Of a stretch of DNA of 64,000 nucleotides, positions 1 to 64,000 are shown piece after piece. The stretch comes from Octopus vulgaris. Its lineage: Eukaryota. The stretch's first letter is position 1. Each line of letters begins with the position of its first letter. The stretch spans positions 26,536,001-26,600,000 of the forward strand of contig OX597821.1 in the NCBI GenBank assembly GCA_951406725.2. The letters are read 5' to 3'. The translations under genes and the position numbers were made by a program. The notes under the pieces are model-generated. The model ran no database searches. It was not told the DNA's origin and was given only the letters and a program-made list of their open reading frames with translations.

Positions 1-1135
1 CGACTTCAAGCTCTTATATCGAGAAGGGCCCCTGCTTGATATCTAGGACCTCCTCAACTATACGATGGATGAGCTGGTTTGATGTATTCGGTGATTTCCC
101 AAGAAGGTTTTGAAAATGGTCTTTTCACTTACTCAGTCCCTCCTGTGGCCTAGAGGCTTTCAACGTCTCTTTGGAAGATTTCTCCCGACTACTCACTTGG
201 TTTACTGTCTGCCACGTCAAAGAAGACGCTTTGTTGTCTGCTGCGTTTTTGATTTTGTCGATTTGACTTTGAATGTATTTTTGCTGTTTCATCTGATATA
301 GTACGTCAAGTTCTTTCAGTACCTTCGTTTTTCTGTTTAAGTTTCTTCTCGTAGGATTCTTTTGTACTGTTTGGTTATTTCCTTTATGTTAATTCTTTTT
401 GCAAGCACTGTGTCGCTTTCCCAAGGGGCTCTTCGTTTCAATTTTGTTCTCAAAGGGATGCATTTTTCAGCAGCCTCATAAAGACCTTGGACGAAGTTAA
501 GATATATTGGTTTGGGGTGTGATCTTCGATTGAATCTTGTATCGCATGGAAGCGATTTCTGAGTTTGATCGCGAAATCATTTCGGACTTTCTCGTTGTAT
601 GTCAGAATATGCCAATTTTAGGGCGGTCTTGAGGTTGCTTTTATCGTATACCTGAAGCTTAGATGTTATTACTCGATGGTCATATGATACACCAAAGAAA
701 GTGTTGCATGCTTCACAGTTGTGGCAGCTGTTAATCCAATTTATGTTCATGACAAGATAGTATAGCTGAGCTTTGAATCCGTTTGGGGAAGTATGGGTCC
801 ACTTCTTTCCCGATCGCTTCTGAAAATAAAGTGTTCAGGCATTGAAGTTTGTTTTCTACCAAGAAGTGCTCTAAGTATTCTCCATTTCACTTTGAGGTTT
901 TGATGGAACGAGTATTTATGATGGGGTATTTATCATGGCCTATTGTGCATTCATATCTCCGCCAATGATGAGGATGTTGTGTTTTCTTATAGATCGTACA
1001 AGAGACGATAAATCGCTGACATTTGTTGGGCTGTAGCAGCGGGAGACTTTAGTGGAAGGTTTACCGTTGAAATTGGCAACTATTATTCTAGATGTTATTT
1101 TCTCAATGCTGGAGAAGTAAAGAACTTGTGAGTAA
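1..1135 (-). mobile_element. Decayed LINE fragment (RTE-like), APE endonuclease region
   Basis: Minus-strand translation gives APE motifs (CYSPTN, ILIIGGDMNAQ, WTHTSPNGFKAQL), broken by stops and frameshifts. Confidence 0.75.
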
Positions 1136-1139
1136 TGTG

Positions 1140-1340
1140 TTGCTGTGGACACCAAATCATGGTACCACAGTGGTTGGAAGACCCCGAAAGACCTATATAG
1201 AACAGCTTGCAGAACATGCTGGATTCCAAGTTAAAGACCTGAACACATTAATGAAAGATTGGGAGGGATGAAGAGAGGTAGTCAGGCAGTCCCGGGCAAT
1301 TAGCCTGACTAGATGATGCCGCGATGAAGACAAGAAGAGG
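1140..1340 (+). mobile_element. 3' end of an RTE-type LINE
   Basis: Reads KTRKTYIEQLAEHAGFQVKDLNTLMKD..., similar to the RTE ORF C-terminus, followed by a GAT/GAA-rich tail. Confidence 0.5.
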
Positions 1341-1537
1341 TACTGTATAATCTTACGATCTAATTTATTTACGTAAAACTATGTGTTTGTGTATATGTAT
1401 GCTTATATTCATAAATATATATATATATATAGTTGAATATGAGTTTACAATTAAAAGAGTTTGATTATTGATCAACTATTTATGAAATTAAATATAATAT
1501 ATATGTTAATATAATCTATATGTTACAATTAAATTAT

Positions 1538-1621
1538 GTATATATATATATACATACATACACACACACATTTATATATATATATATATATACATATATA
1601 TATACATATATATATATATAC

Positions 1622-1676
<55 letters not shown>

Positions 1677-1730
1677 CATACATATATATATACATATACG
1701 CACATACATAAATACATACATATAGACACA
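1538..1730. repeat. (TA)n/(TACA)n compound microsatellite
   Basis: Directly visible. Confidence 0.95.
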
Positions 1731-1879
1731 TTATTATAAGAGATATAATATTCTGTTATTTATGAATATAGATTAAGCCTATTCTTTACGAAAACTTATG
1801 ACCTCAATGGATTCAGAAAATTCATCCAATAAAGAGGAACTTTGTATTACTTTATAACAATTTTATAGTTCAATTAAAT

Positions 1880-3350
1880 TTAGTAAAAACACATTTCGCG
1901 GCGAGAACAGAAGACAATTTTTTTCATTCTTTAAGTTGAAAAGATGGTTCTTAGACATAAGAATTTTGTATGTTTCCTCTGTACACAACTCACATCGTTT
2001 GTTTGAGATTTTGTATGTTTGGACAAAACTAAGAATTTCTCATTTAAGATTAAATTCAATATTATTATCCTTTAATTCCCATATGAACTTACATGATCCG
2101 GTAGTGTTCATTTTTTGTCTACTTTTAAAGCGATGCAAATGATTGGCGACCGTAAGTTTAATTCTATTTACTATTGACCCTATATAGTAGGACTGTTTTC
2201 CTTGTGATTCTCCTATGCTTTGGTGAACTAAGTTATCATTCTTACATAAATTTTAAAATTTACAATTGATTTTAACTTTACTGTCACAGGTTTCATTTAC
2301 ATCTCTAAGTATAGATTTATTTGAAATATTATTAGGAAGGATGTTAATATGGGTTATTTCCCTTTCATCAATAAGGTGTGTATGACCGTTAACGTTATTA
2401 TATTAGGTTTTTGAAATCTTGTTGGTGTTATGAAGTGTTATTATAAATAACATTACTAATACTGTAGAAATTATCCAATTTTTTGTTATTAATAAATGAT
2501 ATAATTCTGAACAGGTTACGAGTTAGACAATAACCAGTCTTAACATATTTATAATTTCGCTATATTTATTATTTCAATCAAAATGTTTGTAAATAGACCT
2601 GCATTTGGCTTTGGTTAAAATATTAAAAATTTGTTTTGCATATGGAATAATAAACCAAATATTATTAGATTAATTAGGATTATTTTTTGAGTATTTATAT
2701 TCAGTTTTCGATTTCGTAAATATTATGAGAGGAGTATATGGTTTACTTTTGATATTACTAATTTTACAAGGTTTATCAAGGGTATAAGTACTCAAGTCAA
2801 TTACAGATTTATCATTTGCGCATTTGTTAGTATAAAAATAATAATTATTTTTAAGCTGCGTATTATTTATTATAGGTTTATAAGGATATTTAATATTTGT
2901 TCTTTCTATATTATAGTCTATATTTCTAAGTTGTTGTTTATTTATTTCAAGTTTATCGTTACTGCTTATTATTTCATTGTTAGCTATTTTATTAATTCTC
3001 TGTTTATTTCTACTCGTAGATTTACTTTTAATCGAATTACTATTATTTCCAGGTTTTTCTTGTCGTATGATTAATTCTATCATCTATATTATTATCATTG
3101 GATCGATGCTACTTTTTTTTTTATCTCTATATCCTGCTTTAGCTAGAGCTATATTATAATCATTTTTATTTTTCATAAAAATCCCTTCCTTCGAAGATAA
3201 ATTTGGTATTCTTTTTCCTATATTAGAAATTAAAGTATTTCGAATCAATCCTGGGTGATTACTTCGGAAATTAATATAGCTTGAATTCGTATTTGATTTG
3301 TGGAAGAGTTCATATTTACCAGTTACAAGGTTAAAATTAACATCCAAATT
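1880..3350 (-). mobile_element. Decayed AT-rich Penelope-like element (RT thumb + GIY-YIG end)
   Basis: ORF 3084-3347 (DVNFNL..FHKSNTNSSYINFRSNHP..NIGKRIPNLSS) matches the PLE thumb. Downstream remnants YYIGS...WELKDNNIEFNLKWEIL...CELCTEE match the PLE endonuclease C-terminus. Confidence 0.7.
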
Positions 3351-3926
3351 TTAGCTTTCACACGCATAAACTGAAGAATAAAAAATAAAACAATTCCATA
3401 TTTTAGTCTGCTGAAAAGAACGGATTGGCTAGCATGTAATTTCTTAATGTCTTATATTTCCCAGATGATATTTTGCTCATAACTTACAAATGCAGGTCTA
3501 TTGCGTAAACTTGTCATTTATTGAATGAGTACATTGAAACAAGTGTAGGAATGAATGATTATCAGTTTATTGATAAATAACTATTAAACATTAACTCTCC
3601 ATTTTCTCCTCTTAAATGAATATGGATTATATGCTTAATATATACCTATTGATTTAGGGAAATTTATTTCCCAAAGATATAAGGCATTGAACTATTGTAT
3701 TCTTGGATCTAATCACCCCTTTACGAGGTTAATATATCTTCTAATTAGCTTAATGATTTCAATAATTTATATTAAGATTTTTATAATTGTATTCTTATCT
3801 TATATGTATTGAACTATAATGTATGTATGTTATTAAGGTTCTCAATTTTTGTTAAAAAAAAGTCAACATTCTAATATCCGAAAGCCGATGAACCAACTAA
3901 ATTGTTTCTCCATTTTCTTATTTGTA

Positions 3927-3927
3927 T

Positions 3928-3979
<52 letters not shown>

Positions 3980-4013
3980 TGTATGTATGTATGTATGTAT
4001 GTATGTATGTATG

Positions 4014-4061
<48 letters not shown>
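3927..4061. repeat. (TA)n-(TATG)n-(TA)n microsatellite
   Basis: Directly visible. Confidence 0.95.
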
Positions 4062-4064
<3 letters not shown>

Positions 4065-4384
4065 GTAAAATAAGAAAAATCAACGAAAATGCACATTGCA
4101 AATAAAAAAAGGCTATTTATGACAGGTAACGACAAATATATACATTTAGATTGACTGAGGTAGTAATACGAGTTATAAAAGTCATTATCATGAGATGATT
4201 ATAAGATGATAATAAAGTAAGAGAACAAAGCTATTCATCGTTTGAACAACACCGGTTAATACACGGTGTCAGGTCTAATAGTTCCTGAGAAAAAAGATTA
4301 TTTGTAAGGGAGGTAAGTAGTTCTGGATTTAGATATGTGAGTGGTGTAGGAAGTGTATAGGGTTTAGTGGTTTCAATTGAAGAG

Positions 4385-5125
4385 TTAGTGGTGTTCTGTA
4401 TTGAGTTGTGTGTTCATATTTAGTTGCGGGAGAAATTTATTGATGAAAAATGCCTCTTTATTCAACCTTTGTTGCATTGTGGTGTTCTGTGAACATTGGT
4501 AAAAGGGAAATATTTGGAAATTGGGATTAAGATTCCTGGCACATCTTTCTATGTGTTCACTCACCTTTAACTGTCTGTATTGTGGGTGACGGATTTGCTC
4601 TTTGTGAATGGTGATTCTTTGACGGAGCGAAATTCCTGTTTGTCCAATATAGAGTTTACCACATCCTATGCATGTCATGACATAGATTACATTTGCTGAG
4701 GCGCAGGTGAAATTTGATTTGATCTTATATATTTCTCCTTGTTTGAATTGGAATTCTGACCCCTCCAGAAGGTGGGGGCATGTTCCACAGTTAGAACGTC
4801 TACATTTTGTCACTTTTGGCTCAGTTGTTAGTGGGTAAAGTCTAGCGCTGGTTAATATTTTTTCCAGTGACTTCGGTTGCTTTTTGCTTTTTATAATTTT
4901 ATATGAACTTAAAATTTCGTTCATTGTTTTGTCTGCTGTGAGGATGGGAAGGTTTTGGGTGATGATGTTGAAGGCTTCGTTGTTTCTGGGGTTATGTGTG
5001 ATGTACGGGAGTATTTTAAAGTCTTGTTTAGTATTTCGGCTAGTTTTCCTTAACCTTTGTATATCTATTTCCTTAGCTCTTTTGATGCCTTCATTTACTA
5101 ATGAGATTGGGTAATGTATTATCCT
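4385..5125 (-). mobile_element. 5'-truncated Penelope-like element, GIY-YIG endonuclease
   Basis: CRRSNCGTCP linker, FTCASANVIYVMTCIGCGKLYIGQTG (GIY-YIG), and clear homology to the ORF at 41116-42414. Confidence 0.9.
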
Positions 5126-5357
5126 ATATTTTGATGGCAAAGTTAGAGTCTTTGGCATTATGCAGTGGCACTTAGTTCTAGCGTTAGTGTAACTCTCAAT
5201 GTCAAAGTTTGTGAAAGTTCCTCCAGGATTTTCAAGATGCACATTATGGCCTTTTTTCCACGCCTACCCTCTAGGGAATAGAGTCTCAATCTCTTGAGTC
5301 TTTCCCAGTAGCTTATATGTTTCGCGTATCTTCGCTGGATTGCTTCAAGTTTATATA

Positions 5358-6187
5358 TTGGGTTGGCAGGAAAGTAATTTCATTTTTCGCAAATAGATAG
5401 AGTTACGATTTTTTGTATGAGTTTTGTCAAAGCTATGATTGTTTCCTTTTGAGATTTGATTGCCGTTACTTTTAGCTTACTTTAGAAGCAAATTTCGCGT
5501 AATTTTGTTTCCAGCCGTTCAGTGTCAATTTTAACATGGAGTGCAAACACGGACATTCTCACCATACTTTGCTTTTTTTATTTCCGCAAAGTCAAGAAAG
5601 CTGCTGAGGCTCACAAAGAGATATGTGAAGTGTATGGTGTTGATTAATTAACAGAACTCACATGTCAGAAATGGTTTAAAAATTCCGTTCTGGAGATTTT
5701 TTACTCAAAGATGACCAACGTTCTGGTCGACCTACTGAAGTTGATGATGACCGAATCAAAGCCATAATTGAATTTGATTCTCATATAACTGCGAGTGATT
5801 GCAGAGAGGTTAAGTGTATCACACACAACGGTTGAAAATCATTTAAAAAGTTCTTGGATGCGTTAAGAAGCTCGATATTTAAGTTCAGTATAAATTGAAA
5901 GAGATTCACTCAACACAATGAATCAATATATTCGATATGCATCTCGAATGCAATGAAATCGACCTTTTTTTGAAATGAATCATCAGTGGTGGTGAAAAAT
6001 GGATTATCTATAATAACTTCAATCGAAAACGATCGTGGTCCAAGCGTAATGAATGAACTAGCACAAACCACATCGAAAGCTAAATTGCATAAAAAAAAGG
6101 CCATGCTGTCAATTTGGTGGGATTACAAAGTTGTTGTGTATTTTGAGCTGCTTCCAAGGAACCAAACGCTCAATTTAGATGTTTGCT
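5358..6187 (+). mobile_element. Mariner transposon, 5' portion (transposase pseudogene)
   Basis: TA followed by TIR-like TTGGGTTGGCAGGAAAG. Remnant reads KWFKKFRSGDF..DDQRSGRPTEVD..AMLSIWWDYKVVVYFELL. Has stops and frameshifts. Confidence 0.85.
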
Positions 6188-6189
6188 GT

Positions 6190-6586
6190 TAACAACTTTC
6201 GCGGTCCCGGTTATTCGCGGAGCTAGCAATTGTTCGCGGAAACCACCGCATATTTGCGGAATCGTAAATATCGACCGCAATTTTTTATGGCATTTTTCGT
6301 GGCAGTGCATATTTTTTCACACATTTCAATTGTTAATAACAATATACTATATTTTCCGGTTTACTCGACGCCCCTTCACAGTTGAAGTTTCCTCTCATTT
6401 AGAATGGCCGCGCATCACGTCGCTTGATTGTTTTAGATACAAGTACACTGTATCTCTTATTCCTGCTCTCAATCAAAGCTTGCTAATTAGTATAGCGACA
6501 TCTATCTATGCTTTACACATACACACTCTCTCCCTCTCTCGCTGAATTTGTCTCTCAAAAACAACCTCCCATTGTAGTGAAAGTAG

Positions 6587-6618
<32 letters not shown>

Positions 6619-6630
6619 TTTATATATGTA

Positions 6631-6670
<40 letters not shown>

Positions 6671-6789
6671 CACCGTGATCACCGTGACCGACCAAGCTAT
6701 CAGATGTTGCTACACATCGCTGGTCACAATGCGCTGGGCATATTTTTTTAGCCTCCAAATGACGCCACCCTGCTGGCTAAGCGAGCAGG

Positions 6790-6863
<74 letters not shown>

Positions 6864-8915
6864 TTACTTGCTGCTCTCTTTCTCTTGGTGTATTATAGAT
6901 TACTGTATCTAGTGGTAATACAAATTAAAATTTTCAAAACCATGATTATTTTTAATCTCTTCTCAATCTCCCATCGGAGGAGGATTTTGTAGGTATTTTT
7001 GGTAAAATTGCATCCAGTAGCTATCTCGAGTATTTTGTTGAGTGCTGTGTTTTTTGCAGCGTGTTATTAAATCTCTAAGATGCCGCCCAAACGCCCTACA
7101 CTTTCTAAGGCTTCTGGCAGGGAACCTAAGCGCCAGAAAAAGGTTATGACGCTCCGTGAGAAGGTATAGCTGCTGTATATTTTCCGGGAAAGTTAAAGTT
7201 ATGCTGCAGTAGATCGCTATTATGTTGTCAATGAAAACACCATACTCTATATAAAGAAGAATGTGGTGGCGATCAGGACTACCGTAGCAGTAAGTTTCTA
7301 TGAAAGTGCCAAAAAAGATAACAATAGTGAGAAATAAGCACTTCATTAGGATGGAATCTGCCTTGGCATTGTGGATCAAGCACTGGAAGAAGGAAAAATC
7401 CCATTGGATGGTAACATCATTCGCGAGAAAGCGCTGAAATTATACCAGCAGTTCGACAGAAGAAACGGAGCAGAAGGCACCGAAGAACCGTAACCAAGAC
7501 CAATGACAGCACCGGAGCCCGAAGATTTTCAAGCCAGCAAGGAATGGTTTGATAATTTTCAGAAACGATTTACAATAAAGTGCGTTTCCTTGCATGGAGA
7601 GACAGCATCAGCCAACGAAGAAACCACTGAGAAGTACCTCGAGACCTTCAAGCAGATCATCGAGGACCAGGGATACAAGCCGGAACAGGTTTTCAATATG
7701 GACGAAACTGGCTTGTTCTGGAGGAAGATACATTCCAGAACGTATGTCATGAAGGACCAAGCCAGAGTCCCAGGATTTAAGGCACAGAAGGACAGAGTAA
7801 CGCTAATTATGTGTGGCTATGCTGCTGGCTTCATGATGAAACCAGGATTTATCTACAAGTCCGCGAATCCGAGGGCCTTCCAAAATAAGAATAAAAAATC
7901 TGCTGTCTGTCCACTGAATGCACATTCCCAAGGCCTGGATTACCAAAAGTCTAACTTTGAATTGGTCCCACCAATGCGTCATCCCTGAAGACAAGGAATG
8001 CCTCCAAAACGTATGCATGGAATTCAAGGTGTGGCTTGTTATGGATAATGCTGGTGATCACTCTTTCGATTTGAATCACGAGTGAGTCCAAGTCAAGTTC
8101 CTGCCTGCCAAAACCACCTTCCACATCCAGCCTATGGATCAGGGCGTGATCCATGCATTCAAAGCATTTTGCACTCGGAAATCTCCAACATTTTGAGGAC
8201 GCAACGGAATCAAACGAGAATTTCAAGTTAAAGGAGTACTGCCGTAACTTTACGATCGCAACGTGCCTGTTAGTCATCCACGCCGCCCTTAAAGACATGA
8301 AAAAAGAAACTCCAATCGAATGCTGGAAGATGTGGCCAGAGTGTATGCCGGACTACGAGAACTGCTCACCTGAAGATATTCGGTATGAGGCTGTCTACAA
8401 TACATTGAAACTGGCAAAGGTACTTGGTGGCGAACGTTTTGAGGACATCACGCAAGATGAGGTCAACGATCTCATCGATGCCCACTCTGAAACCCGGACG
8501 GACGAAGATTTGTTGGAGTTAATGAGGTATGCCAGTGAAGATGAGAAGGAAGTACCAGTTCCAGAGAAATAGGAGGATGAAGAGGGGCCTGGCAATCGAT
8601 GGTCTGTCCGACCGTTTCAGGACAGCAAAAGAATTGCGAGGGAAGACGTAAGCATAGGATCCCTATATGCTTCGGTCCCTCCAATTTAAAAAAAAATGCC
8701 ATCGATGCTGCCATGCAGATATATAAAACTCTCCTCACCACCACGAAGAAACAAGAACAGCAACTTCCCATCACAATGTTTCTCAAGACCACGAAGAAGG
8801 CCTTCCACGAAGATACGACACCTACTAAAACACCTGAAGAGCTTTAAATCTTCTTTGGTGAGCAGTCATTACCTCCATTATTTTCATCATCATCGTCGTA
8901 AATCAATATTATTCA
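6190..8915 (+). mobile_element. Tigger/pogo (TIGD1-like) DNA transposon with disrupted transposase (ATG 7080 to about 8847)
   Basis: MPPKRP..RQKKVMTLREKV, FQASKEWFDNF, QVFNMDETGLFW, FKAQKDRVTL, MDNAGDH, IQPMDQGVI. Multiple frameshifts and stops. Confidence 0.9.
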
Positions 8916-8918
8916 TTA

Positions 8919-9303
8919 CTAGCAGTATCGCCCGGCGTTGCTCGGGTTTGTTTCGACCCTTTAGAATTGGAATTTTTGAAGAAAAGCAAAAATTTTACAT
9001 TATACAGCTTGTTATTCTCTTTAAGCGAACATTTTTCTGGTTGAAATACACCGAAAAATGGCGACACCGCAGTAAAAAAATCGTAAAAAATAGGGATTTT
9101 CATAGAAAAAAAGCACCTTTTTGATGTAAATAATTTTTGGTGTTAACTTGGTCCGATTTGGATTTTTTCTTCTACGGAAGGAAGAGCAAGCATTCTATCA
9201 TACTCTCAACTTTGGTCAACTTGCGCCGCAGGGTCTCGGAGTGTTAGTTGAAGGCTACCAAACCTGCCATACACAGACAACTTCAGCTTCATATATATAG
9301 AGA
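8919..9303 (-). mobile_element. Non-autonomous Helitron-like element
   Basis: Minus strand begins TCTCTATATATATGAAG and ends CCCGAGCAACGCCGGG (hairpin) CGATACTG-CTAG, the canonical Helitron 3' end. Confidence 0.7.
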
Positions 9304-9361
9304 CTGGTGAATGTAACCGTATATTTTACTTTGTTTTTTTTTATTAAATTAGTATTACATA

Positions 9362-9413
<52 letters not shown>

Positions 9414-9574
9414 TAAAGTTCAAAATAACTTAAAGAATATTGTTCAGTCAGAAGATAAATTCTACTACCTTAATGTTCTTAAAATTCAAATCGACATCTC
9501 TGTCTATATATTTACCCTCTCTACAATGTTATAAATTAATATGAAAATATGTATTAATGGAAATCCTCTATAAA

Positions 9575-9658
9575 TGGCTGATGATTACTCAACATTTTAA
9601 AACTGCTGTAATACTTATAATGTTTAACAAAATGATGTAGCGTGAAACGATCGTACCA
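9575..9658 (+). ncRNA. Type I hammerhead ribozyme motif (PLE-LTR type)
   Basis: TGG-CTGATGA-(long imperfect stem II)-GAAA-CGATCG-TA-CCA. Palindromic stem III, GUA site. Confidence 0.65.
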
Positions 9659-9699
9659 AATTACCGAAGATATTCTTGTTGCTTATTTTGATTATATAT

Positions 9700-10653
9700 A
9701 TTGCTAGGATGATCCGGTTCTTGACTGAAGATCGAAGGCTTCGAATGTCCCGTCCGTGTTTTTTGTATCGTCTTCTAAATGTTTTACGTTCATGTCCCAG
9801 TTTGTATTTTTCTACATATAATATATATAGCGGCGTCCGTACCCTCGTTGGCCTTATGTAAGTACATATTCCTGTAAATTTGGTACGACTCTACATACTG
9901 TCTCTCTCTCCTACATTTCTCTACCTTTCACACTTTTCACTCTACTTTGATCTGTCCCCTTCTCTCTCTCTCTCTCTCTCTCTCTACTTCTCCTCCTTTT
10001 CTCTTTTCTCGCCTCTGATTCTTTGGTCTACTCTTCCCCCCACTCTCTCACAATTCTCTATCTTTCTCACTTTGCACTCACTAGCCCTCCTTGGCACGCA
10101 CTCTTTCTTCTCCTCTCTTTAATTCCTTCTTTCTCTCTCTTCTCCCCCCCTTGTTGCCTTCGTCCCTCTTTCTCTCTCTCTTTGTTTCCTTTGCCCCCTT
10201 TCTTTTCTCTCTCTTCTCTCACGTGACCGCTGGTCAAAATCAGCCTTTTGGCCTCCGACCACTGCCGTGAGAACATCTGTTGCCTTCGTCTGCCGATAAA
10301 GGCATTATTCCAAATACGCCAGCTAAACTTGTTGTACTATTTATTAGTCGTAAGACACCCACTGTTTTTGTCCTGTTTTTATCATTATTGTTTTTTGTAT
10401 TTTATATTCGTGTGGCATCGTCTGTTTTTCTGTCCCTGTTTCGTATACATTCGATCCTTCTTTCAAGAAATCTAATGCTCGTAGATTAGTTTTTCCTTGG
10501 GGCTGGCCGGATCGGAGCGATCTCAAGATTAATCAGCTGAAATTGCTAGGATGATCCGGTTCTTGACTGAAGATTGAAGGCTTCGAATGTCCCGTCCGTG
10601 TTTTTTGTATCGTCTTCTAAATGTTTTAGTTCATGTCCCAGTTTGTATTTTTC

Positions 10654-10660
<7 letters not shown>
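9700..10660 (+). mobile_element. Non-coding element with ~125-bp terminal direct repeats and CT-rich interior (retrozyme/non-autonomous PLE-like)
   Basis: 9700-9828 is repeated at 10542-10670. No ORF. Ends in (TA)n. Carries the re-wired hammerhead-like motif at 10501-10595. Confidence 0.7.
10501..10595 (+). ncRNA. Candidate topologically rearranged hammerhead-like RNA (copy A)
   Basis: Helices GGCTGG/TCAGCT, CCGGATC/GATCCGG, AGCGAT/ATTGCT and TCAAGA/TCTTGA around GAAA, AUC and CUGAAGA. Covaries with 47524-47620. Confidence 0.55.
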
Positions 10661-10730
<70 letters not shown>

Positions 10731-10839
10731 TGAGGTCATATTTTGACATTATTGGTATTTTTATGAACTACGTCCAATATTCGCAGGTGGTCTAGGAACG
10801 TAACTGTACATATATATAAATATGTATATATATATACAA

Positions 10840-10913
<74 letters not shown>

Positions 10914-10932
10914 GTAATAATAATAATAATAA

Positions 10933-11625
10933 CGAACCATCAAGGCCAATAAACCAGATATCGAACCATCAAGGCCAATAAACCAGATACCGAACCATCA
11001 AGGCCAATAAACCAGATATCGAACCATCAAGGCCAATAAACCAGATACCGAACCATCAAGGCCAATAAACCAGATATTGTTGTGACGAACCATCAAGGCC
11101 AATAAACCAGATATTGTTGTGACGAACCATCAAGTCCAATAAACCAGATATTGTTGTGAAAGACCAAAACAATAAAGTTTGCTTATTGATCGACATGAGC
11201 ATCCCCTGTGATCATAATATCTCAGCGAAAGAGTTTGACAAGCTCAGAAAATATAAAGACCTACTCATTGAAATTGAGAAAATGTGGCATCTCAAGTCGG
11301 TTACAATACCAGTGATCGTAGGAGCACTAGGAATGATCAAGAAGGGAACCGAAAATTATATGAGAATGATCCCTGGCTTACCATCCCTGCAAGAAGTGCA
11401 AAAGATTGTCTTAACTGGTACATCACACGTATTGAGAAGAGCATTGTCGATGTGAGAACTGTTGCTGCTCATGTATTTTAATTTAACTTTAAAAAAAAAA
11501 AAAAATGAACGAACTACTGAGTTTGGTTTAATGGCCTACCAATGTATGCTATGAGTTTCTTTGCCCTAGGAGTCGGGAAGACACTCGGCAAGAAATGGAA
11601 GCAAATTTGAAAGAAGAAAAAAAAA

Positions 11626-11626
<1 letters not shown>
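10933..11626 (+). mobile_element. 5'-truncated R4/Dong-clade non-LTR element (REL endonuclease C-terminus) inserted in (TAA)n
   Basis: RTIKSNKPDIVVKD..LLIDMSIP..KEFDKLRKYKDL..VIVGALG (PD..D endonuclease), stop at 11455. (TAA)n on both sides (10843-10932, 11627-11686). Confidence 0.85.
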
Positions 11627-11688
<62 letters not shown>

Positions 11689-12114
11689 TGAGACAACAAA
11701 ACCAAGGCTGTGTCAAATTTTCAGGACATCTTAAGAACATGTTCTTGTTACCAAAGAATGTATATATGTATTGTAGTATTTTGTGACAACCATATTCTGT
11801 GCGTATATGTATATACAGATACAATACCAATATTCTACTGAACTTTTTAATAATTCCTTCTGGAAACTGTCTTTAACATTTTCTTGAGAATGTATATATA
11901 TATTGTAATCTTTTGTGCCCAATATTTTTATGAACTTGTTAAACTTTTTTATGTTCTTAACATGTTCTTGTTACCAAAGCATGTATTGTAGCATTTTGTG
12001 ACAACCAATAATTAACACAACCAAACTTTTACATGTTACTTTTGACAATATTTTCTAAAAAGTGAAACCGGTAAAGTAAATAAACATCTTTTAAAATTGC
12101 ATTTTCAAACCTTC

Positions 12115-12162
<48 letters not shown>

Positions 12163-12179
12163 GTATGTATATAATAGCA

Positions 12180-12303
12180 GGCAGGTCTCTGTGGTTAAGA
12201 ACCCGGTTTAATCTTGATCAAGTGTCTTCTAATGTAGCCCTGGACTTTCCAGTGCTTTGTGAGTGAACTGAGTAGACGGAAACTGTACGGAAGACCTTCA
12301 GAC

Positions 12304-12385
<82 letters not shown>

Positions 12386-12720
12386 GCTCAGTATCAACTG
12401 ACTGAAAAAAGAGCACTCTGTAGCATGGCTGAGGCTCACTCGGCAAAAGGACATATATGTGTATGTGTGTCAATGTGTGTGTGTGTGTGTGCGCGTGCAC
12501 ATGTGCATGTATGCGTGTGTACGTGTGTGCATGTGTATTTTCGTCTGTGTTTGTTTCTTCCACTGCTTGACAACCGGTATTGATTTATTTACGTCCTAGT
12601 ATACTAGCGGATCGGCAAAATGACAGATTGAATAAGAAAAATAACTGTTCCGATTTGATAAACTTCAAGGAAATGCCTCAGTATGGTTGCAGTCCAGTGA
12701 GTGAAACAAGCATGAGATAA
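12180..12720 (+). mobile_element. Diverged SINE (family 2) with internal (TCTA)n/(TG)n
   Basis: Similar to 51009-51418. Confidence 0.55.
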
Positions 12721-13003
12721 GAGCTACAGACATACATATATACAGACACACACATGTGTGTATATTCAGTTGATTGCAAAGAGGGTCGAAGTGTACTGTG
12801 GTGGTGGTGAATTCATGATTTACTACCTTGGCCATATATACCAAACGGGGCCAATCACATGATAAAAATCGCTGAGATTTCTCTTGGTAGATTAGACTAT
12901 TATTTGCACTTTCTTAATATGATATAGAAATGTAAAAAACTACTATATTATGCAACTATGTACTTAGGAGCATATATGTTAAATATGTCACTTTTCTTTG
13001 CAG

Positions 13004-14471
13004 GAAAGAGATGTACGATGGAGCTGTGAAGTTCGCAAAGGCTTTGATGAAACTAGGCATCGAAAAAGGAGACAAGATTGCATTTTGTGTTCCTAACTGT
13101 GTAGAATGGATGAGCTACGATATTGGAATCATGATGACTGGAGCATATTCTATGCGATTAATGTTTGGATTAGCAGATATGAAATCTATTATAAAAGGAT
13201 GTAGTGCTGTTGTATTTGGATCCAGATCTACTTGGGACAGTTTCTTATCCATTGCACAAATAAGCGATAATGGAAAAGTATCTTGCGAAGCGTGTCCAGA
13301 TTTGAGATTTGCCATTGATGTATCCAATACACATGGGCCAGCCAATGCTTTATCTGCTGCTAAATTGATGGCAGAAGTAAGCGACGATGTCGCAGTTGAG
13401 TTTCCTTACATTGACCCAGAAGATATTGCATCCATCAATCAGACTTCCGGAAGCACTGGTGTGCCTAAATGTATTTGTCACAGCCATTTTAATTACTTAA
13501 ACTTGCCAGATTCAGATTTTAAGGAGACTTCTTATTTTACTTCATTTAATAGTCGTCCAATGGGATATATTGGAGGATATCCTTTGTCTGTGCTAACCAG
13601 AGGATCAGTGCATGTCGGTGGAGACGTAGAAATGTTGAATGATCCGAAGAACCTCGATTTTGTTATAAAGATATGGCAGAGTGAAGAATGCAACTTAGTT
13701 GGTATTTCGCCACAGGATTTGAAACGACTTAGCGATCGCGAATTCCGAGTTAATATGGTAATATCAGGTGGAGATGTGATTACCCGAGATGAAATAGAAC
13801 ATACGTTTAAAATTGCAGATAGTTTCTTAGTTGCTTATGGAAGTACTGAAGCTTTCCTCATATCTCTTCGAATTTTTACCCCAGAAAATATTTCAGAACA
13901 TCGACAAGGAATGCTCGGGCGACCACCTGCAGGAACAGAAATCAAAATTGTTGACGAGGAGAAGAGAGTTGTGGATATTGGAAAGACAGGCTATTTGTAT
14001 TTTCGAAGTAAATGGGTAACAAAAACGCATCTGGATGGTACTTCATGCTTAGAAAATGGTTGGTATCCAACATCAGATATTTGTTACTTAACTGAAGATG
14101 GTGACCTCATAATGGTTGGAAGAAGCACAGATTTTATTAAGAAGTGTACAGTAAAGCTATCTATTAAACAAATTGAAGATTACATCGGACGTCATCCGAG
14201 TGTAGATGCTGTGGTTGTTGTGCCAATCCCTGACCAGGCGGTAGGAGAACGTGTATGCGCGTGCGTTACCGTTCGGCCAAATCACGAGTTCAATGAAGAA
14301 GAATTGAAAAAGTTTTGTACGGATTCAATGCCGGATCCAGATAACTTTGATTGTGTATCTATGCATCCTGATTACATTTTATATTTTCCCTCATTTCCAC
14401 TTTTGGCTAGTGGCAAAATTGACAAAAAGGCTATAGCAAGTTTGGCCCTTAAGAAAATAAAAAAAATGTAG
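13004..14471 (+). CDS. AMP-forming acyl-CoA synthetase (ANL superfamily, ACSF2/FadD-like), paralog 1, large terminal coding exon
   Basis: Intact 486-aa ORF with P-loop TSGSTGVPK, YGSTE, TSD, GRSTDFIK and SGKIDK. Splice acceptor cttttctttgcag ends at 13003, same phase as paralog 2. AATAAA at 14499. First exon not found in the window. Confidence 0.9.
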
Positions 14472-14498
14472 TAATAATTAAATTAAATTACCAAGATT

Positions 14499-14504
14499 AA
14501 TAAA
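14499..14504 (+). promoter_or_regulatory. Putative polyadenylation signal of paralog 1
   Basis: AATAAA shortly after the stop codon, followed by GT/T-rich sequence. Confidence 0.45.
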
Positions 14505-14651
14505 CGTGTATTTTGGTTACTTATGTCTTACTTGTATATCATTAGGTTTTCCTTCTAAATACTAAATAATGGTGACATGCATCGTTAAATATATACATTG
14601 TGATACAGTTTAGTATCCAGACACACACGCACTCACACGCATATATGTATA

Positions 14652-15356
14652 TCAGGTCTTCCTATAAGTTCTGTCCGAATTTTGAATAAAGAAAACAAGT
14701 GATCAAAGGTTATACTTAATTGAAATTTAATCATCAATGTACTTTTCCTGATTATCTATGACTTCCTTCCATTTATTTACAAGCTTTTTAATCCCATCAA
14801 TGTAAAACTCTTTTGGTTTCAAAGCGAAGAACTCTGAAATGTCAGTTTCGACCTCCTCCTGGCTTGCGAAAGTTATCTCCCCCAAATGATTCTGTAACCT
14901 ACGAAACAAATGGTTGTTTGAAAGAGCAAGGTCGGGAGAATAAGGTGGATAAAGAATTTTTTCCCAACCAAGCTCTTCGATCTTCTCTGATGTGATCTTT
15001 TCAATGTGGGGTCACGCATTGTTTTGATTCACTAAAGCGGGTCTTTTTGTCTTCAAAGCTTGTTTCAAACGCTCTAATTGCTGACATTAGACTTGAGCAT
15101 TGATTGCTGCATTTGGTGGTAACAATTCAAAGTGAATTACTCCTTTGCAATCCCATCAGATAGAGAGCAGAGCTTTTTTTTCCATGAAGTTTCTCCTCAG
15201 TTGTGTTTGAGCCCTTTGCCTTTTACCAATGCAGCAACAATGGTTTCATGCTCAATCTTAGTAATTTGTAGCAGATTCAATAACACAAACATTACAGCTA
15301 CTTTTATAATACAATATGTGAACGAGATGTCGGGCAAAATACTGTATTGGAACTAA
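14652..15356 (-). mobile_element. Internally deleted mariner
   Basis: PYSPDLA..HLFRRLQNHL..EFYIDGIKKLVNKWKEVIDNQEKYIDD, with degenerate TIRs at both ends. Confidence 0.85.
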
Positions 15357-15659
15357 TGTTTCAAAGGCAATGGATAAATTCGTCGAGTAAAGGGAGATCA
15401 TTATTAGCTGATTATCTTAATGGTTATTTCCCTTGTGTTGTATGCGTTACAAAAAACTTAGCTAAGCAAATGATTTTGTGTACATGCCAGACATTAGGAA
15501 GATACCATACCGCCGTTGCGCCGATTAACAATAATTTATTGCATTTTTTTCGACCATTTTTACCTATAGATCCCTTTGATTCCTGTTTTAATCAGATGGC
15601 CCTTCCTAGCCATTCGATGTTAAAAAAAACCTATTATATTTTTAGAATTAAATATTTAT

Positions 15660-16070
15660 TTCTTTATTACCCTCAAGGGGCTAAACATAGAGGGGACAAA
15701 CGAGGACAGACAAAGGGAATAAGTCGATTACATCGTCCCCAATGCGTGACTGGTACTTATTTAATCGATCTCGATGGATGATGGGCAAAATCGACCTCGG
15801 CGGAATTTGAACTCAGAACCTAAAGGCAGACGATTCTAGGAATTGAATCAAGGCGGCGAGCTGGCAGAATCGTTAGCACGCTTCATGATATGCTTAGCGG
15901 CATTTCATCCGTCACTACATTCTGAGTTCAAATTCCACCGAGGTCGACTTTGTCTTTCATTCTTTCTGGGTCGAAAAAATAAGTACCAGTTACGCGCTGG
16001 GGTCGATATAATCGGCTATCCCCCTCCTCCAAATTTCAAGCCTTATGCCCATAGTAAAAAGGGTTATTAG
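15660..16070. mobile_element. Two divergently oriented SINEs (family 1; 15660-15835 minus, 15850-16070 plus)
   Basis: GGCGGCGAGCTGGCAGAATCGTTAGCA (A box) ... GAGTTCAAATTCC (B box). Many copies in the window. Confidence 0.8.
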
Positions 16071-16300
16071 GAATTAGACAAAAACAGTTAGTAAAATATT
16101 TTGTGTTATAACCAATTTATTGCGGATAAAGTTTTACAAAATCCTATATGGGCCCCAAGGACCATAGGGAGCCCGGTTGAGAACTACCGGTCTTTTGGTA
16201 TCCTGCCCGAGTATATGAACGAGAGTATGTATATGCACAAATACACAGATACACATACAAATACACAAGTAAACACACACACATTGGCAGCTCTACTGTA

Positions 16301-16489
<189 letters not shown>

Positions 16490-17181
16490 GGAGCAAATAT
16501 TTCACGAGAAAAAATAATACACGAAAAAATAATTTGCGAAGATACCATTGACTCTGTTATAATAATTGGTGTAAGAATTTTAAAATGATAATAAGAGAAT
16601 CAATAATATAGGCGATTGCAGGCCCTGTAGAAAGCATCAAATGGCTGAAGGTTTAAAATTAATCAAAGGACAGACTAAATATGTCTACCTGCTGGAAATA
16701 ACAGTCGAAACTCTTATTTAAATCGCCAAAATACACTGATAGTTACTACATAAATCAACCATCCGAAGGCAAACGGGCTAAGAAAATCTCCCAGCATACA
16801 TTGAAGTATTTGGACTTACGTGGACATACATACATACGTAATACATACATACATACATACATACATAGACACACACAGGCATACACTCACGTATATCTCT
16901 ATATATGTATATATATGTATATAATAATAATATTAGGGAGTAAATCCAAACTTACAGGGAGAAATTAGATTAGGATTAAATCTAATTTTACAGTATAAAT
17001 ATAAATTAAATTAGAGATAAAACCACTATTAGGCAAATCAATTAATAATTGTATAAATTTATAATTTTAATTTTTTAACTTTAAATTTAAACAATTTTAT
17101 ATTAATCAATTCTATTTATATGTTTTGGTTTATGTTTTTCACTGTTTGATTTGCCTAATAGTGGTTTTATCTCTAATTTAA

Positions 17182-17230
<49 letters not shown>

Positions 17231-17235
<5 letters not shown>

Positions 17236-17432
17236 TAATCCAAACAAGAAAGCACAAAAAAACACAATAACGCGAGGACGTGGAACAAATATAGTATTAT
17301 TGGACGCTCAGGAAAGAAGGAAAGAAGGAGGGTTTAACGTTTCGAGCGGAGCTCTTCGTCGGAAACATAGGAGAAGGAAAGATCCAGAGAAGGGAAGATA
17401 GAGGAAAAAATCGCCAACGGTACACACGAGGT

Positions 17433-17436
<4 letters not shown>
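17231..17436 (-). mobile_element. ~205-bp solo-LTR-like repeat in (TA)n with minimal hammerhead variant (17332-17366)
   Basis: Minus strand GTTT-CCGACGA-AGAGCTCCGCTC-GAAA-CGTT-AAAC. Second copy at 23938-24140 (+). Confidence 0.7.
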
Positions 17437-17503
<67 letters not shown>

Positions 17504-17515
17504 CTGTTGTCTGCC

Positions 17516-17550
<35 letters not shown>

Positions 17551-18717
17551 ATGTATGTATGTATGTATGTATGTATGTATGTATGTATGTATGTATGTAT
17601 CTATCTATCTATCTATCTATCTATCGATCTATCTATCTATCTATCTATCTATACGATGGACTCTTCCGTCGTGAAACGATGTATTAATATTCTAGAAATT
17701 CCCCCTTTAAAGATCGAATTGAAATATTTTGCACTTTTTCTCAGGCAATACATTTATACATTTTTTGAAATTATGACGACGCCCGGTACAAACTCAACAA
17801 ACTCAACCCGGTACACCTCGGTAAGTTTGTTGATACTGAGGGTTCTATCAGTGTTTTAGCTGGAAGCCATAATTTCAAATGTGCGTAAATAAATTACAGG
17901 AGAAAAAGCGCAAAACATCACTTCGCCCTTTAAAGCTGCAATTTTTAGACTCAACAATTCCCCTGGTCTGAAGGTTCAGAGTCGATCGCACACAAAATTC
18001 ACAAAAAATAACACAATTTATATAAACAAATGGCAAAACTCACGAGAAGAAAAAATATGTCTGTTCGGTCGAAATTTGATTCTTTATTAGCCACTAGAGC
18101 CGACATGGAGGGACAATACAGATCAGAGAAGAGCAATTAGGGGGTCTACAACGGGGTTGAAATAGCAAGATAAACATTAATGGTATAATGATATAATGAT
18201 GAGACAACAAGATGAAATGTTGAGCGTGGAGACCCCACAAGCCACGACCCAGTACTGCTCTCACGCAGGAGACTACGGTAGTACGTTCAAGTTGGCCACA
18301 TTCATGTTCACCGTTCGCACCACTTACATACATTTAGTCTTGAACACCCCCCAAATCTGAACCTGATACTCCAGAATCTGTCATCAGCATCACAGCAATC
18401 AATACAAAGAACACACAATTAGCAAAATTGAGATACGAAAATCCTCGCATATCACCTTTCAACGCCACCTCCTCACATTCATGAATTCCTAAAGACACCC
18501 AATTAATAAAACTCGATTGTCAATTACACTGGAACAATACAATTAAATATCACTAAACATATTTACCGGAACTTAATTAACAACGTCCCACAAGCCACAA
18601 GAAAGGGGAGGATAAGTCCACACCCCTCTTCAATCTCCAAAACTCAACACAAGATACAACCGAAAGGGAAGATATATCCCCTCCCCATCACCAAGTAAGT
18701 AATTAAATCTACTCATC

Positions 18718-19590
18718 ATGGTTGCATTCAAACCTGGCAGTGTGTATGTGCGTGGCCTGGGATCGTATTGGAAGCAAGCGCGCTTGCTAAACGATCTCAG
18801 GTAATGGGATTTCGATGTCATAGTCACCAGTGAAGCCAGGCTGACTGGGTCACAACCTCTTTCGCCCCTCTCCGATGGTTATGAGATCTACATATCTCCA
18901 AGCCAGCCTAGATGAGGCAGAAATATTGAGGTTTTATTCCGGAGAGGCCTGGAGTTAGAAATCAAGTCAATCTTTGTGGACCAAGAAGGCAAGCTGGTCA
19001 TCCTGGACGCGACACATAGCAATGGCAGCGCCTTCCGACTGGTTGCAGTTTATGCCCCAAACGTCACAGGGCAATCCGACTACTTCATACGCCTAGAACC
19101 TTTCCGTAGGACGTCGCGCACGTTAGTGTTAGTTGGTGACATTAACACAATGATAGTTGCACGTGTGGATTGTGTTGGTTCAGCTCGAAATAGAAAAGGG
19201 AATACTTGCCTCACTAACCTCTCAATCGCTTTCAACTGCCTGACAGGTTTAGAATCGATCACCAGAATGCTCCTATGTGGACATGGACAAACAGCTCCGT
19301 GTCTCTCAGATCCTACTTAGAGTATTATTAGGTTAGCTGAGAAATCTAGCGTTAGTTATCCACATTTTCAGATCGTCAGCTATACGGATCACAAGTTTGT
19401 GATCTGTAAGCTTGACTTAGATAAATTTTGTGGACAGGGCCCCGGTTAGTGGAAGCTAAACTTGTTGCTCCTGGCGTTCAAGCCTACAGTGAACGGATTA
19501 GAGAATTAGTGAAAAGGGCGTTTGCAGGAGCCATCATCGATAAGTACTTGTGGTACGCCCTAAAAAGCGCCATTAAATGTGAGTCACGTT
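18718..19590 (+). mobile_element. Decayed Tx1/L1-clade ORF2 (APE endonuclease)
   Basis: SVYVRGL, EARL, DQEGKLVILD, FRLVAVYAPN, LVGDIN, YTDHKFV, GPG*WKLN. Confidence 0.85.
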
Positions 19591-19689
19591 GATTTGAGCC
19601 ACGTGTGTTTTAAATTATGCTCTGGAATTTGTATTGATTGCTTAGATGTGTTCGTTCTATAATTTCCCTTATTCTCCGATTTGACTCTT

Positions 19690-20770
19690 AAACAAAATAA
19701 GACAACGCCAAGGCTGTGTGGAATTTTCAGAACATTTATAAAGAAAATGTAAGTCTTACAGATGTTTCTGGGATATTAGAGATATCCCTTCATCAGAGAC
19801 GATATGAGATGGTTAACTAGGAGAATGAATGAAGAAATAAAATAAAAATAAAAAATAAAAATGTATAAAATTGTTATAGTTGCAGTTCCAATATCCAAGT
19901 AAAGTTGTGTGTAGAAGTGGTATAAATGCTTCCTGTTTGGGGTATGTAAATTCCACAGATGGTAAGTGTGGAGACGTAGATTCCATGTGCTGTTCATTCA
20001 AAGGGGTCTTGTGGTGTGAATGAAAATTTGAAAATGTAGCGATAGTATTAAGTGGATAGGGAGAGGAGAAGAGATGTGTATATTAAGAAGAGAGGTCAAA
20101 GGAAAAGGTGGGAAAAGAAGGAAGGAAAGAGGAAAAGAAAATGAAAACAAGAAGAGAAAATGAAAAAGTGTAAGGAAGTGAAAACAAAAGTAAAAAAATG
20201 AGAAAAAAAGGCGTTTTGGTGGTCAAGATATTAAGAGGGTGGATGAGAAAGGAGTAGGGGAGGGTAGGGAGAGATAAGAATGTAAGTAATGAATATGTGT
20301 GAGGAGTGTGAGCGGGGTTGATATGTTAGAATGGTATTAAGGGATGGGTACAAAAAAGGTATAGGAGGGGGGACTTTCTAAAGTGAGTAGTAAACCACAA
20401 AACAGAAGGGAAGAATGTGTGTATAGATATGTGTGTGTGTTTGTGTACGTGTGCATTCTACGTTTGTTCCAGGATCTCTTTCTGAATACTTTCTCAAGAA
20501 GCTTTAAGAATATTTAAGTTGGAAAGTGTCGAGTGCTTCTAGTAGACTGTATATCTGCAGTTTTCCTTTGACCACACATCGTTATTAAACGTATAATCTG
20601 AAAAAGTCGTTGTCGCCACCTAACATTACACTGAGTAATACGATATTTGTCCTTGGGTAGCAACTGTTATTTCCTATTTGTTATTTCCTTCCTTCTTTTC
20701 CCACCTTTTCCTTTGACCTCTATTCTTAATATACACATCTCTTCTCCTCTCCCTATCCACTTAATACTAT
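19690..20770 (-). mobile_element. Non-coding PLE-derived element with hammerhead and inverted segment
   Basis: CT-rich minus strand, hammerhead at 19753-19800, and 20042-20128 inverted at 20684-20770. Confidence 0.6.
19753..19800 (-). ncRNA. Minimal type I hammerhead ribozyme motif
   Basis: GTCT-CTGATGA-A-GGGATAT-ctcta-ATATCCC-A-GAAA-CATCTG-TA-AGAC. Confidence 0.75.
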
Positions 20771-21889
20771 AGTTGAACTTTTCTTCAAACTTTGGGCGTT
20801 ATGAGACACAGATTACCATTCTGATTTGTTTTTCTGTGTATACACCGCCGATAGTTGTTGCTGACAAACAACGGCAGTAATTTTATTCAGCTGAATACAC
20901 ATCATTGATTGGTTGAAATCACCGAAATACGACTACTTTAACATGAAATAACTTCGTAAATATAAGTTTTTCTCAAAAATACTAAGAATAAAAGATGTTT
21001 TACGTGACACATTCTACCAGTGTCCGAAGTTTGAAAGTGTTTAGCTACAAAAAATTATTTTTTAAATCTGTTGGTCAAAAGGTAAAGATCCCTTCTAGTA
21101 CGTCTTAGTATATGCAATTATCAAGGTAGGAAGTTAGCAGAATCGTTAGATCGTGGGAGAAATGCTTTGAGGTATTACTGCCGGTTCTCTACGTTGAGTT
21201 CAACTTTCATAGAAGTCTGTTTTACTTTCTATCCCTCTTAAATCAAGAAATGAGAAGCAACGGTCAAGTGCTAGGGCCGAAATATTCAACAGATTTCCTC
21301 TCCTCTCTGCAAAATTGCTGCCCATGTGCCTAAAGCAGAAACAAATATTATAAGCAGGTATTAAGATTTAGATTTCGTTTTCTCTTAAATTTGCAGACAC
21401 TTATTTTTAAAGTGATTGAATATTTTCTCTATAGTCACTTTCTATTCCGTTTTTTTTTTTCATATACCGCGTTCTACAAAACTTTTAATTAGCTTTAAAG
21501 CGTGCCGATAATAAAAAAAATATAAATAATGGGGAAAATAGCACTTTAAAGGTATAAACAGATAACCTTAGCATGCGTCTGAATGTTTTAGTTGACCTTT
21601 TTTGAAATTTGATTCTTGAATTGAAGTCATTAGGTAGCGTGTGTGTTTCTTGTCACGCACGTTGTAAAGGATATAAGTGTTTATGTTGAATAAAATAATT
21701 ATTTATAACGAATGCCTGTATATGTTGGGGTTGTTGTTGATATCATTTTTGTTGTCGATATACAGTCCTAGGTAAAGTCTGATCACGTAAACATTATAAT
21801 TAAGAAGGTTTACAGTCACGACCACCGAGTTTGTTTTTATTTCTTGATATTTAGATACTTTAATTAGAACTATCATTTGTCTTTTGCTT

Positions 21890-22119
21890 ACTCTTTTACT
21901 TATTTCAGTCATTTGACTGTGGTCATGCTGGAGCACCGCCTTCAGTCGAGCAAATCGACCCCAAGGACTTATTCTTTGTAAGCCTAACACTTATTCTACC
22001 GGTCCCTTTTGTCGAACCGCTAAGTTGCAAGGACGTAGACACACCAGCATCGGTTGTCAAGCGATGTTGGGGGGACAAACACAGACACACAAACACACAG
22101 ACACACACAGACACACACA

Positions 22120-22191
<72 letters not shown>

Positions 22192-22290
22192 CATATATAC
22201 GACGGGCTTCTTTCAGTTTCCGTGTACCAAATCCACTCACAAGGCTTTGGTTGGCCCGAAGCTATAGTAGAAGACAGTAGCCGAATGTGC
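21890..22290 (-). mobile_element. SINE (family 2)
   Basis: Reverse complement of the 51009-51418 family, with internal (CA)n/(TA)n. Confidence 0.8.
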
Positions 22291-22625
22291 CACGCATTTT
22301 GTTTGTAAATGAACGTGTACAAACAAGGGGTACTGAGATTGCAGGCACATTCCCCCCACACACTTACTAAAGATAGACACACAGGGATATACGCATGCGC
22401 ATATAAATACACATTCAACGGGAATACAAAGTAAACAGAACATACAGACGGATAGGTACATAGGTTATATGAACAGACAAGCACACATACACACAGATAC
22501 ACAAATGAAGACTGAAACACATGACCATATATATATACACACACTTTACTTAGATGTGTATGCACACACACACACACACACGCACACACACACACACACA
22601 CTGACCAACACACACGCGCACAGAC

Positions 22626-22822
22626 AAAACTATCGAAAAAGTTGCAAGACGCAACGAAAATTTTAGAAATATAAAGAAGGAAATGAGTAGAAATTTTACC
22701 GGTGAGTGTGTTAAATTGTAATGCCCTAAAAGGGAATGACTCTCCCCAGACACAACAGAATATGCTTCAACACACGAACTCGCATAAAGAATCTTGCTAA
22801 CCAAATCCCAAAACGAAATTTT
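22626..22822 (+). repeat. Interspersed ~200-bp repeat (inverted copy at 38305-38505)
   Basis: High-similarity match. The tail ttcaacacacgaactcgcataaagaatcttgc is also shared with ~23300 and ~44171. Confidence 0.75.
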
Positions 22823-23339
22823 AATGGTTATTTCTCTTGTATTGCAAACCTTGCAAATAACTGGCAATTTGATAAGCAAATGATTTTTTGTGTCCATGCC
22901 ATACGTTAGTAAGATACCGCCGATGTTCCGATTCACAGTTTTTTTCGACCACTTTTACCTAAGGGCCCCTTTGATTCCTATTTTAATCAGATGGCCCTTC
23001 CTAGCCAATCGATGTTTAAAAAAACAAAAACCTATTATATTTTTAGAATTAAATATTATTATCGCTGGGCTAGCACACCACCACACACATACCACAACCT
23101 ATGACAGAATAAGATCCCAATAAACTGATATTGATATGAAAATATTACAATACACAGATAAATAAATGGAATTAAATTACTATATACATAAACAAAATAA
23201 ATTAATATAAAATAAAGCTGAAGCATGTTAACACCAAATATATAGTGTGTGTGTTTTCATTGGCTACACTGGCAACATCCCCAAATACAACAATATCTGT
23301 TTCAACACATGAATTCGTATCAAGAATCTTGGAAAATGA

Positions 23340-23429
<90 letters not shown>

Positions 23430-23666
23430 GTGAATGAATTATCTTAGTATGGATAATTCGGTTAACCGATACCTGGGTAGCAAATTCACGTCAGAAAAAA
23501 ACGGTTGAAGCTACATGCCAAGGGCAGAGATCACGTGCTTTCATGTGGAAATTTGCGTGTTTTTTTTAATACAAATAAATGAAAGAATGGAGTAGCGATA
23601 ATGGACTCCGTTTGGGCAGCCATCTAAGAGTTTTTGTTCATCTTGATGCTGACATAAGTTCCTTGT

Positions 23667-23749
23667 TTTTCCTGATGAGAAGGCGGCATAATGCACCCCT
23701 TATTCCTTCGAAATTAGGAATATGCAGCCTTCGAAACATATGTCGAGAA
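23667..23749 (+). ncRNA. Type I hammerhead ribozyme, intact core
   Basis: TTTTC-CTGATGA-GAAGGC..GCCTTC-GAAA-CATATG-TC-GAGAA. Predicted cleavage after C23744. Confidence 0.85.
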
Positions 23750-23816
23750 TAAAGGAATTTTGTTAAATCGTCGTTCAACTCCATTCTTTCATTTATATAT
23801 ATATATATATATATAT

Positions 23817-23901
<85 letters not shown>

Positions 23902-23937
23902 TCTTTCTTCACCATTTCTCCTTCCAGTCTTTCAAAA

Positions 23938-24137
23938 TGTGACCTCGTGTGTACCGTTGGCGATTTTTTTCCTCTGTCTTCCCTTCTCTGGATCTGTCCT
24001 TCTATGTTTCCGTCGAAGAGCTTCGCTCGAAACGTTAAGCCCTCCTTCTTCCCTTCTTTCCTGAGCGTCCAATAATACTATATTTGTTCCACGTCCTCGC
24101 GTTGTTGTGTTTTTTTGTGTTTTCTTGTTTGGATTAA

Positions 24138-24140
<3 letters not shown>
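23938..24140 (+). mobile_element. Second copy of the ~205-bp solo-LTR-like repeat (hammerhead decayed)
   Basis: Reverse complement of 17231-17436, followed by (TA)n. Confidence 0.75.
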
Positions 24141-24192
<52 letters not shown>

Positions 24193-24590
24193 AAATAGAT
24201 AGATATAGATGTGGGAGACTGAAAAGTTCTTGGATTTGAGTAAAAGAAAATACAGGAGGATCAGTTAATTTTGATTCTATTCAACATATTCCCCTCTCAG
24301 ATACATACACTTATGGTAGCAGGCCTTCGGTTTTTCTAAGCCCTGTAAATGAACTGGGAAGGTCTCCAGTCAGGCAAGCTGGTAGAATCACGCCGGGAGA
24401 AATGCTTTGTGGCATTTCGCCCGTCTCTTCGTTTTGAGTTCAAATTTCGCCGAGGTTGACTCTGCCTTTTATCATTTCGGGATCGATGAAATAAGTACCA
24501 GTCGAGCACTAGGGACGATGCAATCTACTTGTGTACTCCCCCATCCAAATTTCAGACCTTGTGCCTTTAGTAGAAAGAGTATACCCCCCC

Positions 24591-24641
<51 letters not shown>

Positions 24642-24867
24642 TTACGGAGATGTACTTGCATAGCGATGCAGCACGAAGTTTTGTCAGTGAACAAGTCGCG
24701 GTCTCAAAGCGCCGAAAATATTTTGACAAATTAAATTTAAATGTTGAAGTGAATCAAACGGTTTTTGTGTGTTTCTTAAATGGCTTATAAACACCTTACA
24801 CGCTGTATGTATATATATATATATATATATATTTGTGTGTATGTATAACTATATCTATGTATATATA

Positions 24868-24935
<68 letters not shown>

Positions 24936-25902
24936 AATATATATAGATATATAGTTATACATACCCACAAATACGCATACACACACGCAACACACGCACG
25001 TATATTCCTAGCTGTTGCGGGCACAACGTTTCGATGTTTCGGTTGACATTCTATCACTAACCTGCTTTATGTGTCTTTTATATTCGGATATGTTCTCAAA
25101 TTGGAACCTGAATTCTCTCATGTAATGTACAGTGTAAATTCATTTATTGTAATCGAATAGTGCATGGTCGCTTAAGGCACATAACCGGTAACAAAAGTGA
25201 TCACTGGTAGGCGCGAAACCAATGGTAACTTTTTGACTGGTTATTTTTTACTTTTAATTACGACCGAGTTCCAACCCGGGTCTTTTTGGGACTTCAATAG
25301 CTTAATACTGATATAGGTCGCATACTCCTGCTGTAAATTGCATTTCCTCATTAGCAGAGGCAGGATCTCCTTCGGCGAGGCAGAGATTCTGCGGATCCAA
25401 TGAATCAGTTTTTTGAAGCTTGCATTCGCTGCTTATTAACCTCTGGCAAGTCAAGGCTGAGATCTTTTATCATTAAGGTTTACTCCTCTAGGTATATTTT
25501 GTCCAGAACTGTTTATTTTTATATTCACATCTAAACTTCATATCTGAAGGTCTTGCACCTACCCGCCATTTGGGGACCCGGTGAATGGAAGTTTTCTTTC
25601 TATACCGGGGATATTGACAACTGCTTTAAGGGGCCTCACTGCGAAGTTTCTGTAGGGGTTTATTCTCTTATCTTTTCATACACTCCCGTGTGTATAAGCA
25701 TAGAAGAAAATGGAATATATGACAATATAAAAATGATATAAAAAGAATATGAAAATAAAGATATACAAAGAAATATAAAAATTTAACAATAATAAGGCGC
25801 TTAAAAATGTACTATACACACACACACACACTCACATACGCAAACAAGCAAACACATACACACATACACACAAACATTCCAGACATATCTCAGGTCTCAC
25901 TG

Positions 25903-25970
25903 GAGCGCTACTGGAAATATGTAATCCAGTACAACCTGTCACGTGGTCGGGGCGTCGGCGACTAAACAGG
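25903..25970 (+). ncRNA. Decayed HDV-like ribozyme candidate
   Basis: GAGCGCT..CCAGT-ACAACC-TGTCACGT-GGTCGG-GGCGTC-GG-CGA-CTAA-ACAGG fits the P1/P2/P3/L3/P1.1/J4-2 order, with mismatches. Confidence 0.4.
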
Positions 25971-26630
25971 CAACCTCACCAAGTTGTGTAACTAGACTCC
26001 ACAACAATATCTTAGCATGCTTTTAATCTTTCATCAGGAAAATATGTATATCCGAATATGTTGATACTCACTCCGCCAAATCTTCTGTAACAATAATAAT
26101 AATAATAATAATGATATTTTTTTGATGTATTCTTTTTTCGTACTGAGGAGAACAGTAATATTTAATTAATTTAATTTTAATTAAATTAATTTCTAACCTT
26201 TCTACCGTGTTATTTACCTGTTAATATTGCTGTTTGAATCGATCGCGTGCATGGATTAAATTATTTTCAAACTTATAACATATTTTCTTTTCCATCTTTA
26301 GCAAATCATGTAGTAGTGCTCTTTGAACTTAAAATTCGAAGTTATTATCGACTAGGCCGACGGGGCAAGGAGTGGCTATAAGAGAAATTTAGGTGGGCTT
26401 ATTTGGGGATAATGATGCAAAATATAGGATTAGGCTTGTTATGTCTTGGTCTTATTTTCCGTATGTTGTGTTCTTTGTACTCAGCTTACTGCGTTTTCGT
26501 CTACTTTTTCTCCTCGTTGTGTTCTTTCTGTTCAACCCTTGAGTTAAAAATATACATACATATATACTTACATGCATGCATACAAAGGTACATACATACA
26601 TACGTACATACATACATATATACAGACATA

Positions 26631-27107
26631 CAGCAGATGTTAACTTAAAACTGAAGATCAGTGAAAAAGAGAATACCTACGCTGAACCATTGAGGAATCT
26701 GCAGTTACTCTATTCAGATTACAAGTTCAGGTTTATACCTGTAATTATTGGGACACTGGAATGTGTAACACACTACCTAAATACCAATCTTGAGAAATTA
26801 GGCTTCTCAAAAACCAGAAAGGAGAAAGCTGATTTGAAGATTACAGTTCCAATCGATCACTGGAACTATAAAAATCTGTAAAACTTTCCAGAGGTTTATC
26901 ATTTAAATACATAAGTGCATGTTTAGATAGGCAAATATATGCGTGAGAAGACATACATAAAACAAAACATACAAATTTGCACATATACATGCATACAAAA
27001 ATACCCTGTTGTTGATGTTGGAATTCCAATGAAGGAGTTTTGGTTCTAGGTTAGAAATCAGCTCTTTCTCTATTGGCAAGAAATCATGAAATAAAACTGA
27101 ATAATGA
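26631..27107 (+). mobile_element. 3' fragment of REL-type (R4-like) non-LTR element flanked by (CATA)n
   Basis: ADVNLKLKISEKENTY..FIPVIIGTL. Second copy at 34445-34797 (-). Confidence 0.7.
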
Positions 27108-27299
27108 CATACATACTGATTTATATAAGAATATATATATATAAAACCTAGATAAAACTTAGATATGTTTCGACCAAAGATTGGTCCAAGCCATGTCTAA
27201 CTTATTAGCACTACCTAATAGGATTATCTAGATCCTTTTTATGTCAAGTATTGTGGTATCATGTTCCATTCGAGTAGGGAGTTCTTGTTGGGCGAGTTG

Positions 27300-28020
27300 T
27301 ATCCAGGTATAGGTGGCTTATCTGGTATTCCTTGAAGAAATTTGTCCAGATTCCGTTTAAAGGTGATGGGATCCTTTTACTTTTTGATCTGTTTTGGGAA
27401 AATGTTAAATAGAGCAGGGCCTGGTGAAGAAAAGAAATTGTGTTGCAGTGTATTTATGTGTTGTGATCCTGAATTGGTAGGGGTCGTATGGCTCGTGGTC
27501 CTAGCTTGGGATGAATTTTGAAGCTAATGTTCAGGTCGTTTGGGCAATACTGGAGGTATATTCTCCACATCGTGCAAATGATATATCGCTCGCGGCTGCA
27601 CTAGAGTGAGTAGTGTTTCAATGCTTGAAGGCGGTCTCAATAATCGAGATCAGTCATGCCCTTAATTCGTTTAGTTAATGCCCTCTTGGGTAATACAATT
27701 TTCGAGGTGTTTTGTTTTGTATGGGGAGCCCACAGGGAGAAGCAGTATTCGAGGTGTGGTCGTACAAAGGAGGAGAAAAGTGGAACGATGACACCTTGTT
27801 CTCTGGACCGGAAGTTTCTTAGGTTCCAGGAGCTCTTCCTACGAGCTACATCGACCTTATTGTTGATGAAGGCACTCTAACTGAGATTATCAACAGTTAC
27901 TCCTAGGTCTCTGATATTATTAGATACTGTGAGACGTTTCCCTAAAAGAAGAGAGTATGGTTGTTTTAGCATAGTCTTTTTTCCAAAATGCACCAGCTCA
28001 AATTTTACCTCGTAAACTGA
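27300..28020 (-). mobile_element. CR1-group LINE RT 3' fragment
   Basis: LFSSFVRPHLEYCFSLWAP..LTKRIKGMTDLDY*DRLQAL, and RDLGV upstream. Confidence 0.8.
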
Positions 28021-28024
28021 ACCA

Positions 28025-28590
28025 CAAAAGAAACGTCTCACTCATGCTAAATAGAAAGCGGTTTATTAACTGACTGCTATAGCATTGATTTAATAGTGCT
28101 GATTAAGAAACTGTTCTTTCCTAATCATAAAACCTCATTTCCCGAGACATGTTTAACGTCACGTGGTGCCACGGCATGACGGAGTGTCCTATATCCAACG
28201 AGCTGAACTCAATATCTCCTGTGAACACCGTTAGCGTTGATTATCGCCAGGCATCTGTACATTGAATGCACCGAACGATTGTTGGAAGCCATGGAGATAA
28301 CAGCCCACTCTATTTTGAAAAAATTCTTTGTGTTGTGCTGCAGTTGTCGGACTTGGATGGATGTCATTTAGCCCTTTATTTGTCCCACAGGTGCTCTATG
28401 GGGTTCAAGTTCGGACTTAGGGCAGGCCATGGCAGTGTCTGGATATTGTGATGTTGGAGGAAGTCTGTTGTCAACCTGGCAATATGGGCACGGGTGTTGT
28501 AATGCTGGAACACGTAATTCCAATGACGGGCAAAGTATGACACAATGTGAGGCCTTAACACTTGGATGATATAGCGAGCAGCGGTTAGTC
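28025..28590 (-). mobile_element. Tc1-like transposase 3' fragment
   Basis: FQHYNTRAH..WPALSPNLNPIEHLWD. Confidence 0.85.
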
Positions 28591-28689
28591 TATGATGCTC
28601 TGTATCCCCACGAGTCTCTCCACTACACAACCATCGGCATGACGCTCACCCATTCTCCAAACCCTAGCTCTGCTATCTACCACAGAAAT

Positions 28690-30370
28690 GCAATATCGAC
28701 TTTTGTTGTTCACAGAATTAACTCCCTAACCCGATTCCGGTACTCCTCATGAAACAAAAGAGACTTGTTGAGTATCCAGTAGCCGGATTCCTGTCTATGT
28801 ATCCTATCTAAATCAAGCTTACAGGTGACAAATTTGGGATCACTGTAGCTGATATAGTGGAATTGTCGACGACTGACTAGGTTTTTATCTAATTCCCTAA
28901 TTAGAATTCTATCTCTGGCCGGCCCATCGCTTTTCATCCATGCCCACAATTGAGCGTTTGGGTTCTCAAGTATATACCTTTCTGCTAGCTGAAAACGGCT
29001 AAGCAGATTTAAGAAACATTGATCACCCCTTCTAACATTACAGCCAAGGTAATCCACGCGTGCATCGCAGATTGCGTTAAAGTCCTCTAACATAACTATA
29101 GAATGAGATGAAACAAGAAATTTCTCAATACTTCGAAAAACATCGGCTTTACCTGCACCCTTCGCAGGGGCGTAAACACCAATCAACCTGAAAGACTTAC
29201 CGCTGTGCGTCACATCCGCGACGACCAGCCTGCTCTCCGGGTCGATAAAAATTGTTTTTACTTCATTGCCCAGGTTTTTACTTGAACACACAGTGACAAC
29301 TCCCCCCTTCAGGTGGGCATGGAGAAATAATTTTCTCGTACCCATTTAGGACTGGAGAGAAATCCCTCTAACTGCTCAGCCTGGATTCTGTAGCAGCTAT
29401 AACATCCAAGCGATGCGACCTGAGGTCATGTAGTAAACAGGCTTGTTTCCAAATCGACTTCAGGCCGCGTACATTTATGCATCCAACATTAAGAGTGTCC
29501 ATAGAAAGAATTATATAATCACTTCCTCCTGTTCTTCCTGTTCTTTATCCGGGGCTTGCGGGGTAATGCCCATGAGACCTTCATATATTTGTAAGGAAAA
29601 TCCTTCCTCAAGGGCCCCCATATCTTTATCATATTTCTTTTTACATAATTGTCTCTAGTAATTGCAAATATAAATGTTTCATTTGGTGTCCTTATTTTCA
29701 AATTTTTGTGTTATGTCATGCTTATCTTCCGTATCTCGCCGTGTAGTTTATATCTGCGTGGGGTGGGTGGGACTTGGACTGAGCATTTGTTTCTGGTTCT
29801 GAATGTAATATTTTTTTGCTGTAGGGCTGTTGGGGAGGGACAGGTTTTTTCTTTTACTCCTCTTCTTTTTTCCAACTTTTTCCCACCCCATTCTTGTTCA
29901 GCGTCCTTCTCGCTCTCTGTCTCAGATTCTGGTCTTTCGTTTCTTCATCCTTTGTGCTTACCGTTTCTTTTCAGGTGGAATTTCCTTTTCTGGGGGAGGT
30001 TTACACTCCGATCTTATGTGAACTTTTTGGCCACATTTGAAGCATCGGGGCTATCTCCCCTCGACTATCAATGGAAGTCTTACTTCCCCAACCTAAATTA
30101 TATCGATGATGTTTTCTAAATCTGCAGGGGCAACCTGAATCAATTATTCCAGTCTCTGCCCCTGCCAATGTGATTCGGTAGCTTGTGCCTGGAGGATTGT
30201 AATTTTATCCTCCACGTCTGTAGTGATTGCCGCTACGAGCCAATCAGGGTCCATCTCTGGTGGTTTATCTGCCACCCAGATCTTGGAAGTACGTCTTCCG
30301 AGATACGTGGGCAGGAGAATGACTTCTGCCGTTTTTAACAGACTGTGGACTCCTGCTTTGCTTTCTCTGA
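28690..30370 (-). mobile_element. Tx1/L1-clade element 5' half (ORF1 zinc knuckle + APE)
   Basis: PRCFKCGQKVHIRSEC at 30003-30050, and APE ORF 28710-29345 (FRLIGVYAP, LEDFNAI, SDPKFV, GYWILN). Confidence 0.85.
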
Positions 30371-30371
30371 T

Positions 30372-31042
30372 CGAAATTGCCCCATCTGATTATCATATAT
30401 TCCGCAGTCTTCAAAATCATTAGGACAGAAAAAATATGAATTCTGTAGACGAGGTCAGAACAGTACTAGAGAAGTAATTTTCGTCACGGCTAAGTGAATT
30501 TTGGAAGAGGAGTCTTGCAAGTCTACCAGATAGATGGAAGAGCATTATTGAAAAGGAAAGGGAATATATAATAAATCTCTGAACGAGGTATAGACAGTAA
30601 CTGCACGACAATGTGAAGTGTATTTGCCATCTAAATATGGCTAACCACTAAGGGTGGATGTTACTGTAACTTGTAGCCACAGGAGAACATCTTTTCCAGC
30701 TGGCTATTGACACACTTTCTGTGCCCTATCGGTATTTGTAAAGGGAGGTCATCCTTCCCTCGTCAACCTATGTGATACGCACGGACTGCAGTTTCTGGGT
30801 ATTGACCTGTCATCAGCGCACGACAATTACCAGTTTTCGATGGAAGGGTCCCAATGCAAATATATATATCCTTTTTCCAGTGACTTTTCGTCACTGATCT
30901 TGAAAAAGTGTAAGAGAGTATATTTTAGATCAAAAAAGATATTCGTTTATCTTAATTTTAGATCAAAAAAGAAATTCGTTGATCTTAATTTTGAAAACTA
31001 AAAGGAGTATAAAAAACCGCAATATTTATGGGATGGTATATA
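30372..31042 (+). mobile_element. Mariner 3' fragment interrupted by a ~300-bp insertion
   Basis: IAPSDYHIFRSLQNH..FWKRSLASLPDRWKSII, and TIR-like aaaaccgcaatatttatgggatg at about 31020. Confidence 0.75.
30779..30821 (-). ncRNA. Type I hammerhead ribozyme motif
   Basis: GTGCG-CTGATGA-CAGGTCAATACCCA-GAAA-CTGCAG-TC-CGTGC. Palindromic stem III, weakened stem II. Confidence 0.7.
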
Positions 31043-31666
31043 TGAATTCATAGAGATTATTGCTAATAAGAATATGGAGTAACATCCCAAAGATAAACTG
31101 ATGTAATGGGATATTTATATCTATTAATGCCCACACACATACATACACATACAAGCCCACATACACACACATATCCACATGACCATTTAGGTTGTAGGAT
31201 TGACTCTGACCCCACCCCACTACATATAGGGATTTGGGGATTAGGTTTCGGTCAAGAAGTAACTAATATTAGCATAGCATTTAGGCTTCACCCAATTTTA
31301 TTTCATTAATATACTCATGTATTAAACTTCCCCTAATGGGTTTAATCTAAGTTATTTTTGCCAACTCCTTTTATAATACTATATCTACTAAATAGCAGCT
31401 AGCATCTAACCTCTAACCACTGTAACATGGACCAAACCATTAAACCCAACACATAACATACTACCCTCGCTATTTCCCCCAGTATAATGGAAACACGATG
31501 TGAATCGCAGCCTGCGGAAATTCCTCCTGATTGTGACTTCATTCACCTACTTACTTGAAGTTCTTATCTTACCTTTCCTTACTATGTCTAACACATTATT
31601 TAATTTTATGTTACCCTACTTTGTTTTTAACTGACTTCCACACATGTTAGTTCCCTAACATCTGGA

Positions 31667-31796
31667 CCCTCTGAAGAAGCCTAAGGGCACATCCATAATC
31701 CAAACCATGTCCATTATCTGTTCATTCCTGTATATCACTGACGGGATGAAAATAACTTGGAAGTTTTTGTTGCCTCATGGTAGAAACGGCCGTAAG
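31667..31796 (+). ncRNA. Type I hammerhead motif with ~105-nt stem II region
   Basis: CT-CTGAAGA-AGCCTAAGGGCA...TGCCTCATGGTA-GAAA-CGGCCG-TA-AG. Confidence 0.55.
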
Positions 31797-31856
31797 TAAT
31801 TAGTACCTGTACACTCATCTATTATTATCCATTTTCTCTCTCTCTCTCTCTCCCCC

Positions 31857-31914
<58 letters not shown>

Positions 31915-32051
31915 TTATGCAGTTATTGACAGATTTCATTCATTAATTTGTATCACTCACACATATGTTTATAATTATTTAATAAATAGATATAATTGAA
32001 TGTTTACTGGCTGATGCTTATCGATTGTATATGTCTCCATTTTCTTATTTG

Positions 32052-32198
<147 letters not shown>

Positions 32199-32329
32199 AG
32201 GAGAGAGAGAAAGAGAGGGAGAGAGAGAGAGAGAGAGTTTATAGAATATGAAATAGAATATTTTTCAGATAAATATTTTTAGTTAGAGACATTAAATGAT
32301 TATTTTGTAGGCCTTCATTGAGAAAGCTG

Positions 32330-32578
32330 ATCGCCCTTTTAAAGCCTAGCAAGGCGCATGGGCCCAGTTTCCCGGTTTCAATGGCGTATGTGTTCCCCTG
32401 CTGGGCGAGACGCCAGTCCATCACAGAGTTACTCATTTTTGCCAGCTGAGTGGACTGGAGCAACGTGAAATGAAGTGTTATGCTCAAGAACACAACGCGT
32501 CGCCCGGTGCAGGAATCGAAACCATAATCTTACGATCATGATGCTGACTGCCTAACCACTAAGCCACGCACCTCCACA
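32330..32578 (-). mobile_element. tRNA-derived SINE
   Basis: Minus strand TGTGGAGGTGCGTGGCTTAGTGGTTAGG..GGTTTCGATTCC (A/B boxes). Confidence 0.7.
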
Positions 32579-33017
32579 ATTTCAACAATTTACCAATTAA
32601 AAACCATCTGCTATTATGTATTTTGTTTTCTGAAAATGAAAATAGAAATAAAGTTTTTAGAAATAGGTTTCTAATTCTTACATTGACACTTTGTATACAA
32701 ATTGAATATATTAGCTCTTTAAATATTCAATTTATATTTAAAAAAAATACCATTTACCGTTAGCAAAGCAACGGTTATCGTATTGTTATCATTGAATATG
32801 TTTGTGTAAGCTAAATTAGCGTCCAGCTGTCGCCCTTCAACTGTACATTACAGATGCAGATACCTAAATAGTATTCATTGATGGAGAGATACATCGACGA
32901 CGCGATCAAAATAACCCATTTTTACACAAAATATAATGATATTAGGGTTATTAACCCTCTTTGGACAATCAAACGCATTATATAATCGAAATATAAACTC
33001 GTATAATCAAATATATC

Positions 33018-33362
33018 CCCGTGATCACCGTGACCGACCAGGCTATCAGATGTTGTTTCATATCGCTGGTCACAATGCGCTTCGCATTGTTTTAGCCTTC
33101 AAATGACGCCACCCCGCTAACTAAACGAGCAGGCCTACCGACGCCACCCCGCTGACTAAACGAGCAGGCCAACCGAAGAAAGAGTGAGAGAAAGTTGTGG
33201 CGAAAGAGTACAGCAGGGATCGCCCCCCCCCCTGCCACAGCCTCGTGGAGCTTTAGGTGTTTTCGCTCAATAAACACTCACAACGCCCGGTCTGAGAATT
33301 GAAACCGTGATCCTACAACTGCGAGTCCACTGCACTAACCACTGGGCCATTGTGCCTCCACA
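33018..33362 (-). mobile_element. tRNA-derived SINE (family 3)
   Basis: A/B boxes on the minus strand. Related copies at 35780-36082 and 6672-6790. Confidence 0.8.
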
Positions 33363-34444
33363 TAATCAAATATATACAGAGGTAAAATTAGTAACTAAAA
33401 GAATGTGAGCGTAAAAAAAAAGTAACTCGGTGGAAAACGTTTCCATTCTATTCATTTAACAAAGACTAGTTTTGTAAAACGGATTGTGGTCAATTCATTC
33501 TGCACAAACATATTAGTACTTGTTATTTATCGGCTTCTATAGCTTAATAGTGGATTTAGAGCGCAGGGGGGTGGGTGGAGTTACTCAGTATCTTACTCAC
33601 ACTATTTCGTCTGTCTTTACTTTCTGAGTTCAAATTCCACCGAGGTCAACTTTGCCTTTCATCCTTTCGGGGTCGATAAATTAAGTACCAGTTGCGTACT
33701 GGGGTCCATTTAATCGACTGGCCCCCTCCACCAAAATCTCGGGCCATGTGCCTAGAGTAGAAAAGAACATCTTACTCATACATTCACTCAAAATAGTTGT
33801 CATCTGAAAGTTGCTGTTTAAGAATGAAGTGAAACAGTATCATATGTTCTAGTTTAACTTTTCGCTTATTTGCAGTTTCCGTTTTTGATTTCATAGTGTC
33901 CTTGTTTTGATATGTTTTGAGTATAAGGACATGCGGTGGGGTAAACTGAAATTAGGCTAAATAAATAAGAAATAAAAACTATATAAATGTCTTGAATATC
34001 AGGTTCACACTCACACATGACTACCAAAATATTTAACCAGATTATTTAGTGGCTGATAGAGTAAAACAAAACACTATGGCTTTGATATATATATATATAT
34101 AACTTGCATAGCCATCACTCACAAGCGAATATGGCATGATAGCACGTACTACGTATTCGCTTATTCTTTCAGGCTAAAAGACACAGACTCTATCTCGGAA
34201 ATATTCGCTGGAACACTTGTGATGACAGATGTTGGGCAAGAAGATTGTAACAGCAGGCGACTGGTACCCATTCTCTGCTAAGTAGATTGCAACGTCGAGA
34301 AATAATGCCCCTTGCTCTGAGCAGTAAAAAGCATCACCCAGTCCAGGAATCAAACCTACGATTCAATAACCGTGACCCTAGGACCCTAACCACTCGGCCA
34401 TGTGTCTTTATACGTGAGTATGTGAATATGTTTATGTATATATA

Positions 34445-34797
34445 AGTCATTGTTCAGTTTTATTTCAAGATTTCTTGCCAATAGAGAAAGAGCCAGTTTC
34501 TAACCTAGATCCAGGGCTCCTTTATTGGAATTTCAACATCAACAACAGAGCATGTATGTATGTATGTATGTATGTATGTATGTATGTATGTATGTATGTA
34601 TGCATGCATGCATATATGCATATGTGCAGATTTGTATGTTTTGCTTATGTATGTATTCTCATGCATATAGTTTCATATCTTGACATGCTCATATATATTT
34701 AAATGATAAACTTCTGGAGAGTTTTACAGATTTGCACAGTTCCCAGTAATGGACTGGATTTGTAGCCTTCCAATTACCTTTCTCCTTTCTGATTTCG
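34445..34797 (-). mobile_element. Second copy of the (CATA)n-associated REL element 3' end
   Basis: Reverse complement of about 26800-27107, abutting (TATG)n at 34798-34832. Confidence 0.7.
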
Positions 34798-35268
34798 CAT
34801 GTATGTATGTATGTATGTATGTATGTATGTACAAGCGTGATTGTGTGGTAAGAGGTTTACTTCTTAATCACGTGATGCCGAGTACAGTCCCCCTACGTGG
34901 CATTTTGTGCAAGTGCCTTGTACTATAATCCCGGGCCAGCCAAATCTTCGTGGGTGTGATTGCTAAACGGAAACTGAAAGAAGCCCATTCTATATATACA
35001 AATATATTTATGAATCCGTATGTGCGCAGGCGTATATCTATGTGTGTGTCTTTGTGTTTATGCTTGTCCTCCACCAAAGTGTCTTCCATTCTGACAACCG
35101 GTGTTGTTTTGTTTACGTCTCCGTAACTTTTCTGCAAAAGTGACCGATAGAATAAGAACGACACTTTAAGAGAAAAAGTCAATTTGTTCGGTTAAACCAT
35201 TCGAGAAGGTGTCCCAGTATGACGGATTCTAATGGCTGAAGCAGGTAAAATATTTTACACACACACAC

Positions 35269-35325
<57 letters not shown>

Positions 35326-35779
35326 CACAAACAAACACACACACACATGCATCGTAGAGCATAAACACTTAACAAACCTGTAGAAGATTGTATTAATCAC
35401 CGTCGAGGTGACATTAATAATTCATGTGTGTAAAATTTATTGGCGCTTAGTATCTTTATGTAGGAACCATAGATGTTTATCGTAGCATGTCAAATTTATT
35501 TATTTAGTAAAAGAAAATGAAAATGAAAACATTGTTAAATGTTACTCTGCAGTTATGTTTTTTATGGCTCGAATATATAAATATCTATGAACTTGTCCTC
35601 AGAATGGAAATCTGGCCTGAATGCCTGCAATAGGGTTAACTCCCAAGGGCTATTCGGTGATATTAAACCCGGCAATTGATTTAATCTATTTCACTACAGG
35701 AACGGTCACCATAAGAGACTGTATAATTTTCATTGACCAACTTTCATTTTCAGGAGTCTGGTTTATCTAAATATATTGT

Positions 35780-36082
35780 TTGTTCCCTCTCAAGCCATGC
35801 CTGGCTCATAAGGGCCGGTTTCCCCCGTTTACTTCTCGTATAGGTTCCTCACCTGGACGGGACGCCGGTCCGTCGCAGGTGAGCTGCAAGATGCAGGAAG
35901 AAAGAGTGAGAGAAAGTTGTGGCGAAAGAGTCAGCAGAAGTTCGCCATTACCTTCTGCCGGAGCCGCGTGGAGCTTAGGTGTTTCGCTCATAAACACACA
36001 CATAGCCCGGTCTGAGATCCGAACCCGCGATCCATCGACCGTGAGTCCGCTGCTCTAACCACTAGGCCATGTGCCTCCACAT
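35780..36082 (-). mobile_element. tRNA-derived SINE (family 3 head) with target-site duplication
   Basis: atctaaatata is present on both sides (about 35765 and 36081). Confidence 0.8.
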
Positions 36083-36387
36083 CTAAATATATAGTAGAAT
36101 ATATATTTACTCAAGATGCAATGCGTGAGACTGAACTTGGGGCCACGTATCTGCAAAGTGAACTTCTCAACCACATTAAAAACTGAGTATTGGTGCTTTC
36201 CGTTTTAAACATTATATTTGGAGACACCACGAATAACTAAGCTGATAGGATGTGAGTTCACGAGTTGGTAAATGCATGGAATAATGTCCAAGAAACAGAT
36301 GACTAAGGAACTGAAGTCCCTTTCCCTTTCGTTTTAAGAAATAACTCGAGTAGTTAATCGCATCTGCAAGGACCAATAGAATTGTGG

Positions 36388-36817
36388 GGATCTTTTCGGT
36401 TCGAACGGCAGTTTTTAACATAATTTCTAGGTAACTAAAACATTTTAAACTTCGTATACTGGTAGAATGTGTTTATAAAACATCTTTGTCTCTTGGCTTT
36501 ATTGAGAAAGTTCTATAGTTTGTAAGATATTTGTTGTTTTTTCTTCAATTTCTGCAATTTCAACCAATCATTGACGTCCATTGAGGTAAAAAGCATTCTG
36601 TGCCATATGAATATATCTCTCATTCAAGAAACAGATTGGGTTTATTTACATTTGCGAAGAAAAAAAGATACCCTTCCCCCACCCCTAACCCTAACCCTAA
36701 CTAACCCTAACCTTAAAACATATTGAAATGCAATAGATCGATACTAGGGTCATAATTATGGGTGACAATTTCATATGACACCGCTAGAAAAAACTGCCGT
36801 TCAAACCGAAAAGATCC
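36388..36817. mobile_element. MITE with ~30-bp TIRs, 9-bp TSD and internal (CCCTAA)n
   Basis: GGATCTTTTCGGTTCGAACGGCAGTTTTT ... AAAAACTGCCGTTCAAACCGAAAAGATCC, with GAATTGTGG duplicated on both sides. Confidence 0.9.
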
Positions 36818-39319
36818 GAATTGTGGAATTCAGATAATGCGAGGTGTTCATCTTTCATTTGCCTAATCTTATCTGTATTCTTATCATTACGAAAATCAAG
36901 TGTTTAGCTTAATAATTTAGGGTTTATTCAACTGACTTACTTTATGTGAGTGTCCCCGCCCCACTCAATCCTTGAAGCACTATCTGAACTATTAACGACT
37001 AATGTGAGGGTAATGGTGGTAGTGTGGTTCTGCTGATAATAACAACGATGATAGTGATGTTGAAATTTTTGCCCCGTGTCACTTCTGACCGCGAAGACTT
37101 ATGCTCATCGCATTCCAGTCATGACCATCCCATCTTTTATTCGACCGAATATTAACATCAACATTATCTACCATACCCCTTACGAAAAAGAAAAAGGAAA
37201 AGCAAAGGACTAACGATGTGCATCGATGACAGGAGCGACTGAATTGCAGGCTGTCGAATTGGAGAGGCAAATTCATTTCTTCAAGTGAATAAAGGAGACT
37301 TCATCGCCACCCTAGTAACCTAGCCAGGCTTCTGTTTTACCTTTTCGAAACTATAGAGGAGCTCCTGCTCTATAGTGTATCCCCGTGAATTCAGAAAATG
37401 ATTAGCCAAAGTGCTGGCTGTTTTTTTTTTAAATAATTTTTACCATGTTTATCTCAAATGGGAGTACGGAATTCATTGCCCCAAGTGATAAAGGTGACTA
37501 TATCATCATCATCATCCTAGTAACCTGTCCAGGCTTCTATTTTACGTTATAGGAACAGAGATAAGCGTTTGACTTTTATAGTAGATACCTGTGGATTCGG
37601 AAAAGGCTCATCAGGGGAGTTTATTGATTTTATTTATATCACGTGTCTAAGTTTAGTAGAATAACTTACTGCAATGAGCTGACGGTGGGGCCTTTATGTT
37701 GTTGCTCAACCTGGAAGAGATAGAAGCTAAATCCTTACTATCTTTAAAAAGAGAAGGTCATCTTAGATAATGCGGGTCTAGAGTGATTATCTAAAATAAA
37801 AGACGGTGATTTCATGGCGGTAAAACTTTTTAATCGTAAGTTTCGTGGTGAGAGCCGGATATCACAATAACCTGCAAGTATATAATATATAAAAGGACTT
37901 ATCGTAAGTGCTTGTGTCCTGAAACATGTGACAGAACATCAATATACGATAAAAAAAAAATAATGAATACAAATTGATCATCAAATTTCAGAAGTTGTCA
38001 ACAAAAATATTCAAGCAAAACAACTACAATCATTAGACTTATCTTGACTTGCAGTTTATCTTAACGTGAATCATTCTCACACCACAAAAGCTAATAAGAA
38101 GTCCATTCATTAAGCAAACGTAGGCTGGAAGTCATTGAAATAACAACATCGGCTAATAAAATTCTGTTTTCAGCACATTCTTGAGGGTTTTATATAAAAC
38201 TATATTTACTAAAACATTCCAGGCGAAAATCGAAGTATAAAGATCTGGGCGTCAAATAGGTAGGTTGAATTAGGTTATTATATTTTTTCAATAATTGTTT
38301 TTTTTTAAATTTCGTTTTTGGATTTGGTTTGCAAGATTCTTTATATGAGTTCGTGTGTTGAAGCATATTCTGTTGTGTCTGGGGAGAGTCATTCTCTTTT
38401 AGTGCCTTATTATTTAACACACTCACCGGTAAAATTTCCACTTATTTCTTATTTTTATTTTCTAAAATTTTCGTTGCGTCTTGCAACCTTTTCAATAGTT
38501 TTGACTCTGTCCGTTATTTACACTGCATTCCCTTTTGTTTGTTTGTGCGCATGTGTGTGGATCAATGGGTCAGTATGTGTGTGTGCCTATACATGCATGC
38601 ATGTACGTATATATGTGCGTATGTGTTTGCATGTGTATGCATGTTAAAATTAATTTTAAATTGTGTTTCTCCAAATGTTTGTACTCTCGGAGCACTTTAG
38701 AGCTAATGGAGATTATTCTGCCTCACTTCGCATGAAAAAAAAAGGTATTTAAAAAAAATATATATATGTATAATTACCTATCAGTATAAATAATTTAAAC
38801 TGCAGAAAATTGTCTTAACCTATTTATATGGATATTCTAAACTACATAAAAATTATTAAAAGCTGCATTTCTCGATGAAGGGAACTCCAGCCTTGGAGTT
38901 GCACTCCAGCTTTAACTTGAAAGTTTAAAACGAAGATAAACATAAAAGGGTCAAGCAATTTCACATATTTTACCAATATGTTTATAAATAGCATAGAGAC
39001 TTATATATACTGTTTATCAGTTATAGTCTGCATGGTATCTTTAACTTTTCTTAAGCAACAACACCGTATAGTATAGGTAACTCTACTCGGGGGTTAAAAC
39101 TGATCTAAGAAAAATATAACAAGTTCCCATGTGAGGAATGCAGGCTCTCTAATATTGATTGTAAGGCTGGGAGGATTGAAACGGAGATGGACAATTTGCT
39201 ATGCTTAATAAAACAGCTAATTTTTAAATATTTGTATTTGCTCTACGCCATGATGAAGAAAAAAGAATTATATTAATGTATATTATATTTTCTCTGCTCA
39301 TTATAAAAAAAGGTGAAAC

Positions 39320-39825
39320 GTTATCGGCATTTCGTCTGTCTTTACGTTCTGAGTTCAAGTTCTGCCGAGGCCAACTTTGTCTTTCATCCTTTCGGGATCG
39401 ATAAATTAAGTACCATCCTTTTGGGGTCGATAAAATAAGTAGTATTCATGTACTGGAGTAAATGTAATCGACTGGCCCCCTCCCCCCAAATTTCGGGCCT
39501 TGTGCCTAGAGAAGAAAAGATTATAAAAAAGGTGAGAGGAAGCAAAAAAATTCGCTTATATTTTAGAGGAGCTTGGTGTTTGTGAATTTGAGAAACAATC
39601 CTCAAATTAATAATTCTTTATTATTTTAGTATAGGCCAGTATTTTTTAGGGGAAGGTACAAGTCGATTACGTCAACCCCAGTACATGAATACTACTTATT
39701 TTATCAACCCCAAAAGGATGAAAGGCAAAAATCGACTCTCAGTGGGATTTGAACTTAGAAAGCAAAGAGCCAGAACAAATCATACTGAGCATTTTGTCCG
39801 GCGTGCTAAATATTCTGTCAGCTGG
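39320..39825. mobile_element. Two family-1 SINEs (39320-39525 plus, 39630-39825 minus)
   Basis: Similar to 15850-16070. Confidence 0.7.
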
Positions 39826-39991
39826 CAGAAACTTCATCGATATTTTGAGCAATTTGAGCTTTGCGAATTTGAGAACTATTACTTTCGATGGCTCGCTTAA
39901 TTTTCGAGGCATAATTTAGGTAACAAAAAAAAAAAAAAAAAAAAAAAAAAAGGAAAAATTGTCTTCTCTACGCCCAGTTATACAGTACTTA

Positions 39992-40435
39992 GGATCTTTT
40001 CGGTTTGAACGGCAGTTTTTAACATAATCTCTAGGTAACTAAAAAATTTTAAACTTCGTATACTGGTAGAATGTGTTTATAAAACATCTTTTTCTCTTGG
40101 CTTTATTGAGAAAATTGTATAGTTTGTAAGATATTTGTTTTTTTTATTCAATTTCTGCAATTTCAACCAATCAGTGACGTCCATTGAGGTAAAAAAGCAT
40201 TCTGTTCCGTATGAATATGTCTCTCGTTTAAGAAACATTGGGTTTATTTACATTTCTGAAGAAAAAAGATACCCTTCCCCCACCCCCATCCCTAACCCTA
40301 ACCCTTACTAACCCCAACTAACCCTAACCCTAAAACAGATTGAAATGCAATAGATCGATACTAGGGTCATAATTATGGGTGAAAATTTCATATGACACCG
40401 CTCGAAAAAAACTGCCGTTCAAACCGAAAAGATAC
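39992..40435. mobile_element. Second copy of the (CCCTAA)n-bearing MITE
   Basis: Colinear with 36388-36817 and has the same TIRs. Confidence 0.9.
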
Positions 40436-40860
40436 CTTAGTTATTCACAAAGGAAGCGGAGATTGACGGTGATCATAGTTCTATAATGTACTGCGATAAG
40501 GGCACAAAGTAGTTTACATTTCCTCTTCAGTTTTTCCATTAGCTTTCACGTTTGTATATGTTTTCTTTGGTCTTTAATTATCAGTTTGTTAAAGATCACC
40601 ACTTGACTATCACTTATCGTTCGGGAGTATGTGTATTTCTTAGAGTCCTAAATACTTTGATTTACTACAAATTATCAGTAAGGAAAACATTATGATGATC
40701 GAACCTTGACCGAAAATCATTTATGTTGCTCGTGAATTGCATTTCCTTTGTTTGAGAACGTTATTATTATCCTTTTTTAGGCGGCGACTGGCAGAATCGT
40801 TAGCACACCGGACAAAGCGCGTAGCAACATGCAACATTTTGCCCGAAGGGGATCTCAATA

Positions 40861-40901
<41 letters not shown>

Positions 40902-40999
40902 AATAGTAAAGAGTGAAAAAACTATAGATGGCTTAAATGTTAAAAAAAAAATATATATTTGCGTCAATATGTCTGAAGAATATTAGAAAATTAAAAAAA

Positions 41000-42710
<1,711 letters not shown>

Positions 42711-42734
42711 GACCTTTCCTGATTCTACTAATAA

Positions 42735-42940
42735 TCCTTTCTATCATAGGCACAAGGCCTATGAGAGGGGATAGTCGATTTCATCAGCCCCAGAGTGCTT
42801 TCTTGGTACTTCATTTGGCGACCCCAAAAGGATGAAAGGCAAAGTGGACCTCGGTGGAATTTGAACTCAGAACGTAAACACGGTCGAAAGACCGCTAAGC
42901 CTTTTGCCCGGTGTGTTAAGGTTTCTGCCAGCTCACCGTC
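42735..42940 (-). mobile_element. SINE (family 1)
   Basis: Reverse complement of the 15850-16070 family. Confidence 0.75.
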
Positions 42941-43193
42941 TCCCTGATTCTAATAGTAATAATAACTTAGCACTCCTAAATTTATTTATCTATTTATTTA
43001 CAAAAGATCTGATCTGTCATCAAAGTCTAATAGCTACAACTCATTACGGTTGCAATGAATTATATCATTATTACTAAATGTTCATTGATGATTAACTAAA
43101 GAGACGAAACCAGGTGACTTTGTAGATATCTTACTTAATAAAAATATTCTTTTCAACGTAAACATTTCAGTGCATTTACTTTTTTCTCTTTAC

Positions 43194-43263
<70 letters not shown>

Positions 43264-43661
43264 TATAATATATACTCGTCTCGAAATTTGCCGATTTTCT
43301 ATTTTGGATATATTTGGGGTACTTAGGTCTGCTCAGGACTTAGTGCTTGCTTTTTCCATGTCTATGAGTAAGTATTTCATTTATGTCTTACGTATTTATC
43401 GCTGACGAGGAAAAAATTCTTATAAATTAACTCTGAAATTGGGATCAATACGGTAATAACGGATTTTTTAGAAATTTCTATCGGCTTGTTTCGAGACGCA
43501 TTAATAATAATGGTTATTGACAATTTTCCCTTTTTTTTCGGCATATTTGGCATTAGAATTTCTTTTGCCCTTATTTTATAAGTTATTTATAAATTTAACC
43601 TTTAAACATATTTTTTGATAAAATTTTTTTTCGAAAAATTTTTTTTATCCTACATTAGTTA

Positions 43662-43710
<49 letters not shown>

Positions 43711-43718
<8 letters not shown>

Positions 43719-44166
43719 ATATTTCGGAATGGTCATTTTGCCAGTTTAGCCAATAAAAACACACGCACTATATATTTGGTGTTACTTTGCTTCAGTGTTA
43801 TTTATTTTTTACATTAATCTTAATCTTATTTCGGCCAGAGTTCTTTCGTCACACTCCTGTGACCGCATCAGTGGTCCTTTGTTTTCTTCTCACTTATTTG
43901 TGTCTCTCCTTACTAACCGTCAGCCATTTTGTATTGTATTTGTATTAGTAAGGAGAGACACAAATAAGTGAGAAGAAAACAAAGGACCACTGATGCGGTC
44001 ACAGGAGTGTGACGAAAGAACTCTGGCCGAAATAAGATTAAGATTAATGTAAAAAATAAATAACACTGAATAAATAAATAACACTGAATAAGTAATACCA
44101 AATATATAGTGCGTGTGTTTTTATTGGCTAAACTGGCAAAATGACCATTCCGAAATATAACAATAT
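43711..44166. repeat. Near-perfect inverted repeat (arms 43711-43916 and 43945-44166) of a hammerhead-bearing PLE LTR
   Basis: 28-bp spacer. Each arm has CCA-CTGATGC-GGTCAC..GTGAC-GAAA-GAAC-TC-TGG. Flanked by (TA)n. Confidence 0.9.
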
Positions 44167-44219
44167 CTGTTTCAACACACGACTTCACATAAAAAATCTT
44201 GCACAACAAATATTTAAAC

Positions 44220-44289
<70 letters not shown>

Positions 44290-44445
44290 TTATTTATATA
44301 TATGCTCCTATACGCACAATTGCAGCATGGAAGATGTCTATTAGCCATCTAAGAATACACATAATAACGTTAGATTAACTGCAACATTTAAATTTAACTT
44401 GAGTCAAAATACTTTCGTCGCTTTGAAACACAGTATATACAGATA

Positions 44446-45312
44446 TAGGGTGCAGTAAATAAATTATCGCCTAAATTATGCAAAAAGTGAAAAGAACACT
44501 GATATGTCACTTTAACAGACTTACTTACCAAAATTGCATAAAGATATATTGAAATACTAAAGAGTAAATATATCCAATAAAATCGCCATTGGTTTCAACT
44601 AGGTTCCAGACGACTTCGGAATCTTTAACTCTTCTGGACGGTTTCTTTGTTTAAGTTGGTAAATACTGCCATAATCCTTGCCTTCAGTTCATCTTTGGTG
44701 TTACAAGGAGTTGGTCTCTCGATCAGCTGCACCCCACACATAATAATCAAGTGAGTTAAAGTCTGGGAAGTTAGGTGGTCAGTTGTTAGGGGTGATGTGG
44801 TTGGAGAAATTGTCTGACAGCCATGACTGAGTCCTTTGCTTGTATGGTATGGGGCAGAGTCCTTTTGCGAGATATAGGGTCTTCCAGCAGCCAACCTCTT
44901 TACCCAGGGCAGCACTACATCCTCCAGGCACTTGTAGGTCTCCATGTTCAATCTGAGGCTGTTTGAGAAGATGAATGAAGGCACAACGTCACCATCACTA
45001 GTGATCACTCCATACACCATGATGTTGACTGGATGTTTGATTTTTATCACTGTCTGTACATATCCTCAGATTGCACTGTCCTTATGTTGACATCCAAACA
45101 TTCTGAGATGTTTGTATTGGAGCTCTCGGTGCGAATGCCCAGCAGTATAGCATGTCATTTTCAAATTTTTAGTAGATTGGTTTGCGTGACGGTGCTGTTT
45201 TTTTCACAGACTGTGCCCAACTGACCCCATTATATTCTGTAGTCGAGAAATTCAAAAACAGACAATGCACACGCGCGAAAAAAAATGGTGACAATTTATC
45301 CATCGCACTCTG
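44446..45312 (-). mobile_element. Internally deleted Tc1/mariner (maT/DD37D-like) element
   Basis: Degenerate 26-bp TIRs with flanking TA. KHPVNIMVYGVITSDG..QKDSAPYHTS..SPDFNSLDYYVWG. Confidence 0.8.
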
Positions 45313-45316
45313 TATG

Positions 45317-45427
<111 letters not shown>

Positions 45428-45667
45428 GTATATATATTTATGAATGTGTGTGTGTGTGTGTGCATATATGTGTGTGCGTGTTAGTATTCATGTGTATGTA
45501 TTTCTTTATTGCCCACAAGTGGCTAAACATTGACGGGACAAACAAGGACAGACATTCATGTGTATGTGACGTTATCTCTCTCCAACTGCCGTACCCTTTC
45601 TTTTGTCTCATCCTATTTCGAATGCTTGCGTTACCCCGCCAAAAAAGTATAAAAACAAATACACTAA

Positions 45668-46443
45668 ATACATACATACATACATACATACATACAAACA
45701 TGCATACATACATACATACACATACATACATACATACACATACATACATACATACATACATACATACATACATACATACATACATACATACATACACATA
45801 CATACATACATACATGCATACATACATGCATACATACATACATACACATACATACATACATACATACATACATTATATACATTGCATACATACATACATA
45901 CATACATACATACATACACATACATACATACATACATACATACATACATACATACATACATACACATGCATACATACATACATTGCATACATACATACAT
46001 ACATACATTATATACATTGCATACATACATACATACACATACATACATACATACATACATTGCATACATACATACATACATACATACATTATATACATTG
46101 CATACATGCATACATACATACATATACATACATTGCATACATACATACATACATACATACATACACACACACATACATACATACATACATGCATACATAC
46201 ATGCATACATACATACATACACATACATACATACATACATACATACATACATTGCATACATACATACATACATACATACATTACATACATTGCATACATA
46301 CATACATACATACATTACATACATACATTACATACATTGCATACATACATACATTACATACATTGCATACATACATACATACATTGCATACATACATACA
46401 TACATACATACATACATACATACATACATACATACATACATAA
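45668..46443. repeat. Long (CATA)n array with recurring CATTG/CATTA variant units
   Basis: Directly visible, about 775 bp. Confidence 0.95.
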
Positions 46444-46459
46444 ATAAATACACACATAC

Positions 46460-47735
46460 CTGTTTGCCGTTGTCGTGCTATCGTCCTTGTTTTCCTCATG
46501 TTGTTTTGACAGTTTCCGTTTGTTGTGTTCATTCTGTTCTACCTTTGATATATTTATGCAGCGCTACGTACAACTCTCAACCTCTTTTCCTCGCCATTTT
46601 CCCTTTTTCCTCCCTCCTCTCTCTCACTCGGTCTCTTTTTTTTTCTCTCTGTCTCTCCCCCTCGTTCCTCAGTCCATCTGATTTCATTTCTCTCTCTCAT
46701 ATTCCTTAATCCTTCCCCACCTCTTATTCTGCTATCTCTTTTGCATTTCTTCCTCACCTCCCTTGTTCCTTTTCTCTCTCTCTCTTCTCTCCATCTCATT
46801 CTTTGGTCCCTTTAATTTTTTTCCCCTTTCTCCTATTCTTTAGTCCCTCTGCCCTCTTCAAATCCTCCTCCCCCCTATCACATTATCGCTGTTCGGTTCA
46901 GGCATTGTCATCCGTTTTCGGCTGGCCCCCTTTGAGGCTGGTCGTGTCTGCTGTGTCCTGTCGCCCGGTCTCTTAAGATTTTTTTCCATTTCCATTTTCC
47001 TTGCGCTAGCTTACTACACACATCTGATGGTCGAAAGACCCTGTTTGTTTTCTTTTATTTTCGTTGTAATTGTATATTTATTCTCTTTTCTCGTATAGCT
47101 GAAAAGCGTTTGTCCATTGTATATGTATAATTCTATTTCATTCTTCCAGTAGTCGAAAGACCCTTTCTGTTACTCTTTTACTTGTTTCAGTCATTTGACT
47201 GCGGCCACGCTGGAGACCGCCTTTAGTCGAGTAAATCGACCCCAGGACTTATTGTTTGTAATCCTAGTAAACACACCAGCATTGGTTGTCAAGCGATGTT
47301 GGCGGTCAAACACAGACACACAAACACACAAACACGCACACACATATATACATATATACGACGGGCTTCTTTCAGTTTCCATCTAGTAAATCCACTCACA
47401 AGGCTTTGGTCAGCCCGAGTCTATAGTAGAAGACACTAGCCCAAGGTGCCACGCAGTGGGATTTTCGTTTATGTATACTCGTTTGCCTTTTCCAGAGGCT
47501 CAACGCTTTAGCTTAAGTCCCTGGCCCAGCCGGATTCGAGTAGTATCGGAGATAAGTGGGCGAAACTACGAAGACTTTCCGGATTCTGACTGAAGAGGCA
47601 ATTGCTTGCGAATGACCCGTGTATCTTGTTTTGTTCTGTTTGCCGTTGTCGTGCTATCGTCCTTTTTTCTCGCATGTGTTTTTATGGTTTCCGTTTGTTG
47701 TGATCTTTCTTTTCTACCTTTGATTTATGTATATA
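46460..47735 (+). mobile_element. Non-coding element with ~90-bp diverged terminal direct repeats, CT-rich interior and nested SINE (47172-47461, minus)
   Basis: 46460-46550 is repeated at 47636-47730. Same layout as 9700-10660. Confidence 0.65.
47524..47620 (+). ncRNA. Candidate topologically rearranged hammerhead-like RNA (copy B)
   Basis: Helices GCCCA/TGGGC, CCGGA/TCCGG, GTAGT/ACTAC and TCGGAG/TTCTGA around GAAA, GUA and CUGAAGA. Confidence 0.55.
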
Positions 47736-47983
47736 TAATATGTTAGTTTAACACGTCATAAACACACTTTAGACAGCCTGAAATAACTCTTAAAGTAATT
47801 AAACTAATGCTTTTAAACCGCTCGTTTTGTACTAAACAGTAACTTTATGAGAGGAGAATAATGTGTATCTGTGTATTTTGTTTAAAGTTAAGATAATAAT
47901 TTCAACTATGAAATGGATTATACTTATAATTTGTTTTCTGTTTTTGTATGATTTTGGAAACGCGAACATCACAGTTTGTGAAA

Positions 47984-48129
47984 ATGGCTAGTTACATCCA
48001 CACAGTAGGAGTTGCGGAAAATTCGTATGACACGATTCCTGAAAGATTGCGTATTTGGGCTGAAAAGTATCCGGACAAAACAGCAGTCGTTTCGTATGAT
48101 GCAGAATACAAGAGACACCAAATAACCTT
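47984..48129 (+). CDS. Acyl-CoA synthetase paralog 2, first coding exon
   Basis: aaaATGG start (an in-frame ATG also lies at 47948). MASYIH..TIPERLRIWAEKYPDKTAVV..QIT is a typical ANL N-terminus. Donor GTAAGT at 48130; phase 2 joins in frame to 53165 (QIT-L-KEMHD). Confidence 0.85.
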
Positions 48130-48229
48130 GTAAGTATTATTGAAATATATATGTTATTAGTCTCATTTCTGTGGAATAGAAAATTTAATTTGTTGAATTA
48201 ATATTGTGGGCCGTACTTTGGTCTTATAC

Positions 48230-49250
48230 TCTGACTAATGCAATTAATCAGGCACGCGCCTCGGAAATTGCTAATATCAACTCACAAATTTATGATTTCA
48301 CACCAGCCTCTACTAATCTCCCGGTAGCCACAGCGAAACAAACCGAAGAAACGATGAAGTCGTCTTCAGGTCTAGAAGGGAGTGAATGGCTGGAGGAAAC
48401 TAGTGCAGCGACTAGTAATACATCAAAACGTTGGACTTACTGTTACGGGTGTGTAAGTGTATCAAGACATGAGTGTGTTAAATGTTGAGCTCGAAATGCT
48501 GAATGTAGGAAATGCAAGAAGATTGGTCTTTATTCAAAAGTTTGCAGGTCTAAATATTCTGTTGCTGCATAAATTCAATCTGGTACGCTTGCTTCTGTTC
48601 TCTCTGCGTTGAACACGTCGATGATAGAAATATCTATAAATGGATTTTTGTTAAAAGCTCTCATCGAGCGTTTGTTGAAGGAAGGTATCACCGAACAAAG
48701 CAATTCACCTTGAAGAGCTCAAGTACATCTAGTTTAAAACAATACAAAAAAAAGACTAGATATTGATTACACGGCTACGAAAGATAAGTTTACTTGTCTA
48801 GATGAAATTCCCTTGCCGAATCTATATGATTTAGTTAAACAAGTTCTCCATTTACAAATACTGTGGTCGTTTAGAGTTACGTAGTGCTTATCAATGTGTA
48901 CAGCTGCACAAAGATGATAAAATTTATACCACCTTCGAGGCAAATAGCTGTCTGTATCAGTTCACACGACATCCTTTTGGGTTAACGAACGGTGTCGCTT
49001 GTTTTCAGTGAATTATTGACAATTTCATAAATAAAAATAAATAAATAAAAAAAAAACTCATGTATACTTAGACGATATTGCGATTGTTGGAAATACTAAC
49101 AAAAAGCACGACACGAATCTGTCTAAGATTTTAGAGAGTGCAAAAAGGTATAATATTAATCTAAATAAGGACAAGTGCGTGTTTAATACAACTACTTATC
49201 AATATTTTGAGATATCAAATAAGCGATAATAAACTTCGACCCGACCTATA
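48230..49250 (+). mobile_element. Decayed Ty3/Gypsy gag-pol remnant in the intron
   Basis: CRKCKKIG knuckle, EGITEQSNSP, LDIDY, HPFGLTNG, YLDDI, LNKDKCVF. Many stops. Confidence 0.8.
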
Positions 49251-50039
49251 TACTTCATGTCCTTGTAGTCTTCTGAGAGTTTTACCCTTGTAATCCTTTT
49301 CATTTTCGTTATTTTTCTCTCGCTTTTTTTTTGATTTGTGCAATAACTAAATAAATTTTACATTATTTACATTTGACGGATATTTGTCCTCACTTGCTTG
49401 TTGTTAAATACCCGTCAAATGTAAATAATATGAATAATATAAATAATGTACATAATTCCTCATCTCTTCAATGTAGAACTGTATTAAATAAATTTTGTTT
49501 CTGTATATATTTTTACCTTGTTCTACATCTTGTGTGTCTGCGTGTTTTTATGTGTCTGTATATCTGTGTTATTGTGTGTCAGTATGTCTGTGTTTTTATG
49601 AGTCTGTGTGTCTGTGTGTTTGTGTGTCTGTGTGTCTGTATGTTTGTGTGTCTGTACGTCTGTGCATTTACTTGGTGTTTCTGTTCTGCTTGTGGTATTT
49701 TTCCTTACTGGTGAACCTATGAGCGTATTGTTTGTGCTCGTTGTTGTTGATTGTCTTAATGGGTCTGTTTCTTACTGTTTTTTTTTATGTTTCTTTTGTT
49801 GTAATTTCTCTTTAGGCGATGAATTCCTTCTCTCTTGTTTTTACGTGCATGTACTTCGTGTTCTGTTCCACGTCTTGTTTTTTTTCTCCAATTCTATTTC
49901 ACATTCTTGTGTTTCCGTGTCTGTAACCCCCTTCGTTAGTTTAGGACACCTTTTTTGATATGTCCCTTCTCTCCACAAGCATAACAGATTAGTAACCTTC
50001 CTTCCAGAATTACTTCTACCTTGACCCCATTGGGCACAG

Positions 50040-50580
50040 CTCTATTGCTTCTGGTATTCCAGCAGCCAGAAATACCGCAAAAGTGACTGTAACAGTAGGA
50101 TAATTCAAAGAGAAAAGGAAAAACAATTGAAATGAAATTGCCAATTCATGCTGCTGGCTCTGGATGATAGACGGGAATTTGAAACAAAAGGCAGAAACGT
50201 TAATTGTAGCTGCTCAGGAACAAACCCTTACAACAAATCTGAAAAAAGCAAAGATCGCAAAACTCAGTCACACAGCAAATGTAGAATCTATAGGAAAGGA
50301 GACTAAAGTATCAATAGTCTTTTGAGTGAGTGCAGTATACTAGCACAAAAGGAGTATAGATGCAGACATGAATGTGTAGGCAAAATCGTGAATTGGGATG
50401 TTAGTCGAGTGCGTGGCTTCAAAACAACTGAAAAGTGGTATGACCACAAAACCTGAAGCTGAGGTAGAATATGAGAATTAGGAGATCTTGTGGGACTTTC
50501 CAATAAAGATTGACCATACTATTGAAGCAAGAAGATAGGATATGATTATAGAGGACAAAATAAACAGTGTGAGATCGAGA
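50040..50580 (+). mobile_element. Decayed R4/Dong-type fragment (CCHC + REL region)
   Basis: ETLIVAAQEQTL, SECSILAQKEYRCRHECVGKIV, ILWDFPIKIDHTIEARR*DMII. Confidence 0.75.
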
Positions 50581-50951
50581 GCACTTAGCCAGTGGAGCGT
50601 GAACTCGGTGAAAGCTTTGAAAGTTAAGGACTTCCAGTATAACAGCGATATTATGAAACCAGGGGTCATGTCGCTTAATGAAAAGGAAAAAAATTAACTA
50701 ACTCTAAAAGAAATACTATTGCCTATAAATGCATTTGTCGCAACGAGACTTAAGTTTCCCACTCTGGCAGAAGCTGAAAAATACCTCGAAGTGGTGTGGC
50801 ACTGTCCCGCTGCCCTCATTTAATCGAGCAGGTAAAGCATACCGTTCAACATTCGTCCACCTGACAACTTCTTTCGCCATAGCCACTAGACAAAAGAAAA
50901 CTACAATACGGAGTCAGCAGCTTAAGGATCATCCTCCTCCTCTTCCTCCTC

Positions 50952-51001
<50 letters not shown>

Positions 51002-51008
51002 CAACATA

Positions 51009-51418
51009 GGCGCAGGAGTGGCTGTGTGGTAAGTAGCTTGTTTACCAACCACATGGTTCCGGGTTCAGTCCCCCTGCGTGGCACCTTGGGCAAGTGTCTT
51101 CTACTATAGCCTCGGACCGACCAAAGCCTTGTGAGTGGATTTGGTAGACGGGAACTGAAAGAAGCCCGTCGTATATATGTATATGTATATGTGTGTGTGC
51201 GTGTATGTTTGTATGTCTGTGTTTGTCCACCAAACATCGCTTGACAACCGATGCTGGTGTATCTATGTCCCCGTCACTTAGCGGTTCGGCAAAAGAGACC
51301 GATAGAATAAGTACTGGGTTTACAAAGAATATGTCCCGGGGTCGAGTTGCTCGATTAAAGGCGGTGCTCCAGCATGGTCGCAGTCAAATGACTGAAACAA
51401 GTAAAAGAGTAAAAGAGT
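51009..51418 (+). mobile_element. Full-length tRNA-derived SINE (family 2)
   Basis: GGCGCAGGAGTGGCTGTGTGGTAAG..GGGTTCAGTCCC, internal (TG)n, tandem gtaaaaga tail. Confidence 0.85.
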
Positions 51419-51684
51419 ATCAAAGTACCAATCTCAAAATTCTAGCTGGCTTACTTTTACCTTCTGGTCTCCGAGCCTCTCACATTGGATTGTAAAATAC
51501 CACAGTATCTTATGTTCCTTGCTAACCACTGCTCAGTTTTTCCTAGATCTTGCCCTGCCCGCATTATGTCCCTTTCAATGCGTCGTTTCCACCATTGTTC
51601 GTTTGCCCCACCATTTTTTGTTCTCTTAAGTTGTAATTTCTCCCCAACAAGTAGTGCAATAGCTTCTTGTGGGTAGTAAAGAAA

Positions 51685-52074
51685 TAGGTATTTCGTCTGC
51701 CGCTACATTCTGAGTTCAAATTCCACCGAGGTCGACTTTGACTTTTATTCTTTCGGGGAAGAAAAAGTACCAGTCAAACAGTAGAGTCGATGTAATCGAC
51801 TAGTGCCCCATCCCATAAATCTCAGGCATTACGCCTATAGTAGAAAGTATTATTATTACTATTATTAAGGTAGCGAGTTGGCAGAATCGTTAATGTTTAG
51901 CGCCATTTCGTTTGTCTTTACCTTCTGAGTTCAAATTCGGCTGAGGTCGACTTGGCTTTTCATCCTTTCGGGGTCGATAAATAAGTATCATTTGAGCAAA
52001 GGGGCCGATGCAGTCAACTATCCCCCTTCCCCCAAATTTTATGCTTGTGCTTATGGTAGTAGAACGCACTATGA

Positions 52075-52121
<47 letters not shown>

Positions 52122-52125
52122 ATTA

Positions 52126-52168
<43 letters not shown>

Positions 52169-52600
52169 GGTAGCGAGTTGGCAGAACCGTTAACACACCG
52201 GAGAAAATGCTTAGCGACATTTCATCCGTCTTTACGTTCTGAGTTCAAATTCTGCTGAGGTCAACTTTGCCTTTCATCCTTTCGCGGTCAATAAAATAAG
52301 TATTGTAGCAGCAATGGAGTTGATGTAATCGACTTACCCTTTTTTCGAAATTTTTTGGTCCGTGTTGCAAAATTTGAAACCAATATTTACTTGGAAGAAG
52401 GCGTCGAGCTGGCAGAATTGTAAGCACGCCGTACAAAATGCTCAGCGCCATCTTTACCGTCTTTACGTTTTAAGTTCATATTTCCCCGCGGTCACGTTTG
52501 CTTTTCTTCCTTTCAGAGTCGATGGAATAACTACCAGTCGAAGACTGTAATCGACAAGTCCCCTAACCCCCAAATTTCAGACCTTGTGCCTGAAAAGGAA
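51685..52600 (+). mobile_element. Head-to-tail cluster of four family-1 SINEs, partly separated by (ATT)n
   Basis: Copies at about 51685, 51869, 52169 and 52399. Confidence 0.8.
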
Positions 52601-53164
52601 TATTAAAATTCTGTTGCAGAAAGGAATATTAAAATTGAAGGTTCACTTGTCTTTTTGCAGTTTATATAAATCTTTAATCTTTTGTCTTCTTTCAGTCACT
52701 TGACTGCGGCCATACTGGAGCATCACCTTAAAGGGTTTTAGTCGAACAAATCAACACTAGGACATATTTTTTTTAACCTAGTACTTATTATATCGGTCTT
52801 TTTTGCCGAACCGCTATGCTATGGGGACATAAACAGACCAGCACCGGTTGTCAAGCGGCGGTGGGGGTCTTCGTAAAATATCACACAGGACGTGGTGCCG
52901 CACCATTTTGTGTCACGTAAACGATGGTGTTCATAAAGATCTTCTCGATATGTAACAGTGTGAGTGTCAATCCAGGCATTAACCGCACCGAGCTCGATGT
53001 CTCGGATAACCTGCAAAGGTGAAGAGCACAAGAAGTTTTCTCAAAATCAAGGCAATGAATACATAGCGATCGCTTAATTGAAGATGTCAATGTGAGTTCT
53101 ATGTTATGTGATTAATACTGATTTTAAGAAGCATACATACTCATAACGTTGTTTGTCTTTGCAG

Positions 53165-54650
53165 AAAAGAAATGCACGATGGAGCTGTGAAGTTCGCAAA
53201 GGCTTTGATGAAACTAGGCATTAAAAAAGGAGACAAGATTGCATTTTGTGTTCCTAACTGTGTGGAATGGATGAGCTACGATATTGGAATCATGATGACT
53301 GGAGCATATTCTATGAGATTAATGTTTGGATTAGCAGATATAAAATCTGTTATAGAAGGTTGTAGTGCCGTAGTATTTGGTTCCAAATCTATTTGGGACA
53401 GTTTCTTATCCATTGCACAAATAAACAATAATGGAAAAGTATCTTGCGAAGCGTGTCCCGATTTGAGGTTTGCCATTGATGTGTCCAATTCTCACAGACC
53501 AGCCAATGCTTTATCTGCTGCTAAATTGATGGCAGAAGTAAGTGACGATGACGAGGTTGAGTTTCCTTACATTGACCCCGAAGATATTGCAGCAATCAAT
53601 CAGACTTCAGGAACCACAGGTGTACCTAAACGTATATGTCACAGCCATTTCAACTTTATAAATCTACCAGATAAGTTTGTTAGTGGCACTAGTATTTCTA
53701 CTTTTGATGTATTATTTTCCAGTCGACCAATGGGATATATTGGAGGATATCCGTTGCTGCTCTTAACCAAGGGAGCCAAACATGTCACTGGAGATGTAGA
53801 AATGTTGAACGATACGAAGAATTTCGATTTTGTAGTAAATTTATGGCAGCAAGAGAAATGTACTATTGTGGGTGTTGCACCACAGGACTTGAAACGACTT
53901 GGCAATCGTGGGTTTCGTGTAAAGACGGTACTATCCGGTGGAGATATGCTTACACATGATGCAATAGAGTATTCTTTTAAAATTGCAGATGAATTTGGAA
54001 TTATTTATGGAGCCACTGAAGCTTTGATTATATCCAGTAGATTTTTTACTCCAGAAAACATGTCACAACATCGACAAGGAATGCTCGGGCGACCACTTGA
54101 AGGAACAGAAATCAAAATTGTTGACGAGGAGAAGAGGGTTGTGGATATTGGAAAGACAGGCTATTTATATTTTCGAAGTAAGTGGACGACGAAAACATTT
54201 CTTGATGGCACCTCGTGTCTAGAAAAAGGATGGTATTCAACGTCAGATATTGGTTACTTAACTAAAGATGGTGACATCATAATGATTGGAAGAAGTACAG
54301 ATTTTATCAAAAAGTGTACGGTAAAGTTATCGATTAAACTTATTGAAGATTATGTCGGACGTCAACCGAACGTAGATGCTGTGGTTGTTGTACCAATCCC
54401 TGACGAGGAGGTTGGTGAACGTGTGTGCGCATGTGTTACCATTCGACCAAATCACGAGTTCAATGAAGAAGAATTGAAAAAGTTTTGTACGGAAACAATG
54501 CCACAACCAAAGAGCTTTGATTGTGTATCGATGCACCCTGATTACATTTTATATTTTCCTTCATTTCCACTTTTGGCTAGTGGTAAGTTTGACAGGAAAG
54601 CTATAAAAACTTTGGCTCTTAAAAAAGTAAAAGATTCTAAAAATAATTAA
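53165..54650 (+). CDS. AMP-forming acyl-CoA synthetase (ACSF2/FadD-like), paralog 2, second coding exon (spliced protein about 543 aa)
   Basis: Intact ORF with TSGTTGVPK, YGATE, TSD, GRSTDFIK and SGKFDR. Acceptor tttgtctttgcag ends at 53164. Intron 48130-53164. Confidence 0.92.
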
Positions 54651-57099
54651 TATCAATTTAAGATTTTCAAACTAATATCATATATTTCTATAAAACGTGC
54701 ATTAAAGTATCAAACGTATTTTGACACTGCATAAGAGACAAATTTAAAAAGTAAAATTTAATCTTTATTATTAAACGGTGGATGTTTCGGTTGTGTTTTG
54801 TTTTTTTAACTTCTGCTTGTTCATATTTTATAAAATGAAAATCTGGATAATCCAGCTAGTTGATTCTGTGACAATACATCGGGAACTGGAAACAATGAAA
54901 CTAACAAATCAAAGTAGATTAAGTTTACAATTTGTTCAAATTTCAATGACGTATATTTACCCCCCTTTCGAATTCAATTAATCAAATCATAAATGTTTGA
55001 AGAAATTGAAATAAAAAAAAAACAAAGAAAAAAAAATAAAAGAAAACCCACCTTTTTTTTTAGCTTAATGAGTATTATAATTTGATAAAAGAATTATATA
55101 TAATAAATTATCGATTTTGTTTATTTTATTAACTTTTCAATATCATGCAACCAGAAATCTGAATGGGAACTGACACTGATAAATGTTTTCTCTAACAAAT
55201 ACTTTAATTGTATAATTTAATACGTTTTCGAATGTGCATTTCAAGTACGAAAGGATGTCAGTTGGATAAGTGATTAGGGTGAAAGACTTATTCAGCTAAC
55301 TTTCGATGGATTGTAATTTGTCTATATTGTTTTATTTTCATGTGAAGAGTATTAACTCTATGGTTTTTCTCTCCGTTATTATTTAGTAGAATCGGTGAAG
55401 GGAAATCACTCATGATACCTCTAGGCCTTCTCACACTCGTGAGGTGGATACAGTTGATGTTAAGTTTGAACTTTTCGCTCGACGTTTGTCGAAAACATGG
55501 GATCATCTAAGTGGTAATTCTGCTTGAAATAGCAGCCGAATTTCCCTTCAAATAATACCCTAGAATCTTTGAAAAGATGAAGAAAAAAGAGGAATACCTT
55601 GGATAAAGTTGTCCTGAGTGGAATCTTTACATAGGTTGCGGAATAATCAAGTGTTGCTTGCGCATATTTGAGAGGGAAGCCCACAGAGCGATGTTTCAGA
55701 TGTGTGTGCAGTATTTTATTGGGTGTCATGAACAGTATTGCAAACGCCATTTTAAACAGCTTCCAATTTTGATTAGAATCATTTCCTTTGTATTTCTGAT
55801 GCAATACAAAACGGTGTAGGTGCAGCAGAAGCTTAATTCCTTAACTTGTAAAATTTTGATCTTGTACTTTTATAAGAAATCAATATTCCAGTTGTTGATG
55901 TTTATGATTATGTCGTTGTTTAGTCCCAGTTAGCATAGACGGAATAGACCCATAATCAGAGCCATCAATGCAACACTCGTTCATATAATGTATTCAGGAC
56001 CACATCATCTAATGTGTTTATTTTTATCCCAGCATTCTTTCGTTTCTGCCGATACTGCTCTCGAAAATTAAGCGGGAATACTAAAAAAAAAATATACTCA
56101 AAGACACTTTAGAAGGAGCATAAAGATTATCTCGACCTCACCACTTGATTGGTGCTTATTTTATTTTATACAATTAATAATTATAAATATAAAAACATCA
56201 AAATAAAATGAGATCATTGTAGATGTCATACGAAACCGCTAGAGTAAACAAAGACTTGTTAAAACTTTAGTTTACTTAGTAAGAAAATAAACAATACTCT
56301 GCGTTTTAGTAATTATTCAGCAAACAACAAAATACCCAGACGAACTAGATAAATACATTCCGATTAATTCAGGCAGGCAAGTGTATGTGTGGTGGATAGT
56401 CACTATATGGTAGTAGACGGACGACTCGACTGGTGCAGTGGTCGTAATGGTGCGATAGAGATATTGGGTTTAGAGGTGAGATAAAGACCTAATGGTTTTT
56501 GGAGTGCCTGTGTGTCGGTTACAAATGCAGATGGAGAATGAAACTAGTTGATATAGAAATCTGTTGCTTACAACTTTTGAATTATTCATTGACATCATCA
56601 GTTAAGAGGAATGTGAGGGCCAGAGGCTAAAAACGGTTGTGAATGTTGAAAACACCAAGGATAATTGCCGTGGATAATTGAAAGAGGAAAAGGGAAGTAA
56701 TGTCTTTGATGTAGGAATGGTTATGGTGGCAGAGTTGTTGGGTGAAGGTGGGAAGCAGAGAAAGCAGATATATTTGAAAGATTGGGGAGAGTGACTTGAG
56801 TGGAATCTATATATCTATGCCATTACTATTCACAGTGGTGTTTGAGTAAAGAGAGCCGTAGCATGAGCAATAAATATGGGCTGTAGGTAAGGGTTGAGAG
56901 ATTTATAAGTCGGGGATGAATAAGACGTATGGCTTGTGTGTTAGTGAGATAATTTGGGTTTAGATTTTATCGGATTTCACCGAAAATAGAGTGAATTAAG
57001 CAACGGATTTAGCCTTGGGAATCCATGGGAGCATAGAAGATGTTATATACTTTCGGTTTGGGAAATCCGACTGTTACACAATCGATTCAAAGGAAAAGA

Positions 57100-58395
57100 G
57101 AAACATCGCTGATACATAGCTTGTTTATGATCAATCTGAAAGTTTTTGTAAATGTGTTAATAATTTGATAAAAATGTTTGGACTGGTTACGATATTTTTA
57201 AAGAATATGGGGACCGCTTTTCACCATTATAAACATTCCTACTTGATTTTGTAAAATGTGCAAAATAGCTGATCTAAAAAGTATGATTACTTCGCTGGTA
57301 ACCAACAAAGAATGTCTCTTGTAACAAGGAAAGCTTAGCCAAAGACCGCTACTTCCATACGAACAATATATACGGACCTCAAAGCTCTCTGTATATAGTT
57401 TGATTCCTGTAGTAGTGATGAAACCAACATATGGCTGACGTAATTGGATGTTAGATAAGATTCAAAACATTAGTGAATAAAGCCGAAACAACTAATCACT
57501 GCCAGAAATGAGCACAGAGATATTGACCGCTTCTACTTACTTAAGAGGAATATAAGGAGATCGAAGTGAGTGTATGGGATCACTTTACCGCAACACATCA
57601 GGTGAAAGGCTTTAATTCCTATCAATAGAAAGCCAGGCATTCCCATGATTTTAGAAAACGTTACGTTGACAGCAGCATAAGTAAAGTAATCTACCTTGGA
57701 CCAATAACTAGTACATCAGCTCTAACTTTGATTAGCATACTTTTGCAATCGAGAAAAAAAAAAGAAATAACATTATATTCGTTCTATAAAAGTTTTGGGA
57801 CGTCAGAGCATTTATATGTGGTATCTAGTATAACTTTGAATATGCGATGTACATCATAGGCTGTTGTCTAAAAATGCCATCACGATATGGTCTACATATG
57901 AAGCATAAAGGTATAATGTAATGGCACTAGAAAAGAGTCAAGAAGATAAAATATAATTTAAGGTGATACAAAGGACAAATACTAGGAAAGAGTAGCGGTG
58001 AATGTTTCATTCTAACCATCTGTAAAACCTATGCTTCCAATTTTCCTGGGAATGATATGGGAAAGAGAAAACAAAGCCACTGTACTTAGTAACTGGAATT
58101 AGTTGTTCAACAGACTTTTACATAATATTAAAGATAAAAAATACATCCATCCCCAATTAATGCTAAATCTGTTGATTCTACACCCGAAATATAACTTTAT
58201 GTTTATAGCAGAGATTATAGGAGCACTTGGTATGTATCTGACTATTTCAGCCCCTTTTTCTAAAACTTTGATTTTACAAAATCGGAACGGACACGGTTGG
58301 TTAAGAAACTATAATTCTAACTATTTATGAAACTGGAAAAATTGTGTAAAACTTTCCAGATATTTATCCCGTAATAAATATATACATACATACTA
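57100..58395 (+). mobile_element. Heavily decayed REL-type non-LTR element related to 26631-27107
   Basis: ..LHPKYNFMFIAEIIGALG.. remnant and a similar 3' UTR (gtgtaaaactttccaga). Ends near CATACATAC. Confidence 0.5.
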
Positions 58396-59325
58396 ACACA
58401 TAGTATTCGACCGTTACACCTTATCCCTTTTCATCGATTATGCATTTGCATTTCAAGGACTGTATAAGATGCTACACATGTTATTAGTAGCTACCTCGAA
58501 ATGTCGTCAAGTTACTACCTCCAAGTATGATATGCTGTTGTAATGTCGCCTGGAGGGGAAAACTCCCTGAAACAAATGCTATGTTTCTGATATTGAATAA
58601 ATATATACATATCAACACAAGGAATATTGGTGGCACGGTCCCATGAAAACTTTCACCAAATGCAAGCATAAGAGGACTGATATAATGGTTAAGACAGAAA
58701 AGTAAAATTATATGTAGTCGTAGAAGCCATCTGTCCTTTGAATATAAGTACTGTTTATGCCAATAATTATAGATGCATTTGGCTATATTAGTAACATTTT
58801 AAGCGATCATCTCGAAAACTAGGGATTTCGTGGCAAAGGAAAGTGTCAAACTCATAGCTATTTACAAATACAATAGGTAGGCGGAACAATAAAAATGTAC
58901 AAGACATTTCTAAAAGTTCATCATATAACACATGCATTTGTAGACAACGTAAAACCGTCTGCTATCAGTTTGCAAAGGGCATTCGTTCCTAAATTTGAAG
59001 TTGCAACTAGATCTACCTGGTACGAAGGAGGAGCTTCCCGTATGCAGAATGGATGTTGTACTTAGAAGGCACGGTAGGGTTTAGGGTTGTGCCCTCCAAC
59101 CAGCTCTCGGCATTTTTTCACTATTATCGAAATCGTTTGTACCTATAATGTATTGATTAATAAATGACATCATAAATATTCTAGATTCCTGGGAAATATC
59201 AAAGGCAGTAGTATCCTGGTGGTTTGCTGGTTTGCTGGTTTGCCTCAGAAACTCTATTTCTGTGGTTGGTACTCGAGGTATTGCAGCTTTTATTATTATC
59301 ATTATTATCGTCATCATCATCATCA

Positions 59326-59356
<31 letters not shown>

Positions 59357-59357
<1 letters not shown>

Positions 59358-60050
59358 GAGTGAGCGAGCAGAGCATGCCATCAAAGTGACACTGGGGTGA
59401 AATATACGAAGCCCAGTATACCCATCATGACTACCCGTCTGATAAGGGTACACCAGGCACATGCATCACAACCATATGTGCGCGACATGGTGATCTCATA
59501 TCAAGATAAACAGCACATGACCTTGCAGGTGGAGCCCAGTTAGAATTTTCTTCAGATCGAGTAACCCATCCCGCTCAAAAGGTCCCTGAATAAAGGTTGT
59601 TTAAGGACGTTGAACGAAACACCCATGTTTCCAGAGGTGAATTATTCAAACCCCAAAGAATCCTTCTCAACACATGGCTATGATGCTCCCCCACTACTTC
59701 TGCTCGTGATCAGAGATGCACATATCATCAGCCCCTAAGGGACATGCTCAACTGGTTATGGTCAAACAACTGACAAGCAAATCTGTGGTATTGAGCAGAA
59801 TATTTGCTGTAGCCCATCTTTTATACCAAGACAAAACAATGTACATGATAACACTTCCAATCAGTTAAGATCAGAAGCCATGAGAGCCACTGCCTGGTAC
59901 TGCATCAGGGCATTGGCAAATCTGTGGTATTGAGCAGAATATTTGCTGTAGCCCATCTTTTATACCAAGACAAAACAATGTACATGATAACACTTCCAAT
60001 CAGTTAAGATCAGAAGCCATGAGAGCCACTGCCTGGTACTGCATCAGGGC

Positions 60051-60111
<61 letters not shown>

Positions 60112-60760
60112 GAGTGAGAGAACAGTGCATGCCATCAAAGTGACACTGGGGTAAAATATACGAAGCCCAGTGTACCCATCATGACTACCCGTTTGATAAA
60201 GATACGCCAGGCACATGCATCACAACCATCTGTGAGCGACAAGGTGATCTCATATCAAGATAAACAGCACATGATCTTGCAGGTAGGGCCCAGTCAGAAT
60301 TTTCTTCAGGTTGAGTAGTCCCTGAATAAGGTTTGTTTAAGGATGATGAACGAACCACCCATGTTTCCAGAGGTGAATTATTCAAGTACCAAAGAATTCC
60401 TATCAACATACACTATGATTCTCCCTCACTACTTCTATTCGTGATCAGGTCAAACAACTTACAAGCATATATGTAGTACTGAGCAGAATATTTGCCGTAA
60501 CCCAAATCTTATACCACCACAAAACAATGTAAATGATAACACTTCCAATCAGTTAAGATCAGAAGTCATGAGAGCCACTGCCTGGTACTGTATCAGGGCA
60601 GTAATGGACATGCCACTAAGGAACATGCTCAACTGTTTAAGGACAAGCAACTAACAAGCAAATCTGTGGTATTGAGCAGAATGTTTGCTACATCCCATCT
60701 TTTATGGCAAAACATATACATGATAAAACTTCCAATCAGTTAAGATCAGAAACCATGAGA
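59357..60760 (-). mobile_element. Two tandem copies of a ~560-bp non-coding element associated with (TAA)n, each with a duplicated end
   Basis: Copies at 59357-60053 and 60111-60760, (ATT)n at about 59330-59357 and 60052-60111. 59777-59914 is duplicated at 59916-60053. Confidence 0.8.
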
Positions 60761-60949
60761 ACTACGGAATACGCAGGACCTTCTTTCGAACATGCTTCGT
60801 AAGTCATGCTTAAAACTGATGTTTTCACTCTTTGTTATCACTGTATGTTTTAAATTTTTGTAATAAATTTTGAATAAAGACACCAGTAATCTCGTGCTAG
60901 TGTTTTGTGGTTGTTTTTGTTCCGTAAGGAGCAGTATTTATCTTTTATT

Positions 60950-63900
60950 TATTGCATTCATAAAATGCCCCACTTGTTTACAAAAGCACAAAAATAAACA
61001 AAAATCACCATCGCCTTCAGTGGTCATCATGGGAGCGTCGAGGGGGCGAGAACTTTCCCCCAACCAGATCTCTAACAGAAGAAGACATTCCCCTGTTTCT
61101 GTCGTTCACTCACAGCGACAGCAATAGCAACAACCACTAGCATTTAAGAGCTCGTGAAGCATGCAAATTTCGCAGTAGCAACAATATCAGTTCGAAGACT
61201 AAGAGAGAAAATAGTAAAATCAACAGCAGCACCGCCACCGTCGCTATGGACAACTGCAAATTTGCAATCACCAAAGGAGAAACAATGAGCATTAACGATA
61301 ATGAGACGGACTCAACGAAAAGCAAAACCAAAGAACGAAGAGTGTATAAACAAGTGATAAAGCCAACGACCACACCGTTATCGGCAACAACAACGGGAAA
61401 CGTAATGACACCGACAAAAACAACACCAAATCAAAAAGGGTTTTCAAACGTGGCCAACATTAAAAAAGAAATGATTCAGCTGGCCCTCGATGAAAAAATA
61501 AAGGAAGTGACCGAAGTAAAAAAAAATCATAAAAACTGAGGTGGGTAAAGCAGCAGTAATTGTGCACCCTGAAGTGATGGAAATAAAAGAAAGAAATGCT
61601 GTTTTTATTAAATGTGTCTCGCTTAAGAGCTGGCGAGCAGAAATGGCCTCAGTCTGTCAAGTGGAGGAGATTCTGAAGGACATCTTAGAAGACGTGGCCC
61701 ACATAAGAAGAGGCAGGCATTACGCCAGCAACGAAGTTCTCTTCAAAGGTGAGGACCTGGCACGAAAACATGCAGTAACGCCCTGGTGGGGTGAGAGGTG
61801 GGTCCTGTAGCCAACCTAACTTTCAAAAAGAACTGCCAGATAAGAATATCAAGCGTTCCACTGGGTGTGAACGTCAGGTAGATTGTAGCTTGCGTGGTAG
61901 AGGATCTGGAGTACTCCTAGAGATGAAACAGAGCAGCAGGGAGAACTGATCCGAGAAAACCATAGAAATCCTGCTTCTTGTGAAGCCAGAGTCCATGCAA
62001 AAATCCCGGACCTTATATAGTTATCCAACGGGGTTGATCTGTGTGTTATAGTAGAAGGCAGATAGCCTAAGTGCGACATTTGTGAGGCCACAAGCCACCT
62101 CAGAACCCTCCGCCCCCAAAAAGACAGGAGGCACGAGGCCACTTCCACCATAAAAAAAAACCCTTCAATAACAGCAGCAACAGAGAAAATATGCCACACA
62201 TGCAGCCTTATATTCAGGTGAAACGCAAAGATAATAGAGATAACTACCCACGGTGTCTCCCAAACCAGCACTTCCTCTCCCCTCCCTCAAGCACACACTT
62301 ACACTGCGACGTTCACACAAATACAAACACACTCACATACTCAAAGACAAATCCCACAAACACTAGTTCCTCCAAATCCCGTAGCAAAGATGAGGAAGAA
62401 CCACAAAAAGTAAAAAAGAAATGTACCTGGGCCTACACCAACACTAGAAAGCTCCAGTGAAAAGAACACAGGGACGTCTAAAACAACATCACCCCAACAG
62501 TTTCGATCTAAAAAGAAAGCACACACGCTCTAAAAGGAAAGAACATACACCAGTCGACCACAGAAACTCCCAATTTCGTGCTGGTGACGAGAGCCAACAA
62601 AAATTTGATGGTCCTCATAGCCAGAAATAAGGAAATTGAGAGAGGAGGTGCAATATATGATATCAGCACCCACAGGTGGTGGGAGGTCTGCCAGATTTCA
62701 GACGTTTGGAGGTTTTCCTTGGGACGTTACGCGCTTTAATGCTAGTTGGCGATTGGAACGCCATCTTGGACGCACATCTAGATAGGGTGGGCTAGCCGAT
62801 AGGAGAGTGGGGTGTAAAAACCTCACAAACCTGCTCAGTCGCTTTCAGTTGGCTGACATGTACTAACTGGGTTTCCCGAATGTGCTAATGTGGACATGGG
62901 CAAACCGCATCGAGTCTTACAGCTCATAACTAGATAGAGTATTTTGTAGGCCTGTAGATAGAAACAGTATAAGTTGTCCACAGTTCAAACTTATCGTCTA
63001 CACGGACCGCAACTTTGTGATTTGTACGGTCGACATAGATAGAATACATTGACAGGGCCCCAGATACTGGAAACTGGACGCGTCCTTCTCGGCGCGCCAA
63101 GCTTTCAGAGATCAGGTTAGCAAGTTTGTCCATCTTTTGATATGGTCATTATTGCGTGTGCAATCGTCAACAACCAATGGTGGCTAAAAAGGATTCGCTT
63201 TTGATCAATTGTTCAATGCCAAGCACAAAACTTGCGTTATCAGAGTTAGGGTGAGTTCACCGAGACGGAAGGGTCCGAAAGAAGTTCGATGGGCCCCCGG
63301 ATAGCAGAAGCGCTACGTAGAAACGAAGCCACAATTCTAGGATGCGGTAGTTTTGTGTCGGCCAATGCGGACGACGTAACCATAATAGTGTCGGATATCT
63401 AAGAAATCTAGGTGGTCGGCACTGCTCTAAGGGAGTACGAATCGGGGACCGAAGCAAAGGTTAACCAGGAGGAGTCGGTGGGGCTATAGCTAGGTACCCG
63501 GAGAAGCAGATGCATGCCAACCTATAGCATCGTAGGGCACTGGACGGAAGGCCCAGCTGAATTACTTGGGGTCTGCCTTGGTGGACAAGGACTGGGTAGA
63601 GGGGACGAGAGGGGTTGCCAGCCTCACCCAGAAATGGTCAGAGAGGAAGTTGTCCGTGAGGGGCCGGGTGGAGGTGCTGATGCGTAAATCGCTTCCGTCA
63701 TCTACAACTGCTTGACTGCCATCTCTTGCCCTGCTTCGTGGCTGATCAAGCTGGAGAGCTTCCTCTTCCGCTTTCTGTGGATGGAACGCGTTCCCCTCGT
63801 CAAACGGGCATGCGGTGGATAATGATGCGTAGACATGCGCTGAGGCTGCGACATCTCCAGCTATTCCTCAACAGTGAGTAGGTGTGGTCGCCGTTTGTCA

Positions 63901-64000
63901 GACGGGATTTTCCACAGTTCGTCTCTTTGACGGAGCTGCAGACCTGGATCAAAAGTAGACCGAGAAAGAGAGCTTGGGACCTGGAAGTGTTGACAAACGC
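60950..64000 (+). mobile_element. Decayed Tx1/L1-clade element (ORF1 and ORF2 remnants)
   Basis: PKCDICEATSHL knuckle at about 62066, LVGDWNAIL, LDRVFCR, GPRYWKLD, and RT C-terminal remnants (KWSERKLSVRGRVEV). Confidence 0.75.

Follow-up and report, generated by a model that had tools for sequence, protein, structure and literature searches.

Does a short repeat in the octopus genome carry a hammerhead-type ribozyme with its parts strung in reverse order, and if so, what closes a catalytic strand that has been cut in two? The question is raised by the window analyzed here, a stretch of 64,000 nucleotides of Octopus vulgaris contig OX597821.1, in which a first-pass annotation had placed the conserved pieces of a hammerhead in two repeats.

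Results

Two copies of a split core

The four helices of that annotation (a to d), GAAA, the NUH triplet and CUGAAGA were all found at the positions claimed, and the four helices pair in both copies. The hammerhead parts stand in the correct local register and in the reverse (non-circular) order, with CUGANGA apart from stem II, as had been proposed. The start of the motif had to be moved, since it lies about 50 nt 5' of the earlier coordinates, at the 5' arm of a further helix, P4 (10447-10460 in copy A, 47476-47487 in copy B).

Copy A
10447..10460, plus strand, P4 5' arm; pairs with 10576-10590 through 8 + 5 Watson-Crick pairs
10464..10499, plus strand, P5 hairpin; ends one base 5' of stem II
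10501-06/10533-38, plus strand, stem II (helix a), pairing checked; G10.1 is 10501, displaced from CUGANGA
10507-13/10553-59, plus strand, helix b, linking stems I and II; 5' block 10507..10515
G10515 and A10516, plus strand, positions 2n and 1n of a predicted kink-turn
10516-21/10542-47, plus strand, stem III (helix c); U16.1 is 10521
C10522, plus strand, H17; cleavage predicted on its 3' side, by analogy
10523-28/10561-66, plus strand, stem I (helix d); the site block is 10516..10528
10533..10547, plus strand, G block: stem II 3' strand, G12-A13-A14-A15.1 (10539-42) and stem III strand
10547..10559, plus strand, predicted kink-turn 3-nt bulge (10547-49) and GA (10550-51), with the helix b 3' strand
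10561..10573, plus strand, stem I strand and, from 10567, CUGAAGA (C3-U4-G5-A6-N7-G8-A9)
10574..10595, plus strand, P4 3' arm, comprising the earlier "hairpin" and GAAUG; the conserved YCCG comes next

Copy B
47476-87, plus strand, P4 5' arm, with one mismatch
47493-47523, plus strand, P5 hairpin, partly decayed
47524..47596, plus strand, span of the split core, with GAAA at 47562 and CUGAAGA at 47590
47524-28/47557-61, plus strand, stem II
47530-34/47578-82, plus strand, helix b
47540-44/47565-69, plus strand, stem III
A47545, plus strand, H17; cleavage predicted on its 3' side, by analogy
47546-51/47584-89, plus strand, stem I
47597..47620, plus strand, P4 3' arm, with 5 Watson-Crick pairs directly 3' of A9

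The whole fold occupies about 145 nt of one unit, and the partner of the P4 3' strand lies about 120 nt upstream of it. Judged from their letters, both window copies are decayed and may be weaker than their families. Specifically, position 11.1 of copy A (10538) is U where the family has C, so that 10.1-11.1 is a G-U pair; stem I of copy B contains two G-U pairs that are G-C in the family consensus, and P4 and P5 of copy B carry mismatches. Pseudoknot-free folding was unremarkable (z -1.8 and -0.3).

Covariation and conservation of the core

Copies A and B had been described as separate, divergent repeats; they proved instead to be homologous subfamilies with common flanks. A total of 306 distinct copies were compared, of which 228 were clustered and 78 left out for a truncated or divergent 5' part. 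Clusters with fewer than three members were left out of the consensus sets, which gave 11 consensuses (families A-F) and, with family G, 12.

Over these 12 consensuses, pairing reached 0.99 in stem I for cognate arms against 0.69 for arms swapped between families, 0.97 against 0.68 in stem II, 1.0 against 0.74 in stem III and 0.95 against 0.64 in helix b, and for all four helices none of 20,000 permutations attained the cognate value; these permutation counts are not probabilities, because the subfamilies are kin. The covariation proposed for helices a, c and d was thereby confirmed by the swapped-arm and permutation comparisons. Helix b, which is the contact joining stems I and II, had been thought conserved rather than covarying, and covaries as well once more families are included. 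When 40 real copies were aligned with MAFFT, two-sided changes appeared in 18 of 21 pairs, and 82.7% of cells pair compared with 66.5% in shuffles and at most 50.8% in slid registers, counts that are lowered because MAFFT misaligned family G, whose six rows were kept. Stems I, II and III were the top three of an unbiased stem scan, and RNAalifold picked the displaced stem II unprompted, this being the only stem that it recovered. A canonical stem II immediately 3' of CUGANGA was rejected, only 0-2 bp being possible there in 17 of 17 cluster consensuses; the partner strand of stem II lies 5' of the site block.

The catalytic letters follow the same pattern. All 12 consensuses have CUGANGA directly 3' of stem I, G12-A13-A14 between stems II and III, an A15.1-U16.1 pair and an H17 that is never G. 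The invariance of CUGANGA and GAAA is partly built in, because the search patterns required both. The G10.1-C11.1 pair, U16.1, H17 and N7 were outside the search pattern for the 11 A-F consensuses; the first two are kept in 12 of 12, H17 is C or A in 12 of 12, and N7 varies. Among contigs from four sequencing runs, differences above 5% fell on H17, N7, the linkers, helices b and III, position 10538 and the flanks, and none above 5% fell on a, d, d', GAAA or CUGA-GA. In family A contigs G10509>A accounts for most of the depth and its compensating change, C10557>T, for only a minority, so that b contains a mismatch. On this comparative evidence the feature is real and under family-level selection, with the catalytic signature of a hammerhead.

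Two further predicted helices and a kink-turn signature

The sequence after CUGANGA had been read as a 3' hairpin, and its 22 nt do not fold in 7 of the 12 consensuses. The hairpin was rejected: the strand, including GAAUG, is the 3' arm of P4, with its partner upstream. The possibility that GAAUG serves as the G block of another hammerhead was likewise rejected, as no stem III partner was seen by eye and GAAUG belongs to the P4 arm.

When 26 upstream bases were searched for a flank helix, cognate pairs scored no better than swapped ones (-6.6 vs -7.0 kcal/mol, permutation 0.76). With 62 upstream bases, a P5 hairpin abutting stem II and P4 were both predicted in 9 of 12 consensuses. The remaining three did not form both: family D has P4 without P5, P4 is weak in family G, and no P4 was found within 62 nt for consensus A2. 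P4 joins sequence 5' of P5 to sequence 3' of A9, so that two helices would plug into the core at A9/G10.1. The arms of P5 are cognate-specific (22 of 20,000 permutations); those of P4 are weakly so in this genome (450 of 20,000), since much of P4 is conserved.

A kink-turn consists of a canonical stem, a 3-nt bulge, tandem G-A/A-G pairs and a second stem, and kink-turns are protein-binding motifs. Its signature lies between helix b and stem III in 11 of 12 consensuses, and its G-A letters were invariant in the unbiased stem scan. In structural terms, the signature may offer a ring-closing route in cis. A circular, dimeric or trans partner, earlier considered as one possible requirement, is not called for, as the parts lie within about 145 nt and the predicted P4 closes the gap in cis.

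Carrier elements and copy number

The three copies of the motif in the window belong to two elements:

9700..10670, plus strand, family A element: a 5'-truncated partial repeat (9700-9828) and one full unit of about 842 nt, followed by (TA)n
9700..9753, plus strand, third copy of the motif, truncated to its 3' half: III', b', I', CUGAAGA at 9725 and the P4 3' arm
46460..47732, plus strand, older family B element; its partial repeat 46460-46557 matches 47636-47732

The family B element is broken by a different repeat at about 47166-47461. Across the 2.8-Gb genome, the pattern GAAA..CUGAHGA..GAAUGWYCCG gave 5,805 exact matches, compared with 1 for the reversed pattern, and patterns that largely excluded families A and B gave 574 further copies compared with 0 control matches; 90 of the 574 were retrieved for analysis. 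Family A is young (2,504 first-look candidates; 40 scored copies 99-100% identical) and family B older (234 candidates; other copies 83-90% identical).

The family A unit is non-coding, its longest stop-to-stop frame measuring 91 aa; the 5' ends of its copies vary, and the 3' end, at about 10670 and leading into (TA)n, is fixed. The start of the unit was directly preceded by its own 3' end, a partial tandem, in 30 of 30 loci, which were chosen by the first 133 bases of the unit and include the window itself and four loci of one array. The longest array holds 8 units at a spacing of about 830 nt. Partial tandems occur likewise in family B, family D is also found in arrays, and in families A and B some 100-150 nt separate the fold from the fixed 3' end. 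The same partial-tandem layout is known from Penelope-like elements (PLEs) and metazoan retrozymes.

No reverse transcriptase (RT) ORF attached to families A-F was found by tblastn of 203 loci, where matches occurred only in three (L045, L064 and L070) and were not tied to the units. One family D copy lies about 1 kb 5' of a Naiad RT fragment (L437), which may be an independent insertion. As for 5' junctions, 8 of the 306 copies start at -1 to +1 of the predicted site (6 without duplicates), with about 1 per neighboring position, which amounts at most to a slight enrichment. A separate observation concerns four copies (L122, L135, L254 and L285) whose truncated 5' end abuts an inverted segment of the motif itself; in L254 and L285 this junction falls at the predicted cleavage site.

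The fold in Naiad elements

Naiads are PLEs with (TA)n targets and a partial tandem, pseudo-LTR layout (PMC8557442), as in the window families. Insertion in (TA)n, a fixed 3' end, 5' truncation and partial tandems are all present in the latter, and as this layout is common to other EN+ PLEs, it is not diagnostic of Naiad. Craig et al. (2021) reported no canonical hammerhead in Naiads and left "HHR_core" and "HHR_half_core" flags unexplained (PMC8557442). By eye, the split-core fold can be recognized in the 3' ends published for Naiad_Obim and Naiad_Ovul, and also in three supplementary entries that we read as coral Naiads and in two more; two entries read as nematode Naiads show a plain CSG hammerhead (PMC8557442 supplement). 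This inspection by eye covered 60 of 62 CTGATGA and 30 of 43 CTGAAGA places in that supplement.

One family of the present genome is near-identical to the published Naiad_Obim and Naiad_Ovul tails. The Naiad_Ovul-like tail gave 443 pattern matches in the genome compared with 0 in the control, and it matches 9 of the 30 Naiad RT loci of the genome. In one locus (L331), this tail, our family G, lies 3' of GIY-YIG and RT remnants on one strand. Naiad matches in the genome look broken, mostly with stops. An ORF with N-terminal GIY-YIG, CxC and C-terminal RT is absent from the window copies; a Naiad-type ORF is present for family G (L331) and for most motif-bearing metagenomic loci.

The fold was sought outside this genome in 80 Naiad-type metagenome loci with about 30-47% protein identity, 59 of which had at least 300 bases 3' of the match. 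A descriptor admitting all orders found 13 a-S-G-C, 2 C-a-S-G and 1 CSG among the 80 loci, all on the sense strand, and 0 a-S-G-C in five rounds of shuffling. A relaxed descriptor gave 14 matches (two of which have one motif sequence in common) with scores of 18-30, each on the sense strand and none within the ORF; shuffling yielded 4 matches among 3,200 locus-strands, the highest scoring 20. The 12 best metagenomic matches have a P5-like hairpin 5' of stem II and a cognate-specific P4 (1 of 20,000). Helix b spans 4-12 bp in the metagenomic matches, and the kink-turn is not evident by eye in most of them.

Two further loci (L393:3028 and L401:254) have the C-a-S-G order, with two hairpins between A9 and stem II by eye; from its sequence, this form is the closed-loop counterpart of the window fold. 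A third (L343:3480) is a plain CSG hammerhead in a Naiad tail. The a-S-G-C and C-a-S-G loci together indicate that A9/G10.1 is a recurrent insertion point, the window form being a permutation opened in P4. The CSG sequences of Eckert et al., which came from metagenomic DNA only, might themselves be Naiad tails. A viral collection contained no relative, and a word-indexed protein search gave no match. As a side observation, four of the loci (L341, L360, L365 and L373) have Naiad-type ORFs of about 1,300 aa, with about 400 extra residues after the RT.

Discussion

Comparison with known hammerheads and retrozymes

The first-pass annotation took the reverse order to be undescribed. This no longer holds for the order itself, which belongs to a class with types SGC, CSG and GCS (Eckert et al., 2023, PMC10085705), whereas a break at A9/G10.1 that takes up two inserted helices appeared in none of the papers searched. 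Types SGC and CSG cleave in vitro, and SGC ribozymes with similarly short links cleave co-transcriptionally (PMC10085705). Type SGC (HRIMA-1 and variants), CSG and GCS have the same circular strand order as the window fold, which also has the succession of site, GAAA and CUGANGA and the helix connecting stem I with stem II that characterize type SGC. In type SGC, however, the stem II strand comes directly after CUGANGA with at most 1-2 nt inserted (in SGC-1, as inspected by eye in its oligos, a single additional base separates A9 from stem II), while in the window fold the 5' strand of stem II and one strand of the joining helix have moved to the 5' end. Eckert et al. assumed that CUGANGA is inseparable from the adjacent strands of stems I and II ("block C"); the window fold splits this block, P4 and P5 enter at A9/G10.1, and the families carry a kink-turn signature. 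Types I, II and III have the C-G-S order around a pseudoknot-free three-way junction, whereas the window fold is S-G-C. In its strand order, therefore, the window fold is outside types I-III and, strictly, outside type SGC, and a-S-G-C is the circular order of Eckert et al. opened between A9 and G10.1.

As anticipated, the Rfam models gave no hammerhead match in the window (E up to 5), and they had none in 13 loci either (E up to 0.5). Our literature searches turned up neither the split-core topology nor any permuted hammerhead reported for Naiads; the novelty of P4 and P5 could be affected by Weinberg et al. (2015), which PMC13725137 cites for hammerheads that have additional helices.

Non-LTR (metazoan) retrozymes are, like the families described here, non-coding tandem repeats with a hammerhead; they are thought to be PLE-derived and copied via circles, with units of up to 972 bp (bioRxiv 10.64898/2026.07.22.740005). 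Their hammerheads are of type I and those of the present families are not, and since retrozyme searches use type I hammerheads, the split-core topology would be missed. The minimal type I hammerheads of PLEs occupy the same position, in the 3' repeat of the element, and cleavage and a circular template have been proposed for them (Cervera and de la Pena, 2014, PMC4209133). These motifs are tiny, conventional in order and probably dimeric, whereas the window fold is large, knotted and probably monomeric.

Proposed mechanism and alternatives

Taken together, the reading that we consider likely is that of a reverse-order hammerhead-type fold, with its strand opened at A9/G10.1 and, by prediction, bridged by two additional helices, which self-cleaves after C10522 or A47545, cuts a non-coding Penelope-like tandem transcript into units and probably circularizes them. 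First, P4 would stack on P5, crossing the stack of stem II and the core as in a four-way junction; with such stacking across the core, G12 would still cap G10.1-C11.1. Second, helix b would substitute for the contact of loop I with loop II, and the kink-turn would bend b back onto stem III, so that the ring closes in cis. Third, cleavage after C10522 or A47545, argued from hammerhead chemistry and the tested SGC and CSG forms (PMC10085705), would convert the tandem transcript into monomers. After two cuts the ends of the monomer would come together again by pairing in P4, stem II, helix b and stem III, about 30 base pairs in all, and ligation into a circle would thus be favored. A Penelope-like RT/GIY-YIG protein acting in trans might then use the AU-rich tail for priming and reverse-transcribe around the circle, as has been proposed (PMC4209133); such copying would leave the 3' end fixed, the 5' ends random and the tandems partial.

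The structure might instead be conserved but no longer, or only slowly, catalytic, and serve as a signal for the RT of the element (binding or template) or for a kink-turn protein of the L7Ae family. A place about 100-150 nt from the fixed 3' end in families A and B would suit such a role, kink-turns in general bind proteins, the 5' ends show no clear pile-up at the site, and the break at A9/10.1 could harm catalysis. Nevertheless, what has been kept is the catalytic pattern and not shape alone, since all 12 consensuses, and distant Naiads as well, have G10.1-C11.1, A15.1-U16.1, a free N7 and an H17 other than G, which makes this reading unlikely.

An active ribozyme could also assemble mainly across neighboring repeats or from two molecules, with cutting confined to tandems, as for the minimal PLE hammerheads. 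In this arrangement CUGANGA, I' and b' of one unit would combine with the following unit's stem II, site and GAAA, giving a C-a-S-G form with the remainder of the unit as the P4 loop. That reading gains from the arrays (up to 8 units, about 830-nt spacing), the natural C-a-S-G versions (L393 and L401), the proposal that minimal PLE hammerheads act as dimers (PMC4209133) and the strain that short links between stem III and helix b would put on a monomer (discussed in PMC10085705). Every part is nonetheless available within about 145 nt of a single unit, SGC ribozymes with similar links do cleave co-transcriptionally, and the kink-turn signature of the III'-b' linker (11 of 12) is meaningful only for a cis ring; we therefore judge assembly mainly across repeats to be improbable. 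Chance pairing in a repeat family, or covariation from shared descent alone, could draw on related subfamilies, short helices and the core words used for the search, yet the swapped-arm, slid-register and shuffle controls all fall short and Naiad loci at about 30-47% protein identity repeat the wiring although their helix sequences are unrelated, which leaves it a very slight probability.

Implications

Beyond the predicted self-cleavage, a wider interpretation is offered, with a probability slightly below even. The fold may be a fourth opening of the reverse-order hammerhead, enabled by two helices in the catalytic strand, and the missing Naiad ribozyme across animal phyla; it would be self-circularizing, its ends clamped by about 30 base pairs and joined by self-ligation, and the circular template would explain pseudo-LTRs and partial tandems. 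The split-core topology breaks the rule behind the six possible hammerhead permutations, namely that CUGANGA is inseparable from stem II (PMC10085705), and suggests that the core can accept two extra helices. Non-circular permutations, hitherto from metatranscriptomes, metagenomes and one bacterial candidate, now extend to thousands of copies in an animal genome. In addition, the half-core flags of Naiads (PMC8557442) would be explained, an apparent exception to the link between PLEs and hammerheads would be removed, and the question of whether PLEs are copied from circles would become directly testable. Because standard models miss the fold, genomic counts of ribozymes are probably too low. 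Furthermore, the new insertion site in the core may serve ribozyme switches.

Neighboring features in the window

The window also contains a young Penelope-like ORF, from which family A might obtain its RT; no split-core fold was present among the 3' ends of this element that were listed. The following features were recorded beside the two elements:

41116-42414, young Penelope-like ORF with a C-terminal GIY-YIG region and a CX4CXXC linker; the 150 matches scored have 95-100% identity
41031-41070, minus strand, 3' of this ORF, minimal type I hammerhead-like motif by eye, with one unpaired base in stem I; U3-A8 replaces C3-G8, a variant described in PMC4209133
4385-5263, minus strand, another Penelope-like fragment, decayed, containing a GIY-YIG domain (Pfam PF01541)
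7083-8800, decayed transposase of the DDE_1 type (Tigger/pogo-like), immediately 5' of the family A element
10929-11179, tandem array with a 29-37-nt unit, just 3' of copy A
12936-14471 and 53112-54650, two long frames, paralogous and AMP-binding (acyl-CoA synthetase-like), separated by about 40 kb, the first with a Pfam match
43791-44070, 126-nt inverted repeat without mismatches, its arms 28 nt apart
47980-48130 (approximate), probable upstream exon, with copy B about 300 nt 5' of it
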